This document shows, piece by piece, positions 1 through 64,000 of a stretch of 64,000 nt of DNA. Position numbers and translations under genes: made by a program. Numbering within the stretch: the stretch's first letter is position 1; every line of letters starts with the position of its first letter. A model generated the notes under the pieces. That model saw nothing but the letters and a program-made list of their open reading frames with translations, did no database searches and had not been told where the DNA came from. This DNA is from a virus, in IMG/VR virus record IMGVR_UViG_3300032299_001203, positions 1 to 64,000 of that record. One strand, given 5' to 3'.

Positions 1-30
1 AAGTTTACATTTATTTGTGAAGAAGAGGCG

Positions 31-282
31 ATGCCTTTTGCAGATGCCGTTTCATCTAAAAGAACGGTTGAATTCAAGGCTGAAACCATAAGTGATATTG
101 TTAATGAATTTGAAATGTTTCTAAAAGGTTGCGGCTTTAATTTTGAAGGTCGTTTAGATTTGGTACAAGAAGAACAACCTCTTGGTAAAATTTACCCAAA
201 AGATGGTCACGAAGATGATTTGGATGATATTGATTCTATTTTTTCTGGTAAGAAAAGTTTAATCCGTTCCGATGAGTGCTGA
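31..282 (+). CDS. hypothetical phage protein
   Basis: 83-aa ORF co-oriented with its neighbours; it may begin upstream of the window. Confidence 0.6.
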   Translation: MPFADAVSSKRTVEFKAETISDIVNEFEMFLKGCGFNFEGRLDLVQEEQPLGKIYPKDGHEDDLDDIDSIFSGKKSLIRSDEC

Positions 283-566
283 TGAACGATTTATTTTACA
301 ATCTATTTGATTGGATCCGTGATGATTGGCGAAGCGGTCGTTTCCGTTTTATTGTTGAGTTGTTGGCTTGGGCTATTAGTATTGGTTGCTCTATTACTAT
401 GGCACTTACCGTTCCGAACCCACCGTTATTGGTTTTATATCCTATTTGGATTCTTGGCTGTGCTATGTATGCTTGGGCTAGTTATACTCGGAAATCATTT
501 GGCATGCTTGCTAACTACATCTTGCTAACTACTATTGACACAATTGGTTTAATTAGAATGCTATGA
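276..566 (+). CDS. small membrane protein
   Basis: 96 aa with about 3 hydrophobic segments; overlaps the next gene (ATGA). Confidence 0.7.
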   Translation: MLMNDLFYNLFDWIRDDWRSGRFRFIVELLAWAISIGCSITMALTVPNPPLLVLYPIWILGCAMYAWASYTRKSFGMLANYILLTTIDTIGLIRML

Positions 567-1153
567 ATATATTTTTTCTGGATGAAGATGTAAAAAAATG
601 TGCACAAATGCACGTTGACCGCCATGTGTGCAAAATGGTAATTGAGTATGCTCAGTTACTTTCAACAGCGCATCGAGTACTTGATGGCCAAGAATACAAA
701 AGATTGTCGGCCAATAATCGGTCAATCAAAGCATGGCGGTTGCCTGATGGCCGTGAAGAACGCCTTATGAAACCCACTATGATGAATCATCCTTCTGCAA
801 TATGGGTTCGCCAAAGTAATGAAAACTATCGGTGGCTTTATAATATGTGGTGTGAACTACTAAGTGAATTTACCTATCGTTATGGTAAAGTCCATGCTAC
901 GGCACGGTTGATACCTGATTTGGCGGTGTTACCAACCAACATACCAAATGGTAAGTTTACTGGTCCTACGCCTGCCATGCCTGATGAATGTAAAGTACCA
1001 GGCGATTCTTTGAAATCATATCACAATTACTACAAGATGAATAAATCACATCTTTGGTCATGGAAAGGTAAGATAAATAAACGAGAGGTACCAAAGTTTA
1101 TGAAAGATTGGTATCGTGCAATGAATTTATCACTTACCCATGAGTACCTTTAA
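563..1153 (+). CDS. pyrimidine dimer DNA glycosylase/endonuclease V-like protein
   Basis: MNIFFLD..CAQMHVDRHVCKMVIEYAQLLSTAHR and NHPSAIW motifs typical of this phage family. Confidence 0.7.
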   Translation: MNIFFLDEDVKKCAQMHVDRHVCKMVIEYAQLLSTAHRVLDGQEYKRLSANNRSIKAWRLPDGREERLMKPTMMNHPSAIWVRQSNENYRWLYNMWCELLSEFTYRYGKVHATARLIPDLAVLPTNIPNGKFTGPTPAMPDECKVPGDSLKSYHNYYKMNKSHLWSWKGKINKREVPKFMKDWYRAMNLSLTHEYL

Positions 1154-1434
1154 TGCCAACCTATGACTTTTTAAATAAAAATACCAACGAAATCGAAGAG
1201 CACCGTATGTCGTATACGGTGTTGGAACAATTCAAACTCGATAATCCCCACTTAGAATTACATATTTCTTTTGAGAACCTTCCGGTCATGTCGGATGGTA
1301 CTCGATTATCGGTTCCCGGTATGGGCAAACCGGATTCAACCTTTGAAAAATATGTTATTGGTCGAATGAAAGAACAAGTCGGCCACAACACAATTAAAGA
1401 TGGTCATAAAACCAAGGCACCTAGAGAATGGTAA
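1153..1434 (+). CDS. conserved T4-like protein with FmdB-like N-terminus (no Zn cysteines)
   Basis: MPTYDF...NPHL pattern; TAATG coupling to the upstream gene. Confidence 0.6.
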   Translation: MPTYDFLNKNTNEIEEHRMSYTVLEQFKLDNPHLELHISFENLPVMSDGTRLSVPGMGKPDSTFEKYVIGRMKEQVGHNTIKDGHKTKAPREW

Positions 1435-1551
1435 TAGTGAATAACCAGCTTCCATATTTACTTAACATCAGGAGGTCCGATAATGGTAAAATTAATCCTG
1501 TAGAACCTGCTTCTAAAATTCCAAAATATAATAACAACGATAGGAGTTTTA

Positions 1552-1701
1552 ATGAGCAAAAAAAGAATGATGTCAAAACAGCAGCGGCTATATTACGAAT
1601 ATCAGAACAAGGAAAAAGTTCGGCAGGAATTAATAGAATATATAAAGTTACAAAGAGAAGTGGAACAACTAAAAGATTACAGGAAAAATAATGCTATTTG
1701 A
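1552..1701 (+). CDS. small basic helical protein (49 aa), not in the ORF track
   Basis: TAGGAG RBS at 1541-1546, ATG at 1552, MSKKRMMSKQQRLYYEYQNKEKVRQELIEYIKLQREVEQLKDYRKNNAI*; overlaps the rSAM start. Confidence 0.6.
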   Translation: MSKKRMMSKQQRLYYEYQNKEKVRQELIEYIKLQREVEQLKDYRKNNAI

Positions 1702-3148
1702 AATCAAAGCTACTCGGTTTAATGAAGGTGATACAAAAACTTTTTATTATGATAATATGTCCAACATCTTAAAGGATGAGGATGGAAATGTTTTTGAATA
1801 TCCACAAGAACAAAGAAAGATAAACAACAGTTTAAAACCATACAAACCGTTTGACAAAAACAGGCCATTAAAAAAATCTAAATTAATTTCACATTTAAAA
1901 ATTCAATTAGGTTTGAGTTGCAATTACTCTTGTGATTATTGTTCTCAGAAATTTGTTGAAAGGCAACCAGAAACTTCCAAAAAAGACCTTGATGTTTTTA
2001 TGGAAAAATTAGAGGCTCTGCATTTCGATGAAGATATTGGATTGAGAATTGAATTTTGGGGCGGTGAACCATTGGTTTATTGGAAAACATTAAAGCCATT
2101 GACTGAAGCTATCGTACAAAAATTTGCTTCTTGGAAAACAAAACCTCGTTTGAGTATTATTACAAATGGATCCATTCTAACCGATGAAATTATTGATTGG
2201 TTAATGATGATGGATTTTGCTGTATCCATATCACATGATGGTCCTGGTCAATTTGTTCGTGGTCCAGATCCCTTTGATGATCCAGAAAAGAAAGAAACTA
2301 TCCTTGGTTTTTATAGAATGATGACACGCCTTGGTAAAAGCTTTAGTTTCAATGCAATGCTCAATTCCAAAAATCAAAGTAGAAAAGAAATTTATGATTG
2401 GTTCGTAAATTTAACCGGTGACGAAAATGTTATTCTTGGTGAAGGATCTTTGGTTGATGCTTATGATGAAGAAGGTATTTCAAATTCTTTACTTACAAAA
2501 CAAGAACATTTTGAATTTAGAAAAAAATCATTTGGTGAATTGTATGGCAGCAATGGTAAAATAGGGTTTGCGGCTCAATTGGGTAAAATTGATGGTTTAA
2601 TTAACTCTATTTTAAACCATGAAGAATCCAAATATTTGGGTCAGAAATGTGGTATGGATGATGAACACACCATATCGGTAGATTTACGTGGAAATGTAAT
2701 GACTTGTCAAAATGTCAGTTCTTTAGAAATCTCAAAGAATGGAGAATCTCACCATGGCGGCAATCTAAGTAATTATTCCAATGTAGAACTAAAATCGGTC
2801 ACTCATTGGTCCAATCGTAAAGAATGTCCAGAATGTCCTGTATTACATATTTGTAAAGGTGCCTGTATGTTCTTGGATAAAAAGTTTTGGGATATTTCGT
2901 GTGCCAATGCTTATTCGGATAATGTGGCTCTATTTGCCGCAGCATTCACGTTAGTGACCAACGGATATGTGCCCACTTTAATTAAAAGTGATACTTTACC
3001 ATTGGACAGGCAAGATATTTTTGGAGATATCTTTGAACACAAAGAAGAAACTAACCATAAAAAAATCATACCAATCAAAGTGGTAAAGGAAATTGTTGGT
3101 GAAGTGGACGATATTCCCGTGTATGGTAAATCTCGTTTGGAAGTATAA
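1691..3148 (+). CDS. radical SAM enzyme with SPASM domain (peptide/protein maturase type)
   Basis: CNYSCDYC, FWGGEP, SISHDG; C-terminal KCG..DLRGNVMTC..CPECPVLHICKGAC..SC. Confidence 0.92.
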   Translation: MLFEIKATRFNEGDTKTFYYDNMSNILKDEDGNVFEYPQEQRKINNSLKPYKPFDKNRPLKKSKLISHLKIQLGLSCNYSCDYCSQKFVERQPETSKKDLDVFMEKLEALHFDEDIGLRIEFWGGEPLVYWKTLKPLTEAIVQKFASWKTKPRLSIITNGSILTDEIIDWLMMMDFAVSISHDGPGQFVRGPDPFDDPEKKETILGFYRMMTRLGKSFSFNAMLNSKNQSRKEIYDWFVNLTGDENVILGEGSLVDAYDEEGISNSLLTKQEHFEFRKKSFGELYGSNGKIGFAAQLGKIDGLINSILNHEESKYLGQKCGMDDEHTISVDLRGNVMTCQNVSSLEISKNGESHHGGNLSNYSNVELKSVTHWSNRKECPECPVLHICKGACMFLDKKFWDISCANAYSDNVALFAAAFTLVTNGYVPTLIKSDTLPLDRQDIFGDIFEHKEETNHKKIIPIKVVKEIVGEVDDIPVYGKSRLEV

Positions 3149-3151
3149 ATA
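3144..3151 (+). promoter_or_regulatory. T4-type late promoter TATAAATA
   Basis: exact consensus ending 33 nt before the ATG at 3185; gp33 is encoded in the window. Confidence 0.75.
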
Positions 3152-3184
3152 GTACAATAAACAACACTTTAAAGAGTATTTAAA

Positions 3185-4084
3185 ATGCCATTACCAACAT
3201 CAGGACAACCTATATCGATAGCCAATATTGAAGCGGAAGTCGAAATTCCTGTAGGAACAGCGACCAATTTAGGTTTTTTAAATGAGTACATAAAACCTGG
3301 TATAAGACCAGCCACACCAAATATGGCCGGATTTTGGGGTTTAAAATACTATCTACAAAACAATGCAGGCAACTGCAATGACGCTGGGGCAAGTAATTGT
3401 AACTGTAATTCTGCAGATTGTACGGTAATTCAATGCAATGCAACAAATAATTGTACCAACATAGGTGCACCAAATTGTGACGTACAAAAATGGTTACAAA
3501 CAGGTGACTGTAACATTGTTCCCACTCCTGTGTATAATTGTGTTAGTAATCAAAATTGTTTTACTTATAACTGTAATTGTAGTAAAATTATTTGTACCAA
3601 ACTTTTTGAAATCGGTTTAATGAAACGAAACATTTTTGAAGCCGATCAAGCATTTGGTGAATATCTCATCAAAACTAATCCAGATATTTACAATGGATAT
3701 CGTGCATGGGCAGAAATTGTTGTTGATTGGATGGAAGGAAAAGGTCCTAAAATGATGTTTTGGATGAGTGATGAGAAGTTTAGTGTGGCTGCCAAAAAGT
3801 GGTCAACAACTTGGGCTCACGATATTGCAACTCCTTGGGCTGAAGAAATGGCATATATGATGGGTGAAAAAGAAGCTGGTAGCTTGGCAGGTAAAATGAT
3901 TATGGTCTTTGGTATCCCTATCTGTAAAGGTATTGGTTTATGGCAACGTTGGTTCGGATCAAGTAAAAAACAACCAGGATTTTTAAAAGGCGCAGCACTT
4001 GTCATTATTTTTGTTATGTTTAAATTGGTAGCTGAACTTGGTCGAATGATTGAGAAACTCACACCAAAAAGGAGTGTCGTTTGA
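3185..4084 (+). CDS. Cys/Asn-rich protein, candidate substrate of the modification cluster
   Basis: N-terminal MPLPTSGQPIS; 12 [N/D/Q]C dipeptides in aa 63-132; KIICT-type C-terminal domain with hydrophobic helices. Confidence 0.8.
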   Translation: MPLPTSGQPISIANIEAEVEIPVGTATNLGFLNEYIKPGIRPATPNMAGFWGLKYYLQNNAGNCNDAGASNCNCNSADCTVIQCNATNNCTNIGAPNCDVQKWLQTGDCNIVPTPVYNCVSNQNCFTYNCNCSKIICTKLFEIGLMKRNIFEADQAFGEYLIKTNPDIYNGYRAWAEIVVDWMEGKGPKMMFWMSDEKFSVAAKKWSTTWAHDIATPWAEEMAYMMGEKEAGSLAGKMIMVFGIPICKGIGLWQRWFGSSKKQPGFLKGAALVIIFVMFKLVAELGRMIEKLTPKRSVV

Positions 4085-4404
4085 TGAGAGAATTGAGAAA
4101 AACTTTTTTAGGAAAAGAAATTAAATTAGACCCACTCGAAATAACAACAGAAGATGATGGTTCAAAATATATACATGATCATGTAACTTATTTTTTTGAT
4201 GTAATTAGTTATGGAATTATATGCTCTCTCGATCAACGAGATAAAGAAAGATATTTTAAAATGATAACAGATCACGAAGAAATGATAACAAAATTATATG
4301 GGTATTCGATTCTCAATTCTAAGATATTTTTGCCTGTAGCTGTAAGAAATGGTATTGATAATAAATTAATCAAAGAATATAAAACATGGTTGGCTAACAA
4401 ATGA
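4084..4404 (+). CDS. hypothetical protein in modification cluster
   Basis: AAGGAG RBS upstream; start coupled to the previous stop. Confidence 0.7.
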   Translation: MRELRKTFLGKEIKLDPLEITTEDDGSKYIHDHVTYFFDVISYGIICSLDQRDKERYFKMITDHEEMITKLYGYSILNSKIFLPVAVRNGIDNKLIKEYKTWLANK

Positions 4405-4790
4405 GTGAAAAAAATACTTTTACTAGTTTAGAATGTCTAGAAACATTTGATGGAAACACAGTTATCTTCAAAGAAGAATATTTGTGTAATTTCTTTAAAA
4501 CTAAGTTTGAGAGAAAATATATGAGGTTAACACAAGAAGAAAAAGAAGAAGTTTCTTTTGTTGATCAAGAATATGGTGATTTATTGGATAAAGTATGGAG
4601 ATTACCATTACAAGAAGCATTAAAAACAATGGGTGCAGATTGGGCGGCTCAAAATGAAAAAAGAAATCCTGTAGAGGAATATGAACACGCTTTGTCTTTA
4701 TCAAAAGACGCCGATTTATCAGAAGAAGCACATCAAGCAAAATTAGAAAGATTGAGAATTTCTGCAGAGATTTTTGCAAAAAATAATTAG
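4401..4790 (+). CDS. hypothetical protein in modification cluster
   Basis: ATGA overlap with the previous gene; acidic, helical. Confidence 0.7.
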   Translation: MSEKNTFTSLECLETFDGNTVIFKEEYLCNFFKTKFERKYMRLTQEEKEEVSFVDQEYGDLLDKVWRLPLQEALKTMGADWAAQNEKRNPVEEYEHALSLSKDADLSEEAHQAKLERLRISAEIFAKNN

Positions 4791-4804
4791 TATTATTTTA
4801 TATT

Positions 4805-5518
4805 ATGAACCAGAGTTTTAAAACAAAAGAAGATCGAGATCGTTACCATTGGTATCAAAATGCACAAAACATGTTTTGGCAAAGTCCAATTTGGGAAGAA
4901 CAAACAAAATTTGATGAGAAGTTTAATGAAGTTTTGCTAGAAGAAATTTATAGCATTGGAAAAAATATTGTTTTGGGTGTGGACAAAGATCCACACAATA
5001 GTATATGGGACTACAGTAGACCCAATTTAAATATACTTAAACAAGAAATTATCGACATAGTAACAAAAAAAATTGCACAAAATATTCCACAACTTAGAAT
5101 GTTGAATATCCGTGGGTGTGAACATTTTATGGGTTGGGTGAACGTGCGTGAACCAGGTGAACGCCTTGAAGTACACGGACACACCGAATCGGCGATTGCA
5201 GCAACCTATTACATAAAGGCCAAAGAAGGATGTGGTGATTTGGTGGCATTTGATTCATCACACGCAATCGATTGGGAAAATAATTGTTTGAGTGGTAGTC
5301 CTTTCATGCGAGCCCGAAGATTCAAACCAGTTGAAGGTAGATTAATATTTTTTCCATCATATGTTTTACATGGAGTCGATGAAAATAAATCGGATGATTT
5401 AAGGATTTCATTGTCAACCGATTTACGAAAAGTGGTCGAAAAGGATGCATCAAATACAGTTATTTTAAAAAGTTGGGCAGGCCGAATGGCTAAAATCAAA
5501 GAGTGGAAACTTGAATAA
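4805..5518 (+). CDS. 2OG-Fe(II) oxygenase, TIGR02466-like
   Basis: WVNV..PGE..HGH, YY, GRLIFFPSYVLHGV, RISLS. Confidence 0.85.
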   Translation: MNQSFKTKEDRDRYHWYQNAQNMFWQSPIWEEQTKFDEKFNEVLLEEIYSIGKNIVLGVDKDPHNSIWDYSRPNLNILKQEIIDIVTKKIAQNIPQLRMLNIRGCEHFMGWVNVREPGERLEVHGHTESAIAATYYIKAKEGCGDLVAFDSSHAIDWENNCLSGSPFMRARRFKPVEGRLIFFPSYVLHGVDENKSDDLRISLSTDLRKVVEKDASNTVILKSWAGRMAKIKEWKLE

Positions 5519-6051
5519 TGTTTGCCAAGTTGGAAAAATCATTCGAAAAACCAATCTATGCAATTACCGATTCACTAAAAACATTTAAAGATGAGAATGG
5601 TAAAGGTATTGACTATAAAAAAGTTTGGTCTCCTGAAGCCGAAAAAATTTATGGATTTTTACCAAAAAAATATTGGCCAGATTTTCACTTGACAATAATG
5701 ACAATTGACTGTATAATACCTCCACATACAGATACAGAAATTATTACTTCAATTAATTTTTATTTACAAACAGAAGGATGTAAAACAACATTCTATACAC
5801 CAAAGGTTTCTCTGCCCAAAACAACACAAATTGAAAATCAAACCAACGGCCATATTTTTTACGAAGAAGATTTGATGGAAATTGGTAGTTTTATTGCAAA
5901 AGATTTTGAGGTGTGGGTACTTGATGTGAGTAAAATACATGGTGTAAATGGTGATTTTAAATTAAGAAAGGCATTAACCCTTGGAACTTTTGCACATAAG
6001 TATGAGGATGTAATTAAAATGTTAAAGGAAACAGGCAATGTCATTTGTTAA
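5518..6051 (+). CDS. putative Fe(II)/2OG oxygenase (double-stranded beta-helix fold)
   Basis: PPHTD...LDVSKIHGV...RKAL gives an HxD...H triad. Confidence 0.7.
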   Translation: MFAKLEKSFEKPIYAITDSLKTFKDENGKGIDYKKVWSPEAEKIYGFLPKKYWPDFHLTIMTIDCIIPPHTDTEIITSINFYLQTEGCKTTFYTPKVSLPKTTQIENQTNGHIFYEEDLMEIGSFIAKDFEVWVLDVSKIHGVNGDFKLRKALTLGTFAHKYEDVIKMLKETGNVIC

Positions 6052-6706
6052 ACTAAAACATTTGTACGAATATATGCCTCATACAATTATACCAAAAGGT
6101 CAAGCCGATTCGTTTGCTGGAAAATATGGATTAGGTGTAAGGCACAATACAATTTGGACACCAGAACCTGAACGTGAAACTCTATATAAAGTTATTCCTG
6201 AAAGATACTGGAAAGATTTTCAAGTAACCAGAATGTCAATAAATTGTTTGTTATTGCCTCATGTGGATAATGATTTTATAACAACAATTAATTTTTATTA
6301 TGAACCGGGAGATTATAAAACAATTTTTTGGAAAGCAAAACCTGGAGCAAATTCTTGGAAAACAGAAGAAGATAGGCACACAGGTGTTACAACTTCTAAC
6401 ATGGAAGCAAAAGATATTGATGTTGAAGATTTAAAAACTAAAGTTAAAGAGTTTGTGGCAGAAAAAAAGAATATGCCAACCTGTGAAGAAATTACATATG
6501 TCGATGCTGTATACACTTTTGATGATGTGTATGAAATTGGTTCATTTGTTGCCAATAAAAATGAGGCGTATTTGTTGGATGTTCGGGTAGCACATAATGT
6601 TGAACCGTTAGATGGCACAAAACTCAGAAAAGCTTTTGCTTTGAGAACCCGACATTATGATTATGGACAAGTATATGAAATGCTACAAGAAACTGGAAAT
6701 TTATAA
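6038..6706 (+). CDS. putative Fe(II)/2OG oxygenase, paralog of the previous gene
   Basis: LPHVD...LDVRVAHNV...RKAF. Confidence 0.7.
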   Translation: MSFVKLKHLYEYMPHTIIPKGQADSFAGKYGLGVRHNTIWTPEPERETLYKVIPERYWKDFQVTRMSINCLLLPHVDNDFITTINFYYEPGDYKTIFWKAKPGANSWKTEEDRHTGVTTSNMEAKDIDVEDLKTKVKEFVAEKKNMPTCEEITYVDAVYTFDDVYEIGSFVANKNEAYLLDVRVAHNVEPLDGTKLRKAFALRTRHYDYGQVYEMLQETGNL

Positions 6707-6717
6707 AGGAAATAAAA

Positions 6718-7491
6718 ATGTTTTTTGAGAAATTAGATTACACCGTTGACATTGAAAAATTAAAAAAAGAAGTGCGTGAAAGTGTATTTACTTTAGGTGA
6801 CCAAGTTATACAAGGTGAAGAATTTGAAACACCAAAATATCATGGCTTTGGTGGTTGGAGTTTGTTAAGTAGAAATGCCACATGGACCGATGGATGGGAA
6901 GCAATTCAATTGGAACAAGGACAAACATTAGAATCTTTTTTACCCACCCAAGAATTAATTTATAAAGCTTATAAACATTTTAATCTTTACCATGGTTTAG
7001 AACACGATAAACCAACTGAAGCATATGTTGGTGAAATTAAAAAAGTAATAGATGATATCCGTGACTTAGGATTTTATCCTTGTAGAGCCAGAGTTTCGTG
7101 TTTAAAAGCTCATTCAAAAAGCTTAGTACATAGAGATGCAGATTCTGCAGAATATATGACACGCATACATATTCCGCTATGGACAAATGAAAAATGTGTT
7201 CATATCTGTCAAGGTAAAAATTTACATTTACCAGCAGATGGAGGTGTTTGGATGCTTTGGACAAACCTTTGGCATCAAATTAGAAACGATTCCGATGAGG
7301 ATCGTTACCATATAATTATGGATGCATACGATACGAAAAAGATAACAAAATATTGTAAATATGAAGGAGATTTTGAACTGTATCGTAATTATGTTCGTGG
7401 TCAAATGGAAAAAATTGACGAGGTCGAATTAACAGAAGAAGATATTGATTTCTTTGAAGCAATTAAAGAAAAATATTTGGCTAAAAAATAA
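6718..7491 (+). CDS. aspartyl/asparaginyl beta-hydroxylase-like oxygenase
   Basis: HRD, RIHIPLWTN, HLPADG, WHQIRN..DRYHII; AAGGA RBS. Confidence 0.8.
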   Translation: MFFEKLDYTVDIEKLKKEVRESVFTLGDQVIQGEEFETPKYHGFGGWSLLSRNATWTDGWEAIQLEQGQTLESFLPTQELIYKAYKHFNLYHGLEHDKPTEAYVGEIKKVIDDIRDLGFYPCRARVSCLKAHSKSLVHRDADSAEYMTRIHIPLWTNEKCVHICQGKNLHLPADGGVWMLWTNLWHQIRNDSDEDRYHIIMDAYDTKKITKYCKYEGDFELYRNYVRGQMEKIDEVELTEEDIDFFEAIKEKYLAKK

Positions 7492-9012
7492 ATGGATGAT
7501 CGTCATGGTATTATCTTTACTGGTATGGAAAGAACCAGAACAATCAGCCGTCCTGCGGGTGCAGTGCGGCTAAGAACTTTTTTAGAAAAACACAATTACA
7601 ACATTGAAGTTATAGATTATTTTGGTAATTTTACTGAGAAAGAACTGGAATTACTTTGTGAAAGATATATTGGACCAAAAACATTATTTGTTGGTATAAG
7701 TATAACATTTGTGTATGCTTTTGATAAAATTAATTACTTATTTAAACACATCAAAGAAAAATACCCAAAAGTAAAAACACTAATTGGTGGTAGTGAAACG
7801 CCAATTGAAGGCGTAGATTTAACACAAGTGGATAAAATTGTTTGGGGCTACGCCGAAGAAACCATGTTACATTACATGAAGTTTCTTAGCAGAAAGCTTT
7901 TAAATGATTTGCCATGGGTGCCTTACAGAGGAACAAAATCAATTAATGCAGAGATGTTATATAAAAACGACTCTAGTGATTTGACAATTAAATGGATAGA
8001 AAGTGATTTAATTAAAAACAATTTTTTACCCATCGAAATTAGTCGAGGTTGTATTTTTAGATGTAGATTTTGCTCATTTCCACTCTTAGGTAAGAAAAAG
8101 AATGATTACATTCGCCATGTAGATAACTTATCTGCTGAGTTGAGAAGAAATTATGAAATGTTCGGTGTCAATAATTACTGGTTTAATGATGATACCTTTA
8201 ATGACAATGTGGTCAAATTGGAATATGTCGCTGAAGCAATAGCTAAAAGTGGTGTAAAAATAACATACACAGCTTTTTTAAGAGCTGATTTGATTGAGGC
8301 TTTTCCAGAAACTATTCCCATGTTGGGTGATACTGGTCTTGTTGCTGCAACCTTTGGATTGGAAACATTTCATCCAGAAGCAAAAAAAGCCATTGGCAAA
8401 GGACTAGATAATGAAAGGCAGTTTGAAGCAATTAGACAATTGAAGAAATACAAACCAATTTATACTTACACGGGTATGATTTGTGGATTACCAGGAGAAC
8501 CAATTTCTAGTGTGTTGAATAGTCAAAAAATGTTGATTGAACAAAACTTTGAAGTGTTTGATAATTGGGATTGGTGGCCACTTTTAATCAGAAAAGGTTC
8601 AATAAGTCGTTTAAGTGAATTTGAAAAAGAATATGCAAAATGGGGTTATTCTGAAATGTTACCTGGAGAATACATTATTCCTGCTGGAGAAACCGATACA
8701 AAATATGGTAACGAAAATGATGGTGTGATGGTATGGAAAAGTAAATATGCAAATTGGTACACCTGCAGAGCAATTGCCAATAATCTAAACATGGAAACAG
8801 AAAAACACAGAATTAAAGCTGGAAAATCCATATATGGAAATGCAGATAAAGGAGTTAGTATTAATCATGATGTTTATGAACTAGTTGGTTTGGGTGTTGA
8901 TGTTAAAGATATTATTGATGGCAATTTTGATAAAAGCTTTTTAAATAGAAAAATACAAGAAGCTGATCAAACCATTCTTGAATATAAAAAATTAAAGTTG
9001 GGATTATTATGA
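7492..9012 (+). CDS. B12-binding-domain radical SAM enzyme
   Basis: N-terminal RPAGA..EVIDY..FVGIS..LIGG..GYAE; EISRGCIFRCRFC; DDTFND; GLET; GLPGE. Confidence 0.85.
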   Translation: MDDRHGIIFTGMERTRTISRPAGAVRLRTFLEKHNYNIEVIDYFGNFTEKELELLCERYIGPKTLFVGISITFVYAFDKINYLFKHIKEKYPKVKTLIGGSETPIEGVDLTQVDKIVWGYAEETMLHYMKFLSRKLLNDLPWVPYRGTKSINAEMLYKNDSSDLTIKWIESDLIKNNFLPIEISRGCIFRCRFCSFPLLGKKKNDYIRHVDNLSAELRRNYEMFGVNNYWFNDDTFNDNVVKLEYVAEAIAKSGVKITYTAFLRADLIEAFPETIPMLGDTGLVAATFGLETFHPEAKKAIGKGLDNERQFEAIRQLKKYKPIYTYTGMICGLPGEPISSVLNSQKMLIEQNFEVFDNWDWWPLLIRKGSISRLSEFEKEYAKWGYSEMLPGEYIIPAGETDTKYGNENDGVMVWKSKYANWYTCRAIANNLNMETEKHRIKAGKSIYGNADKGVSINHDVYELVGLGVDVKDIIDGNFDKSFLNRKIQEADQTILEYKKLKLGLL

Positions 9013-9623
9013 TTTGGACAAAAGAAGAAATATCAATCGCAGATGAGTTGATAGAGATTGCACCAAAATTACGTGACGAATTTTTAGATTATCACAAAGA
9101 TTTTCATACCACATTCAAAGGCGGTATATCATATGCTGCAGCCAATCCTCTAACAATTCTAACAGATGAAGAAAAATCTATTTGGAAAGTGGAAGGATTA
9201 AGATATGTTTGCCGTGACCAAAAAGTTGAACGAAATATGTTTTTGGATTCAAAAGTATCAAAAGTATTTCCAACAGCAACAGCATTAACAAAAAAGTACC
9301 TTGACTATTGTGGTTGTAGTGGTTATAGTGTTTTGGAACCTGGAGGAGTAATTCATAGTCATTCGGATATTGAAAACACTTCACACTCCACTATTAGAAT
9401 ACATATACCATTAATTATACCTGAAGGTGATGTTTGCCTTGAAACTGGAGGTATTAAAAATGATTGGTCAAATTTGTTCGCTTTCGATAATGGAGAGTTA
9501 CATAGTGCATACAACAGAACAAACAAGAGAAGGTTAATTTATATCATAGATATAGCTAGATCATTTTTATCAATACCAAGTTGGGGTCTTAAAGTTACTT
9601 CAATTTCAATACCTAAAGTTTAA
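9009..9623 (+). CDS. aspartyl/asparaginyl beta-hydroxylase-like oxygenase
   Basis: YSVLEPGGVIHSHSD, IRIHIPLIIP, FAFDN..HSAYN..RRLI. Confidence 0.85.
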   Translation: MIWTKEEISIADELIEIAPKLRDEFLDYHKDFHTTFKGGISYAAANPLTILTDEEKSIWKVEGLRYVCRDQKVERNMFLDSKVSKVFPTATALTKKYLDYCGCSGYSVLEPGGVIHSHSDIENTSHSTIRIHIPLIIPEGDVCLETGGIKNDWSNLFAFDNGELHSAYNRTNKRRLIYIIDIARSFLSIPSWGLKVTSISIPKV

Positions 9624-9627
9624 AATA

Positions 9628-10290
9628 ATGTTTAATTACTGCCCACCAAAACAATTACAAGATTTACAATCAGAAACTTTTCCTGATGGTAAACGATTTT
9701 ATAAACTGCCTGATGGTACAAAATTGCCATCTGTTACCACGGTGATTGGCGCACAAAAGAAACATATTTTTCAAGCATGGCGTAACAAAGTTGGTGAAGA
9801 TGTTGCCAATGCCATTACCAAAAAAGCTACCTCTCGTGGTACAAATGTTCATACATTATGTGAACGATATCTAAACAATGAATCATTAGGTGATATTATG
9901 CCTGATGCACGAGAAATGTTTTTATCAATTAAACCGGAATTAAATCGTATCAACAACATTCACTACCAAGAACAGACACTTTGGTCAACACAATTAAACA
10001 TGGCCGGCCGTGTTGATTGTATTGCTGAATTCGATGGTATTCTTTCGGTAATTGATTTTAAAACGTCCAAAAAAATCAAGAGCCATGAAGATATTGAAGA
10101 TTACTTTTGGCAAACATCTGCCTACGCCTTGATGTATGAGGAGTTGATTGGTGAACCTATCCATGATTTGGTTATCATCATGGCCGTTGAGGATTCAAGT
10201 CCTATCGTGTTCAAACAAAAGACCGAAGACCATATCACAGGCCTAGTCAATGCCATTTCATATTATGAAAAAGGTGGTAAAATATTATGA
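9628..10290 (+). CDS. PD-(D/E)XK exonuclease (Cas4-like, T4-like exonuclease A)
   Basis: PSVTTV, RGTNVH, AGRVDCI..VIDFKTS, Q..AYA.M. Confidence 0.88.
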   Translation: MFNYCPPKQLQDLQSETFPDGKRFYKLPDGTKLPSVTTVIGAQKKHIFQAWRNKVGEDVANAITKKATSRGTNVHTLCERYLNNESLGDIMPDAREMFLSIKPELNRINNIHYQEQTLWSTQLNMAGRVDCIAEFDGILSVIDFKTSKKIKSHEDIEDYFWQTSAYALMYEELIGEPIHDLVIIMAVEDSSPIVFKQKTEDHITGLVNAISYYEKGGKIL

Positions 10291-12032
10291 AAATATTAGG
10301 GATTCACAGAGGTCACAATGGCGGTGTTTGTCTTTTAGAAGATGGTGAAGTTACTTTTCACTTGGAGCAAGAAAGACTTGACCACCATAAAAATTCAAGT
10401 GAACTACCCATAAAAATAATTCAAAAAGCAATTGAGTTAGCAAATTATGAGGTTGATGTTTTAGTTTTATCTGGTTTCACAAAACCAATTCCCGCTGACA
10501 TAAGATGTAATGAACAAATTGATTGGTATTTTGGTAATGATTCAAATAAAAAAAATAATGAACAAGTGTGGAAGGAATCTAACACACAGAACTTGTATGT
10601 TGAACTTTTAAAATTTTGGAACAAAAAACCTTTTGAATTTTATTCTTATCACAATAATCATCATGAGTTACATGCAGCTGTTGCTTTTTATAATTCGGGA
10701 TTTACTGAAGCAATTTCAGTTGTTGCTGATGGATCTGGTGCACTAGTTAGTAGTGTTCCGGGTCAATTGTATGATCAGTACAATTACGAAATTCAATCAG
10801 TATTTTATTCAACTTATCCGTCAACATTCACTTCTGTTATAAAAGAGTGTACTTATCAAAAAAATAATCCAAAAATTAATCATCGAAGTTTAGGACTAAA
10901 ATTTACTACCGCAGCAATATTTTTGGGGATGAATGGTGGTGGAGATGCCGGCAAAGTAATGGGATTAGCTTCTTATGGCAAAAAAGATAATGATGTACCA
11001 AATATCGATAATACTGTATTTGATTGGGACAAAATTTTCTTTAAAAGAATGAATGATTATGCTCTTAGTTTAAAAGATAAAAATTCTATTAAACATTGGG
11101 TTATTCCCAACGATGAAAATTTTCAAAAATATGCAAATCTTGCTTATTGGGTACAAACAGATACACAAGAGTATATGTTAAATTTAATTAAACGAGGAAT
11201 AAAAGAAATTGGAATTAAAAATGTTACAATTTCTGGCGGTTATGGATTTAATGTAGTTGCAAATTATTATATTAGAAAAAATCTACCTGACGATATAAAT
11301 TTGTATGTTGAACCCATTTCAAACGATGGCGGTATGGCCATTGCTGCAGCAAAATTATGGTGGCACCAAAACACCGGTGATAGAACAATTAGACCGTTGA
11401 AATCATTATACCTTGGTGAAAAACCAAACTATGATAACCTGGCGGGTTTATTAAATAATGATGAATCTTTAATTGATACAAACTATTCGAATATTATTGA
11501 TTTAATATTGGATAAAAACATCGTTGCCATATACCAAGGAAGATCAGAATCGGGACCAAGGGCATTAGGTAATAGGTCTATATTATTTGATCCAAGAGTG
11601 CCTAATGGAAAAGATATAGTTAATGTGGTCAAGAAAAGAGAATGGTACAGGCCTTTTGCAGGCTCTATAATGGAAGAACATGTGCACGATTGGTTTGATA
11701 TGGCTGGCCTAAAAAATTCTCCATTTATGATGTACGGAGTTGATGTATTAGAAGATAAAAAATCTCAAATACCAGCAATCACTCATGTAGACGGAACTTG
11801 CAGAATACAAACTGTTACAGAAGAACAAAATTATCATTATTATAATTTAATTAAAGAATTTTATAATAGAACTGGTGTGCCAATATTATTTGATACGAGT
11901 TTTAATTTGGCTGGCGATACAATGGTTGAAACAATAGAAGATGCACTATGGACATCAAGAAACTCTGATATTAAATATATCTATTTTGCCGATTTAGGTA
12001 AGTTGTATGTTAAAAATGGCAATATTGAATAG
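10287..12032 (+). CDS. carbamoyltransferase, NodU/CmcH family
   Basis: ILGI..HN, EQERL, HHELHA, GKVMGLASYG, SGG..NV.AN, GRSESGPRALGNRS, KKREWYRPFA, HVDGTCRIQTV, TSFNLAG. Confidence 0.93.
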   Translation: MKILGIHRGHNGGVCLLEDGEVTFHLEQERLDHHKNSSELPIKIIQKAIELANYEVDVLVLSGFTKPIPADIRCNEQIDWYFGNDSNKKNNEQVWKESNTQNLYVELLKFWNKKPFEFYSYHNNHHELHAAVAFYNSGFTEAISVVADGSGALVSSVPGQLYDQYNYEIQSVFYSTYPSTFTSVIKECTYQKNNPKINHRSLGLKFTTAAIFLGMNGGGDAGKVMGLASYGKKDNDVPNIDNTVFDWDKIFFKRMNDYALSLKDKNSIKHWVIPNDENFQKYANLAYWVQTDTQEYMLNLIKRGIKEIGIKNVTISGGYGFNVVANYYIRKNLPDDINLYVEPISNDGGMAIAAAKLWWHQNTGDRTIRPLKSLYLGEKPNYDNLAGLLNNDESLIDTNYSNIIDLILDKNIVAIYQGRSESGPRALGNRSILFDPRVPNGKDIVNVVKKREWYRPFAGSIMEEHVHDWFDMAGLKNSPFMMYGVDVLEDKKSQIPAITHVDGTCRIQTVTEEQNYHYYNLIKEFYNRTGVPILFDTSFNLAGDTMVETIEDALWTSRNSDIKYIYFADLGKLYVKNGNIE

Positions 12033-12122
12033 CTGGTGTTCATAAAGTGGTATACTTGTGATCCGCTGGTTGCCTATATAAGTATAAACACTTATAATAG
12101 GAACATTAAAAAGGATATTATA

Positions 12123-12242
12123 ATGCCAAGTAAAGATTGTGTAAGGGAAGTTAAAGTAAAAAGTTTTGCTTTTTATACCGGTGCCTGTGCTTTTGGAGTA
12201 TTGGTATTAACAGCATTGTATTTTATCAGTAAAGGTGTATAA
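12123..12242 (+). CDS. small single-pass membrane protein (39 aa)
   Basis: AAGGA RBS before ATG 12123; hydrophobic C-terminal half. Confidence 0.55.
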   Translation: MPSKDCVREVKVKSFAFYTGACAFGVLVLTALYFISKGV

Positions 12243-12373
12243 TGAAAGTTAAAGAGTTGGTTAAAAAGTTATATGAGGCTGAAATTAAACATGATACGCC
12301 ATTGATTAAAAAACTATGGTTTAAATTGTTAAAGAAAAGCCTTAAACATAAACATACTGAAGCTGTAAAGTAA
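12242..12373 (+). CDS. small basic protein (43 aa), not in the ORF track
   Basis: TAATG coupling; MKVKELVKKLYEAEIKHDTPLIKKLWFKLLKKSLKHKHTEAVK*. Confidence 0.55.
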   Translation: MKVKELVKKLYEAEIKHDTPLIKKLWFKLLKKSLKHKHTEAVK

Positions 12374-12377
12374 TTCG

Positions 12378-12689
12378 TAGAAGTTGTTTGAAAGTTGTTG
12401 TGGACATGGGTGCGATTCCCATCACCTCCACCAAAAGTATATTGACGAACCGAGTTATCGGTAGCAAACACACACTATAGTTGTGGCAATATACTTCTGA
12501 TGGGGGTGCCTAGATTCGACATGGCAATAATTAGAACAATGGAGAATCGTCAAAGCTAAAGACGTTAGGGTTGAGGATACTCGGCCGAAGAAGCAAAAAA
12601 CTATAAACGCAAACGATAATAAGTATGCACTTGCTGCCTGATAGGTAAGCGGAGTTTCGCCAGGTGAACTTAGCAACAGAATCACCTGG
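12378..12689 (+). ncRNA. ssrA: circularly permuted (two-piece) tmRNA; 5' boundary approximate
   Basis: T-arm plus CACCTCCACCA (ends 12433) precedes GGGGGTG..GATTCGAC (from 12502); acceptor stem has G3-U wobble; tag ORF 12609-12641 = ANDNKYALAA*; terminal hairpin CCAGGTGA..GCAACAGAA..TCACCTGG. Confidence 0.93.
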
Positions 12690-12755
12690 ATAAATAAAAC
12701 ACCAGTAACACACAAACCGCTGGTAATACACATAAACACACACAAGGAGAAGTAA

Positions 12756-13034
12756 ATGAGTATGACACCATACGAGATACGGCTAGAACTCTTAAAAATG
12801 GCCAAAGATATGCTAACTGATGATTATCACGGAAAACGTGATGCACTACAACAGCAATGGCATACACAGGTAGATGCAGCTAAAATTGCTGGTACACAAT
12901 CACCTGAATTCCCGGCGTTACCGCCATTTCCCAATGAAGATGAAATTGTAAAGAAAGCGGAAGCTCTCAATCAATTCGTTTCTCAAACCACTCCACAACC
13001 TGAAGTTAAAATAAAATCGAAAACAAATTCGTAA
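12756..13034 (+). CDS. conserved T4-like hypothetical protein
   Basis: TPYEIRLELLKMAKDML motif; AAGGAG RBS. Confidence 0.8.
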   Translation: MSMTPYEIRLELLKMAKDMLTDDYHGKRDALQQQWHTQVDAAKIAGTQSPEFPALPPFPNEDEIVKKAEALNQFVSQTTPQPEVKIKSKTNS

Positions 13035-13045
13035 TTGGAGACCAA

Positions 13046-13067
13046 GGCGGTCGGATGTTTGGCCGCC
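13046..13067 (+). other. GC-rich intergenic hairpin
   Basis: GGCGGTCGGA/TTTGGCCGCC with G-U pairs, no U tract. Confidence 0.5.
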
Positions 13068-13087
13068 ACAATCAATAAGGAAGAAAG

Positions 13088-13630
13088 ATGTTTAAATTTA
13101 ACACACAGAAGTTTAACACATTAGCAGTAGTATTAGCAGTATTAACAATAGTATATACAGCACCAACTCTATCAAGAGAGTTTATTACGAATGCAACACA
13201 AAAACAAGTATCTGCAGATTATCAAAAACAAGTAGAATGCCTTGCTAAAAATATTTACTATGAATCTGCCGGCGAAACATATGAAGGAAAATTAGCCGTT
13301 GCACAGGTCACATTGAATCGTGTTAATAGTGGCATTTTTCCACGAGATATATGTTCAGTTGTTTATCAAAAAACAATTGATCAAAATTTAAGAACAGTAT
13401 GCCAATTCTCATGGACTTGTATGGTCAAAGAAATGGTACACGGTCAAGATCGGTACAGATGGGAGGAATCCCTTTTAATTGCTAAAAGAGCATTGACAGT
13501 TCCAGTCCTACATGATAAAATAGCAGAAACAAATGCACTTTTTTACCATGCAGTTTATGTAAATCCTGGTTGGAATAAACAAAAGGTTGTAACAAAAATA
13601 GGTAATCATATATTTTACAGTAGAATTTAA
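13088..13630 (+). CDS. cell wall hydrolase, SleB/Hydrolase_2 family
   Basis: CLAKNIYYES.GE..GKLAVAQVTLNRV, CQFSW, FYHA.YV.P.W, IGNHIFY; N-terminal signal/TM segment. Confidence 0.92.
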   Translation: MFKFNTQKFNTLAVVLAVLTIVYTAPTLSREFITNATQKQVSADYQKQVECLAKNIYYESAGETYEGKLAVAQVTLNRVNSGIFPRDICSVVYQKTIDQNLRTVCQFSWTCMVKEMVHGQDRYRWEESLLIAKRALTVPVLHDKIAETNALFYHAVYVNPGWNKQKVVTKIGNHIFYSRI

Positions 13631-13631
13631 T

Positions 13632-13853
13632 ATGCCTAATCGTGAAGAAATAAAAAAATTTAGTTTAATGATTGAAAAATTGGTGGCAGAAAATAATTTA
13701 GGTTATATGGATGCTATCTGCCACCATTGTAAAGAAACTGGTTTAGAAATTGAAGTGGCTGCAACGTTAATCTCACCTGCACTTAAAGCAAAGATTAAAG
13801 AAGAAGCGCAAGATAACAATTTGTTGAAAAAAACATCCAGGTTGCCAATTTAA
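13632..13853 (+). CDS. gp33: late transcription coactivator
   Basis: FS..IE.LV...YMDAI..C....EIE..A.LIS..LK.KI..EA...NLL...LPI. Confidence 0.88.
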   Translation: MPNREEIKKFSLMIEKLVAENNLGYMDAICHHCKETGLEIEVAATLISPALKAKIKEEAQDNNLLKKTSRLPI

Positions 13854-13859
13854 AATTTT

Positions 13860-14480
13860 ATGACTGAAAATTCAGGTTTTGCCGCATATTCCTTATGGAA
13901 TGCTTTGAAGTTACATTTTACTTCCGAATCTTATGATTATTTTAAGTATAACGGAAAAACAAATGTATCTAAACAGACATTTACCACCAACAAATCAAAA
14001 TATCAATTCTATAAACTATCTCGCAAATACGATTTGGACGAATTAAAGAATTTTTATGTTGCCAACTTTATACAAGGTAAGGGTGATTGGGTAGGCGACT
14101 TACTTCAAGATGGTGATGAGAACTATACCAAATGGCAAAAAACCCAACAGAGCTTGACATATACCTTTGAGAATGATATAATGTATATGTTTGATAGTGT
14201 TGATGGCGCTGAGTTCTGGCATATTGATGATTACTTTAAACCCATCGATGGTGGTTGGCCAATGTTAATTACCAAAATGATGCACGATAAGATTTCATTG
14301 GAAACAGTTTGTATTCTCGTTGACATATTTGGTTGTATGCCAAAATGGGAAAACCAAATTACTGAGGATATTATTTGGCCAACACACCGAAGAATTATAA
14401 AGAAATATACACCGTTTATACAATACGATAAAGAAAAGTTTACAAAGTTTTTAAAAGAAAAGATTAAAGAATATGCATAA
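13860..14480 (+). CDS. gp59: helicase loader
   Basis: ALKLHFT..YDYFKYNGK, FYKLSRKY, ISLET; synteny with gp33 and gp32. Confidence 0.88.
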   Translation: MTENSGFAAYSLWNALKLHFTSESYDYFKYNGKTNVSKQTFTTNKSKYQFYKLSRKYDLDELKNFYVANFIQGKGDWVGDLLQDGDENYTKWQKTQQSLTYTFENDIMYMFDSVDGAEFWHIDDYFKPIDGGWPMLITKMMHDKISLETVCILVDIFGCMPKWENQITEDIIWPTHRRIIKKYTPFIQYDKEKFTKFLKEKIKEYA

Positions 14481-14958
14481 GATTACCAAGATTTACTTGG
14501 ACATGGATGGTGTGATTGCTGATTTCAATAAGCGATACAAAGAATTGTATAAGATTGAACCAAAAGATGCAGACACATACAAAACTTTTGATAAGTTTTT
14601 TACCATGTTCATTGCTGAAAAACAATTTGCAAAACTGGATTTAATGCCTGATGCTATGGAGTTAATTAACTACCTCAGGTCATTATCAATACCAACAGAG
14701 ATTCTATCTTCAACATCATCTGAAAAGCGTGATGCAGAAATTAGAGAACAGAAGATTGATTGGTTGAATAAACACAACATTGAGTTTCTTGTTAATTTGG
14801 TACCAGGTAAAAGATTTAAGAGAGATTTCTCTAACGAAAATTCACTATTGATTGATGATACGTCACAAAACATTGACCAATGGCGATCAGAGGGTGGTAT
14901 TGGTATACTTCACACGGATACCATAACTACCATCGGTATTTTGAAAATGTACACTTGA
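14473..14958 (+). CDS. HAD-family 5'(3')-deoxyribonucleotidase
   Basis: YLDMDGVIADF, LIDD, W...GG.GILH. Confidence 0.85.
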   Translation: MHKITKIYLDMDGVIADFNKRYKELYKIEPKDADTYKTFDKFFTMFIAEKQFAKLDLMPDAMELINYLRSLSIPTEILSSTSSEKRDAEIREQKIDWLNKHNIEFLVNLVPGKRFKRDFSNENSLLIDDTSQNIDQWRSEGGIGILHTDTITTIGILKMYT

Positions 14959-14983
14959 CATTGGATAAATAATATTATATGAT
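14955..14983 (+). promoter_or_regulatory. sigma70-like promoter for gp32 with an embedded late-like box
   Basis: TTGACA-N17-TATGAT; GATAAATA at 14964-14971. Confidence 0.7.
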
Positions 14984-15008
14984 GAGAAGTTCGTGGATAA
15001 GTTGTTCA

Positions 15009-15035
15009 TACACCGTTTAATACTCCGTTTAATAC
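15009..15035 (+). repeat. 12-bp tandem repeat in the gp32 leader
   Basis: TACACCGTTTAA TACTCCGTTTAA TAC immediately before the GAAAGGA RBS. Confidence 0.75.
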
Positions 15036-15048
15036 GAAAGGAAATACT

Positions 15049-15933
15049 ATGAGTTTTGCAAATCTAAAACGCCAATCTGGCAACCTCGATAAACTATCTA
15101 AAGCAATTGAGGCACTCTCCCAAACATCCGAAGGTTCTGAAAAGGTCGATAATTTCTGGCGTCCAGAAGTTGACAAATCAGGCAACGGCATGGCTACAAT
15201 CCGTTTTCTTCCATCAGCTGAAAAAGATGGCGAAGATGCTTTGCCTTGGGTCAAAATCTTCTCACATGGATTTCAAGGTCCAGGTGGTTGGTTAATTGAT
15301 AACTGTTTGACTACTAAGAATCAACAATGTCCAGTATGTGAACACAATTCTACATTATGGAATTCTGGCATTGAAGCTAACAAAGATGTGGTTCGTAAAC
15401 AAAAGCGTAAACTGAATTATGTTTCAAATGTTTATATTGTATCTGATCCAAAACATCCTGAGAATGAAGGCAAGGTGTTCTTGTTCCGTTATGGTAAAAA
15501 AATCTTTGACAAGATTAGTGAAGCAATGAATCCTCAGTTTGAAGATGAACAGGCAGTCAATCCATTTGATTTATGGAAAGGTGCCAACTTTAAGTTGAAA
15601 ATTCGTAAGGTAGAAGGTTATCAGAACTACGACAAATCTGAATTTGAATCGGCAGCTCCATTATCTAGTGATGATGACGAACTCGAAACAATTTGGAAAT
15701 CACAACACTCGTTACAAGAGTTGACTAGTGATAAAGAATTTAAATCATATGATGATTTGAAGAAACGCCTTGATAAGGTTCTTGGTCTGAATGGTGAAGC
15801 ACCAAAGACAACCGTAGAACAAACCAAAGCGAAAAACTTTGATGCTAAAACCAAATCTACTGATTCACCATTCAAAGATGATACAGAAGATGATGATATG
15901 GCATATTTCAGTAAACTAGCTGAAGAAAACTAA
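15049..15933 (+). CDS. gp32: single-stranded DNA-binding protein
   Basis: IRFLP, HGFQGPGGW.I.NC.TT, CPVCE, GKKIFDKI, NFKLKI, NYDKSEF, acidic tail. Confidence 0.97.
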   Translation: MSFANLKRQSGNLDKLSKAIEALSQTSEGSEKVDNFWRPEVDKSGNGMATIRFLPSAEKDGEDALPWVKIFSHGFQGPGGWLIDNCLTTKNQQCPVCEHNSTLWNSGIEANKDVVRKQKRKLNYVSNVYIVSDPKHPENEGKVFLFRYGKKIFDKISEAMNPQFEDEQAVNPFDLWKGANFKLKIRKVEGYQNYDKSEFESAAPLSSDDDELETIWKSQHSLQELTSDKEFKSYDDLKKRLDKVLGLNGEAPKTTVEQTKAKNFDAKTKSTDSPFKDDTEDDDMAYFSKLAEEN

Positions 15934-15955
15934 TTCTTCTAAACAGCAGTAACAC

Positions 15956-15996
15956 GGCCACACCCTCTGTCGAAAGATACGGTGTGGTTTTCTTTT
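15956..15996 (+). terminator. intrinsic terminator between convergent blocks
   Basis: GGCCACACC...GGTGTGGTT stem followed by TTCTTTT. Confidence 0.7.
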
Positions 15997-16001
15997 GGTT
16001 A

Positions 16002-17405
16002 TTACACAACTCGCAAACTATCAAATACCATTCTTTGAAAAGAATCTTCCATATTTCTTACAGAAGGTATTGGTCCTTTTGGTCTTTGACCTTTTGTTGA
16101 ATTTACATTTGTGTTGTTTATAATTTGTGAATTGACAACAGATTCAGGAGTGCTTGGTAAGTTTAGTTCTAAATTTTCACTGGTTACAGTATTTAATTTA
16201 TTCGTAGTGGACGCCATTGGTTCCATTGCTTGTGGTTTTGATTCTTGGCTAGGCACCATTGGTTTTTCGGTTGAATCACTTGGTTGTGCTGTTGGTGTTA
16301 CCGGTACAGGCGTTGCTGTTTGATTTCGCTCAGCAATAGCCTTTTGAACTCTATCTCTTTCCATTTTATAATCTTCAACAGCCTCTAAAGCTCCAGGTCC
16401 TCTCTCAGCAAAACCTTTTAATTGAACATTGTTTAATGGTACACTTTCATTATAATTGAATTGATAATCTTTTATTTCTGCCATTGTTCTGTCATATTCT
16501 GGTAATTTTTTACGGCGATCCATTTCATTCTTAACACCAGCTAAACCCCCAACTTTTTCAGCGTTTGCTATTCCTTCGGCTTCAGCTTTAGCTTCTTCAC
16601 TAGGTTCAGATTTTATTATTTTCCAAATAGCATATCCTATTCCTGCGCCAGCAAGAATGGCTAATCCTACAGGATTAAACATCAAGAATCTTCCAAGGCC
16701 AAACAATAACTTACCAATTGAAGCTAAACCACCAAATGCGGATGTAATCATTGAAATAAAACTTGTTATGCCACTAATAATAGCACTAACTCCACTAATA
16801 ACAGCCATAACTCCTTTAACGGCATCAGCAATTAATCCTGTTACTATACCCAAAATAGTTGATATTAATCCTGTGCCATCATCAGCTTTTGTTGCTGTTG
16901 GTGCAGCCGTGGTTGTTTGTTTTTTGCCTGTGATGGCTTCGATTAAAGCTTTATGCCTTCTTTCTTTTTCAGATTGTTCTTCTTCTTTAAAATTATTTTC
17001 TTTTTCTCTACGCAAAGTATCATTTTTATCTGTCGTTTTTAATAGAGTGTATATCTTGGAAAGAATATCCAATACATTGTTATCTGATTCCAACTGACCT
17101 ATATCAAGATTACGTGTACCTCCAACTTCTTTTGCTTTTTTCGTACCAGAAAAATATTGAATATCTTGTTGTGTTCTACCTAACATACTACCAAGCAAAG
17201 CAGGAGCAAATTTAGAACCACCTGTCATAAATTTAGCAATATTCAATACATCAAATTTTTCACTAAAACCTTTAGACTTTGCTTTTGATTTATCGGATAA
17301 AGTGGCTTTTATAGCCGAGCCAACGCCTTGACCTTCCGATAATTTTTCGGTCAAATATGATATGTAAGATTTTTCTCTTATCTTTTTGGCTTCTTGATAG
17401 TTCAT
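16002..17405 (-). CDS. tail hub/tape-measure-like protein
   Basis: helical, Gly/Ala-rich hydrophobic middle; lies downstream of gp26/gp51; N-terminus paralogous to its neighbour. Confidence 0.55.
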   Translation of the reverse strand: MNYQEAKKIREKSYISYLTEKLSEGQGVGSAIKATLSDKSKAKSKGFSEKFDVLNIAKFMTGGSKFAPALLGSMLGRTQQDIQYFSGTKKAKEVGGTRNLDIGQLESDNNVLDILSKIYTLLKTTDKNDTLRREKENNFKEEEQSEKERRHKALIEAITGKKQTTTAAPTATKADDGTGLISTILGIVTGLIADAVKGVMAVISGVSAIISGITSFISMITSAFGGLASIGKLLFGLGRFLMFNPVGLAILAGAGIGYAIWKIIKSEPSEEAKAEAEGIANAEKVGGLAGVKNEMDRRKKLPEYDRTMAEIKDYQFNYNESVPLNNVQLKGFAERGPGALEAVEDYKMERDRVQKAIAERNQTATPVPVTPTAQPSDSTEKPMVPSQESKPQAMEPMASTTNKLNTVTSENLELNLPSTPESVVNSQIINNTNVNSTKGQRPKGPIPSVRNMEDSFQRMVFDSLRVV

Positions 17406-18952
17406 GTTGATCTAGCTTTCTTAATCAGAGGATTCGTGTCATCTTCTTTTTCGGGGTCTTTATCTGATACTGTTTTGTTATTTACATTGGTATTATTTAC
17501 ACTTTTGTTAATCACTGGAGATTGTTGCATTGATTTTTTTAATCCCATGTTTTCTTTTGTGTCGGAGTCAATTTTATTACCAGTTGATACAGATGGTACA
17601 ACACTTGATTTGTTACCTTGCATATTTTTTAATCTATCAGCATCTAATGCAGCACCCACCTGCTCTGGTGAATTGTGTGCTACGTTACCGCCTATGCCAG
17701 AGTAATAAGAATCACCTTTTCTTAATTTTTTCTTACCAACATCCATGTCATAGGGTATGCCAACCGAAGCAAACTCTTTAGCCAATTCTAATATAGCACC
17801 ATCACGGTCATCACTTTGGCCTTTCACATATGCATCTACTTTTTTTCTTCTTTGTCCAACAAGACCATTGGTAAAAAGTAAATCTTGAGTGGCTGAATCC
17901 AAATATGTTGTATCAGGATCTATTTTTAATTGTTTAATTAAATCTTTCATTGTTGTTGGAATTATTTGATACTTACCAACAGCAAAAAGCCTGTCTGGAT
18001 CACCTTGTTTTAATTCACCCCGTCTTAAAAATTCAGAGATGGTCATTTTACTGAAATCAATTGGTTTATCCGAAGGTATCATTCTGTTACCCACAGTACC
18101 TTTGTTGTAAGCATTATAACCAGCTTTACCACTTTCATATTTCGAAATATTGGCCGCAAGAGATTCTTTACCAATTAAAGCGGCAGTACCAGCAATTGCA
18201 CCGCCGGCCAATATCGCTACTCCACCAATCTTACCTGCCGTGGGCGGTTTAGGCGCTGGCGCAACAGGAGGTTTTGCTGTTGGTGTTGGCTTGGGTGTAG
18301 GTGCTGGTGCAGTAGGAGTTGGTTGTGGTGCGGGTACTGTTGGTTTAGTTACTTCTTTAGGTGGTGTAACTGGTTCTTCTTTTGGTTTACCTAATTGATC
18401 CGTTTTCTTTTTTTCTTGGCCAACTTTTTTATTGGCATCATCTAATTTTTTTGTTTGTTTTCTTGTTACTTTTGGTTTTTTTCTTGCAGTCAATGCTTCA
18501 ATCAAAGCTTGATTTCTGCGATCTTCTTCAAACTCACTTTCTTCTTTTTGTCTTTGCCTTTCGTCCAATTCCAATTTTCTGTCATTTTCAATTTTCATTA
18601 ATAAATTATAAATTTGGCCAAGATATTGAGCAAACTGGCTAGAATTTTGAACTGGAGAATTTTTTAGATTTGCAAACTCACGTTTTTTCTTGCCAGTAAA
18701 GAAACCAATATCTTGTTTATTTCTTCCTGTTAAAGCACCAAGTAAGGCGGGAGCAAATTTAGAACCGCCAGTTACAACTCTGGCAATGTTTAATGGATCG
18801 AATCGCTGTTTGATGCCTGTAAAGGTTGCTTTTGTTCTGTCAGAAATAGAACTTCCAATAGCCGCACCCGTGCCCATACCAGATGATAACCTTTCGGTCA
18901 TCATTGACATTAAACCTTTTTTTCTGATGTCTTTAGCTTTGTAATAGTCCAT
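17402..18952 (-). CDS. tail hub/tape-measure-like protein with lysozyme-like domain
   Basis: Pro-rich linker, then ISKYESG..YNAYN..AVGKYQIIP.T..QD.L..LAKEFAS. Confidence 0.7.
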   Translation of the reverse strand: MDYYKAKDIRKKGLMSMMTERLSSGMGTGAAIGSSISDRTKATFTGIKQRFDPLNIARVVTGGSKFAPALLGALTGRNKQDIGFFTGKKKREFANLKNSPVQNSSQFAQYLGQIYNLLMKIENDRKLELDERQRQKEESEFEEDRRNQALIEALTARKKPKVTRKQTKKLDDANKKVGQEKKKTDQLGKPKEEPVTPPKEVTKPTVPAPQPTPTAPAPTPKPTPTAKPPVAPAPKPPTAGKIGGVAILAGGAIAGTAALIGKESLAANISKYESGKAGYNAYNKGTVGNRMIPSDKPIDFSKMTISEFLRRGELKQGDPDRLFAVGKYQIIPTTMKDLIKQLKIDPDTTYLDSATQDLLFTNGLVGQRRKKVDAYVKGQSDDRDGAILELAKEFASVGIPYDMDVGKKKLRKGDSYYSGIGGNVAHNSPEQVGAALDADRLKNMQGNKSSVVPSVSTGNKIDSDTKENMGLKKSMQQSPVINKSVNNTNVNNKTVSDKDPEKEDDTNPLIKKARST

Positions 18953-18955
18953 TTA

Positions 18956-19150
18956 CTATTTTCTTTGTTTCTCTCGTATCTTTTGGTTTTCTTCTTCAAT
19001 ATACGCAATCAACATAGAAACGTAAATGTCACGTTCCCAAGGCATCATATTTTCAAGCTCTGACAAACTATATTTGTGGTGTTGTATCAATGAAAAGTTT
19101 GTCTTGTAATAATTACTCAGATTGTCATGACGAAAAATTAGCCGAAAAAA
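18956..19150 (-). CDS. gp51: baseplate hub assembly protein; no ATG before its conserved part, likely reached by -1 frameshift from gp26
   Basis: frame reads FFRLIFRHDNLSNYYKTNFSLIQHHKYSLSELENMMPWERDIYVSMLIAYIEEENQKIREKQRK*. Confidence 0.8.
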   Translation of the reverse strand, partial: FFRLIFRHDNLSNYYKTNFSLIQHHKYSLSELENMMPWERDIYVSMLIAYIEEENQKIREKQRK

Positions 19151-19863
19151 CTTTCAAGGCCTTCCACATCTATCTTATGATGAAACCCACACTTTGAGCA
19201 ATCAATTTCAATTATTTCTTTTAGTTTTGGTAAATTATTAAAAAATTCTTCTACCTTAGCAAACTGAGCCTGATTCATGCCTTCAACAAATTCTAACATT
19301 TCACCTGGTTGAGCTTCGTTTCCGTAATAAAATTGTTCACCATCGTAAATATATTCAATTGAATTGGCAATCATATTGAAGGTGGTTTCTGTAATATTTT
19401 CATACTTAATGGAATCTTGTACGATACTAAATTCTGGATACTTTAATTTAATAGAAATTGTATCCGTTAATTTAATCTCGTCTGAAATGGTTTCATCTCT
19501 TTGAACTTTTAAATCAAGTAGATTGATATCTTTTTCCATTAAATTGCCACACATTTTACCATCTACTTCATTATTACATTTGTATTTTGATTCAACAATC
19601 TCACCTACTGACTTGGCACGAAGGTTGACAAAATAATATTCAACATCTATAATTGGCAATTTTTCAATATCGACACCCTCTGTCAATGTACAATTATAAA
19701 GAATATCTTTTACGTTTTGGTGAATCGTGGAAGTTTCATTGGATTCAATGGCCATTAATAAATTTCTTTGTTCTTTAACTAAAAATGGTCTGTATTTAAT
19801 TTTCTTTTTTGATAGTGGCAATTCTATTTCATATGTTGGCACGTCAAGTTTTGGTAAAGCCAT
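19138..19863 (-). CDS. gp26: baseplate hub assembly protein
   Basis: MALPKL..PTYE..LP...IKYRPFLVKE, LRAKSVGE, CSKCG, GLESFF; AAGGAG RBS. Confidence 0.9.
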   Translation of the reverse strand: MALPKLDVPTYEIELPLSKKKIKYRPFLVKEQRNLLMAIESNETSTIHQNVKDILYNCTLTEGVDIEKLPIIDVEYYFVNLRAKSVGEIVESKYKCNNEVDGKMCGNLMEKDINLLDLKVQRDETISDEIKLTDTISIKLKYPEFSIVQDSIKYENITETTFNMIANSIEYIYDGEQFYYGNEAQPGEMLEFVEGMNQAQFAKVEEFFNNLPKLKEIIEIDCSKCGFHHKIDVEGLESFFG

Positions 19864-19883
19864 AATTTATCTCCTTAATAAAA

Positions 19884-20552
19884 TCACTTAAAAATACTAC
19901 GTTGTATGTTGTTCACGATTGATTGACCAGCTGAGCTTACAGCACCTTGAGCATTTCCACCTAATCCACCAACAACATCTGAGAAGTTGGCGAGACCAGC
20001 ATCTACCAATTCCATACCAAACGATTGTAGAGAATTGTTATTCCAACGGGTGTATGCAAAAGTTACTGAAAGTTTATGTGGATTATCCGATGACCAATCT
20101 AAATCTAATTGGTTCATTGAAATTGGAAAAGCATCAAACAAATTAATTGAATATGATACTTTATTTTCTACATCATATTGATTAATTTTTATTGTTGTGG
20201 CATAATCACTTTTGTACCTAAAATTATAATTGTATGTTGGATTGATAAAATTCATCCAAGCATCAAGAAATATTTTTTGTTGCATGTCGCCATCAACAAT
20301 AAAAGTCAAATCAATATCATTGTATCCAGTTAGATATGGATACTTTTCAACAGGATTTGATCCAATTTTTTGTTCTACGGTCATTAAACTTCTGCCAGGT
20401 AAATTGGCATTTTCACAACGATATACCAAATTTCTAGCCGATTTGATGTATGGTATCAAAGTTAAAGGAATAGGAATGTTTACATCAAACCTGTTTGCTC
20501 TTGCTAGGTCTTTTGTAAAACTTGATTTAAATTCGTTGATGGTACCTGGCAT
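19884..20552 (-). CDS. gp54: tail tube initiator / tube-like protein
   Basis: LARANRFDV, CE..NLPG, AFPI....LDW, V.FAY..W. Confidence 0.7.
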   Translation of the reverse strand: MPGTINEFKSSFTKDLARANRFDVNIPIPLTLIPYIKSARNLVYRCENANLPGRSLMTVEQKIGSNPVEKYPYLTGYNDIDLTFIVDGDMQQKIFLDAWMNFINPTYNYNFRYKSDYATTIKINQYDVENKVSYSINLFDAFPISMNQLDLDWSSDNPHKLSVTFAYTRWNNNSLQSFGMELVDAGLANFSDVVGGLGGNAQGAVSSAGQSIVNNIQRSIFK

Positions 20553-21149
20553 TTAATTCTTCCTTATTTCGTTTAATGAATCTTGCCAAACTTCATTTAC
20601 TGTAGCCTTTTTAAACTGTTGAATTGGCAAGTATGCCGCAATATCCCACTCATTTGGCTGCACGGCAAGTATTTTTGACTGAATGTGACCATACAAATAC
20701 TTCTTCAAACATGGCCGAAACTCTCTATAACGCTTGGAGGCGTTTAAAATATCGTAGCTGACTCTCATACGCATAATGTCATTATTGCCGTCAAGGATGG
20801 CGTAATCCATCAATTTATCCAAAAGTGTAATTCGGTATTTTACCGGTAGATAATGTAGGTTCAAACCAAGAAAACCATCTTCATATCGTTCTAGCACTAA
20901 AACCAAAGGAAAACGGTCATAATATGGTATGTCTTTTTTTGTTTTGGGATCGTAATAAAAGTAATATAACCCACCAGTTACAAAACGATTTCTTTTTCTA
21001 AAAGCTTCGTTATTGATTATCGAGGCTATTCCAGAAGGATTTCTTAATTCAGCAATCTTCATGGTTAACCATTTAAGAGAATCACGGCTCATTACTTGTA
21101 ATTGAGCAGATGTTCTTTCTTTGGCTAGTTGTGTAAGTTTGGATCCCAT
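20553..21149 (-). CDS. gp2: DNA end protector
   Basis: YDPKTK..PYYDRFPLV, GLNLHYLP, CLKKYL..H; ACTAAATA late-like box at 21155-21162 (-). Confidence 0.92.
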   Translation of the reverse strand: MGSKLTQLAKERTSAQLQVMSRDSLKWLTMKIAELRNPSGIASIINNEAFRKRNRFVTGGLYYFYYDPKTKKDIPYYDRFPLVLVLERYEDGFLGLNLHYLPVKYRITLLDKLMDYAILDGNNDIMRMRVSYDILNASKRYREFRPCLKKYLYGHIQSKILAVQPNEWDIAAYLPIQQFKKATVNEVWQDSLNEIRKN

Positions 21150-21162
21150 TGTATTATTTAGT

Positions 21163-21597
21163 CTATAGTCCTAGATGTTCTTCCGTTATAAGCTTAAACT
21201 CCCAGCCACGGTCCAAACAATATTCCGTTGCCGCTTTCCATTTAGCTTGATTGATACCATAAGTTACTACTTCATTTATGTATTGCTTTGTTAATCTTTT
21301 TTTAGGTTCGGGTGTGATTGTTTGTTTTTTAGGTTTAACCTCAAGTAACATGGTTTTTAAGATTCCATTTCTAGTCCGAACTTTAACCAAAAAATCTGGA
21401 AAGTAACGGTGCCACAGACCATCTTTTGGAGATTTATAAGGAATGATCAATTCTTCTGATGCCCATGATATAATGTCTGGATTTTTGTCGAGCCAATTCA
21501 TCATTTTACACTCCCATGAGGAGCGATAAATGATATTATTAGGATCTCCAACGTATTTTTGGGGATTAGAAGGTGTAAAACGTCCATTATAAGCCAT
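21163..21597 (-). CDS. gp4: head completion nuclease (TnsA-like)
   Basis: KY.GDP.NIIYRSSWE, WASEE..IPY, HRYFPDF, EVKP, NQAKWKAA. Confidence 0.93.
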   Translation of the reverse strand: MAYNGRFTPSNPQKYVGDPNNIIYRSSWECKMMNWLDKNPDIISWASEELIIPYKSPKDGLWHRYFPDFLVKVRTRNGILKTMLLEVKPKKQTITPEPKKRLTKQYINEVVTYGINQAKWKAATEYCLDRGWEFKLITEEHLGL

Positions 21598-21604
21598 ATA
21601 AATA
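21597..21604 (+). promoter_or_regulatory. T4-type late promoter TATAAATA
   Basis: exact consensus about 30 nt upstream of ATG 21634. Confidence 0.8.
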
Positions 21605-21633
21605 CTATGTATAACTTTTTTACAGAGGATCCA

Positions 21634-22629
21634 ATGGCCATCATTTCCATACCAAATTCCATAGGTGGAGTTTCTATACCTGGAGCCTTAGTTGACGGCC
21701 CCTTAGGTACTTTATTTGGAAATAAATTTGGTCGAACCGATCTACAATACCCTAGAGATTTACAAACATCTACAAGAGGTCATGTTGTTGTATTTAACGT
21801 TAATGAAATAACTCCAGCAACATATGAAAGTGTAAAAAGTAGTTTTATTAAAGGCAAAGATAAACTGGTTGGTGCTGTTAGTAACGCCGGCAGTTCTTTG
21901 GAATCAGGATGGAATGCTGCTACATCATACATTGATGATGTCAGAAAAGGAAAAATATCACTCGAAGGCGAATTAGACAAATCAGTTAAAGGCTTAAAAG
22001 ATTTTTTAGGTAATGAAAGTATTAATATTAAAAATCCAACAAAAAAAGCCGTAGCTTCAATATCATTGTACATACCTGACACCATGGCTTTTAGTTATTC
22101 TGCTGAATATGGTCGATTGAGCTTGGTTGATGCCGCTTCTCAGGTTCCTGGTATAGGAAAAGCAGTCGGTGCAATTGCTTCTATTGCTAATAGTGGCCCA
22201 GCTCGTTTGTTAGCCAAAGGCGCTGGCTATGCTTTTAACCCACAACAACAATTGCTATTTGATGGTATTGATTTTAGAACATATCAGATGGCGTTTACAT
22301 TCACACCATATTCCAAAAAAGAAGCAGAAACGGTTGCAAAAATTATAAAAATGTTTAAAACTCATGCTGCACCAAGATTGGCAGAAGGCACAGCAGGCAT
22401 GTTTTTTGTTCCTCCCTCAACATTTAATTTAGATTTCTTATTCAATGGTAAAAGAAATTCTAATGTTGGAAGAGTCGCAGAGAGTGTTATTGAAAGTATT
22501 GATGTAAACTATTCTCCTAATGGATTTTCAACTTTTGGCGATGGTGCTCCAGTTCAAACAACATTAACTTTAAACTTTAAAGAAATTGAACTTATCACAA
22601 GAGAAAAAATAGAAAAAGAAGGTTACTAA
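21634..22629 (+). CDS. gp48: baseplate tail-tube cap
   Basis: LQYP.DL, ISLYIPD, NPQQQLLFDGIDFR, L.FKEIE; start moved to ATG 21634 (AGAGGA RBS, late promoter). Confidence 0.85.
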   Translation: MAIISIPNSIGGVSIPGALVDGPLGTLFGNKFGRTDLQYPRDLQTSTRGHVVVFNVNEITPATYESVKSSFIKGKDKLVGAVSNAGSSLESGWNAATSYIDDVRKGKISLEGELDKSVKGLKDFLGNESINIKNPTKKAVASISLYIPDTMAFSYSAEYGRLSLVDAASQVPGIGKAVGAIASIANSGPARLLAKGAGYAFNPQQQLLFDGIDFRTYQMAFTFTPYSKKEAETVAKIIKMFKTHAAPRLAEGTAGMFFVPPSTFNLDFLFNGKRNSNVGRVAESVIESIDVNYSPNGFSTFGDGAPVQTTLTLNFKEIELITREKIEKEGY

Positions 22630-23222
22630 TGCAATATTTCGATACGTTACCTAAAATTATTAAAACTGATACAAATGGTAATTCATCACTAATGGTGAAT
22701 TTGATGGCAAGGTGTAGTGTTATTCCAGAAATACTTAAAAATCCTTTAGTATATTATTCTTATGATGTACAAGAAGGTGACACTCCTGAAATTATTGCTT
22801 ATAAGTATTATGGTAATTCGTATCGTTATTGGATTGTTTTGTATGTTAATGAGATTATGGATCCGCAATGGCAATGGCCAATGCAGTCGAGTGTTTTTGA
22901 ATCTTATGTTTCCGATAAGTATAATTTTAATGCCAAAGCTACTACTCATCACTATGAAAAAATAATCACAAAAGTTGATTCGGGAACAAACACAACAACA
23001 ATAGATAATTATATTATTGACCAAGAATCTTATAATAGTTTACAAACTGGAACATTTGAACGTAGTGTGGCAACTGGTCAATTTAGTATAACCACAAGCC
23101 GAAAAATTGTTTCTTATTATGATTATGAATATGATTTAAATGAATCGTATAGAAATATAAAATTATTAAATTCAATTTACGTTGGTGAACTTGAAAAACA
23201 ATTTAAAAAATTAATGGCTTAA
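22629..23222 (+). CDS. gp53: baseplate wedge protein
   Basis: YF..LP, GDTPEIIAYKYYG...YWIVL..N, WP, YE..LNE..R.IKLL. Confidence 0.9.
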   Translation: MQYFDTLPKIIKTDTNGNSSLMVNLMARCSVIPEILKNPLVYYSYDVQEGDTPEIIAYKYYGNSYRYWIVLYVNEIMDPQWQWPMQSSVFESYVSDKYNFNAKATTHHYEKIITKVDSGTNTTTIDNYIIDQESYNSLQTGTFERSVATGQFSITTSRKIVSYYDYEYDLNESYRNIKLLNSIYVGELEKQFKKLMA

Positions 23223-23223
23223 T

Positions 23224-24600
23224 ATGGCAGAGTTTGATCAATCGTCTTTAAATGTAGAATCTCCTGGTGCGTATTATGCACAAGATTACTCCTTAGAAAC
23301 TTTAAATTTTTTAACAGCCAGTGGCCAACGATTTGAATTAAAGCGTTTAATGATTGATATGTCCTATTATGAGGACCTTTATAGTTTTACAGCCTCAGGT
23401 TATGTTACAGTAACAGATTCTCAAGGATTCATTGAACTTTTTCAATTAACAGGTAATGAATTCATTGAAGTTAATTTTGGTAAAGTAAAAAATGGATCAA
23501 ATAACAATGATCAACTATTTCGAGTGTATAAAGTTGGCGGCAAAAAGCCTGCAGGAAATTTAAATACTGAAACATATACATTATATTTCTGTTCAGAAGA
23601 ATTGTTATTATCTGAACAAATTAAAATTAGCAAATCGTATGTTGGCCAAAAAATATCTGGTATTGTAGAAAATATATTAATTGATAAATTAAAGGTGCCT
23701 AATAACAAAATTAATAACATTGAATCGACAACTGGTTTATATGATTTTGTTATACCTCGACTAAAACCATTTGAAGCAATTAGTTGGTTGTCAACATACG
23801 CCAGACCAGCCAACAATGGTTCTGTTGGTGCCGATATGTTATTCTTTGAAACAAAAGATGGATTCAATTATAGGTCATTACAGTCTATGTTCAAAGAAGA
23901 ACCATATGCTACCTACAAATATCAGGCACAAAATATTGACATGGACAAACAATCTTTTAAAGAAAAAACAATAAGCGTTTTGGATTATGAATTTGTTAAA
24001 ACCTATGATTCAGTAAACGAAATAAGCTCTGGTACTTTTGCAAACAGGTTAATCTCAATTGACCCATTAACAAGGTCATACAAAGTGACTGATTTTGACT
24101 ATTTGAAATATAAGAACCAAGCAGTTACATTGAATGAAGGTGAAGTCAGTAATGCTTTAAAAAATAGGTTAGGTTTAACTCAATATGAAACATATGATGC
24201 AACACTAAAAGTGGCTTTGTCGAATGCTGGACAAAATGAAGCCACTTACTTTAAAGAAATACCAGGATCGGTTGCAAAAAATATTGCAATAGAAACGTAT
24301 TTACCAAACAGAACAGCACAAATAGCTTTGGCAAATTATACTGTTGTAAAGTTAACGATACCTGGTGATCCAGGTTTAACAGTAGGTAGAACAATCGAAT
24401 TTAATTTAATGTCGTTAAAACCAGAAACAAATGAAAAACAATTAGATAAATTTTATTCAGGCAAATATTTGGTTACAGCAGTTCGGCATATCATACAGCC
24501 AAATAAATATCAAACAGTTCTTGAAATTAGTAAAGATAGTGTACCAAATAATTATCAAGAGATAGATCAAACGGCGTTTAAAGAAGCGGTGGCAGAATGA
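23224..24600 (+). CDS. baseplate hub protein (gp27-like)
   Basis: YYEDL...SG...DS, P..KPF, FFET, IPGDPGLTVG, SGKYLVTAVRH. Confidence 0.75.
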   Translation: MAEFDQSSLNVESPGAYYAQDYSLETLNFLTASGQRFELKRLMIDMSYYEDLYSFTASGYVTVTDSQGFIELFQLTGNEFIEVNFGKVKNGSNNNDQLFRVYKVGGKKPAGNLNTETYTLYFCSEELLLSEQIKISKSYVGQKISGIVENILIDKLKVPNNKINNIESTTGLYDFVIPRLKPFEAISWLSTYARPANNGSVGADMLFFETKDGFNYRSLQSMFKEEPYATYKYQAQNIDMDKQSFKEKTISVLDYEFVKTYDSVNEISSGTFANRLISIDPLTRSYKVTDFDYLKYKNQAVTLNEGEVSNALKNRLGLTQYETYDATLKVALSNAGQNEATYFKEIPGSVAKNIAIETYLPNRTAQIALANYTVVKLTIPGDPGLTVGRTIEFNLMSLKPETNEKQLDKFYSGKYLVTAVRHIIQPNKYQTVLEISKDSVPNNYQEIDQTAFKEAVAE

Positions 24601-25532
24601 ACAATTTTATAGGTAAAGATGGATTTAATTGGTGGTACGGTGTAGTAGAAGATGTCAATGATCCAGCCAAATTGGGTCGTGCTAAAGTTCGTATCTTTGG
24701 ACACCACACGGATAATTTGGTAGAATTACCAACAAAAGATTTGCCTTGGGCTGCAGCCGTTAATCCAGTAAATAACTCAAAATCATTTAGTGCACCTAGA
24801 TTAGGTGATTATGTAATGGGTTTCTTTTCAGATGGCACCTCTTCACAGTCGCCAATAATGATGGGTGTTTTTCCTGGTCTTGAAGCCACTCCAAACAAAA
24901 ACAAAGGATTTTCACCGCAAAGTGATTTAAAGCCTGCAACTCCACCCAATGGTCAAGTTCAATATGAAGCAGGTAAACCAACACTTGCACCATTAGCAAG
25001 AGGTGAAGTTGATAAAACAGCCGTATCTCAATCGAATGCCAATTTGGCTCATGTGTGTGATATATCGATAAACATGAAATTTGAAATAGCTAAAATGGCA
25101 TTTAAAACAAGTGAACTAGTTGAACAAATTAGAGCCGCAATTAAAGGCCTTTGGGCTAGTGCATCTTCAAGTCCATTTGCTGATGAAATCAGAAGTGCTG
25201 TAAAAACAATTAAAGCACAAATTAAAGTCGTTCAAAAATTTATTAAAAAAGTACAACAATATGCTGGAGCTGTTAAAGATTTAGTGGATCAACTACAAAA
25301 AATAATTCAATACATTGCAACTTTACCTGCAAGAATAGCTAAGTTTTTACAAGATTGTTTAAAAGAAGCTATTGGTGGCATATCTGGTGCAATTGCTGTA
25401 GGTCAAGAAATTCAAAAAAATATATCAGAAGGAAATGTTTCTTTAGCAAATTCATCAGCCGTTGCAGCAGAAAAAGCTTTGACTGATAAAGAAACTATTG
25501 TACCAATTCAAAATACGATTGTGATGCTATAA
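24597..25532 (+). CDS. gp5: gp5 N-terminal OB-fold part
   Basis: WWYGVVED..DP.KLGR.KVRIFG.H, LPWA, V.GFF.DG...Q.P..MG. Confidence 0.85.
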   Translation: MNNFIGKDGFNWWYGVVEDVNDPAKLGRAKVRIFGHHTDNLVELPTKDLPWAAAVNPVNNSKSFSAPRLGDYVMGFFSDGTSSQSPIMMGVFPGLEATPNKNKGFSPQSDLKPATPPNGQVQYEAGKPTLAPLARGEVDKTAVSQSNANLAHVCDISINMKFEIAKMAFKTSELVEQIRAAIKGLWASASSSPFADEIRSAVKTIKAQIKVVQKFIKKVQQYAGAVKDLVDQLQKIIQYIATLPARIAKFLQDCLKEAIGGISGAIAVGQEIQKNISEGNVSLANSSAVAAEKALTDKETIVPIQNTIVML

Positions 25533-26275
25533 TGGCTGATATGTCATGGACGGAACCGGAATCAGCAGCTAATACTGATTACCAACCAATATATTCTTAT
25601 AACAATATACAACAAACAGAATCAGGTCATTCATTTGAAATGGATGATACTCCAACTCGTGAACGTGTTCGTATACAACACCGTTCAGGTTCGTTTATTG
25701 AAATGCACCCTAATGGTGATGAAGTTCACAGAATTATAGGTAAAGGTTATGAAATTATTGCAAGTGATAAAAATGTTTTAATTAAAGGTATTTGTAATAT
25801 AACAATTGAAGGTGATTCTGCTTTGCATGTAAAAGGTGATGCGTACACACAAGTCGATGGTTCTGTATATCAAAATATTAAAGGTGATGTTAATCAATCT
25901 ATTGCCGGCGATGCAATACAATCGGTTGACGGTGATGTGGAAATAAATTCTTCTGGTGATATTACTCTAGGTGCTTCAACTGTTAATGTCAATGCTGATT
26001 TGTATGTTCGTGGTGATATAGGAACATCTCAATCTGTTCAAGCTGATGGAAATATTACAGCAGGTCTTTCCGTATCTGGTAATAAATCTGTTGAAACTTT
26101 GGGCTATATGTTAGCAGGCACAACAATTGATGCAGGCATTTCAATGTTTGCACCAATGGTTTCAGATATGTTTGGTTCAGTACAAATGTTTAGAATAAAA
26201 GTCAATATGCACACTCACATTGGAAATCGTGGATTCCCAACTTCACCTCCATTAAACGCACCAATGGAAGCATAA
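25532..26275 (+). CDS. gp5: gp5 C-terminal beta-helix spike
   Basis: TESGH.FE.DDTP..ER....HRSG.F.E; V.GD repeats; C-terminal HTH...PTSPP. Confidence 0.85.
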   Translation: MADMSWTEPESAANTDYQPIYSYNNIQQTESGHSFEMDDTPTRERVRIQHRSGSFIEMHPNGDEVHRIIGKGYEIIASDKNVLIKGICNITIEGDSALHVKGDAYTQVDGSVYQNIKGDVNQSIAGDAIQSVDGDVEINSSGDITLGASTVNVNADLYVRGDIGTSQSVQADGNITAGLSVSGNKSVETLGYMLAGTTIDAGISMFAPMVSDMFGSVQMFRIKVNMHTHIGNRGFPTSPPLNAPMEA

Positions 26276-26279
26276 TAAT

Positions 26280-27662
26280 ATGTCCAGTATATACAATAGA
26301 TTAGGATATAATTTTGATACCACCAAATTTGGTGAAGATGTTAATTTAGCTCCTGGTGCAAATAATTTTCTTAATAATTCTTCAATTAATTTGAGTCAAT
26401 GGCAAGTTGATGATATTGCAACATCGACAGCAACAGGTTATTATCAGAATCCTTATTCGTCAGTATTAAGTAATATTACGATTGTCTTAAATGGTATGGC
26501 TACAAACTGTAATACCAGTTCAATAACTTTTAATGTAGCTCCAACTCAAGCAAACACATTATATTCTTCAATTATAAATGCACTAACGGCTGTTTCTGAT
26601 TTTACGACACACACAAATTACATATCTGGTGTTGAACGATCAGCCAATACCGTTTTATATCCAGATTTAAACACTGCACTATCAATTGGTCGACAAGTTT
26701 TAACTTTGACCAATAAAGCAGATCAAACACAAAATAACGTACCAATATTAGGAAGTTTTACAAGTCTTTATATTCGTGACGATATTGATTCGAAAAGTAA
26801 TACAATAATTATAGATTCAAGAACTTTAGGTAATTCTTTGTATGTTGAAGATGGAAATACATACAGTAATATTTCTGTTTCTAGTATTAACACAATTATA
26901 ACGGATGTTAATTCTCTACAAACTTTGTTGGCAACCAGAAGAAACGGAGATATTAATTTTTATCAAAACTCGTTGGCAATTGTAAGAGATTATCAAACTG
27001 TTTTACCTTTTTCTAGTGTTGGTGCTACACAAAATTCTTTATTACAAATAGTTGGTACAACAAAATTAAAAACTGATTTGGCTACAGCAAAACCTTTGGC
27101 TGTAACGTTAAATACTTCGTCTGTATTGTATAGTAATCCATTTGCGTCCGGTTTAACGTCAGGCACAGGAACGGGTACAACAATTGTAACTGGTGGTACA
27201 GGTGGCACAACAACTGGTGGAACAGGATCTTTTACTCTTACGGACACAGGTGTTAGTCCTGGAACTTATGGTTCGGCAAACAGAATTCCTATCATAACCG
27301 TTGATAGATTTGGTCGTATAACTTCTGCTACAGCTTTAGAAGCCGCTGGTGGTGGAGTATCAATTATTCAATTTGACACAACCACAACAGATAAAATTGC
27401 TGTAGATAATTTTGACATCTATACATATCGAAGTGCAAAGTATGAAATACAGATAACTTCTGGTTCTTTTTACCAAGTAATTGAATTAAGAATTATGCAC
27501 AATGGAATTTGTGCTTTTATGACACAATACGGTGAACTTGTAAGTGATGTCACTCTTGGCCAATTTGATGCTGATGTTTCAAACAATGTAGTTAATTTGT
27601 ATTTTCGTCCTACCCAAGCAATAAATACTGTTAAGATGATTAGAAGGTTAATCACAATATAA
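26280..27662 (+). CDS. virion structural protein
   Basis: fibre motif [18 protein letters not shown]; C-terminal [13 protein letters not shown] domain. Confidence 0.7.
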
Positions 27663-27685
27663 TTTTTCAAAAAGGTGATTTTATT

Positions 27686-28846
27686 ATGCGTTTTCATATT
27701 TTAGGTTTACCACATACAGTTTCTTCAAAAGAATATAATGCTTGCGCTTATACACAAAAAGTAGTTAAGTTTGGTAAAATGATGAAGGCCTTAGGCCACA
27801 CAATTATACATTATGGCCACGAAGATTCGAATTTAGTTTGTGATGAACACGTCACAGTAACCACCAATAAAGATTTAGAAATTGCTTATGGTGATTATGA
27901 TTGGCGAAAAAACTTTTATAAGTTTGATACCAGTGACCATGCATATCAAACATTTTATAAAAATGCCATCCGTGAAGTTGGTTTAAGAAAACAAAAAAAT
28001 GATTTCATTCTTCCTTTTTGGGGTTCTGGTGTTCGACCAATATGTGATGCACATTCGGATTTAATATGTGTAGAACCAGGAATAGGTTATGCAGGTGGCC
28101 ATTGGGCTCGTTGGAAAATTTTTGAATCGTATGCAATTTATCATGCTTATTATGGAATGACAGCAGTTGGTTCTTGTAAACAAGATTGGTATGATGCAGT
28201 TATTCCAAATTATTTTGATCCTGATGATTTTACATTTCAAGAAAAAAAAGAAGATTACTTTCTATTCTTAGGAAGAGTTTATGATGGTAAAGGTGTCAAT
28301 GTTGCTGTTCAAGTAACTGAAGCAATTGGTGCCAAATTAATTATTGCCGGTCAAAATTCATTGAAAAATATGGGTTACAATAAAATACCAGATCATGTGA
28401 CAGAAATTGGTTATGCTGATGTTGAGATGAGAAGAAAATTAATGGCTGGCGCTAAAGCCGCTTTTGTTCCATCGATGTATGTTGAACCTTTCGGCGGTGT
28501 ACAAGTCGAGATGTTGTTCTCTGGTACTCCTACGATTACCACCGATTGGGGTTCATTTACTGAAAACAATATTCACGGAATTACTGGTTATCGTTGTAGA
28601 ACTTTTGAACAATTCTTGTGGGCAGCGAATAACATCCACAGTATTAATCCAAAAAACTGTCGTGCTTTTGCTGAAAACTTTACATTAGAAAAAGTTGGCA
28701 GAATGTATGAGGAATATTTTCAATCTGTTTTGAATGTTTACACTGGTAATGGTTGGTATGAAAGGAATGATGCAAGGCCGCAATTGAATTGGTTAAAGAA
28801 AAATTATCCTCACGAAATGCCTCAAATTATTAAACTAAATAGCTAG
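27686..28846 (+). CDS. glycosyltransferase, GT-B / family 4
   Basis: LFLGR...KG, PS.Y.EPFGGV..E....GTP.ITTD.G. Confidence 0.9.
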
Positions 28847-28885
28847 TTATAGAAGCATGTTTTAAATCTAAGGGGATAGTGAACC

Positions 28886-34897
<6,012 letters not shown>

Positions 34898-34898
34898 A

Positions 34899-36359
34899 AT
34901 GGCTAGCAAAATACAAGTAAGACGGGATTCATCTAACAACTGGACAAGTACAAATCCTACTTTGTCGCAAGGCGAACCTGGCTATGAAATAGACACAAAT
35001 AAAATAAAATATGGTGACGGAACAACTGCTTGGAACAGCCTCGCATACACTACAGGAGCTGGATCTGGTGCTACAGGTGCGACTGGTGCTGTTGGTTCAA
35101 CCGGTGCAACAGGAATTCAAGGTGCTACGGGTGCCACAGGTATTCAAGGACCTAATGGTGTAACAGGTAATACTGGTTCAACAGGTCCAGTTGGTACAAC
35201 AGGAGCTACAGGAATTGAAGGACCTGTTGGTGCAACAGGCGCTACTGGTGTAACAGGTAATACTGGCTCTACGGGTCCAGCGGGCACAACAGATTATAAT
35301 AATTTACTCAATACTCCGACAATTAATTTGCCACAATTTGAATACCATGTGGCTCAAAATGGAAACGATACTACAGGTGACGGATCATTATTAAATCCTT
35401 GGTTGACTATTGGCAAAGCTTTAATTGCAAGTGCAAATGATGCTAGCAAAATTATACTTCATGCAGGAGAATATATTGAAGATATTAATGTGAATAATTT
35501 ATTTGCCACAACTTTCACTAGTTTTGATGCTGGTGGTTTTGGAGCTTCGTCACCATTAATTGATGGTAATGTAATTGTTAGTGGAACTAGTTCTTCAATT
35601 GCATTTAAAAATGTAGGAATAAGGCGTGGTCTCACACACAGTTCGAGTGGTTCTTTATATTTGACTGATTTAACTTTAGGATCGAGCACTTATTTGGCAA
35701 CATTTAATAAATCTGGCTCAGGTTTCCTTAGTGTTCAAGATTGTAATATGTCAGTTATTGTAGGAGGTAATTTAACAAATGTTAATATTACGGGATCAGG
35801 CATTTCATTATTTAATAATACTCAATTTGCATCTTTAACAGCAAATAACGCTTCTACACAAATTAGTTTGGTAAATGGGTGTACCACTTATTCAGTAACA
35901 TTAACTACAGGAACTTTAAATATTTTTGACGGCATAATGTATACTTTGGCTCCTAGTGCTAATGCAATCACTGCTACGGGAGGCACATTGCAATTAAGAA
36001 ATAGTTTATTAGTTAATCCTGCTAATATGACGCCTGCAAAAATTAATTTGGCTTCACCAACTGTTTTTGCATATGATGATATATTTTTTGATAGAACGAA
36101 TAGTGTTCTTGGTATTAGTGCTAATACTGTTGTTGATTTTCAAAATGTAAGATTGTTTAACAGTTTAAGTGCTAATACAATATCTGCAAATACAATTACT
36201 ATTTCAAGTTTTATAAGATATCCTGTTTATACTTCAGCAAATTTAATATCTATTACCGGTAGCGTAGGTTCAACCGTTGCTCTTAATACCGGTAAATTGG
36301 CATATTGGGATGTTGCAAATACAAGATGGAGTTATGTGTCGGATGATTCAGCAGTATAA
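34899..36359 (+). CDS. fibre protein: Mtd-N-like domain, collagen, beta-helix
   Basis: IQVRRD...W...NP.L..GE.GYE.DT.KIK.GDG...WNSL; [18 protein letters not shown]. Confidence 0.8.
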
Positions 36360-36370
36360 TAGGAAAATAA

Positions 36371-36973
36371 ATGCCATTAAAACAAAGTGAAATTGCTCAG
36401 AGTGGTTTAGGTCGAGGTGCTACTGGCGCTTTTGGTTCTACAGGCGCTACCGGCATACAAGGACCATTAGGTTCTACTGGTGCTACAGGACCAATTGGAT
36501 CTACCGGTACAGGAACAACGGGCGCTACAGGTCCGTTAGGACCAACTGGTGCTACAGGCTTTGGTGCCACAGGAGCTACGGGTATTCAAGGACCAATTGG
36601 TTCTACTGGTGCTACAGGACCCGTTGGTTCAACAGGACCATTTGCAAACACCACAGCCACATTAAATATTACTGGAATAGCAGTTGCAAATACATATTAT
36701 TTTACTAATTACTCTCCAAGAAGTTTAACAGTACAATATCTATCAGCAAGAATTGTTAATGGATCAGGAACTGCAACGGTTACCGCATTTAATGGATCAA
36801 ATTTTGTTGGTGGTTTAGTAAATATTCCTGTTTCAGTTTTAGGCGTTTTTCAACCTGCTCAGATTGGAGTTAATAATGTAGCCAACACAGGAAATGCTTT
36901 GTATATTTCAGTTCAATCATTAAATTTACAAACAGCAAATACTGTTTTAGTGGTAACATTAGGTTTTTCTTAA
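36371..36973 (+). CDS. short collagen-like protein
   Basis: GATG repeats followed by a beta-rich domain. Confidence 0.8.
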
Positions 36974-36977
36974 TATA

Positions 36978-37700
36978 ATGGTAGAATTACTTTTTACTAC
37001 AAGTGTAATTTGGACAGTCCCTAAAGATTGGACAAATGAAAATATTATTGAAATTTATGGTGGAGGAGGTGGAGCCACAGGTCCTTACTTCTTTGGTTCA
37101 TTCGGAGGTAGCACTATCATGGGTTTCTCTGGTTTTGCAGGAGGTTATAATTTTACCAGAAATCTCAGCAATCTTATACCGGGTGATCAAATAGAAATTA
37201 ATGTTGGCGGAAGAGGATCCGGTGGTGTTGGTGTAGGAATATTAATTGAAACTCGTCCACCAAATTCACTCGCCATAAATAGACGTTTTCGAAGTTTTGA
37301 TTGGCTTGGCAAATACGGCGGTGACACTATAATTAAGCGCACTAATGGCAATATGATATTAAGCGCTACGGGAGGTGGACCAGGAAGTGTTAGATATGTA
37401 TCAGATTCTATCACTGTGTCACCTTTTACGATCTTTGCAACCATTCCTGGTCCCGATCGACCTGGAACTCCATTGCGCCTTTGGAGCAGCGGTGAAAGTG
37501 TTTTCAGTACAAATCGTTATACTCGTTATCCACCAATTAGTGACGGATCTTTGGTTAAACTTGTTACCAAATATGGAGCAGGAGGTGCGCCGAGTTCGGT
37601 TGTTAGTAGTACATTTACTCAACAAGCTGGCCAATCTGGTGTAGTTGCAATTTCATATGTATCACGGACAACACACTCACCTTGTGTATGGATATCATAA
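36978..37700 (+). CDS. glycine-rich tail-tip/adhesin-like protein
   Basis: WTVP, GGGGG, PG..I.I.VG..G, A.GG, G.SGVV.I.Y. Confidence 0.65.
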   Translation: MVELLFTTSVIWTVPKDWTNENIIEIYGGGGGATGPYFFGSFGGSTIMGFSGFAGGYNFTRNLSNLIPGDQIEINVGGRGSGGVGVGILIETRPPNSLAINRRFRSFDWLGKYGGDTIIKRTNGNMILSATGGGPGSVRYVSDSITVSPFTIFATIPGPDRPGTPLRLWSSGESVFSTNRYTRYPPISDGSLVKLVTKYGAGGAPSSVVSSTFTQQAGQSGVVAISYVSRTTHSPCVWIS

Positions 37701-37801
37701 TTTCAAAATTTCGAATTTTTGCGTTCCGGCCCAAAAATTTTTTCCTGCGCTTCTCAAGTTCCAAAAAGCGCATTTACTCCAAGAAACGTAATAAATAAAA
37801 G

Positions 37802-38194
37802 ATGGCAAACCTAACAAAGATATATTCCGACATCGATTTCACTTTTACCAAGAAGCCGGTAGTTGGTGACGTTGCTCTCAGCTATGACGAATTGGCCGTT
37901 GTTCGTTCTATTCGTAACTTACTACTAACAAAGCATTATGAAAGACCTTTTAATCCTGACATAGGATCCAACATTGATGCTATACTATTTGAACCCATAT
38001 CTCCTGTAACTGCCACAACCTTAGAGAAAGAGGTTGAGTTGATCATTAAAAACTATGAAAAAAGAGCAAAATTAAAAGAAATAATCATTGTGCCATATCC
38101 TGACAAAAATGCTTATGATATCACAATTAGTTTCTATATTGAAAATGCAACACTACCAACATCAGTAACATTACTTCTAGAGAGAAATAGATAA
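37802..38194 (+). CDS. gp25: baseplate wedge subunit
   Basis: YSDIDF.F, AV.RSIRNL.LT..YERPF.P.IGS, LFE; AATAAATA upstream. Confidence 0.93.
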   Translation: MANLTKIYSDIDFTFTKKPVVGDVALSYDELAVVRSIRNLLLTKHYERPFNPDIGSNIDAILFEPISPVTATTLEKEVELIIKNYEKRAKLKEIIIVPYPDKNAYDITISFYIENATLPTSVTLLLERNR

Positions 38195-38195
38195 A

Positions 38196-40265
38196 ATGGC
38201 TGGAAATAAATCCAATATTCAGATTACCGATTTAGATTTTAATACAATTAAAACTAATCTTAAAAAGTTTTTGCAATCACAAAACACATTACAAGATTAT
38301 AACTATGAAGGATCTGCACTCTCTACACTATTGGATATTCTTTCTTATAACACACAATATAATGCTTATTACTTAAATATGGTTGCCAATGAGATGTTTT
38401 TGGATTCAGCATTACAAAGATCATCAGTAGTTTCTCATGCAAAACTATTAAATTATACTCCAAAATCGGCAGCAGCACCATCAGCCACCATTAATATCAC
38501 TTTCAATCAAGTAACTGATTCTTCTTTAACACTACCAAAATTTACTTCGTTTATGTCCGAAGCAATTGATGGCGTAAACTACAAATTTGTAACAGTTAAT
38601 TCAACTACATTAAATACAAATACTGTTTTCAATTCGGTTACGTTTTCAAACTTAACAATTAAACAAGGTGAACCAATCAACTTAAATTATACTTATGATT
38701 CTGCGGCCAACCCAACAGCTATATTTGATTTACCTGACACAAACATTGACACTTCTACATTAACTGTATCCGTACAACAGAGTGGTTCAAATACTGCCTA
38801 CGAAATTTATACTTTGGCTTCAGATTATTTGAGTTTGGATGCAACATCGAGTGTGTATTTCTTACAAGAAGGTATCAATGGTTACTATCAGATATATTTT
38901 GGTGATGGCATATTAGGAAAATCAATTACTGATGGCAACATTGTAACAGTTTCATATATTGTAACCAATGGTACAAGTTCAGCAGGAGCAAATAATTTTG
39001 TATTGATGGATGCTATTTCTGGATACTCCAACACCACAATAACACCCGTCACATCTACAACACAAGGTTCTGAAAAAGAAACCATTCAATCAATTAAATA
39101 CACCGCACCTAAATCATACTCTGCTCAAGGTCGTGCTGTTACAAAAGAAGATTACATTTATCTGATTCAAAATAATGCTGGTATTTTTCCAATAGATGCT
39201 GTTAATGTTTGGGGCGGAGAAGAAAATAATCCTCCTGTTTATGGTACTATTTTTATTGCCATAAAACCAAAAGGTGGATACACTTTAACACAAACACAAA
39301 AAAATATTATTGAAGAAAGAATTATTAAACCTATTTCCGTGTTAACAATTAAACCAAAAATTATAGACGTTGACTATACATATTTAAAAATTATATCAAA
39401 CATATATTATAATCCAAAATTAACAGCATTGACTTCTGATCAATTAGAAACACAGGTGTTTAATTCTATTCAAAATTTTGCAACTAACACATTAAATAAA
39501 TTTAATTCAACATTTCAATTGTCATCATTGATAACTGCGGTGCAATCCGTTAATCAATCATTCATAACTAATGATGCATCGTTAGTATTACAAAAAAGAT
39601 TTTCACCAAATTTACTTAATTCAACATCATATTCATTTAATTTTGGTGTGCCATTGAAAAAAGATATTTTCTCAAAAAGTATTAGTATTAGTCCTACTTT
39701 TCAAGTAATTGATACAAAAAATAATAATATTGTTAGAACCGCATATCTAGAAGAAACTCCATCAGGAACAACTTTTTTAGATTCTATAACTATTATTAAT
39801 CCAGGATTTGGTTACACATCCAATCCAATAGTAACCATTGTAGGTGATGGTACAGGTGCAACAGCAAAAGCAACTGTTGTAAATGGCCAAGTTAATAACA
39901 TTACGATAACAAATTCTGGAATCGATTATACACAAGCTCTAATTGAAATTACTTCAGCTGATGGTAACGGAACTATGTGTTCAGCTTTGGCTGTTTTAGC
40001 TGGCAACAGAGGAACATTAAGAACATATTATTATAGTGAAGGTGTTAAAACAATTTTAAATGTTAATGCTGGCACAGTAGATTATCAAACTGGTGTGGTC
40101 ACATTAACTGATTTTAATCCATCACAAATTGATAATCCTTTAGGTATATTAACTTTACAAGCAATACCAAATTCAACAATCGTTTCTTCTGATAAAGATA
40201 AAATTATCACATTAGATAATACGGATCAGTCAGCAATTGAAATAAACATTACAGCAAGTAGTTAA
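38196..40265 (+). CDS. gp6: baseplate wedge subunit
   Basis: LDF..IK.NLK.FL, DYNYEGS, FLDSA..RSSVVSHAK, FGDG, RAVT..DY, WGGE. Confidence 0.95.
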   Translation: MAGNKSNIQITDLDFNTIKTNLKKFLQSQNTLQDYNYEGSALSTLLDILSYNTQYNAYYLNMVANEMFLDSALQRSSVVSHAKLLNYTPKSAAAPSATINITFNQVTDSSLTLPKFTSFMSEAIDGVNYKFVTVNSTTLNTNTVFNSVTFSNLTIKQGEPINLNYTYDSAANPTAIFDLPDTNIDTSTLTVSVQQSGSNTAYEIYTLASDYLSLDATSSVYFLQEGINGYYQIYFGDGILGKSITDGNIVTVSYIVTNGTSSAGANNFVLMDAISGYSNTTITPVTSTTQGSEKETIQSIKYTAPKSYSAQGRAVTKEDYIYLIQNNAGIFPIDAVNVWGGEENNPPVYGTIFIAIKPKGGYTLTQTQKNIIEERIIKPISVLTIKPKIIDVDYTYLKIISNIYYNPKLTALTSDQLETQVFNSIQNFATNTLNKFNSTFQLSSLITAVQSVNQSFITNDASLVLQKRFSPNLLNSTSYSFNFGVPLKKDIFSKSISISPTFQVIDTKNNNIVRTAYLEETPSGTTFLDSITIINPGFGYTSNPIVTIVGDGTGATAKATVVNGQVNNITITNSGIDYTQALIEITSADGNGTMCSALAVLAGNRGTLRTYYYSEGVKTILNVNAGTVDYQTGVVTLTDFNPSQIDNPLGILTLQAIPNSTIVSSDKDKIITLDNTDQSAIEINITASS

Positions 40266-40268
40266 TAA

Positions 40269-43178
40269 ATGATTTTAGATAATCACAAAACATCATTACA
40301 GGTTGCTAAACAACTTCCTGAATTTATTCAGGATGATTCAGCTTATCAAAATTTTGTTTCTTTTATTGAAGCATACTATCAATGGATGGAAACAACTCAT
40401 AGTGCAAATGCATCAAATACCATTGTTACTTCAAGTGACCAAGGTATAACACACGCATCAAAGAATTTATTAAATTATTCTGATGTTGACAATACATTAG
40501 ATGAATTTATTGATTATTTTATTAATGATTTTCTTCCTTACATACCAAAAGATGCTTTAACGGACAAAAGAAAATTATTAAAAATATCAAAAGAATTATA
40601 CAACAACAAAGGAACAGAAAGTTCTTATAAATTCCTGTTTAGAGCTTTATATAACTCAAGTGCCGAAATATTTAACACATCTGATACAGTTTTAAAAGCT
40701 TCAGATGGCAAATGGGTAATTACAAAATCTTTAAGAATAGATTCTTTAAATCCAAATTGGCTTTTAATTAATAATTTAAGAATTTTTGGAGAAACAACCA
40801 AATCATATGCAACAATTGAATATTCAAGTGTAACTGGTTCTAAAACTGAAGTTTTTATTTCAAACATACAGAGATTATTTAATTCTGGAGAATTTGTTCG
40901 TGTAGTTGACAACAATAATTTAGATGTTTATTTCCTTAATGGTAAAGTTTATATTCAAAACCAAGGAGTAAACATACCAGAAAACGCTGTGATACTAAGA
41001 GGTAAAATTATTGGTGTTATTTCATCGATTAGAATAAACTCCAAAGAACGTGGCCAATTTTATGAACCAGGTGATCCTGTTATTATTTCTGGCGGATTAA
41101 ATCCGGATGTTGTTGATCCAGTTGGTGCAGAAGCTTTTGTTGGTCAAACAACAAGAGGTAGTATTTCATCTATAGTTGTTACTGATGGATCAAATGGCTT
41201 TCAATTGCCTCCTAATTCAGCTATTAATTTTTTAGGAACGGCAGACGCACCAGCAAGAGCTGAAATTAATTTATTGGATAGTGAAAAATTAACAAATGTT
41301 TCTTTTATTATCAGCAATTCTTTAGGTACGGCTTCAAATATAGCAATTGGCAATACAACTTTAGCACAAACATATAATATATTTCAAAATCCAGGTGTAA
41401 CTAATACAAATTCTAGATTAGTGGATGCATTTACATTTACATCTTTTGTTGTTGGGCCAATCGGTTCTATTAAAATTACAAATCAAGGTGCAGGATATAA
41501 TAAAACACCAAACGTTACTGTTACTTCTTTGTATTCTACTGACGCAGGACAAAGTGATTTAAAAAATCTTGGCATATTACAACCTATTTCAATTCGAAAT
41601 GCTGGTACTGGTTATGGAAACAATGACACAATTAGTATTGTTGGTGGTTTGGGATCAGGAGCGTTTGCGAACATAGTAGTTAACGCAACAGGATCAATTG
41701 TTAGGGCACCATACATATTTTCTGGCAACAATATAAACACAACTTACTCATTAGGTGGTTTTGGATACACACTTTCTGATCTACCAACTATAATAATTAA
41801 TAGTGAATATGGATCAAATGCAAGTCTTGTTATTCCAGGAATTATGGGAGATGGTGCAATTTTATCTCCAACAACGGATCGTATTGGCCAAATTTCAACC
41901 ATCAATATTACCAATCCAGGCGAAGATTATGTTTCTGCACCAAAGGTATATTTAAATGTGCAAGATATTGCTCTGAGTAATGTGTCTGGAACAAATTCAA
42001 TTGTTACCGGAGATATCATCTATCAAGGTAATACATACCTGTCTGCAACATATTCTGCAAATGTTTATTCTTTTATTAGAACTTCATTTGACACCACAGG
42101 AAATACACAAAATGACATCTACAGATTAAGGGTGTATGATTATTCAGGAAATTATGCCGAAGGATTAACTTTAAATATTGATAGAGAAGTTGGCAACACA
42201 ACAGTACAATTAAATTTCAGTCCACAACCAGTATTGATTAACAAAGCTGGTTTACCTGGCAGTATGATTAAATATGGTGATGGTAATGCTAAAGCTAACG
42301 CAGCATTTTTAAATGGATTAATTGTTGGCCAAGGTGTATATTTAAATGAAGATGGACAACCTTCTTCATTAGGATTAGTTCTGGAGAGTTTAGATTATAA
42401 TAAGTATACATATGTTTTATCGGTAGAAAAAGCTTTAAAATCATATAAAGATTTAATTTTAAACCTTTTACATCCCGCTGGTTCAAAACTTATTGGTAGA
42501 AATTTACTAAGAAGTTCCAATTCCTTTAACCTTGGAACAGAAACGGGGCACCAAAAAGGTTACACTTTGGAATATGTGGCTGGCGGAGCAGCTTACTTGA
42601 CTTTAGAAGTTAACACCGCCACGGATATAATTAGCACCAATATTATCAAAGTCAACAATGTTATATCTGGTAATATTGGTAACACTATATTTGCTAATGA
42701 TTATATAAAATTTGAATCTAGCAATAATGTAAAAGTATACTCCTTAATTACTGACGTTGACTATGTAAATAACAAATTAACAATTGATGACAACGTATTT
42801 TTAACTTTTGCAAATGTGGGCTTTGGATATGCAAATGCCTCCTCAAACGTCATAAATATAACATCAGTTACGGGACAATATGATGGTAATTTTGACAGTA
42901 AGACACCAGCCAATAACATTATATACGTTGGAGATAGTGTTTCGTTAAACGGTGGACCATATTATGCAGTCACCAGAGTATTCGCCAACGGTAACATATC
43001 GGTGGCCAACAGTTCATTTGGACCATCAGGTAATTCTAGAATAACAGTAAACAAGAATGCTAATACACAAACCGCATTCATATACGGTCAAGTATTTGTA
43101 TATGATTATCCATTATTAGCAACAGAATCCGGCAATGAGATTATCACAGAACAAGGAACTTATCTAATCATAGGGTAA
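40269..43178 (+). CDS. gp7: baseplate wedge protein (gp7-like)
   Basis: QLPEFI, F..FIEAYY.WME, KGT..SYKFLFR.LY, LKASDGKW, LLHPAG; follows gp6. Confidence 0.75.
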   Translation: MILDNHKTSLQVAKQLPEFIQDDSAYQNFVSFIEAYYQWMETTHSANASNTIVTSSDQGITHASKNLLNYSDVDNTLDEFIDYFINDFLPYIPKDALTDKRKLLKISKELYNNKGTESSYKFLFRALYNSSAEIFNTSDTVLKASDGKWVITKSLRIDSLNPNWLLINNLRIFGETTKSYATIEYSSVTGSKTEVFISNIQRLFNSGEFVRVVDNNNLDVYFLNGKVYIQNQGVNIPENAVILRGKIIGVISSIRINSKERGQFYEPGDPVIISGGLNPDVVDPVGAEAFVGQTTRGSISSIVVTDGSNGFQLPPNSAINFLGTADAPARAEINLLDSEKLTNVSFIISNSLGTASNIAIGNTTLAQTYNIFQNPGVTNTNSRLVDAFTFTSFVVGPIGSIKITNQGAGYNKTPNVTVTSLYSTDAGQSDLKNLGILQPISIRNAGTGYGNNDTISIVGGLGSGAFANIVVNATGSIVRAPYIFSGNNINTTYSLGGFGYTLSDLPTIIINSEYGSNASLVIPGIMGDGAILSPTTDRIGQISTINITNPGEDYVSAPKVYLNVQDIALSNVSGTNSIVTGDIIYQGNTYLSATYSANVYSFIRTSFDTTGNTQNDIYRLRVYDYSGNYAEGLTLNIDREVGNTTVQLNFSPQPVLINKAGLPGSMIKYGDGNAKANAAFLNGLIVGQGVYLNEDGQPSSLGLVLESLDYNKYTYVLSVEKALKSYKDLILNLLHPAGSKLIGRNLLRSSNSFNLGTETGHQKGYTLEYVAGGAAYLTLEVNTATDIISTNIIKVNNVISGNIGNTIFANDYIKFESSNNVKVYSLITDVDYVNNKLTIDDNVFLTFANVGFGYANASSNVINITSVTGQYDGNFDSKTPANNIIYVGDSVSLNGGPYYAVTRVFANGNISVANSSFGPSGNSRITVNKNANTQTAFIYGQVFVYDYPLLATESGNEIITEQGTYLIIG

Positions 43179-43182
43179 AAAA

Positions 43183-44841
43183 ATGGCAACAGTAAAAATA
43201 TCACAACTACCAGTTTTATCACAGTTATCGGCTAACAACGCCAACACAGTATTTGTGGTGGTAGATAAAACCACCAATACAACTTCACAGTTTTCTACCA
43301 CGGTTTTAGCTCAAGGCTTATACGCCAACAATATTTTGAATGTTGGTACTGCAAACACAGGTCTTTTACTTCCTAATTCTGTAGCACAATTTATTAGTAA
43401 TACTGCAATCTTTTCACAAGTTAATTTTCAAAACATTAATTCAAAAGGTTCTGCTGATATTGTTATAACATCAGATGATGGTGATAACTCAAATAATTAT
43501 TTGGATTTGGGTGTTCAAGGTTCAAATATGGATGCTGATCCAACATTTGACTTACCCAATAATGATGGTTATTTGTATATGCATGGCAAGGACAATCAAA
43601 AGTATGGTAATTTATGGATTGGTACAGCGATTGCAAATACTGATTTAGTTTTCTTTACTGGTGATCATAAACAAGCCAATGAGGTTGCAAGAATTGAAGA
43701 TGGTGTTGGTCTATCTTTAAAAATGCCTATCAAGTTTGCTGATGGCACCATACAGAACACGGCACCGGTCACAGCAGCACACTCACAAGTTATTTTCAAT
43801 CAAGCCAATTCAGCGTATAATTTTGCTATTAATGTAAACACTTATACTGCGGCAGTGTACGCTCTTTCTAATACACAAAGTAATAGTATAACAGTAATGC
43901 AAGGTGTTAATACAACACAGAATACCAACATCACAACTGCCAACAACCAAGCTTGGGCAGCTTTTGATGCTGCAAATACAAACTCTGGCAATATTGCCAT
44001 ACTACAGGCAGTTAACACAACACAGAACACCAACATCACTACAGCAAACAATCATGCTTGGGCTGCATTTACCAAAGCAAACAATGCTTTAGCCAATACA
44101 ACAGGTATATTTGGTGGTACACTGACCATTACTGGTGATTTGGTGTTTGATGGCAGCCAAACTATTTCAGCAACTGATGATCTTTATATTGGTTCAAACG
44201 CTGGTATACAAATACAAACTGATCTTGGCGGAACTCAGAAACAATTTCAATTTGGAACGGATGGAAATTTAACTGTTCCAAATTATATTGTATTCCCGGA
44301 CAATACTGAAATTGGATATAATCCTTCTGCAAGTCCAACTTCTTTCATGGTTTCGACAGCAAACACATTGACATTGGAAGCAAATACATACACTTGGGGT
44401 TTTGGCGCAGATGGTACTACGATATTTCCAAACGGATTGATTAAGACTCGGACCAATCAGTCCATTGGTATTTTAGCCATAGATGGCGGATCACTTTCAG
44501 AATATCCAGCACAGTTAATGGCACAGCAAGTGGCACAAGCTCAACCAGATACTATTATTTCTTCATATGATAATAGAGCTACTATCCAAACAAATGTTAA
44601 TAGTACCATCAAGACTTGGACATTTGGCAGGAATGGTAGTTTAACATTCCCAGATTTATCTGTTCAAAACACCGCATTTACTGGTACTGCAATTGACCAA
44701 AATGCAACCAATTTGGCTCAAAGTGCTTACGACAAAGCCAATACAACAGCCAATACAACAATTACCATATCACAATTAAAATCTATATCAGCAAATGCTG
44801 GAAATTTTGGCGATTTTCAAATTGCAATTGCTGCTTTATAA
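43183..44841 (+). CDS. fibre/structural protein
   Basis: KISQLP N-terminus; AF/AY.xAN repeats; FG.DG.L..P repeats. Confidence 0.7.
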   Translation: MATVKISQLPVLSQLSANNANTVFVVVDKTTNTTSQFSTTVLAQGLYANNILNVGTANTGLLLPNSVAQFISNTAIFSQVNFQNINSKGSADIVITSDDGDNSNNYLDLGVQGSNMDADPTFDLPNNDGYLYMHGKDNQKYGNLWIGTAIANTDLVFFTGDHKQANEVARIEDGVGLSLKMPIKFADGTIQNTAPVTAAHSQVIFNQANSAYNFAINVNTYTAAVYALSNTQSNSITVMQGVNTTQNTNITTANNQAWAAFDAANTNSGNIAILQAVNTTQNTNITTANNHAWAAFTKANNALANTTGIFGGTLTITGDLVFDGSQTISATDDLYIGSNAGIQIQTDLGGTQKQFQFGTDGNLTVPNYIVFPDNTEIGYNPSASPTSFMVSTANTLTLEANTYTWGFGADGTTIFPNGLIKTRTNQSIGILAIDGGSLSEYPAQLMAQQVAQAQPDTIISSYDNRATIQTNVNSTIKTWTFGRNGSLTFPDLSVQNTAFTGTAIDQNATNLAQSAYDKANTTANTTITISQLKSISANAGNFGDFQIAIAAL

Positions 44842-44861
44842 AAACACTTAATAAATAAATC

Positions 44862-46274
44862 ATGGCAAATTTTACAGCAAACTCATCTCAACTCATATAC
44901 GGTAGTAAAATATATGAGGTACTACAATATTATTATGCTCCTGCAACCACTTCTAATGCCACAAACACATTACAGAATTCTTTGTATGCGTTTATTGGCC
45001 AAGTGGATCCATGGCCAGATGAAGAAGAACCACCCACACCAACACAAGATCAATATTCTTTAAAACAAGTATTCAAAAATATTATTGCTGCCAAAAAGGT
45101 AACATCATCTGATATTTCTCCGGTAATACCAAGGCGAGATTGGAAAACTGGTGTAATATATAATCAGTATTCTGATACAGAAGATATGTTTACGGTTGAT
45201 GCCAATGGTATACTAACAAAAAATTTCTATGTACGAAATCGTTTCGATCAGGTGTTCAAATGTTTAGGAAATGCTAATGGATCACAATCAACTATTGAAC
45301 CTGAGTTTTTACCTGGTACATTTGATAAGTCATTCTTGGTAAAAACAGCAGATGGTTATAAGTGGAAATTTTTATATACAATCAACATTGGCCAAAAACA
45401 AAAATTCTTAGATACAAATTGGATGCCTGTGGTTGGTATTGGCCAAAACATTCCAAATCCGGTTGAAACTTTTGCTGCGCAAGGTGATATTCAGGTTATT
45501 AATGTTACAAACACCGGCCGTGGTTACTTTTCTGGTGGTGTAAAAATTACCATTAATGGTGATGGTCAATTTGCAAATGCTACGGCTAGTGTTAACGCAT
45601 CCGGCTTTATTACAGACATTGTTATGGCAAATACCGGCCAAGGATATACTTATGCCGAAACAATAATAACAACGGAGGCAGGTTATCCGACCCCCAATGT
45701 AGTAGCTACTGCGAGTAGTCCTGTATCGCCTGTAGGAGGTCACGGATTCGATCCTATATCAGAATTAGGATGTAGTCACGCTATGATGGCTTTAGAATTT
45801 ACTGGCAGTGAAGGTGGATTAATACCAACCGATATCACTTACAGGCAATTAGGTCTGGTGTTGGATCCATATTCAAAAAGCAACTTAGGTAAACTCATAC
45901 CATATGCAACCGAAACTGTATATGATGTAACGACAAGTATTTTGGTTTCTTCCGGATTAGGTTCGTATGTTAGTGGCCAAGTGGTTTATCAAGGACCATC
46001 TTTGGCAAGAGCAACTTTTAAAGCAAAAATTGTTAGTTTTGATCCAACAACCAATATATTAAAGGTCATAAATATAACAGGAACACCAACTGCAAATGAA
46101 GTTCTTGTACAAGACAGTTTATTATCAGGTCAGGCTATTATTAGAACGTTATTACAGGTGACCGATCCTGATTTTATCATCTATTCTGGATATATCACTT
46201 ATATAGAAAATAGAACAGGAGTTGAACGTAGCGGAGATGCTACTGAACAATTTCGTGTTGTGTTAAGATTTTAA
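44862..46274 (+). CDS. gp8: baseplate wedge subunit
   Basis: FIG...PW, VIPRRDW..G..Y, FYV.N...VFKCL.N, DGYKWKFLY, P.GGHG.D...ELG, YIENR. Confidence 0.88.
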   Translation: MANFTANSSQLIYGSKIYEVLQYYYAPATTSNATNTLQNSLYAFIGQVDPWPDEEEPPTPTQDQYSLKQVFKNIIAAKKVTSSDISPVIPRRDWKTGVIYNQYSDTEDMFTVDANGILTKNFYVRNRFDQVFKCLGNANGSQSTIEPEFLPGTFDKSFLVKTADGYKWKFLYTINIGQKQKFLDTNWMPVVGIGQNIPNPVETFAAQGDIQVINVTNTGRGYFSGGVKITINGDGQFANATASVNASGFITDIVMANTGQGYTYAETIITTEAGYPTPNVVATASSPVSPVGGHGFDPISELGCSHAMMALEFTGSEGGLIPTDITYRQLGLVLDPYSKSNLGKLIPYATETVYDVTTSILVSSGLGSYVSGQVVYQGPSLARATFKAKIVSFDPTTNILKVINITGTPTANEVLVQDSLLSGQAIIRTLLQVTDPDFIIYSGYITYIENRTGVERSGDATEQFRVVLRF

Positions 46275-46286
46275 TGGAAAGAAAAA

Positions 46287-49200
46287 ATGGCACTTAATTT
46301 TAATGTAGAACCGTACTATGATGATTTCGATGTAACTAAAAACTACCATCGAATTCTTTTTAAGCCAGGGTATTCTGTTCAGGCTCGTGAATTAACACAA
46401 TCTCAAACCATCTTACAAAATCAAATCACAAGTTTTGCTGATGCAATTTTTGCTCAGAACACTCCCGTTTCTGGTGGTAAAGTAACAGTCAATCAAAATG
46501 TTCATTTTCTAAAGTTAAATGCAATCACACCATCTGGATTAACCACAATTGCGGCATCGTTTGAAAACGGAACAATTTATAGCCAAGATGGTTCGATTGT
46601 TGCAAAGGTAGTTGCTTTCGCAGAAGCCACATCAACTTCTATTGGAGTTGACGGTGATCCACCAACATTAATGGTAACATACATTACTGGCAATAAATTT
46701 AATAGTGGTGACACCATCTATTTAAATGGATCAAACTATATTGCAACTGTTATTACTTCATCTGTTGGTAATGAAGCTACAGGAAAAGGATCCATTGCTT
46801 CTATATCGAGAGGTATTTTTTATGTTAAAGGTAATTTTGTAACTGCTTCTGAAGATACGGTTATTCTTTCCAAATACAACGAAAATCCTTCTTTAAGAGT
46901 AGGTTTAAATGCAACAGAAACAATTATAGATTCCAATGATGACACCACTTTGTTGGATCCAGCATTAGGTGCTACAAACTACCAAGCTCCTGGAGCCGAC
47001 CGATATTTAATTAGTTTATCGTTAGAAACTCGGCCATTAACATTAGGTGACGATGACAATTTTATTGAATTGGTTCGTCTTGCTGAAGGTAGCATACAAA
47101 AACAAGTTGATGGAACCGTATACTCTGTTATTGACGATTATTTTGCCAAAAGAACAAATGATACTAACGGTGATTTTATTGTTAATGATTATACTTTAAC
47201 CCCTAAAGCAAACACCATTAATTCCAGTAAATATGATATTGGAATTTCAAAAGGTGTTTCTTATGTTCGTGGTTATAGGTTAGAGAATCAAAGTCCTGTA
47301 TCATTAATAAACGACCGAGCAAGAACTCAAGATAGTGTATTGAATAATCCAACATTTATTGATTATGGAAATTACTTCTTTGTCAATTCATCTAATGGTG
47401 TGTTTGATGTAACTACTTTACCTCCTGTTGATTTTCACACAGTAGATAAAACAAGTATCTCTTTGACAAATGAAAATTCATACAACTCGACTAGAGCGGC
47501 CACAGGATATATTAGGAATATGATTTATTCCAGTACATCTAATACGGCAAATGGATCGGCTTACATTTACAAAGCGTATGTTTTTGGAATTCAAAACCAA
47601 ACCTTAACAGCTAATGTGGCCGCCGGTTCAGCAAATAATTCTTACATAACATTACCAAGCACAAATCAATTTTCAAATGTGGCAAATGCTTACTACAATG
47701 TAACTGTGAGTATTGACAAAGGTACTTCTGCTGGAGATTTTCGTGTAATTACTAGCTATGATGCCGCTAGCAAAATTGCTTACGTTGATAGACCTTTTAC
47801 GGTTGCACCAACCACTTCTTCTCAATTTACATTAAGGTTTGATGTAACTGATATAGAAACTATCATTAAAGCAACACCTGGAATATCATACAACATTACA
47901 GCAAATGCAACAATCGACACATCAAGCAAACAAACAAATGATGTTCTTGCTGATACTGTTCTTCAAAATCCAAATGCGCCTGAGTTATTGTTTAACTTAG
48001 GTAATCAATATGTAAGTTATGCAAACAACACTTCATACTTAACAACACAGGTGTTTAGAAACGTTGCGTTTGGTATTTCTGGTGGAAACATTGTTGCAAC
48101 ATTAACTTTTGGTTCTGCACCTGTTTCCACTCTTTCTTTCTTGGGATCAGGAACATTATCTGCCGATGCTGTTTCACAAAACTTTCAAATCATTGTAACA
48201 AATCCTGGTTCAAATGCAGGTTTAAGAGCTGGTCAAACACTTCCTTGGAACATTTTATCTAGAACGTGTTCGATTACTGGTGCAGGTTCTACGGCCACAT
48301 TTACAACACCATCTAGTGATTTAACATCATTTACAGCAACAATTATTGCAAAATCTTTTGTAAAAGCAGGTAATGATACGAGTTATATTATCAAAGCTAA
48401 AAATTTAGTAACAGGTAATACAACCGGTGTTAATCTTTCTGGAACAAATGTCAACAGTTACAGTTATGTTGACACAAATCAAGGTCAAGTGTATATTACT
48501 TGGCAAGGTTTGGTTAATCCAGGATCTCCACAAAAATTGTATATTACGGATGTAAAACGAATCGTAAAAATTATTGATACAAAATCTCAAGCAACATTCC
48601 CAACAGATGCAATGTTGTCCGATCCTTCTTATGATATTACCAATAGATTTACGTTTGATAATGGTCAAAGAGATTCTCATTATGATTTTGCCACAATTAC
48701 TTTAGGTGTAGGTCAGCCTGCAATTAAAGGTAACTTACTTGTGGTTCTAGATTACTATGCAACAACTGGTGGTGATGGTTATTATAGTGTGATGTCATAC
48801 TTGGCACCAATTTCTTCTTCGCCTGAAGATTATGCTGAAATTCCATCTTACACAAGTTCAACTGGTAACCCATACCAACTAAAAGATTGTTTGGATTTTA
48901 GGCCATCTCTGATTAATGCTCAACCTGATTTTACGATTAGAGCAAGTGCATCTGGATCAGGTGCCTTAGGTGCTTACATACCTGTTGACCTTTCAATATT
49001 TGAATCCAATTATGGTTATTACTTGAGTAGAAAAGATAAACTTGTTTTAACTAAAGATAGGTCTTTTGAAATTATTCAAGGCACTCCTTCATCCAATCCA
49101 ATTGCGCCTGGTGAACCAGATGGTGCACTCGTTATTGCAAATTTAACTCATGATCCATACACAGCTTATATTCCAGGTGAAGTAACAGGAGAATTACCAA

Positions 49201-52200
49201 ATCTTTCAATTGAAAGAGTAAAACATAAACGCTGGCAAATGAGAGATATCTCCGATTTGGAAAGCAGAGTTAATAATATTGAATACTATACGGCTCTAAA
49301 CACTTTGGAAAAAGGTGCTGCTTCATTACAAATTGCTGATGGTAATGGTTTAAACCGATTTAAAAATGGTATATTAGTAGATGATTTTTCTAGTTATGCT
49401 GCATCTGATATTTCTAATAATGATTATTTGGTTTCTATTAACCGCAGAACAAAACAAATGACAGCAGCGCAAGTGGTTAAAAATTTCCCATTACAATCAC
49501 TATCATTAGTATACAATATGGGTCAATTGGATTCCACTAGTGCAAATAATTTAGGTTATAAAATTACGACTGCTGGAAAATCTAATTTCTTTATGCTGGC
49601 CTATACAACAGCCAATGTTATTACTCAACAGATTGCTTCTCGTACAGTTAATTTAAATCCATTTGCTGTATCATTGAATTCAGGTATAATGGATTTAACT
49701 CCTCCAATGGACAATTGGGTTGATACCGAAAAAGCTCCTGATTTATTAATTGTTGATCCGAATCTACAAGTATATCGTGCAAGTGATCAGGTTAATGTTT
49801 TACAAGTAGGTGATTGGAAAACAACAGTAGCCACCACCACAGATAATGTAATTGCTGCCGGAAGAAACTGGAGAGTAAATCAGGTTACAACCTACACAGA
49901 GCAACAACAAAAAACTGTATTAGGTAACTATGATAAGTTGAGTTCCAGTTACCTCGAAACATCAGGATACATTACCGATGTCAGTATTTTACCATATATT
50001 CGCCAACAATTTTTACAATTTAATACTTATGGCATGTTGGTTAACACCGATGTAAGTGTATATTTTGATGGTGTTTTAGTTGACAAATATATTCGTAAAC
50101 CAAATATTATAGAATTAACAAACGTTAGTGGATCATTTGTTGATGGAGATGTTATTGGTTTATTTGCTGGTGGTAACTTTACACCTTATGCCAAAATTGT
50201 TTCTTATTATGTTAATCCACAAAACTCAAATGTTCGTTTGTATGTTGTAACTTTAGAAGGAATTACATTTAATTCTGGCGTAACACTTCAGAATGCCAAA
50301 TTTAATACATCTGGACAATATCAATCATCTACTGCTAGTGGTAGAATTGCTTCATATACTGGTGTATCTGGAAGATTAAGAAGTGCAAACTCAACAACAT
50401 CGATTCAGTTGTCTGTTGCGTCATCAAACACCGACATTTATACCGGTCAAACATTGTATGTTATTAGTGGTTCTGGTGCAGGACAATCTTCTGTAATTAG
50501 TGCATACAACACGACCACAAAAACAGCAACTTTAACAACGGGAGTTGGTGCAGCTGCAAATGACATCTACTCTATTGGAAAACTAACAACCAATGAAGTT
50601 GGTATGTTATCTGGTATTTTTGCTTTGCCTGGTGCTACTTTCAAAACAGGCCAAAGAACTTTCAGAGTAGATAATCGAATTGCTGGTAATATAGGTTCAG
50701 AAACAACATTCTCTGAAGCTACATTTCATGCTTCTGGTTTACAAACAACAAAACAAGGTGTAAATTATGCTTCTTCAATTGATTCAGCAAAAAATACATT
50801 TACACAAACACAAACCAAAACAAATGTAAGCAGTTACAATTACACAACTGTGTGGGATCCAGTAGCTCAAACATTTATTATCGATAAAGATAATTATCCA
50901 AACGGTTGTTTTTTAGATTCAATTAAAGTTTTCTTTGCCACCAAGCCTTCTACTGGATATGCACCTGTAACAATATCAATTGTAGGTACAGTCAATGGAT
51001 ATCCTGGTGGAGAAACTTTGGATCATTCACAAGTAACTTTAACAGCCGAACACATAAAAACATCCAATGATCCACACTATTTAAATCCTAATACATATAC
51101 AGTATTTAAATTCCCAACACCAGTTTATTTGGAACCAAATAAATTGTATGCATTTATATTAAAATGTCCTACATCTAACGAGTATACAATTTATACGGCA
51201 CAAAACGGTGATACAGCAATTTCTTCATCAGTTAAAAATTTGCCAACTGATCCTACACCAGCTACAACAACAAAAATTAACTCTGCGCCGTATGTTGGTT
51301 CATTATTTGTATCACAAAATTCTCAAACATGGACAGCAGATCAAAATGAATCTATGATGTTTGTTGTTGAAAGATGTGTGTTTGATGTTGGTTCACAACC
51401 ACAAATACAATTTGTTGTACCTAATAAATTACCTAATAGAAAAATTGTTGGTCAAGAAATAGAATATTATTTAAATGCAAATTCTATTTCAAATACAATA
51501 ACGTCTTTTGAAAACACAGATGTTTCTGTTGATGCCTTTAATATTTCAACAACAGATTTTATACCAGGTACAACTTCTTTGGGTTATCAATATGCATCAA
51601 CAGTAAAATCATCATATGCAGGTGCACCTACTGTAAGTGTAACTCCTGGTAAATTTGGTACACCAACTTATGATGACATTTATTTAAATGATGGTTTGGG
51701 ACAACGTGTATTGAATGCAAATTCAAATACATCATTCTCTCTATTTGCAACAATGACTTCTGTAAACGATGCCGTTTCTCCTGTAATTTCTGATGATGGA
51801 TTAAGTGTATATTCTATAACATGGAATATTAATAATCTTGGATTATCAAACAACATTATAACAATCGTTTCTGGTGGAACAGGATATAATGCACAAACAG
51901 TTTCCGTAACTGTAAACTCTACTGATGGATATGGTTCTGGTGCAACGGCTGTGGCTAATGTTGTTGGTGGTATTATTGATAGTGTACGCATTACTAATCC
52001 TGGTTCGGGTTACATAACCACTCCTACAATGACAATAACAGATGATAGCACTCGTTCTGGTAATGCAAATGCTTCCGTTATTCTTGCTGGTGAAACTTCT
52101 AAATCTGGTGGTAATGCGTTGGCCAGATACTTTACCAAGAAAGTTGTATTGAATCAAGGTTTTGATTCTGGTGATCTAAGAGTTTACTTTACTGCTTATC

Positions 52201-52532
52201 GTCCAGTCAATACAAATATATACGTATATTATAAAATACTTTCCAGAAACGATACACAAAAATTTGAAGAAGGTACATGGCAATTGATGACGTTAATTAA
52301 CAATAGTGATTCATTATATTCTCAAACACGAGATGACACATATGAATTTGTTGCTGCACCAGGAACATTGGGTAAATCACAAAATTATGTTTCATATACT
52401 AGTGACGTAACAAATCAAACTTACAACAACTTTAGCCAATTTGCTATTAAGGTTGTTCTATCAACATCAGATAACACTTTTGTTCCTTACCTTTCGGACA
52501 TTCGTGCTATCGCTCTACCATCGGCGGTTTAA
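46287..52532 (+). CDS. large virion structural protein (VrlC/DUF4815-like)
   Basis: PYYDDFD..KNYHRILFKPG..VQARELTQ.Q.ILQNQI, APGADR, RFKNG.LVDDF, DPVAQTF, D.RAIAL. Confidence 0.88.
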   Translation: MALNFNVEPYYDDFDVTKNYHRILFKPGYSVQARELTQSQTILQNQITSFADAIFAQNTPVSGGKVTVNQNVHFLKLNAITPSGLTTIAASFENGTIYSQDGSIVAKVVAFAEATSTSIGVDGDPPTLMVTYITGNKFNSGDTIYLNGSNYIATVITSSVGNEATGKGSIASISRGIFYVKGNFVTASEDTVILSKYNENPSLRVGLNATETIIDSNDDTTLLDPALGATNYQAPGADRYLISLSLETRPLTLGDDDNFIELVRLAEGSIQKQVDGTVYSVIDDYFAKRTNDTNGDFIVNDYTLTPKANTINSSKYDIGISKGVSYVRGYRLENQSPVSLINDRARTQDSVLNNPTFIDYGNYFFVNSSNGVFDVTTLPPVDFHTVDKTSISLTNENSYNSTRAATGYIRNMIYSSTSNTANGSAYIYKAYVFGIQNQTLTANVAAGSANNSYITLPSTNQFSNVANAYYNVTVSIDKGTSAGDFRVITSYDAASKIAYVDRPFTVAPTTSSQFTLRFDVTDIETIIKATPGISYNITANATIDTSSKQTNDVLADTVLQNPNAPELLFNLGNQYVSYANNTSYLTTQVFRNVAFGISGGNIVATLTFGSAPVSTLSFLGSGTLSADAVSQNFQIIVTNPGSNAGLRAGQTLPWNILSRTCSITGAGSTATFTTPSSDLTSFTATIIAKSFVKAGNDTSYIIKAKNLVTGNTTGVNLSGTNVNSYSYVDTNQGQVYITWQGLVNPGSPQKLYITDVKRIVKIIDTKSQATFPTDAMLSDPSYDITNRFTFDNGQRDSHYDFATITLGVGQPAIKGNLLVVLDYYATTGGDGYYSVMSYLAPISSSPEDYAEIPSYTSSTGNPYQLKDCLDFRPSLINAQPDFTIRASASGSGALGAYIPVDLSIFESNYGYYLSRKDKLVLTKDRSFEIIQGTPSSNPIAPGEPDGALVIANLTHDPYTAYIPGEVTGELPNLSIERVKHKRWQMRDISDLESRVNNIEYYTALNTLEKGAASLQIADGNGLNRFKNGILVDDFSSYAASDISNNDYLVSINRRTKQMTAAQVVKNFPLQSLSLVYNMGQLDSTSANNLGYKITTAGKSNFFMLAYTTANVITQQIASRTVNLNPFAVSLNSGIMDLTPPMDNWVDTEKAPDLLIVDPNLQVYRASDQVNVLQVGDWKTTVATTTDNVIAAGRNWRVNQVTTYTEQQQKTVLGNYDKLSSSYLETSGYITDVSILPYIRQQFLQFNTYGMLVNTDVSVYFDGVLVDKYIRKPNIIELTNVSGSFVDGDVIGLFAGGNFTPYAKIVSYYVNPQNSNVRLYVVTLEGITFNSGVTLQNAKFNTSGQYQSSTASGRIASYTGVSGRLRSANSTTSIQLSVASSNTDIYTGQTLYVISGSGAGQSSVISAYNTTTKTATLTTGVGAAANDIYSIGKLTTNEVGMLSGIFALPGATFKTGQRTFRVDNRIAGNIGSETTFSEATFHASGLQTTKQGVNYASSIDSAKNTFTQTQTKTNVSSYNYTTVWDPVAQTFIIDKDNYPNGCFLDSIKVFFATKPSTGYAPVTISIVGTVNGYPGGETLDHSQVTLTAEHIKTSNDPHYLNPNTYTVFKFPTPVYLEPNKLYAFILKCPTSNEYTIYTAQNGDTAISSSVKNLPTDPTPATTTKINSAPYVGSLFVSQNSQTWTADQNESMMFVVERCVFDVGSQPQIQFVVPNKLPNRKIVGQEIEYYLNANSISNTITSFENTDVSVDAFNISTTDFIPGTTSLGYQYASTVKSSYAGAPTVSVTPGKFGTPTYDDIYLNDGLGQRVLNANSNTSFSLFATMTSVNDAVSPVISDDGLSVYSITWNINNLGLSNNIITIVSGGTGYNAQTVSVTVNSTDGYGSGATAVANVVGGIIDSVRITNPGSGYITTPTMTITDDSTRSGNANASVILAGETSKSGGNALARYFTKKVVLNQGFDSGDLRVYFTAYRPVNTNIYVYYKILSRNDTQKFEEGTWQLMTLINNSDSLYSQTRDDTYEFVAAPGTLGKSQNYVSYTSDVTNQTYNNFSQFAIKVVLSTSDNTFVPYLSDIRAIALPSAV

Positions 52533-52533
52533 T

Positions 52534-52752
52534 ATGTTAGTTAAAGTAACTGGTACAACATTCGTAAGAGATACTAAAACAATGGCTCTAATCAATCAAG
52601 ATACAGCTGGTTTGGATGATTACAACTTTAAAAAACAATTAATGGGAAGCCAAAAAGAAGAAATAAATAAAATTAAAAATGAAATCAACGAAGTAAGAGA
52701 TGATATTAAAGTCATCAAAAATATGTTGATTCAGTTATCTTCCAGGAAATAA
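52534..52752 (+). CDS. small coiled-coil protein
   Basis: ATG 52534 right after the previous stop; VRD..T.A.IN motif. Confidence 0.75.
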   Translation: MLVKVTGTTFVRDTKTMALINQDTAGLDDYNFKKQLMGSQKEEINKIKNEINEVRDDIKVIKNMLIQLSSRK

Positions 52753-52754
52753 TA

Positions 52755-54956
52755 ATGGCTAATACCGTATCAGTTTTAAACTTTACAAATACCTTTGGTG
52801 ACCTTCTGGCTCAACAAAATATTATTGCAAAAGAATTAAACAATCTTGGTGCCAATAATTATACAAAAGATAGTGGAACATTATTTGTTAGTGGTATTGG
52901 TACAGGACTATCTGTAACAAACACAGCGGCTCTTGGTGCCGCAGTTGTTTCCACAACTTTATCCGTTGGTGGTGATTCAACTTTACTTGCAAACGTTTAT
53001 TTGGATGCTCCTGGTTTTACATTACAAGTTGCAAACAATGCAATTATACACAAACAAATAATTACTGATAATATTACAGCTAACACACTAGTAAGGTCAT
53101 CAACTCTTAATATTTCAGATGTTGCACGAGTTAACAATTTGACAAGCAACAACGTAGTTTTAACTCCAACATTAAACACCACAGGTTCTGCTTGGGTTAA
53201 TAATTTAAGAGCCAATTCTGGTGTATCGGCACCATTCATGATTGCTACAACAAGAGGTATTTTTGAGGACATTACTGCAAATAATCAAATTACCACAACA
53301 TTTTTAAATGTAACCACTAATGTCACATCGGACTTAAATGTAACCACCGATGTTCGTGGTAGAGATTTTTTTGGTAGAGTCGGAACATTTGATAGTTTTG
53401 TTGCTGGATCAATGACCGTAGCTGGAAATTTTGTAGTTAGTTCACCAACCATTTATTCTTCTAACACCTTTGTGTTAAATGCTAGTGCTGGTGCAGGTCA
53501 AACAAGCACATTAGGTGTTGATCGAGGTATTAGTGGTGCAAATGCTTCTTTTAGATGGAATGAATCATTAAGATATTGGGAAACACTTGACGTTCAAAAT
53601 GGTGAACACTTTAGAGTATTGACCAATATGCATTTAAGTAATTCAACGATGTTGAATAATTCTTTAAATGTGGCAACATCAGCAGCTGTGTTTGATTTAC
53701 AAGCACAAGTACGAGCAAATACAAATACATTTACATCAAATGTAAATTTTTTAACAACCACTCTGGCGGCCGCAAATCTTTATTCTCATACATCATTTGG
53801 TCGAGCCAATACATCAGCAAACGTATTTACGGGCACGGACGGTTTTTCTGCCAATGCCACCGACGGAAGAATGTCATTTGATAGTAATAATGGTGTTGTA
53901 ATTTCAGCAACAGGAAATACATTATTTGTAAATACTCCACAAGATTTAACCACCTTATCCAATCCAACATTTAACAGTATTTACAGTTTAGGTAATCCAC
54001 TTTCAGTAGAAAATGGTGGTATAGGTGCATCTGAAAAAGTTCAAGGTTTAATTAACTTATTACCATCTACTATTGATGTAGCAAACGGATCTATATTGGC
54101 CGCTAACGCCAACACAATATATTGGACAACTCGTGGACCATTTTTTGCCAATAACTTAACATTTACACCATTTGGTAGTATTACTCAGAATACTATTCAA
54201 TTGGCAGTACAAGACCTCGAAACAAGAAAAGCAACTATTGCTAGTCCGACATTGACAGGAACTCCTGCTGCACCAACTGCAACCACCAATACAAATACAA
54301 CACAAATTGCCACTACTGCTTTTGTTAATACATCAATTGATTCAGTATTAAATTCTACAACCACCAAAAATATTAGTATCAGCGGTAATGCCGGCACAGT
54401 TACAAATGGTGTATATACCAATCAATCGTATTCCGATCCATCATTTATTGCATCTTTGGCTTCAACGAAAGTAACAGGTTCAATACCTGGTTCTCAAATT
54501 AGTGGTGCCATATCAGGAACAGCCGCAGGCGTAACTGGATTTACAATTAATCAAAGTGTTGGTACCGGTGATAATACAAGATTTAATTCTCTTGGTGTTG
54601 GCACAGCCGCTTCTGGTACTGCAGGTGAAATTCGAGCAACTAATAACATCACTGCTTATTATTCAGACGACAGATTAAAAACACGTTTGGGTACCATTGA
54701 AAATGCTTTAGATAAATTGATGACTTTAAGTGGTTTTTATCACGAAGCCAATGAAACCGCTCAAAAATTAGGGTATACACCAATAAGAGAGGTTGGTCTT
54801 TCAGCTCAAGAAGTTCAAAGAATTATGCCCGAAGTAGTTGCACCAGCACCAATTGATGACAAATATTTAACTATTCGTTATGAAAGATTGATTCCTTTGT
54901 TGGTTGAAGCAATAAAAGAATTAAAAGCCGAAGTGGATTTGTTAAAATCCAAATAA
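52755..54956 (+). CDS. tail fibre with C-terminal peptidase S74 intramolecular chaperone
   Basis: YYSDDRLK...IENALDK, G.SAQEV....PE.V, YERLIPLLVEAIKEL. Confidence 0.88.
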   Translation: MANTVSVLNFTNTFGDLLAQQNIIAKELNNLGANNYTKDSGTLFVSGIGTGLSVTNTAALGAAVVSTTLSVGGDSTLLANVYLDAPGFTLQVANNAIIHKQIITDNITANTLVRSSTLNISDVARVNNLTSNNVVLTPTLNTTGSAWVNNLRANSGVSAPFMIATTRGIFEDITANNQITTTFLNVTTNVTSDLNVTTDVRGRDFFGRVGTFDSFVAGSMTVAGNFVVSSPTIYSSNTFVLNASAGAGQTSTLGVDRGISGANASFRWNESLRYWETLDVQNGEHFRVLTNMHLSNSTMLNNSLNVATSAAVFDLQAQVRANTNTFTSNVNFLTTTLAAANLYSHTSFGRANTSANVFTGTDGFSANATDGRMSFDSNNGVVISATGNTLFVNTPQDLTTLSNPTFNSIYSLGNPLSVENGGIGASEKVQGLINLLPSTIDVANGSILAANANTIYWTTRGPFFANNLTFTPFGSITQNTIQLAVQDLETRKATIASPTLTGTPAAPTATTNTNTTQIATTAFVNTSIDSVLNSTTTKNISISGNAGTVTNGVYTNQSYSDPSFIASLASTKVTGSIPGSQISGAISGTAAGVTGFTINQSVGTGDNTRFNSLGVGTAASGTAGEIRATNNITAYYSDDRLKTRLGTIENALDKLMTLSGFYHEANETAQKLGYTPIREVGLSAQEVQRIMPEVVAPAPIDDKYLTIRYERLIPLLVEAIKELKAEVDLLKSK

Positions 54957-54986
54957 AATTAAAACTAAATACCAATAGGATAAAGA

Positions 54987-55328
54987 ATGCCGGCCGGTTA
55001 CCAAGATTTATTTTTAGAACAAGGCACAACCTTTTCAACAACCATTACCTTAGATGATGTTGATGGTGTGGCTTATGATTTGACTGGCATGCAGGCCAAA
55101 GGACAAATAAGAAGGTCTTATTATTCTGCTAATGCCACAGCCACTTTTATTGTGTCGATTCCTAGCCCAACAGAAGGTGGTATTATTTTGAATCTGGCTG
55201 CAAATACGACAGCAAATATTGCAGCAGGTAGATATGTATATGATGTGGCAATTAAAGATTCATCTAACATAATCACTAGAGTTTTAGAAGGTACTGTTAG
55301 TGTTCTTCCACAAGTAACTAGGTTTTAA
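54987..55328 (+). CDS. virion adaptor-like protein
   Basis: LEQG.TF, DLTG...GQIRRSY, GRYVYDV, R..EG...V.P.VT; ACTAAATA at 54964-54971. Confidence 0.75.
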   Translation: MPAGYQDLFLEQGTTFSTTITLDDVDGVAYDLTGMQAKGQIRRSYYSANATATFIVSIPSPTEGGIILNLAANTTANIAAGRYVYDVAIKDSSNIITRVLEGTVSVLPQVTRF

Positions 55329-55330
55329 AA

Positions 55331-55555
55331 ATGCCAGGACAAGTAATAGGCACAGTCAATGTGCAAGTTAATACTCAGAAAGCCAGTGCGGTCAGGTCGA
55401 TTACCTATGGTGCCAGAACATTAAAAAGTGCCACAGATTTATCAATGACTGGTGCAGAAGATGGAGAAGTTGTGGTTTATGATGGAGCTACAAATTCGTT
55501 TAAAGTGGCTCCTGTATCTGCCACAGCAACTAGTTTGGATGCCGGAGAGTTCTGA
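55331..55555 (+). CDS. small structural protein
   Basis: coupled ORF ending LDAGEF. Confidence 0.7.
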   Translation: MPGQVIGTVNVQVNTQKASAVRSITYGARTLKSATDLSMTGAEDGEVVVYDGATNSFKVAPVSATATSLDAGEF

Positions 55556-55791
55556 TGGCCAATACGACCATACAGATACTTCGTTCATATGCAAACACAA
55601 GGCCGTCAAATCTAGATGATGGTGAATTGGCGTACTCTTTTGTATCCAATACATTTTTTATTGGTGATAGAAATGGTAAAATAATTACGGTTGGTGGTTT
55701 AACCACTACGGAAAATGCAGCAAATACAGTAGTTCTTAGGGATGCAAATGGTAATATTAATGTTGCAACCATAGACGGTGGAAATTTCTAA
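55555..55791 (+). CDS. minimal fibre-linker protein
   Basis: miniature paralog of the N-terminus of 55833..57806, ending IDGGNF. Confidence 0.75.
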   Translation: MANTTIQILRSYANTRPSNLDDGELAYSFVSNTFFIGDRNGKIITVGGLTTTENAANTVVLRDANGNINVATIDGGNF

Positions 55792-55832
55792 ATAGTAGTA
55801 GTGGACAACTAGCCTAATAATAAGGAAAAAAA

Positions 55833-57806
55833 ATGGCAAATACAAATATTTTAATCAAACGTTCATCGAGCACAGGACGCCCAAGTTCGCTCGCTGCTGG
55901 TGAATTAGCGTACTCGTATCAATCAAACACATTATTCTTAGGTACTGCCGCAGGTAATGGTGCTATCAACGTTGGTGGTATATACTACACCCAAGCCATT
56001 GATAATGCCACTGCTGCTGCAACTCCAGATACCATTGTTAAACGAGATGCCACAGGCAACGCTTCGTTTAATTTCATTACTGCCAACATTATTGGTACTA
56101 TTCAAGGTACTGCAAATGCTGCTGTACAATTACAAAACTCTAGAGATTTCGCTATTTCTGGTGGTGACATTACTGCTAGTGCTGTAGGTTTTAATGGTAC
56201 AGGTAACGTAACACTAAATGCTTCACTTAATGCTATTCCCGGTTTATCTGCTGGATCATACGGTTCTTCGACTGCAATTCCAGTTGTTACTGTTGCCGCT
56301 AATGGTCGTATTACTTCAATTAGCACATCTTCAATTTCTACTGAGTTTACTTTAAATGGTGATTCTGGTACTACAACCATTTCTGGTGGTGATACACTTA
56401 CTCTTACTGGTGGTGCTGGTATTACAAGTAATGTTTCCGGTGATACAGTCACTTTTGATGTAGATAATACAGTTGTTCGTTCAAATACAGCAATCACAAG
56501 TCAGACTATTGATGGCAACATTACAATTTCTGGTAACTTAACAGTTCAAGGCTCACACACAACAGTTAACACATCCACATTGAATGTTGTTGATCCATTA
56601 ATTATCTTAGCTTCAAATAACACATCTGATGCAGTTGATATTGGTTTTGCTGCTCATTACAATGATGGTTCTACAAACAGACATACCGGTTTCTTCCGTG
56701 ATGCTGGTACAAAAGAATACCACGTATTTGATAACTACACTCCTGAATTGGTTGGTAATAGCATTGATGTTGCTAATGCATCTTTTAGACATGCAAACGT
56801 TAATGCATCAGTAGTTAAAGGTAATTTGATTGCCACAACAGCCGTATCTGATGGTTTTTATGGTAATACAGGCGCTGTATTGAATTTGTATCCAAATCAA
56901 GCATATGCCGCATCAGGTAACCAATATATTGTTGTTGATCCAACTGCACCAAATCATATTCATCTTCGTGCTGGTGGTACAATTGATGCTTCTACTGCTG
57001 AATTGTATTTGGGTGGTGAACAAACTAATGTTAATGTAAGTGACACTACAAAAGAAGTATACATTCGTGCAAACAATGCTCATGTAACAACATTTGCTAA
57101 CAATGGTACATTAATTGTTTCTAATAAAGTTATTGCTAATGGTCTCAATCTAAACGACCACTCACAAGCTGCATTTGATAAGGCCAATTCTTCTGTAACA
57201 TCTACAACATCATTAACATTAGGTCAGTTAGTTATTGGCACTGGTAGTAATACTGTTGCAACATTGGCAAATTCAACATATGTGTTAACCGGTTCTTTAT
57301 CTGCTTCTAAAACAATCACATCACTCACAGTTGATGCTTATGGTCGTGTAACTGCTGCCACTGGTGCTGATATTGCAATCGATACTTCTGCAATTACTTC
57401 TGGCACATTGAGTGTTGAAAGAGGCGGTACAGGTCAATCTTCATTTACAACAGGTGCAATTCTTGTTGGTAATGGTTCAGGTGGTTTACAGACTCTTGCT
57501 AATTCAACATTCACAGCAACGGGTTCTGGTGCTTCGAACAACACAATATCTTCAGTAACCGTTGATTCGTATGGCCGTTTAACAGCTACAACGTTCTCGG
57601 CAATTTCTGGTTTAACTGTTGGTCAAGGTGGTACAGGTCGTTCAACATTTACCACAAACGGTATTATATATGGTAATTCCACAGACGGTCAATTGGTAAC
57701 TGCTGCCGCAGGTACCGCTGATCAGACATGGAGTAATCAAATTCTTACTGTTACGAATGCTGGTGTTCCAGTTTGGACTAGGTCTTTAGATGGCGGCACA
57801 TTCTAA
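55833..57806 (+). CDS. tail fibre protein
   Basis: IKRS..P..L..GELAYS; V..YGR.T and V..GGTG repeats; ends LDGGTF. Confidence 0.85.
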   Translation: MANTNILIKRSSSTGRPSSLAAGELAYSYQSNTLFLGTAAGNGAINVGGIYYTQAIDNATAAATPDTIVKRDATGNASFNFITANIIGTIQGTANAAVQLQNSRDFAISGGDITASAVGFNGTGNVTLNASLNAIPGLSAGSYGSSTAIPVVTVAANGRITSISTSSISTEFTLNGDSGTTTISGGDTLTLTGGAGITSNVSGDTVTFDVDNTVVRSNTAITSQTIDGNITISGNLTVQGSHTTVNTSTLNVVDPLIILASNNTSDAVDIGFAAHYNDGSTNRHTGFFRDAGTKEYHVFDNYTPELVGNSIDVANASFRHANVNASVVKGNLIATTAVSDGFYGNTGAVLNLYPNQAYAASGNQYIVVDPTAPNHIHLRAGGTIDASTAELYLGGEQTNVNVSDTTKEVYIRANNAHVTTFANNGTLIVSNKVIANGLNLNDHSQAAFDKANSSVTSTTSLTLGQLVIGTGSNTVATLANSTYVLTGSLSASKTITSLTVDAYGRVTAATGADIAIDTSAITSGTLSVERGGTGQSSFTTGAILVGNGSGGLQTLANSTFTATGSGASNNTISSVTVDSYGRLTATTFSAISGLTVGQGGTGRSTFTTNGIIYGNSTDGQLVTAAAGTADQTWSNQILTVTNAGVPVWTRSLDGGTF

Positions 57807-57838
57807 AGTAGTTTTATAATCTATATTATTTTTTATGT

Positions 57839-57856
57839 GGCCACTTTCGGGTGGCC
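57839..57856 (+). other. TTCG-loop hairpin upstream of an RBS
   Basis: GGCCACT-TTCG-GGTGGCC; no downstream U tract; TATAAT at 57815-57820. Confidence 0.55.
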
Positions 57857-57876
57857 CAACAATTTAGGAGTTTGAA

Positions 57877-58560
57877 ATGGGAAATGAAAAGTTTGTTAAT
57901 TATTATATTGAAAATTTAATTGCCACGATGAATGATTGTTTGATAAGAAACATATCATTACAAGTAAACGAAAGAATTAGTAAAGAAGCAATTGAAGATC
58001 AATCTAAAGCAATTGAAGATTTACAAAATACTATTGAATCTTTAAAAAAAGAAAATCATTTTTTACAAGATAATAGACAGGTTTCTGACCAAGAAAAATA
58101 TCAAAATTTAGAAAATAGTATTAAAGAGCATTTAAATACCATTAGAGGTTTAAATGAACGAATTGCTGAAGCCGACAAACTTAAAAATGAATATGAAAAT
58201 GTAAAACATCAGGTTCAACATGTTGATACATTTAGAAATGAATTGATTAAAACTCAAAAAGAATTGGAAGAAGTTAAATCACAAAATGTTAGTCAACAAA
58301 GTTTGAATGACCAAGTTAATAGACTACAAGCTGAACTCACCAATTCACAAAATATTATCATTCAAAAAAATGGTATTATTGAGAAAATTAATATTGATAG
58401 AGATAAAACAATTGCTGAACTATCAGAAAAAATTGAATATTTACAATTAACTCCTGCCAAGCGAAAAAAAATTGATGAAGAAAGAGCCAAAGAAATAGAA
58501 GCTCCTGCTTCAGATTTATTTGTTTCCGATACATTAGATAGGGACGGCGGAAGTTTTTAA
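57877..58560 (+). CDS. coiled-coil protein
   Basis: heptad-rich; AGGAG RBS; ends DGGSF. Confidence 0.8.
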   Translation: MGNEKFVNYYIENLIATMNDCLIRNISLQVNERISKEAIEDQSKAIEDLQNTIESLKKENHFLQDNRQVSDQEKYQNLENSIKEHLNTIRGLNERIAEADKLKNEYENVKHQVQHVDTFRNELIKTQKELEEVKSQNVSQQSLNDQVNRLQAELTNSQNIIIQKNGIIEKINIDRDKTIAELSEKIEYLQLTPAKRKKIDEERAKEIEAPASDLFVSDTLDRDGGSF

Positions 58561-58564
58561 GTAA

Positions 58565-59227
58565 ATGGCAATTGCAAACACGACTGTAAAGTTAAAAAAT
58601 TCAGGTGTAGCAAATAATGTACCATCATCACTATTATTTGGTGAGTTGGCGATCAATTACGCCGATGGAAAATTATTTTATAAAAACGCCAACAATTCAA
58701 TTGTAGCATTTACTTCTGGTGCAAATGCTTCCAATACATCATCATTTGCAACTGTTAATGCAAATTCATCTTTAGTTCTTGCTACATCCTCTACAGACAC
58801 ATTAAATTTAGCGGCCGCAAATGGTATTAGTATTACAACTAATACAATCACCAAAACAATTACATTTGGTGATGCAGCCACTCAACAATTAGCTCAAGCA
58901 GCTTTTGATGCCGCAAATAATGCTTCTAGTGGAGGTGGCGGAGTATTAACTTCTACGGTCAATACTTTTTTAGGTAATGGTTCAAATAGATTTTTTAATT
59001 TAACGGTAACACCTACAGATATTAATTATACAACTTTAGTAATTGGTGGTGTTTCACAACCTAGAAGTTATTATACGGTTGCTGGTTCTTTATTAACAAC
59101 CAGTTCAGCACCAGCAAACAACATTATTGTTGAAGTAACCACGGTAGGCACATCCAATACAACACTATATACCATTAATTACACAACAAATAATATTCTT
59201 AGTCCATTTTTATTAATGGGCGCTTAA
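58565..59227 (+). CDS. fibre/structural protein
   Basis: P.SL..GELAINYADGKLFYK; ends PFLLMGA. Confidence 0.75.
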   Translation: MAIANTTVKLKNSGVANNVPSSLLFGELAINYADGKLFYKNANNSIVAFTSGANASNTSSFATVNANSSLVLATSSTDTLNLAAANGISITTNTITKTITFGDAATQQLAQAAFDAANNASSGGGGVLTSTVNTFLGNGSNRFFNLTVTPTDINYTTLVIGGVSQPRSYYTVAGSLLTTSSAPANNIIVEVTTVGTSNTTLYTINYTTNNILSPFLLMGA

Positions 59228-59237
59228 AGGAAAAAAT

Positions 59238-59567
59238 ATGGGGATAGTTTATAAAGTACTAGGACAATCCAATCCAACGGCAAATACTGCTGGAACATTG
59301 TATACTGTGCCTGGAGGAACTAGTGCAGTAATTAGTACTGTTACTGTATGTAATCAATCAGCTACACCTGCATGGTTTAATCTTGCGGTTCAACCAGCTG
59401 GTGCACCATTGGCAGCCAAACATTATGTGAATTTCAATACTCCAGTTCCTGGAAATGATACAGTTTCTTTAACACTTGGTATTACTTTGGGTAATACTGA
59501 CATCTTATCTTGTAATGCCAATACTAGCACCGTAAGCTTTAATGTATTTGGCAGCGAGATAAGTTAA
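59238..59567 (+). CDS. small virion protein
   Basis: YKVLGQ..P, LYTVP, S...VCN, FN.FGSEI. Confidence 0.75.
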   Translation: MGIVYKVLGQSNPTANTAGTLYTVPGGTSAVISTVTVCNQSATPAWFNLAVQPAGAPLAAKHYVNFNTPVPGNDTVSLTLGITLGNTDILSCNANTSTVSFNVFGSEIS

Positions 59568-60847
59568 TGGCAATCACAACAGCAAGTCAAGCTCAACTAG
59601 GACAAGCTACTGCCAAGAATAGTCAAGTAGTTACTACTGCGGTAAAACTGATTAATTCTGGTGGTGGAGCAGCTGCTGGTCCTAATATTACATCTATTAT
59701 CGTAACAGATAGTGGATATAATAATTTGGATGATACGGCTGCTGCAACAAGTAATTCGTATATTAAAATTCTTGGCACAGGTTTTCAATCAACTGCCAAT
59801 GTGTTTCTTAATGGTACGATGGTACTAAAAGCCAATGTTACATTTGTAAGTTCTACTGAATTGCGGGCTGTATTGCCTGTTTCTAATACAGGCAACTATG
59901 CGGTATCAGTTTATAATTCTAATTCAGCGGGTGCATTGTATTCAAGTTCATTTGTTATTTCTACAATGCCACAATGGCTGACATCAGCAACTTTAGCTAA
60001 TGTAACCAGTAATACAGTATTTTCTGAAACATTATCTGCTACTTCCGATTCATCTGTTACATATGCCAACACCACTATATTACCAACCGGATTTAATTTA
60101 TTAGCCAATGGATATTATTTTGGTAATATATCAGTTGGTGCAACCACAACATACTCATTTGATGTTAAAGCTACTGACGCTCAAAATCAAGATTCGACCA
60201 GAACATTTAGTTTAACAACAATCACAGTAAATCCTTATGGTGATTTTGGATTTTCTTTAGAAGGTGGAACTTTAACAAATATAGGATCAGGTTCAAATGC
60301 GATGAATAATAATGGAGCATCCGTTTCAACCGCTCAAGCTGCTCAAGGATCCTACTCATTATATTTTAATGGATCCGCTTCAGTTGATATAAATTCAACC
60401 AATTCTAGTACTTGGTCATTTTTAAGTTCTTCACCATTAGGAACAAATACTTTAGGTACAATTGAATTTTATATTTACCCACAAACGGCACCCCCCAGAG
60501 GAGTAATGGTAGGGAGTTATCGTTCCTCACAAGAAAAAGGATGGACGATTGACTATGATCAGTTTGGTAATTTATTTTTTGCAAGAGATTCCAGTGGCCC
60601 AGGCACATATGCGGTTGGTTTGTCATTTAATACTTGGACAAAACTAGGATTTGTTTTTAGAACTGATGGTAATCACCAAATAGAAATTTATAAAAATGGA
60701 ACATATCACGGCACGTATAATTATGGTTCTGCCGCCACCTTTAGTGAAGCAAATATGAGAATTGGCCGAAGAGGTGACAACTCTTTAGGAACAGTTGGTT
60801 ATATTGACGACTTTAAAATATGGCTAGGTACCAGAGGCCCCTACTAA
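59567..60847 (+). CDS. IPT/Ig-like plus LamG (concanavalin-like) domain protein
   Basis: I.GTGF..V.FVSSTEL; LPTG; SLYFNG..TIEFYIYP..GYIDDFKI. Confidence 0.75.
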   Translation: MAITTASQAQLGQATAKNSQVVTTAVKLINSGGGAAAGPNITSIIVTDSGYNNLDDTAAATSNSYIKILGTGFQSTANVFLNGTMVLKANVTFVSSTELRAVLPVSNTGNYAVSVYNSNSAGALYSSSFVISTMPQWLTSATLANVTSNTVFSETLSATSDSSVTYANTTILPTGFNLLANGYYFGNISVGATTTYSFDVKATDAQNQDSTRTFSLTTITVNPYGDFGFSLEGGTLTNIGSGSNAMNNNGASVSTAQAAQGSYSLYFNGSASVDINSTNSSTWSFLSSSPLGTNTLGTIEFYIYPQTAPPRGVMVGSYRSSQEKGWTIDYDQFGNLFFARDSSGPGTYAVGLSFNTWTKLGFVFRTDGNHQIEIYKNGTYHGTYNYGSAATFSEANMRIGRRGDNSLGTVGYIDDFKIWLGTRGPY

Positions 60848-60884
60848 TATTAATAAATAATAGAATAAGAATAAAAGTTTATAA

Positions 60885-62054
60885 ATGACTACCTTAAAAA
60901 TACAACCGTTAGCCGTAGACCAAACAGGTGACTTCTATTTTAATACAGTCACGGCTAATAATTTACTTGTAAATACGGTCAATGTATATGATTCTATTGT
61001 TGGTGCCAATGCCAATATTGCTTTACTATTTTCAGTAAACAATTATCAAAATACCATAATAACCAATGTAAACACCTATGCAACCTCTGCATATGGTCAA
61101 GCAAACATTGCTACAACATTGGCTCAAGCGGCTTTCAATTACGCTAATACTATTGTTAGCGATACACAAATTGACCCATTTGCCAGAGCAAATGCAAATG
61201 CGGCTTTGGCCACAGCCAATACAGCATCAGCAAACACCATTTATTTACAAGGTGTTAATACCACACAAAATACCAATATTACAACTGCTGATGTAAAAGC
61301 TCAAGCGGCTTTTGATAAAGCAAATACTGGTGTAACTACTTCATTTGACCAGTATGCCAGAGATACTGCCAATTCAGCACAAGCCAATACCATCTACAAT
61401 CAAGGTGTAGATACAACTCAGAATACTAATATCTCCTTATTACAAGGAGCAATGACTTCAGCCAATGCCAATATAGTACAAATATTTGGTATTACGTTGG
61501 GCCAAAATGCTTTTTCACAAGCAGCTTTTAATACAGCCAATACAGCCTCAGCAAACACAATCTATTTACAAGGCGTTGTTTCAGGCCAAAATACATTTAT
61601 TCAAGCGGCTTTTGATAGGGCAAATACCGGTATATCAGATTCCATAGATGCTATTGCTAGAGCCAATGCAAATGCAGCTTATGGTCAAGCAAATATTGCT
61701 ACATCGTTGGCTCAATCCGCTTTTGATTATGCCAACACCATTCAAGGTGGAGGCGGTAGTGGTACCTTTACCGGTGGTTTAGTCACAGGACCTACAATTT
61801 TTGCCAGCACCTTACAAGCCAACGGTGCTGTAAGAATTGCCAACACCAGCGGTAATGTAGTATATACTTTACCAAATTATGATGGTGTTACTGGTCAGTC
61901 CTTAATAACTGATGGTTACGGAAGATTACAATGGACTACTTTGACTGCTATAAATGGTACTGGTGGTGGTACTAGTACCGGTTTTCCATATGTTGATTTA
62001 GGTTTTGTTTGGGAAAATCCGAGTGTACTTCTTGATATGGGTACGTTGACCTAA
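60885..62054 (+). CDS. fibre protein with AFxxAN repeats
   Basis: repeated A(F/Y)xxAN, D..AR..AN, QGV.TTQNTNI; YTLP..DG..GQ.L.TDG.G.L.W. Confidence 0.75.
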   Translation: MTTLKIQPLAVDQTGDFYFNTVTANNLLVNTVNVYDSIVGANANIALLFSVNNYQNTIITNVNTYATSAYGQANIATTLAQAAFNYANTIVSDTQIDPFARANANAALATANTASANTIYLQGVNTTQNTNITTADVKAQAAFDKANTGVTTSFDQYARDTANSAQANTIYNQGVDTTQNTNISLLQGAMTSANANIVQIFGITLGQNAFSQAAFNTANTASANTIYLQGVVSGQNTFIQAAFDRANTGISDSIDAIARANANAAYGQANIATSLAQSAFDYANTIQGGGGSGTFTGGLVTGPTIFASTLQANGAVRIANTSGNVVYTLPNYDGVTGQSLITDGYGRLQWTTLTAINGTGGGTSTGFPYVDLGFVWENPSVLLDMGTLT

Positions 62055-62067
62055 TCGGAAATAATAA

Positions 62068-62075
62068 TATAAATA
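62068..62075 (+). promoter_or_regulatory. T4-type late promoter TATAAATA
   Basis: exact consensus ending 25 nt before ATG 62101. Confidence 0.75.
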
Positions 62076-62100
62076 TAAGATAACTTAATAGAGATATTCC

Positions 62101-63879
62101 ATGCCAGCTACACAATTACAATTCAGAAAAGGTAACACCGCCCAGCACTCCACCTTCACCGGTGCGTTTGCCGAGGTTACAGTAGACACCGACAAGAAAG
62201 TTATTGTTGTTCACGATGCCGTCACTCCTGGTGGTACTCCAATGGCAACCGCAGCGTTTGCTCAAGCTGCTTTCAACAAAGCGAATACAACTGCCACCAA
62301 TAATAGAATTACAGTAAGTAATACCGCAGGTTATGTTCCGACGGCCAACACATTATTACCTGGTGAATTATTTGGTAATTTATTTGATGGTAAATTGTAT
62401 ATGCAGCTTACAACAGGTCGCATTATTGACCTTTCAACAAGAGCTGTAGGTAAAACATTCTATGTTTCGACAACCGGTTCAGATACTTTTGATGGAGTAA
62501 CGCCATCTGGTGCGAAAGCAACTATTCGTGCTGCATTAGCCTTGGCTCAACCAACTGATATTGTTCAAGTATTTGCTGGTACTTACACAGAAATTAATCC
62601 TTTAATTCTTCCACAAAACGTACAGTTAGTAGGTGCTGGTGAAAGAGCTTGCATCATTCAGCCTTCCGATCCAACTAAAGATATTATTTGGGTAAATAAC
62701 AATTCTTATGTGACCGGTTTTAAATTTATAAATTATTCTAAATCTGCGATTGCTTTTCCAGATTTAGTCATTGATGCCAATACTACGGTAGCTGCAACAC
62801 AAAATACGTTTACTCTACGATCAGGTGTACCTTACGATAATTTTTATAATAGTATGAGAATTACTATTACTGGTGGTATTGGTGCTGGACAATTTTCAAA
62901 CGTGGCATCTTATAATGCCGCAACTAGAGTTTGCACAATGGATGTAAATTGGAATCCTTTTCCAACCAATACATCCACCTATTCAATTGGCATTCCTTTG
63001 AGAACAACACCTGCAGCCAACACAACAAGATATACAACCAATATTACAGGTAGTCCTTACATTTATAATTGTTCTTCTATTACTTCAAATGGTACCGGCA
63101 TTAAAGTTGATGGAGCTTTATCAACAGGAAATAAGAGTATTATTTCTGCACAATTTACACAAGTAAATTCTAATGGCCGAGGCATTCATATTACCAATGA
63201 CGGATATTCTCAATTAGTTTCTATTTACGGTATTTTCTGTGACACTGCTTTTTTAGCTGATAATGGTGGTACTGCTTCACTAGGTAACTGTAACGTTAAC
63301 TTTGGTAACAAAGGTCTAGTGGCTAATGGTAAAGGTGCTTTAGCAATGACAGCTCGTTTTGCTAATACATCGGCAGAGGCCTGTACCTCTATTTTTCTAA
63401 ATACAATTAGTTCAAATACCGATTTAGGTATCACCGCCAATGTACCGTATTCTGGTTTAGTAATGAAAATTACTGGAGATGGTGTAGACAATTATTATTC
63501 AGTCGCTGAGGCAACTCCATTGTCTGCAGGAAATACACAAGTAACATTTCAAACTGGATTACCTGTTAGTTGGCCAAGTGAAACAACAGTTTCATTTTTT
63601 CAACAAAGTCAATTAAGAGCTTCTGGCCAAACATTTGAATTTGTTGGTGCTGGCACCAGTATAAATTCTTTGCCAAAATCAGGCGGAGTACCAAATGTGG
63701 AATCTCAAATTATTACAATTGGTGAAGGCGCAGTGTTTGCTACATCTACCGATCAAGACGGAAACTTTAAGGTATCGGAGTTAGTAATTAATCAATCAAC
63801 ATCAACCATTACAGGTAGAACTTTCTCAAAAAGTCTTTTTGCAGAAATGACGCCATATATTCTTGCTCTGGAGACTTAA
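62101..63879 (+). CDS. fibre/tailspike: Mtd-N-like domain plus pectin-lyase-like beta-helix
   Basis: LQFRKG.T..H..FTGA..EVTVDT.K..VHD..T.GG; FYVST.GSD..G..TI.AAL..GTYTE. Confidence 0.8.
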   Translation: MPATQLQFRKGNTAQHSTFTGAFAEVTVDTDKKVIVVHDAVTPGGTPMATAAFAQAAFNKANTTATNNRITVSNTAGYVPTANTLLPGELFGNLFDGKLYMQLTTGRIIDLSTRAVGKTFYVSTTGSDTFDGVTPSGAKATIRAALALAQPTDIVQVFAGTYTEINPLILPQNVQLVGAGERACIIQPSDPTKDIIWVNNNSYVTGFKFINYSKSAIAFPDLVIDANTTVAATQNTFTLRSGVPYDNFYNSMRITITGGIGAGQFSNVASYNAATRVCTMDVNWNPFPTNTSTYSIGIPLRTTPAANTTRYTTNITGSPYIYNCSSITSNGTGIKVDGALSTGNKSIISAQFTQVNSNGRGIHITNDGYSQLVSIYGIFCDTAFLADNGGTASLGNCNVNFGNKGLVANGKGALAMTARFANTSAEACTSIFLNTISSNTDLGITANVPYSGLVMKITGDGVDNYYSVAEATPLSAGNTQVTFQTGLPVSWPSETTVSFFQQSQLRASGQTFEFVGAGTSINSLPKSGGVPNVESQIITIGEGAVFATSTDQDGNFKVSELVINQSTSTITGRTFSKSLFAEMTPYILALET

Positions 63880-63882
63880 AAA

Positions 63883-64000
63883 ATGGCTACAATAGCATTA
63901 AATACATTTAAAACAACTACAGCGAATGTAACAACAGTCCAACAGACAATATATACCGCACCTGCTGGAGTAACCACAGTTATTCTTTTGGCTCAAGTTT
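63883..64000 (+). CDS. small virion protein, truncated by the window end
   Basis: MATIALNTFKT..IYTAPAGVTTVILLAQV. Confidence 0.7.
   Translation, partial: MATIALNTFKTTTANVTTVQQTIYTAPAGVTTVILLAQV

Follow-up and report, generated by a model that had tools for sequence, protein, structure and literature searches.

The 64,000-nucleotide stretch of viral DNA analysed here (the window) carries a cassette in which the gene for a radical SAM/SPASM enzyme (g1) is followed by that for an Asn-Cys-rich protein (g2), and the pairing of such a radical SAM (rSAM) gene with an (NC)n protein is close to obligatory in two clades of the enzyme, three types of protein architecture and a number of phage families. 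The rSAM enzyme and several oxygenases are encoded beside an Asn-Cys protein, and the rSAM genes of relatives lie beside genes for Asn-Cys-tailed fibres, so a host-contact protein probably undergoes chemical modification in these viruses. Our preferred reading is that g1 is a maturase that would act on the Asn-Cys block of g2 to form Cys thioether cross-links, with the oxygenases hydroxylating the same protein, and that g2 has the build of a small fibre or adhesin protein of phages whose usual glycine-rich middle has been replaced by 12 fixed Asn/Asp/Gln-Cys anchors and variable loops. Taken as a whole, we consider this reading probable, with considerable room for doubt. A search of the literature returned no paper on modification of an Asn-Cys fibre-type protein by phage rSAM enzymes or oxygenases.

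Organisation of the cassette

The ten genes that a previous, sequence-only reading had placed at positions 1691 to 9623 are all present and contiguous on the + strand; neighbours overlap or are separated by no more than 37 nt. They encode the rSAM/SPASM enzyme g1, the Asn-Cys protein g2, two small proteins, five proteins of the 2OG-oxygenase type and a B12-type rSAM enzyme, g9. The two small proteins, g3 (107 aa; 4081..4404, +) and the acidic g4 (129 aa; 4401..4790, +), matched no family in our searches and are found in 31 and 18 of 80 related viral loci, respectively. The cassette is located near the replication genes gp59 and gp32 of this uncultured T4-like phage, outside its main tail module. 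It is surrounded by accessory genes, such as those for a PD-(D/E)XK nuclease and a carbamoyltransferase, and its content is variable at the edges. Such surroundings could point to functionally unrelated genes gathered by chance in a variable island. We give this explanation almost no credence, because rSAM genes and (NC)n proteins are almost always paired, a pairing missing from control loci, and the co-occurrence counts given below contradict it.

Linkage of radical SAM genes with (NC)n proteins

The linkage of rSAM genes with NC-rich reading frames, on which the sequence-only reading had staked its proposal, turned out to hold almost without exception, both within two rSAM clades and among isolated phages. 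Among the 80 related loci, a g2 homologue lies next to the rSAM gene in all 78 informative ones, the other two ending at a contig edge. The C-terminal domain of g2 served as a second query, and the loci retrieved were split according to the middle module of the protein. An rSAM gene was nearby in 32/32 cases with an NC-rich middle, as against 0/44 cases with a Gly-rich middle or a giant DUF4815 N-terminal part. For a second rSAM clade (40-50% identical), 16 of 19 non-redundant loci have the rSAM gene 1.5-4 kb from a gene for a fibre protein whose tail reads ...NCNCNCNC; this tail motif occurs three times in 494 kb of control loci, never in terminal position.

In the isolated phage JWF, the rSAM gene is found two genes downstream of the tail fibre gene gp028, whose product features a NCNCDCNCNCSC run directly before a Hint domain. 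Following the NC run as it does, this Hint domain could cleave there. In the isolated phage RSP15, an rSAM gene comes after a side tail fibre gene with an NCQCGN end.

Some loci encode proteins of 93-103 aa that terminate exactly in (NC)n and resemble a leader with its core, and the combination of rSAM, B12-rSAM and Fe/2OG hydroxylases is reminiscent of proteusin-type RiPP clusters. These features would fit the release of a RiPP-like peptide, be it a toxin, a signal or an anti-defence factor, by cleavage of g2 or of the small NC-tailed proteins, rather than a part of a virion or adhesin. This is very unlikely in our view, given that no protease or exporter was found in the cassette by Pfam and NCBIfam profile searches, that NC tails are also borne by true tail fibres of 280-480 aa in JWF and in loci L164 and L165, that the small NC proteins carry fibre-type N-terminal motifs, and that the modules flanking the NC block of g2 are common to fibre-like proteins.

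The Asn-Cys protein

The g2 gene (3185..4084, +) encodes a three-module protein of 299 aa that has no match in Pfam, PHROG or NCBIfam and belongs to a family of at least 442 proteins. An N-terminal fibre-type motif (aa 1-56) is followed by the Asn-Cys-rich block (aa 57-133; 3353..3583, +), the candidate modified region, and by a conserved C-terminal domain with KIICTKL... helices (aa 134-299; 3584..4084, +). The 12 [N/D/Q]C dipeptides noted previously were recovered at exactly the same Cys positions; they comprise 9 NC, 2 DC and 1 QC, and NxxC occurs only three times. Shuffling of the 81-aa block gave 4.3 [NDQ]C dipeptides on average and, in 200,000 rounds, never as many as 12. Conservation in g2 is highest at the NC positions (top-residue frequency 0.88), where the Asn or Asp preceding Cys is strictly conserved, and the loops between them are variable and rich in indels.

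The block itself has no confident fold in AF2 models (pLDDT <50). The C-terminal domain is modelled as helical (pLDDT 80-88) and matched no fold in the PDB. It includes a hydrophobic helix (aa 264-290, hydropathy 2.1), and such a C-terminal helix would fit a membrane-anchored, non-virion protein.

Both flanking modules of g2 recur elsewhere. Its N-terminus is 39% identical to the Gly-rich protein P0118 over 51 aa, and its C-terminal domain also ends DUF4815 giants and fibre-like proteins with Laminin_G_3 or Gly_rich_2, which have no rSAM gene nearby. Gly_rich_2, Laminin_G_3 and DUF4815 proteins with the N- or C-terminal modules of g2 match baseplate and fibre PHROGs and sit in fibre modules. 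A T4-type late promoter box, TATAAATA (3144..3151, +), is positioned 34 nt upstream of the g2 start and overlaps the g1 stop. Only three copies of this sequence exist in the 64 kb window, versus nine expected, each just upstream of a gene, and 37 of 78 related loci have a late promoter box between -29 and -41 relative to the start of g2. Judged by its modules and promoter, the putative substrate g2 looks like a late protein of the fibre or adhesin type, not a free peptide, and may be located in the virion.

The radical SAM/SPASM enzyme

Gene g1 (1691..3148, +) encodes a putative maturase of the Asn-Cys protein, 485 aa in length, whose assignment as a CxxxCxxC and SPASM rSAM enzyme in the sequence-only reading was borne out. 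It belongs to the Radical SAM superfamily (PF04055, 39.1 bits versus a Pfam cut-off of 29.5), scores above the cut-off for the SPASM domain (TIGR04085, 34.2 bits versus 27) and matches phrog_1802 (E 1.7e-62). The CxxxCxxC cysteines (C77/C81/C84) and a GGEP motif are invariant in 32 homologues, as are G334 and the seven SPASM cysteines C320, C339, C379, C382, C388, C392 and C404; g1 has the complete seven-Cys motif of this domain, CX9-15GX4C ... CX2CX5CX3C ... C, for two auxiliary [4Fe-4S] clusters.

The top NCBIfam matches of g1 are PapB, geopeptide maturase and QhpD, all of them thioether maturases acting on Cys and Asp/Glu/Asn, and among solved structures it comes closest to the RiPP maturases 8VPO and CteB (5WGG). 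Nonetheless, g1 falls below the curated cut-off of every named maturase family in the NCBIfam profile search. The PapB family of ranthipeptide maturases (NF047865) was rejected at 73.8 bits versus 340, with a match limited to residues 66-185. With 65.7 bits versus 453 for QhpD (TIGR03906) and 46.7 versus 525 for the CrpC family (TIGR04463), g1 is therefore a member of neither. It was likewise not retained as an anaerobic sulfatase maturase (anSME; TIGR03942, 44.5 bits versus 349), a type of enzyme that recognises C/S-x-P/A-x-R, and this motif is missing from the g2 block. The rSAM core is preceded by only about 65 aa, which is shorter than the usual RiPP recognition element, a PqqD-like winged helix for leader binding. 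This short N-terminus and the low scores against the main families count against the preferred reading, as does the spacing of the NC dipeptides, which matches no characterised thioether motif.

The g1-g2 pair could also be correctly identified and the chemistry be another one: a sactionine alpha-thioether, formylglycine, epimerisation or C-C or C-O cross-links, or else the NC block could serve as a metal, Fe-S or disulfide scaffold. The non-thioether SPASM enzymes DynA (62 bits) and anSME match g1 at levels comparable to the thioether families. These matches span almost the entire DynA and anSME families, whereas those to PapB and QhpD are confined to the first 120 core residues. In JWF, the annotation given to the homologue is that of an anaerobic sulfatase-maturating enzyme, CxC and NCNC runs look like metal-binding tracts, and the lack of a confident AF2 fold for the NC block would agree with these options. 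We regard them as unlikely all the same, since metal binding or formylglycine leaves the strict conservation of Asn/Asp before Cys unexplained, the g2 block lacks the anSME motif, and all characterised SPASM enzymes with Cys-rich substrates make thioethers (PMC9389541, PMC13692751).

Oxygenases and accessory enzymes

The five oxygenases of the sequence-only reading, two of them resembling Asp/Asn beta-hydroxylases, were all upheld, g5, g8 and g10 by Pfam, and g6 and g7 by an invariant motif and the fold of g6. Present in 68/80 related loci, g5 (4805..5518, +) is of the 2OG-FeII_Oxy_5 type (PF13759, 61.5 bits versus a cut-off of 27; phrog_81), a family that also adjoins the rSAM gene in the distant locus L165. 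Both g8 (6718..7491, +; 38.6 bits) and g10 (9009..9623, +; 46.2 bits) exceed the cut-off of 22.6 for Asp_Arg_Hydrox (PF05118), g8 being present in 71/80 loci and g10 in only 18/80.

No Pfam family was matched by g6 (5518..6051, +; in 70/80 loci) or by its paralogue g7 (6038..6706, +; 30% identity, E 4e-30), which has a 45-aa insertion. Residues H70, D72, H141 and R150 do not vary among 28 sequences, and the triad is common to g6 and g7. The AF2 model of g6 (pLDDT 92.3) is a double-stranded beta-helix, with the protein hydroxylases NO66, MINA53 and YcfD as closest folds in Foldseek (E ~1e-4, TMq 0.44-0.48). The helix modelled for g6, the HxD...H triad for iron and a basic position to bind the C5 carboxylate of 2OG place g6 and g7 in the 2OG-Fe(II) oxygenase superfamily.

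For g9 (7492..9012, +), read previously as a cobalamin-domain rSAM enzyme, the Radical_SAM match is above the cut-off (PF04055, 67.6 bits) and the B12-binding match below it (PF02310, 27.1 bits versus a curated 32.1, E 4e-6). The best NCBIfam match of g9 is the PhpK family, at 98 bits versus 600. Of the profiles that had been put forward for checking, SPASM and Asp_Arg_Hydrox score above their cut-offs, whereas B12-binding for g9 and the narrower TIGR02466 for g5 (52.2 bits versus 62.5) do not. As g9 is found in only 20/80 loci and g10 in 18/80, methylation is not a core step, and both genes are accessory, occurring in about a quarter of loci.

It may be that the rSAM enzyme alone acts on g2, and that the oxygenases, the B12-rSAM enzyme and the desaturases of relatives modify host lipids, LPS, nucleotides or other proteins, the late operon being merely what they have in common. 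In line with this, g10 weakly matches LpxO, a lipid A hydroxylase, and OlsC (NCBIfam), g9 weakly matches lipid and hopanoid methylases, and FA_desaturase genes lie inside the cassette of relatives, between the rSAM gene and g2, in seven related loci. Moreover, three quarters of loci lack g9 and g10, homologues of g5-g8 were undetected by BLAST in most clade-2 loci, and many orphan 2OG oxygenases exist in T4-like marine and freshwater phages. We nevertheless see this as a serious contender of lesser probability. Downstream of g2, genes g5, g6 and g8 occur in 68-71 of the 80 related loci; near the 44 C-domain proteins with a non-NC middle, none of their homologues was found. In distant phages of unrelated architectures (for example L163, L165 and RSP15), genes of the 2OG-FeII_Oxy_5 type, HxD-type oxygenase-like genes and desaturase-like genes recur with the rSAM-NC pair, between the NC-tailed fibre and the rSAM gene, and the closest folds of g6 are those of enzymes that act on proteins. 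The dedicated modification pathway proposed from the sequence thus finds partial support, in the rSAM-NC linkage, a putative substrate that looks late and of the fibre type and recurring oxygenases, but not as regards methylation at its core.

Proposed maturation of g2

In the preferred reading of g1 as a thioether maturase of g2, an auxiliary Fe-S cluster of g1 would hold each Cys thiol, and the 5'-deoxyadenosyl radical would remove hydrogen from a carbon in a neighbouring side chain, Asn or Asp being the most plausible. The thioether formed next would staple the block, within the reducing cytoplasm, into a knot that resists proteases and does not depend on redox state. The co-inherited g5, g6/g7 and g8 would hydroxylate residues in the same block, and g9 and g10 might add optional decorations in this lineage. 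The position of the cassette beside gp59 and gp32, the hydrophobic helix of g2 and the lipid-type hints from desaturases and the LpxO-like g10 argue against this scheme.

Comparison with known systems

The closest precedents are QhpD and CrpC, radical SAM/SPASM enzymes that cross-link whole proteins by Cys thioethers (PMC13692751). As with QhpD/QhpC and CrpC/CrpA, the SPASM rSAM gene is found beside the gene for a Cys-rich protein, not a short peptide, and AlphaFold models the Cys-rich region poorly; QhpD is also among the three best NCBIfam matches of g1. The substrate motif here is N/D-C, theirs being C-x-x-D/E/Q, and the present system differs further in its setting in a lytic-type T4-like phage, its fibre- or adhesin-like substrate and its several co-inherited oxygenases. 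NxxcB of the streptococcal RaS-RiPP system joins Cys to the Asn beta-carbon and is the only characterised rSAM enzyme with Asn as thioether acceptor and Cys as donor (PMC9389541). The (NC)n tails hold overlapping N-x-x-C motifs; NxxcA, unlike g2 with its 12 NC pairs and only three NxxC, is a short quorum-regulated peptide.

PapB (freyrasin), the best NCBIfam match of g1 at 74 bits, and CteB (SCIFF; TIGR03974), which ranks second among its solved relatives (E 2.7e-8), share with g1 a full SPASM domain and act on Cys-rich substrates with carboxylate or amide acceptors. However, g1 scores far under their cut-offs (340 and 425) with matches confined to the rSAM core, its N-terminal region falls about 30 aa short of the RRE-containing N-terminus of CteB, and the PapB and CteB products are small peptides.

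On the substrate side, the nearest parallel is with fibre tips of the T-even gp38 and Gly_rich_2 (PF21722) type, since in sister proteins of g2 a glycine-rich module fills the slot of the NC block, flanked by the same two terminal modules. The conserved anchors and variable loops of g2 form a pattern similar to that of gp38, with its glycine-rich motifs and hypervariable segments, although the NC block has no sequence similarity to glycine-rich domains and gp38-type modules need no modifying enzyme. Clusters for proteusins such as polytheonamide also bring together rSAM, B12-rSAM and Fe/2OG hydroxylases on an Asn-rich ribosomal product. By analogy, the resemblance would lie in this enzyme set, as proteusin substrates lack Cys, the rSAM classes are other ones, and the peptide made is secreted or stored.

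Gene content and genomic setting of the cassette

The window was taken from an IMG/VR viral contig of 104 kb (estimated completeness 62%), of which it makes up the initial 64 kb. The source virus is a T4-like myovirus; a gp59-type helicase loader, the gp32 single-strand-binding protein, a baseplate hub, a tail-tube cap and gp6/gp7-like wedge proteins are all encoded in the window. G+C content near the cassette is 32-36%. A 2,003-aa ORF at 28886-34897, putatively collagen-like on first sequence reading, is located in a region whose G+C content is 46-51% compared to ~33% elsewhere, and a putative permuted tmRNA was proposed from the same reading at 12378-12689.

The proposal of a contiguous ten-gene cluster held up, with ten + strand ORFs occupying positions 1691-9623, neighbouring ORFs overlapping or being separated by no more than 37 nt. 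The first gene, g1 (1691-3148), encodes a radical SAM enzyme (rSAM) with a full SPASM domain (PF04055, 39.1 bits; TIGR04085, 34.2 bits; both above cut-off), and 32 homologues with identities down to 42% retain its CxxxCxxC cysteines, the GGEP motif and the seven SPASM cysteines without exception. The protein encoded by g2 (3185-4084) has no family match in Pfam, PHROGs or NCBIfam. Its 9 Asn-Cys (NC), 2 Asp-Cys and 1 Gln-Cys dipeptides lie exactly where the sequence-only reading had listed them, and shuffling of the 81-aa block gave a mean of 4.3 such [N/D/Q]-Cys dipeptides, 12 being reached in 0 of 200,000 shuffles.

Two genes for small proteins, g3 (4081-4404) and g4 (4401-4790), precede an oxygenase of the 2OG-FeII_Oxy_5 family (g5, 4805-5518), and two further oxygenases, g8 (6718-7491) and g10 (9009-9623), belong to the Asp/Asn beta-hydroxylase family. 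The products of g6 (5518-6051) and g7 (6038-6706) are paralogues (E 4e-30) without a Pfam match; a profile of the pair found no match among PDB sequences, so that a fold search was required to place them. The g6 protein was modelled confidently (pLDDT 92) as a double-stranded beta-helix, with the protein hydroxylases NO66, MINA53 and YcfD as top PDB matches, and the oxygenase motif previously assigned to both proteins proved sound, with H70, D72, H141 and R150 invariant in 28 family members. The g9 gene (7492-9012) encodes a second radical SAM enzyme, whose B12-binding match is sub-threshold (27.1 bits versus 32.1). A carbamoyltransferase gene (Carbam_trans_N/C, 90 and 191 bits) is located two genes past the cassette at 10287-12032; its homologue occurs in just 1 of 80 related loci, and it thus falls outside the conserved set.

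Linkage of the radical SAM enzyme to Asn-Cys proteins

The sequence-only reading had named missing linkage between rSAM homologues and NC-rich ORFs as grounds for refutation; three independent surveys found the linkage to be real. In the first, covering 80 viral loci that encode a g1 homologue of 64-99% identity, a g2 homologue comes after the rSAM gene in 78, and the remaining two contigs stop just past it. Homologues of g5, g6/g7 and g8 are present downstream in 68-71 of the 80 loci, and those of g9, g10, g3 and g4 in 20, 18, 31 and 18, respectively. The core of the cassette therefore consists of the rSAM, g2, g5, g6 and g8; the B12 enzyme g9 and the second AspH-like gene g10 are additions specific to some lineages.

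The C-terminal domain of g2 is common to many other phage proteins, and for this reason the second survey was queried with the last 165 residues alone. An Asn-Cys-rich part preceded the C-domain in 32 loci, all of which (32/32) carry the rSAM. In contrast, a homologue of the rSAM or of g5-g8 was found within 6 kb in none of the 44 loci where the C-domain is preceded by a glycine-rich part or belongs to a DUF4815-type protein of 1,500-2,090 aa. Thus, the rSAM tracks the Asn-Cys module and not the C-domain.

A single intermediate locus, L111, revealed a second clade of rSAM enzymes, 40-50% identical to g1. An (Asn/Asp-Cys)n C-terminal tail (e.g. ...NCYNCNCNCNCNC, ...NCNCNCNCCGC, ...NCNCDCNCNCCGGA or ...GNCACACNCACSD) occurs on a protein encoded 1.5-4 kb upstream of the rSAM in 16 of 19 non-redundant loci of this clade, two of the three exceptions having no upstream DNA. 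Six-frame translation of 494 kb of control loci gave the tail pattern 3 times and never at a C-terminus. These counts come from phylogenetically non-independent loci, but the pairing nonetheless holds across both enzyme clades and in three protein architectures.

Modular architecture of the Asn-Cys protein

The g2 product is a three-module protein. Over the first 51 residues it shows 39% identity to the N-terminus of a glycine-rich protein (P0118) that has the C-domain and lacks an NC tract, and its C-domain is common to Gly_rich_2, Laminin_G_3 and DUF4815 proteins. With both end modules common to glycine-rich sister proteins, the Asn-Cys block fills the slot of their glycine-rich module. Among these C-domain proteins, only one with Laminin_G_3/Gly_rich_2 domains (L106) matches baseplate-wedge and tail-fibre PHROGs, and the DUF4815 giants match families of unknown function. 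The C-domain homologue of cyanophage SynMITS9220M01, which was the sole match of g2 in a tblastn search of isolated phages, is encoded between genes annotated as "fiber protein" and "tail fiber".

In the AlphaFold model of g2, pLDDT is below 50 over the NC block and 80-88 over the five to six helices of the C-domain. Conservation within the family is highest of the whole protein at the NC positions (top-residue frequency 0.88, entropy 0.52 bits); the intervening residues are variable (0.63, 1.44 bits) and tolerate insertions, and the C-domain is intermediate (0.76). The C-domain itself (3584-4084; KIICTKL..ADQAFG..PDIYNGY.AWA..VVDWM) is an uncharacterised helical module with no match in Pfam or PDB, and it terminates many fibre-like phage proteins, including DUF4815 giants of 1,500-2,090 aa (44 loci, L103-L158). 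A PDB fold search with this domain gave no counterpart, and searches with g2 yielded only homologous C-domains in BFVD and no named neighbour in the Atlas. Residues 264-290 of g2 are hydrophobic enough for a membrane helix. Candidate roles for the C-domain are those of a membrane anchor, an assembly chaperone or a removable pro-domain.

The T4 late-promoter box TATAAATA is present in 3 copies in the window, compared to 9 expected, and all three lie just upstream of genes. One is situated 34 nt upstream of g2; of 78 related loci, 37 have the box at a distance between -29 and -41. The other two exact copies are at 21597-21604, by the baseplate tail-tube-cap gene, and at 62068-62075, before the ORF at 62101-63879.

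Tail fibres with (Asn-Cys)n tracts

In the second rSAM clade, the carriers of the (NC)n tract are plainly tail fibres. The N-terminus of a 311-aa protein (L164) is also that of the tail fibre of Achromobacter phage JWF, and a 280-aa protein (L165) combines a fibre-type N-terminus with a coiled coil. A megablast search of isolated phages with the cassette gave no match, and the JWF enzyme, used to scan genome contigs, picked out a single short MAG contig. Homologues of the rSAM (42-44% identity) are encoded by three isolated phages, namely JWF, the related Achromobacter phage 2-1 and Ralstonia phage RSP15. In JWF, the rSAM gene lies two genes past gp028, a gp36-like fibre (L160:3811-5262) in which a ...QNCNCDCNCNCSC run leads straight into a Hint domain that begins at C308 (Hom_end_hint, 47.5 bits). 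In RSP15, a member of the Ackermannviridae, the gene for side tail fibre gp048 (ending ...SNTNCQCGN) is followed in turn by those for gp047, gp046 (an HxD-type oxygenase-like protein), the rSAM and a DUF4815 giant.

The NCNCDCNCNCSC run of JWF gp028 abuts the intein-like Hint domain, the first Hint Cys being residue 308, and autocleavage would make the NC run the mature C-terminus, as in stand-alone NC-tailed fibres. Equivalence of the g2 C-domain with the JWF Hint domain was considered and rejected. Protein P0115, probably truncated by its contig, appears to have both: its N-terminus resembles the end of a Hint/intein domain (..YICEGLLSHN), after which come an Ala/Pro-rich linker and the C-domain, which suggests that the two are separate modules.

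Other genes were observed within these cassettes. The NC-tail/rSAM cassette of L111 (contig shared with L161) contains, at 8806-9837, a gene for a 343-aa protein bearing the PP-loop motif SGGIDST, with a second paralogue downstream of the rSAM; both resemble ATP-pyrophosphatase or asparagine-synthetase-like enzymes and have no counterpart in the window. Two loci have an additional SPASM-like radical SAM gene (L176:3298-4326; L188:2-1216) immediately upstream of the main rSAM.

Proposed modification and its targets

The best curated matches of g1 are PapB, the geopeptide maturase and QhpD, thioether maturases that link Cys to Asp/Glu/Asn side chains, although g1 scores below the cut-off of every curated family and is also similar to non-thioether SPASM enzymes. 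Among solved structures, the RiPP maturases 8VPO and CteB are closest to g1. NxxcB joins Cys to the Asn beta-carbon with the thiol held by an auxiliary cluster (PMC9389541), and QhpD and the recently characterised CrpC make such links within whole proteins (PMC13692751). On the strength of these matches and precedents, we propose that g1 may staple the Asn-Cys block through Cys-to-side-chain thioethers. Unlike the motifs of all characterised thioether enzymes, the spacing in g2 is that of an NC dipeptide.

The co-inherited oxygenases would hydroxylate the same block, with g9 and g10 possibly contributing further decorations in the lineage of the window. A shared target in the NC block is favoured by the constant gene order of the T4-like clade. 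In unrelated genomes, moreover, the stretch separating the NC-tailed fibre gene from the rSAM gene likewise encodes oxygenase-like proteins and desaturase-like membrane proteins, as with a 2OG-FeII_Oxy_5 protein (29.4 bits) in the L165 cassette and an HxD-type oxygenase-like protein (L163 c14) homologous to RSP15 gp046 (E 3e-18). Both arrangements argue against an alternative in which part of the oxygenase and accessory set acts on lipid or LPS instead. This alternative is nonetheless a live one, given the tandem FA_desaturase genes (PF00487, 48 and 34 bits) located between the rSAM and the Asn-Cys protein in seven T4-like relatives (L029:11440-12896 and six related loci) and the weak similarity of g10 to LpxO and OlsC and of g9 to lipid methylases. 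Desaturase-like His-box proteins are also found in the second-clade cassettes L163, L175 and L185.

Significance and relation to known systems

Taken more widely, it is quite possible, if somewhat short of an even chance, that in many phages, among them T4-like myoviruses, one Ackermannviridae member and siphoviruses, a dedicated rSAM/SPASM enzyme, often together with Fe/2OG and di-iron oxygenases, turns gene-encoded (Asn-Cys)n tracts at fibre or adhesin tips into a covalently cross-linked, hydroxylated structure. If so, this RiPP-type pathway would represent a new class of virion post-translational modification, and may give a host-contact protein disulfide-like rigidity despite folding in the reducing cytoplasm, with a receptor-binding surface of variable loops separated by fixed NC staples. 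It would also explain phrog_1802, an orphan enzyme family found widely among phages, and account in part for why T4-like phages from aquatic habitats carry a puzzling surplus of 2OG oxygenases, and would provide a compact, genetically encoded scaffold possibly useful for engineering stable binders. The rSAM-NC pairing in the cultured phages Achromobacter JWF and Ralstonia RSP15 makes the idea directly testable.

In the literature, we found no account linking a radical SAM enzyme to Asn-Cys proteins or to the fibres of phages, and no report of enzymatic thioether stapling in any virus particle or phage adhesin; the "radical SAM maturase" that a cyanophage paper (PMC12801897) names among antibiotic genes is unrelated. 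Already known are the enzyme class itself and thioether stapling in peptide natural products and in two cellular proteins, QhpC and CrpA.

Follow-up and report, generated by a model that had tools for sequence, protein, structure and literature searches.

An iterated Asn-Cys region in a protein of a marine T4-like virus as the probable substrate of the radical SAM/SPASM enzyme encoded beside it

The window analyzed here, a stretch of 64,000 nucleotides, is the initial 64 kb of a viral record 104 kb in length (CheckV completeness 62%; GC content 35.7%), which the baseplate and tail genes lying further along the window identify as that of a T4-like myovirus. Near its beginning, an ORF at positions 3185 to 4084 of the plus strand encodes an Asn-Cys-rich protein of 299 aa, for which a database clustered at 90% identity holds 442 homologues, including matches to the C-terminal module alone. 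Directly upstream, on the same strand, is the gene for a radical SAM/SPASM enzyme of 485 aa (1691 to 3148), the proposed modifier of this protein, and downstream are the genes for a 2OG-Fe(II) oxygenase (4805 to 5518, plus strand; PF13759, Pfam E 1.1e-16), which belongs to the marine cassette and is a conserved third partner, for two paralogous proteins of 177 and 222 aa with an H-x-D motif (5518 to 6706, plus strand), which match each other but nothing in Pfam, and for an Asp/Asn beta-hydroxylase-like protein (6718 to 7491, plus strand; PF05118, Pfam E 1.3e-9). A T4-type late-promoter-like motif, TATAAATA (3144 to 3151, plus strand), is situated 41 nt 5' of the start codon of the Asn-Cys gene.

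The Asn-Cys-rich region occupies aa 59-133 of the protein (3359 to 3583, plus strand) and contains 12 Cys, each of which follows Asn, Asp, or Gln. A prior sequence-only reading had placed these Cys at aa 64, 72, 74, 79, 84, 90, 98, 109, 119, 125, 130, and 132, had counted Asn before nine of them, Asp before two (C79 and C109), and Gln before one (C84), and had singled out the strings SNCNC, YNCNC, and NQNC; every one of these particulars was recovered from the ORF, and the interval that it gave, 3359-3580, corresponds exactly to aa 59-132. Only C137 (I-C, within the invariant K-I-I-C) and C247 (I-C) depart from this rule, and both fall outside aa 59-132. When a 78-aa region containing 18 Asn and 12 Cys was shuffled 200,000 times, nine or more N-C pairs arose at a frequency of only 4e-5, and a full set of 12 N/D/Q-C pairs out of 12 did not arise in any shuffle. 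An origin of the pattern as a DNA-repeat artefact was rejected, as a tandem-repeat search found no tandem DNA repeat in the stretch. Also within the region is a conserved C-D-x-Q-x-W-L-Q segment (aa 98-106; 3476 to 3502, plus strand), in which C98, D99, L104, and Q105 vary little or not at all among homologues. The protein has no match in Pfam, PHROG, or NCBIfam, and the anSME motif C/S-x-P/A-x-R is absent from it, given that none of its 14 Cys has Pro or Ala at +2 together with Arg at +4.

Conservation was assessed over 71 non-redundant homologues of 30-99% identity, in which 1,153 Cys were counted. The residue preceding Cys is Asn in 73% of cases, Gln in 6%, Asp in 3.5%, Ala in 10%, and Ile in 5%, the Ile-Cys cases being the Cys of K-I-I-C. 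With K-I-I-C left out, the -1 position is Asn in 77% and Asn, Asp, or Gln in 88%, as opposed to at most 35% and 43%, respectively, at all other offsets from -6 to +6; the -1 position is thus uniquely constrained, and the unit of the pattern is 'N-C' rather than 'C-N' or 'N-x-x-C'. The last of these was considered separately as an organizing motif and rejected, since Asn occupies -3 for only three of the 12 Cys in the window protein and for 35% across the family, versus 77% at -1. The alignment of homologues accordingly upholds the expectation, voiced on the basis of the single sequence, that the residue before Cys would be conserved in place of the spacing between Cys. At the conserved N-C columns, AAC and AAT, like TGT and TGC, are used about equally, and synonymous codons are saturated, which places the constraint at the protein level. 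The rule is also position-specific, with one column nearly always Q-C and another A-C in 40 of 44 sequences. The description of the pattern as strict therefore suits the window protein but not its distant homologues, in which Ala stands before approximately 10% of the Cys, at fixed positions. A strict requirement for Asn was rejected on this account; given the Ala-preceded Cys and the A-C/V-C runs in which some short family forms end, Asn cannot be the sole acceptor. In a search of clusters at 50% identity, the N-terminal and Asn-Cys part of the protein matches 126, most of them only 125-145 aa long, and a tblastn search of isolated phages with aa 1-60 returned no match.

The Asn-Cys region is the middle part of a three-domain protein. 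AlphaFold2 predicts a folded, Cys-free N-terminal domain (aa 1-58; 3185 to 3358, plus strand; pLDDT 75-87 in a run with 71 sequences) and an all-helical C-terminal module (aa 134-299; 3584 to 4081, plus strand; pLDDT 72-84), which begins with the invariant K-I-I-C. Between them, aa 62-97 and 109-140 remained below pLDDT 50 in two AlphaFold2 runs, the exception in this region being the WLQ strand (aa 103-105), which packs on the N-terminal domain with a pLDDT of about 71 in the run with 71 sequences. The low pLDDT of the Asn-Cys stretches could reflect an obligate trimer or a bound metal. In the low-confidence apo models, the region does not resemble a known metal-binding or disulfide fold, and it has no Pfam, NCBIfam, or Foldseek match; a Foldseek search of the PDB with the low-confidence model of aa 1-140 found no match, and a PDB profile search of the protein yielded a weak match to cytochrome c555 with no accepted stretch, which was taken as spurious. 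The sequence-only reading had also likened the ~58 residues ahead of the region to a leader or anchor. These residues are indeed Cys-free (as is all of aa 1-63), but they belong to a folded domain, the first ~23 residues of which can also be aligned (hhalign probability 81%) to Gly-rich proteins unaccompanied by a radical SAM enzyme; being folded and shared, the N-terminus is not a dedicated leader, and the division into leader and core peptide was not borne out.

The C-terminal module contains a strongly hydrophobic helix at approximately aa 265-290 (Kyte-Doolittle 2.1). In a wide VIA-align search its only matches were helical bundles with Z of 6 or less, under the noise level, and in the ESM Atlas it matches only unnamed viral clusters, with aa 1-140 having no match there. 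Elsewhere, the module follows Gly-rich domains (PF21722), long fibre-adjacent proteins, and other N-termini, and the radical SAM enzyme is absent from two near-complete genomes that encode a Gly-rich protein with the helical module.

The enzyme encoded upstream matches Pfam Radical_SAM above the cutoff and the SPASM model TIGR04085 of NCBIfam with a score of 34.2 (cutoff 27). It contains the CxxxCxxC motif (C77, C81, and C84, in CNYSCDYC) as well as the seven-Cys SPASM motif (C320-x13-G334-x4-C339, C379, C382, C388, C392, and C404), both of which are invariant in 36 homologues. Its best named NCBIfam matches are PapB, the geopeptide maturase, QhpD, DynA, CcpM, the SCIFF maturase, TIGR04463, and anSME, all of them far under their cutoffs (73.8 bits versus 340 for the top match, PapB, NF047865); as every named equivalog is under cutoff, the enzyme is assigned to an unnamed subfamily in the peptide/protein-maturase branch. 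By sequence, the solved structure nearest to it is 8vpo, followed by CteB; anSME, also close, aligns across the whole enzyme core. Only ~65 aa precede the cluster motif. Of the six catalytic-proximity positions defined for CteB (PMC10288494), which map by hand onto S85, W123, I157, S181, Q340, and N341, Ser181 alone is identical and Trp123 is similar.

The juxtaposition of a Cys-rich protein with a SPASM radical SAM gene, by which ranthionine- and sactionine-protein systems are recognized, is seen here, and the linkage holds both ways. A first viral scan found 80 IMG/VR loci with the protein, 50 with the Asn-Cys part and 30 with the C-terminal module only. The radical SAM gene is directly upstream in 49 of the 50 loci with a full-length homologue, the 50th ending at a contig edge, and is present in a single one of the 30 loci that hold the C-terminal module alone. 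In that locus (L045), the protein has an unrelated N-terminus and a variable part that closes in an N-C run before K-I-I-C, and downstream of it are two paralogues of ~100 aa ending in (NC)n, beyond which come a radical SAM gene (44% identical) and an oxygenase. When viral loci were scanned with the enzyme, an Asn-Cys-dense ORF adjoined it, on either side, in 118 of 123; the five without such an ORF comprise contig-edge cases and phage RSP15, whose fibre has just three N/Q-C pairs. Similarly, among 80 loci kept from bacterial genomes, mostly tail modules of Burkholderiales prophages (enzyme identity 34-69%), 64 have a same-strand ORF with an Asn-Cys run within -5 to +3 kb. Too little flank is available in 15 of the 16 without a run, so that the proportion among adequately flanked loci is 64 of 65, L172 being the lone well-flanked prophage locus with the enzyme yet no run; as background, 511 kb of enzyme-free loci contain five out-of-frame runs.

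The reverse scan started from 120 stretches of IMG/VR DNA encoding NCNCNCNC. The enzyme is encoded downstream on the same strand for 36 of 42 such ORFs that have at least 80 aa and at least 4 kb of downstream sequence, compared with one of 40 short, evidently non-coding ORFs. The same pairing, with an enzyme 42-44% identical, is found in the tail-fibre modules of the phage isolates JWF (Achromobacter) and RSP15 (Ralstonia), and Achromobacter phage 2-1 is a further isolate with both genes. Many of the marine-lineage loci share ancestry, and hence their counts are not independent; independent support is provided by the reverse scan as well as by L045, the isolates JWF and RSP15, and the prophage groups. 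The connection to a radical SAM enzyme that had been surmised for the Asn-Cys region is thus very strong, whichever of the two genes is taken as the starting point, and extends to distant lineages. The candidate substrate itself takes several forms: a protein of ~300 aa with the helical module, encoded downstream of the enzyme; a protein of 130-176 aa encoded directly upstream of the enzyme and ending just past the run (short relatives as a whole span 98-176 aa); a fusion to Peptidase_S74; and a protein with a Gly-rich domain ahead.

Other genes are inherited along with this pair. In 73 of 84 prophage and phage loci, the radical SAM gene is immediately preceded by the gene for a homologous oxygenase of the PF13759 type (hhalign probabilities 91-99%), and the 2OG-Fe(II) oxygenase would accordingly be envisaged as a conserved helper of the radical SAM enzyme. 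The H-x-D paralogues, which occur in most full-length marine loci, may likewise have a role beside the Asn-Cys system. The PF05118 gene is present in nearly all marine loci with enough downstream sequence but is missing from the 12 largest clusters of neighbour genes at the prophage loci. Part of the marine lineage also encodes a further hydroxylase and a B12-radical SAM protein.

The relatives of the window protein point to phage fibres. In 55 of 64 prophage fibre ORFs the run ends at most eight residues from the stop codon, and the neighbour genes in the prophage set include Phage-tail_3, fibre, and lysozyme genes. In JWF gp028 an N-C/D-C run is immediately followed by a Hint domain, the 'side tail fiber' of RSP15 terminates in N-C-Q-C-G-N, and Peptidase_S74 follows the run in two homologues of the N-terminal and Asn-Cys part (L132 and L135). 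The placement of S74 and Hint domains right after the run, together with its C-terminal position in prophage fibres, suggests that, in a mature trimeric fibre, the run forms the tip. Phage fibres and spikes with self-removing C-terminal domains (the S74 chaperone or Hint) are a close architectural likeness, with the difference that the window protein has an unrelated helical K-I-I-C module in this place. The window protein has no fibre Pfam domain, and its gene is ~10 kb away from the tail genes of the window; its presence in the virion is suggested by homology and the late promoter. The motif TATAAATA has three exact copies in the window (nine expected by chance), of which the other two precede the tail-tube-cap gene and a tail-fibre gene, and it is found 28-41 nt 5' of the gene in 28 of 80 unique homologous genes (0.005 expected). 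The Asn-Cys protein would therefore be a late product, probably expressed off its own T4-type late promoter.

Taken together, these observations favor, with a probability of about 60%, a reading in which the Asn-Cys region is a substrate of the radical SAM enzyme, probably modified by thioethers from Cys to Asn, Asp, or Gln, in a late virion protein of fibre type. The individual components of this reading differ in strength. The two-way, lineage-independent linkage makes an enzyme-substrate relation between the two proteins very likely, whereas the thioether, favored as the most economical chemistry because the residues seen at -1 are precisely the ones whose side chains bear a carbonyl, is given only slightly better than even odds. 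The proposal that the regularity represents an iterated enzyme-recognition motif gains from the -1 conservation, from the lack of a match to a known metal or disulfide domain, and from the radical SAM linkage; the modification itself we infer from these. In the proposed mechanism, the Asn-Cys stretch (aa 59-133) would be bound as the substrate region of the directly upstream enzyme, which would take a hydrogen from the side-chain carbon beside the amide (Asn or Gln) or the carboxylate (Asp); this carbon would then be joined to the Cys sulfur in a ranthionine-type thioether, and many repeats of the step may yield a rigid knot that is not opened by reduction. The protein as a whole would be a small fibre-type virion protein in which the Asn-Cys region lies between a folded domain at the N-terminus and a helical accessory module at the C-terminus. 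Ala at -1 in some positions warns against one single pairing rule, and we know of no precedent for a thioether between adjacent residues.

Characterized systems offer partial parallels. Thioether formation is the reaction of the named enzymes most similar to the window enzyme, namely PapB, QhpD, CcpM, and CteB. Thioether acceptors in the SPASM class include Asn for NxxcB, Asp for PapB, Asp/Glu for QhpD, and Thr for CteB, and the side-chain carbon joined to Cys by these enzymes adjoins an amide, acid, or hydroxyl group (PMC8326336). The quinohaemoprotein amine dehydrogenase pair QhpD/QhpC likewise combines a SPASM enzyme, several Cys-to-Asp/Glu thioethers, and a small Cys-rich protein that is not released (PMC8326336), and QhpD is among the best NCBIfam matches of the window enzyme (TIGR03906, E 3e-18, score 65.7 versus cutoff 453); nevertheless, the substrates have no recognized similarity, the acceptor candidates in the window protein are mostly Asn at -1 of each Cys, and QhpC is a subunit of a periplasmic enzyme as opposed to a protein in a phage virion context. 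In Methanococcus voltae, the SPASM enzyme CrpC (TIGR04463), with three [4Fe-4S] clusters, cross-links the adjacently encoded, large Cys-rich protein CrpA in vitro by ranthionine-type bonds, and the N-terminal domains of CrpA help its engagement with CrpC (PMC13692751). That system differs in being archaeal and cellular, with no mention of phages (PMC13692751), and in its modified motifs (C-A-G-M, C-A-V-D, and C-P-L-V), where the acceptor comes after Cys, unlike the -1 residue here; the TIGR04463 score of the window enzyme is 46.7 versus a cutoff of 525. The only characterized Cys-to-Asn Cbeta thioether, with Asn upstream of Cys, is that of the streptococcal ranthipeptide system NxxcB/NxxcA (PMC8326336), although NxxcA is a short, quorum-regulated peptide with a single N-x-x-C ring, while Asn here is at -1 and stands at -3 for just three of 12 Cys. 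PapB/PapA (freyrasin) and CteB/CteA (SCIFF) share with the present proposal the iteration of thioethers from many Cys of one substrate, but they involve C-x3-D motifs, short leader-core peptides, and an RRE domain, in contrast to the mere ~65 aa ahead of the cluster motif in the window enzyme.

Among the alternatives, it is rather unlikely that the radical SAM enzyme modifies the Asn-Cys region by some other chemistry, such as the formation of sactionines (Calpha thioethers), the oxidation of Cys, yielding formylglycine or a dehydro residue, cross-linking through C-C or C-O bonds, or the generation of a joint product with the 2OG oxygenase, e.g., hydroxy-Asn. The gene linkage would be equal under such chemistry, the named NCBIfam matches, far under their cutoffs, assign no reaction type, and the alignment of anSME over the entire core, the Ala before ~10% of family Cys, the oxygenase partner conserved in 73 of 84 loci, and the limited agreement at the CteB positions are all in keeping with it; it is disfavored by the absence of the anSME motif from the Asn-Cys protein, by -1 side chains that carry a carbonyl as known ranthionine acceptors do, and by the fact that the best partial matches (PapB, QhpD, and CteB) are ranthisynthases. 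Still less probable is an unmodified trimeric-fibre domain, with the Cys forming a Zn/Fe or disulfide ladder and the enzyme acting elsewhere, on another protein or a small molecule. The C-x-C runs do look like metallothionein-type ligand sets, T4 gp37 has repeated H-x-H iron sites along its threefold axis that would serve as a parallel, and the trimers implied by S74 in relatives would also account for the low pLDDT of the monomer. Such a ladder would nonetheless leave unexplained both the near-obligate, two-way, lineage-independent co-occurrence with one enzyme family and the conservation of the -1 residue instead of Cys spacing, and the region, modelled at low confidence, matches no known metal or disulfide family.

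It is very improbable that the protein is a true RiPP precursor with an N-terminal leader and an Asn-Cys core that is excised as a free bioactive peptide, whether toxin or signal. The forms of 98-176 aa encoded directly upstream of the enzyme recall RiPP clusters, the enzyme class consists mostly of RiPP maturases, and in one paper the radical SAM maturase of a cyanophage is interpreted as an 'antibiotic synthesis gene' (PMC12801897). These points are outweighed by the absence of any recognized protease or exporter gene among annotated neighbours, by a folded N-terminal part common to non-substrate proteins, by the fusion of the run both to long tail-fibre proteins and to S74 and Hint, domains that are specific to fibres, and by a late promoter that is the same as that of tail genes. 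Nor does the window protein, with 299 aa, three domains, and a folded N-terminus, fit the definition of a RiPP precursor by a short, disordered, removable leader, even if relatives of 98-176 aa exist.

Radical SAM thioether cross-linking is known for small antimicrobial peptides and two cellular proteins and has not been described for virus particles; within open-licence PMC papers and bioRxiv, no description was found of a radical SAM/Asn-Cys system in phages or of the enzymatic modification of S74/Hint-type phage fibres. If confirmed, the proposed cross-linking would mean that the host-recognition fibres of many phages carry enzyme-installed covalent staples, with a bearing on fibre stability, host range, and phage engineering, and would provide a compact, genetically encoded protein-stapling tag consisting of (Asn-Cys)n and one enzyme. 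It would also give a function to a widespread unannotated family of phage radical SAM enzymes, one member of which has been read as an 'auxiliary' or 'antibiotic' gene (PMC12801897), and a possible role would emerge for some of the numerous 2OG-Fe(II) oxygenases that marine phages carry for no evident reason.

A more speculative extension, which is tentative and on balance doubtful, is that phages ranging from marine T4-likes to Burkholderiales prophages use the enzyme and the 2OG oxygenase to introduce many Cys-Asn thioethers, possibly inter-chain, that weld a trimeric fibre at its C-terminal tip. If true, such welding would clothe the receptor-binding organelle in covalent 'chain-mail' and define a new class of post-translational modification in virions, in which the helical K-I-I-C module, Hint, and S74 would be interchangeable domains for assembly and release.

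The Asn-Cys protein ends in a C-terminal helical module (aa 134-299; window 3584-4081) that starts with an invariant K-I-I-C-T-K-L, the Cys of which is likewise invariant, and that occupies the position held in relatives by a Hint or Peptidase_S74 domain. This K-I-I-C module is a mobile unit, found on many otherwise unrelated phage proteins, usually after a poly-Gly run; its carriers include Gly_rich_2, DUF4815 and a 616-aa protein adjoining a cyanophage fibre gene. The module may represent a new domain for fibre assembly, release or anchoring. In the protein labelled L079 / P0115, an intein/Hint-like C-terminal motif (V-V-H-N) comes first, and a Gly run separates it from the K-I-I-C module; Hint and K-I-I-C modules can therefore coexist in a single protein.

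Exact TATAAATA is rarer than chance in the AT-rich window (3 copies observed, 9 expected), and all three copies, at 3144, 21597 and 62068, lie just 5' of gene starts: one precedes the gene for the Asn-Cys protein, one that for the tail tube cap and one that for a tail fibre. The pattern is consistent with T4-type late promoters. Two neighbouring paralogous ORFs of 177 and 222 aa (5518-6706) carry an H-x-D motif and have no match in Pfam; in the marine lineage they are inherited together with the cassette, and they could be divergent oxygenases of the cupin type. The gene at 7492-9012 encodes a B12-binding radical SAM protein, with a counterpart in part of the marine lineage only; its top NCBIfam match, the PhpK-type P-methyltransferase subfamily, scores 98 bits against a cutoff of 600.

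Among prophage loci with adequate flanks, a single one, L172 (Comamonadaceae MAG contig JAIXOX010000143.1), has the radical SAM enzyme and lacks a Cys-run protein; the upstream 299-aa fibre-like ORF has no Cys at its end. Many short forms of ~132 aa (e.g., L126:9578-9973 and L139:7578-7976) bear a C-terminal C-F-V-C-A-C-A-C-W in place of N-C pairs, a hydrophobic Cys tail that is a separate C-terminal signature.

The viral contig L045 (9707-11360 and 14728-16718) encodes three paralogous Asn-Cys-run proteins and, after them, a radical SAM enzyme (44% identical) and a 2OG oxygenase. One of the three proteins bears the K-I-I-C module; the other two, each ~100 aa long, terminate in N-C-Y-N-C-N-C-N-C-N-C(-N-C). 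This locus is an independent, compact form of the Asn-Cys / radical SAM system.
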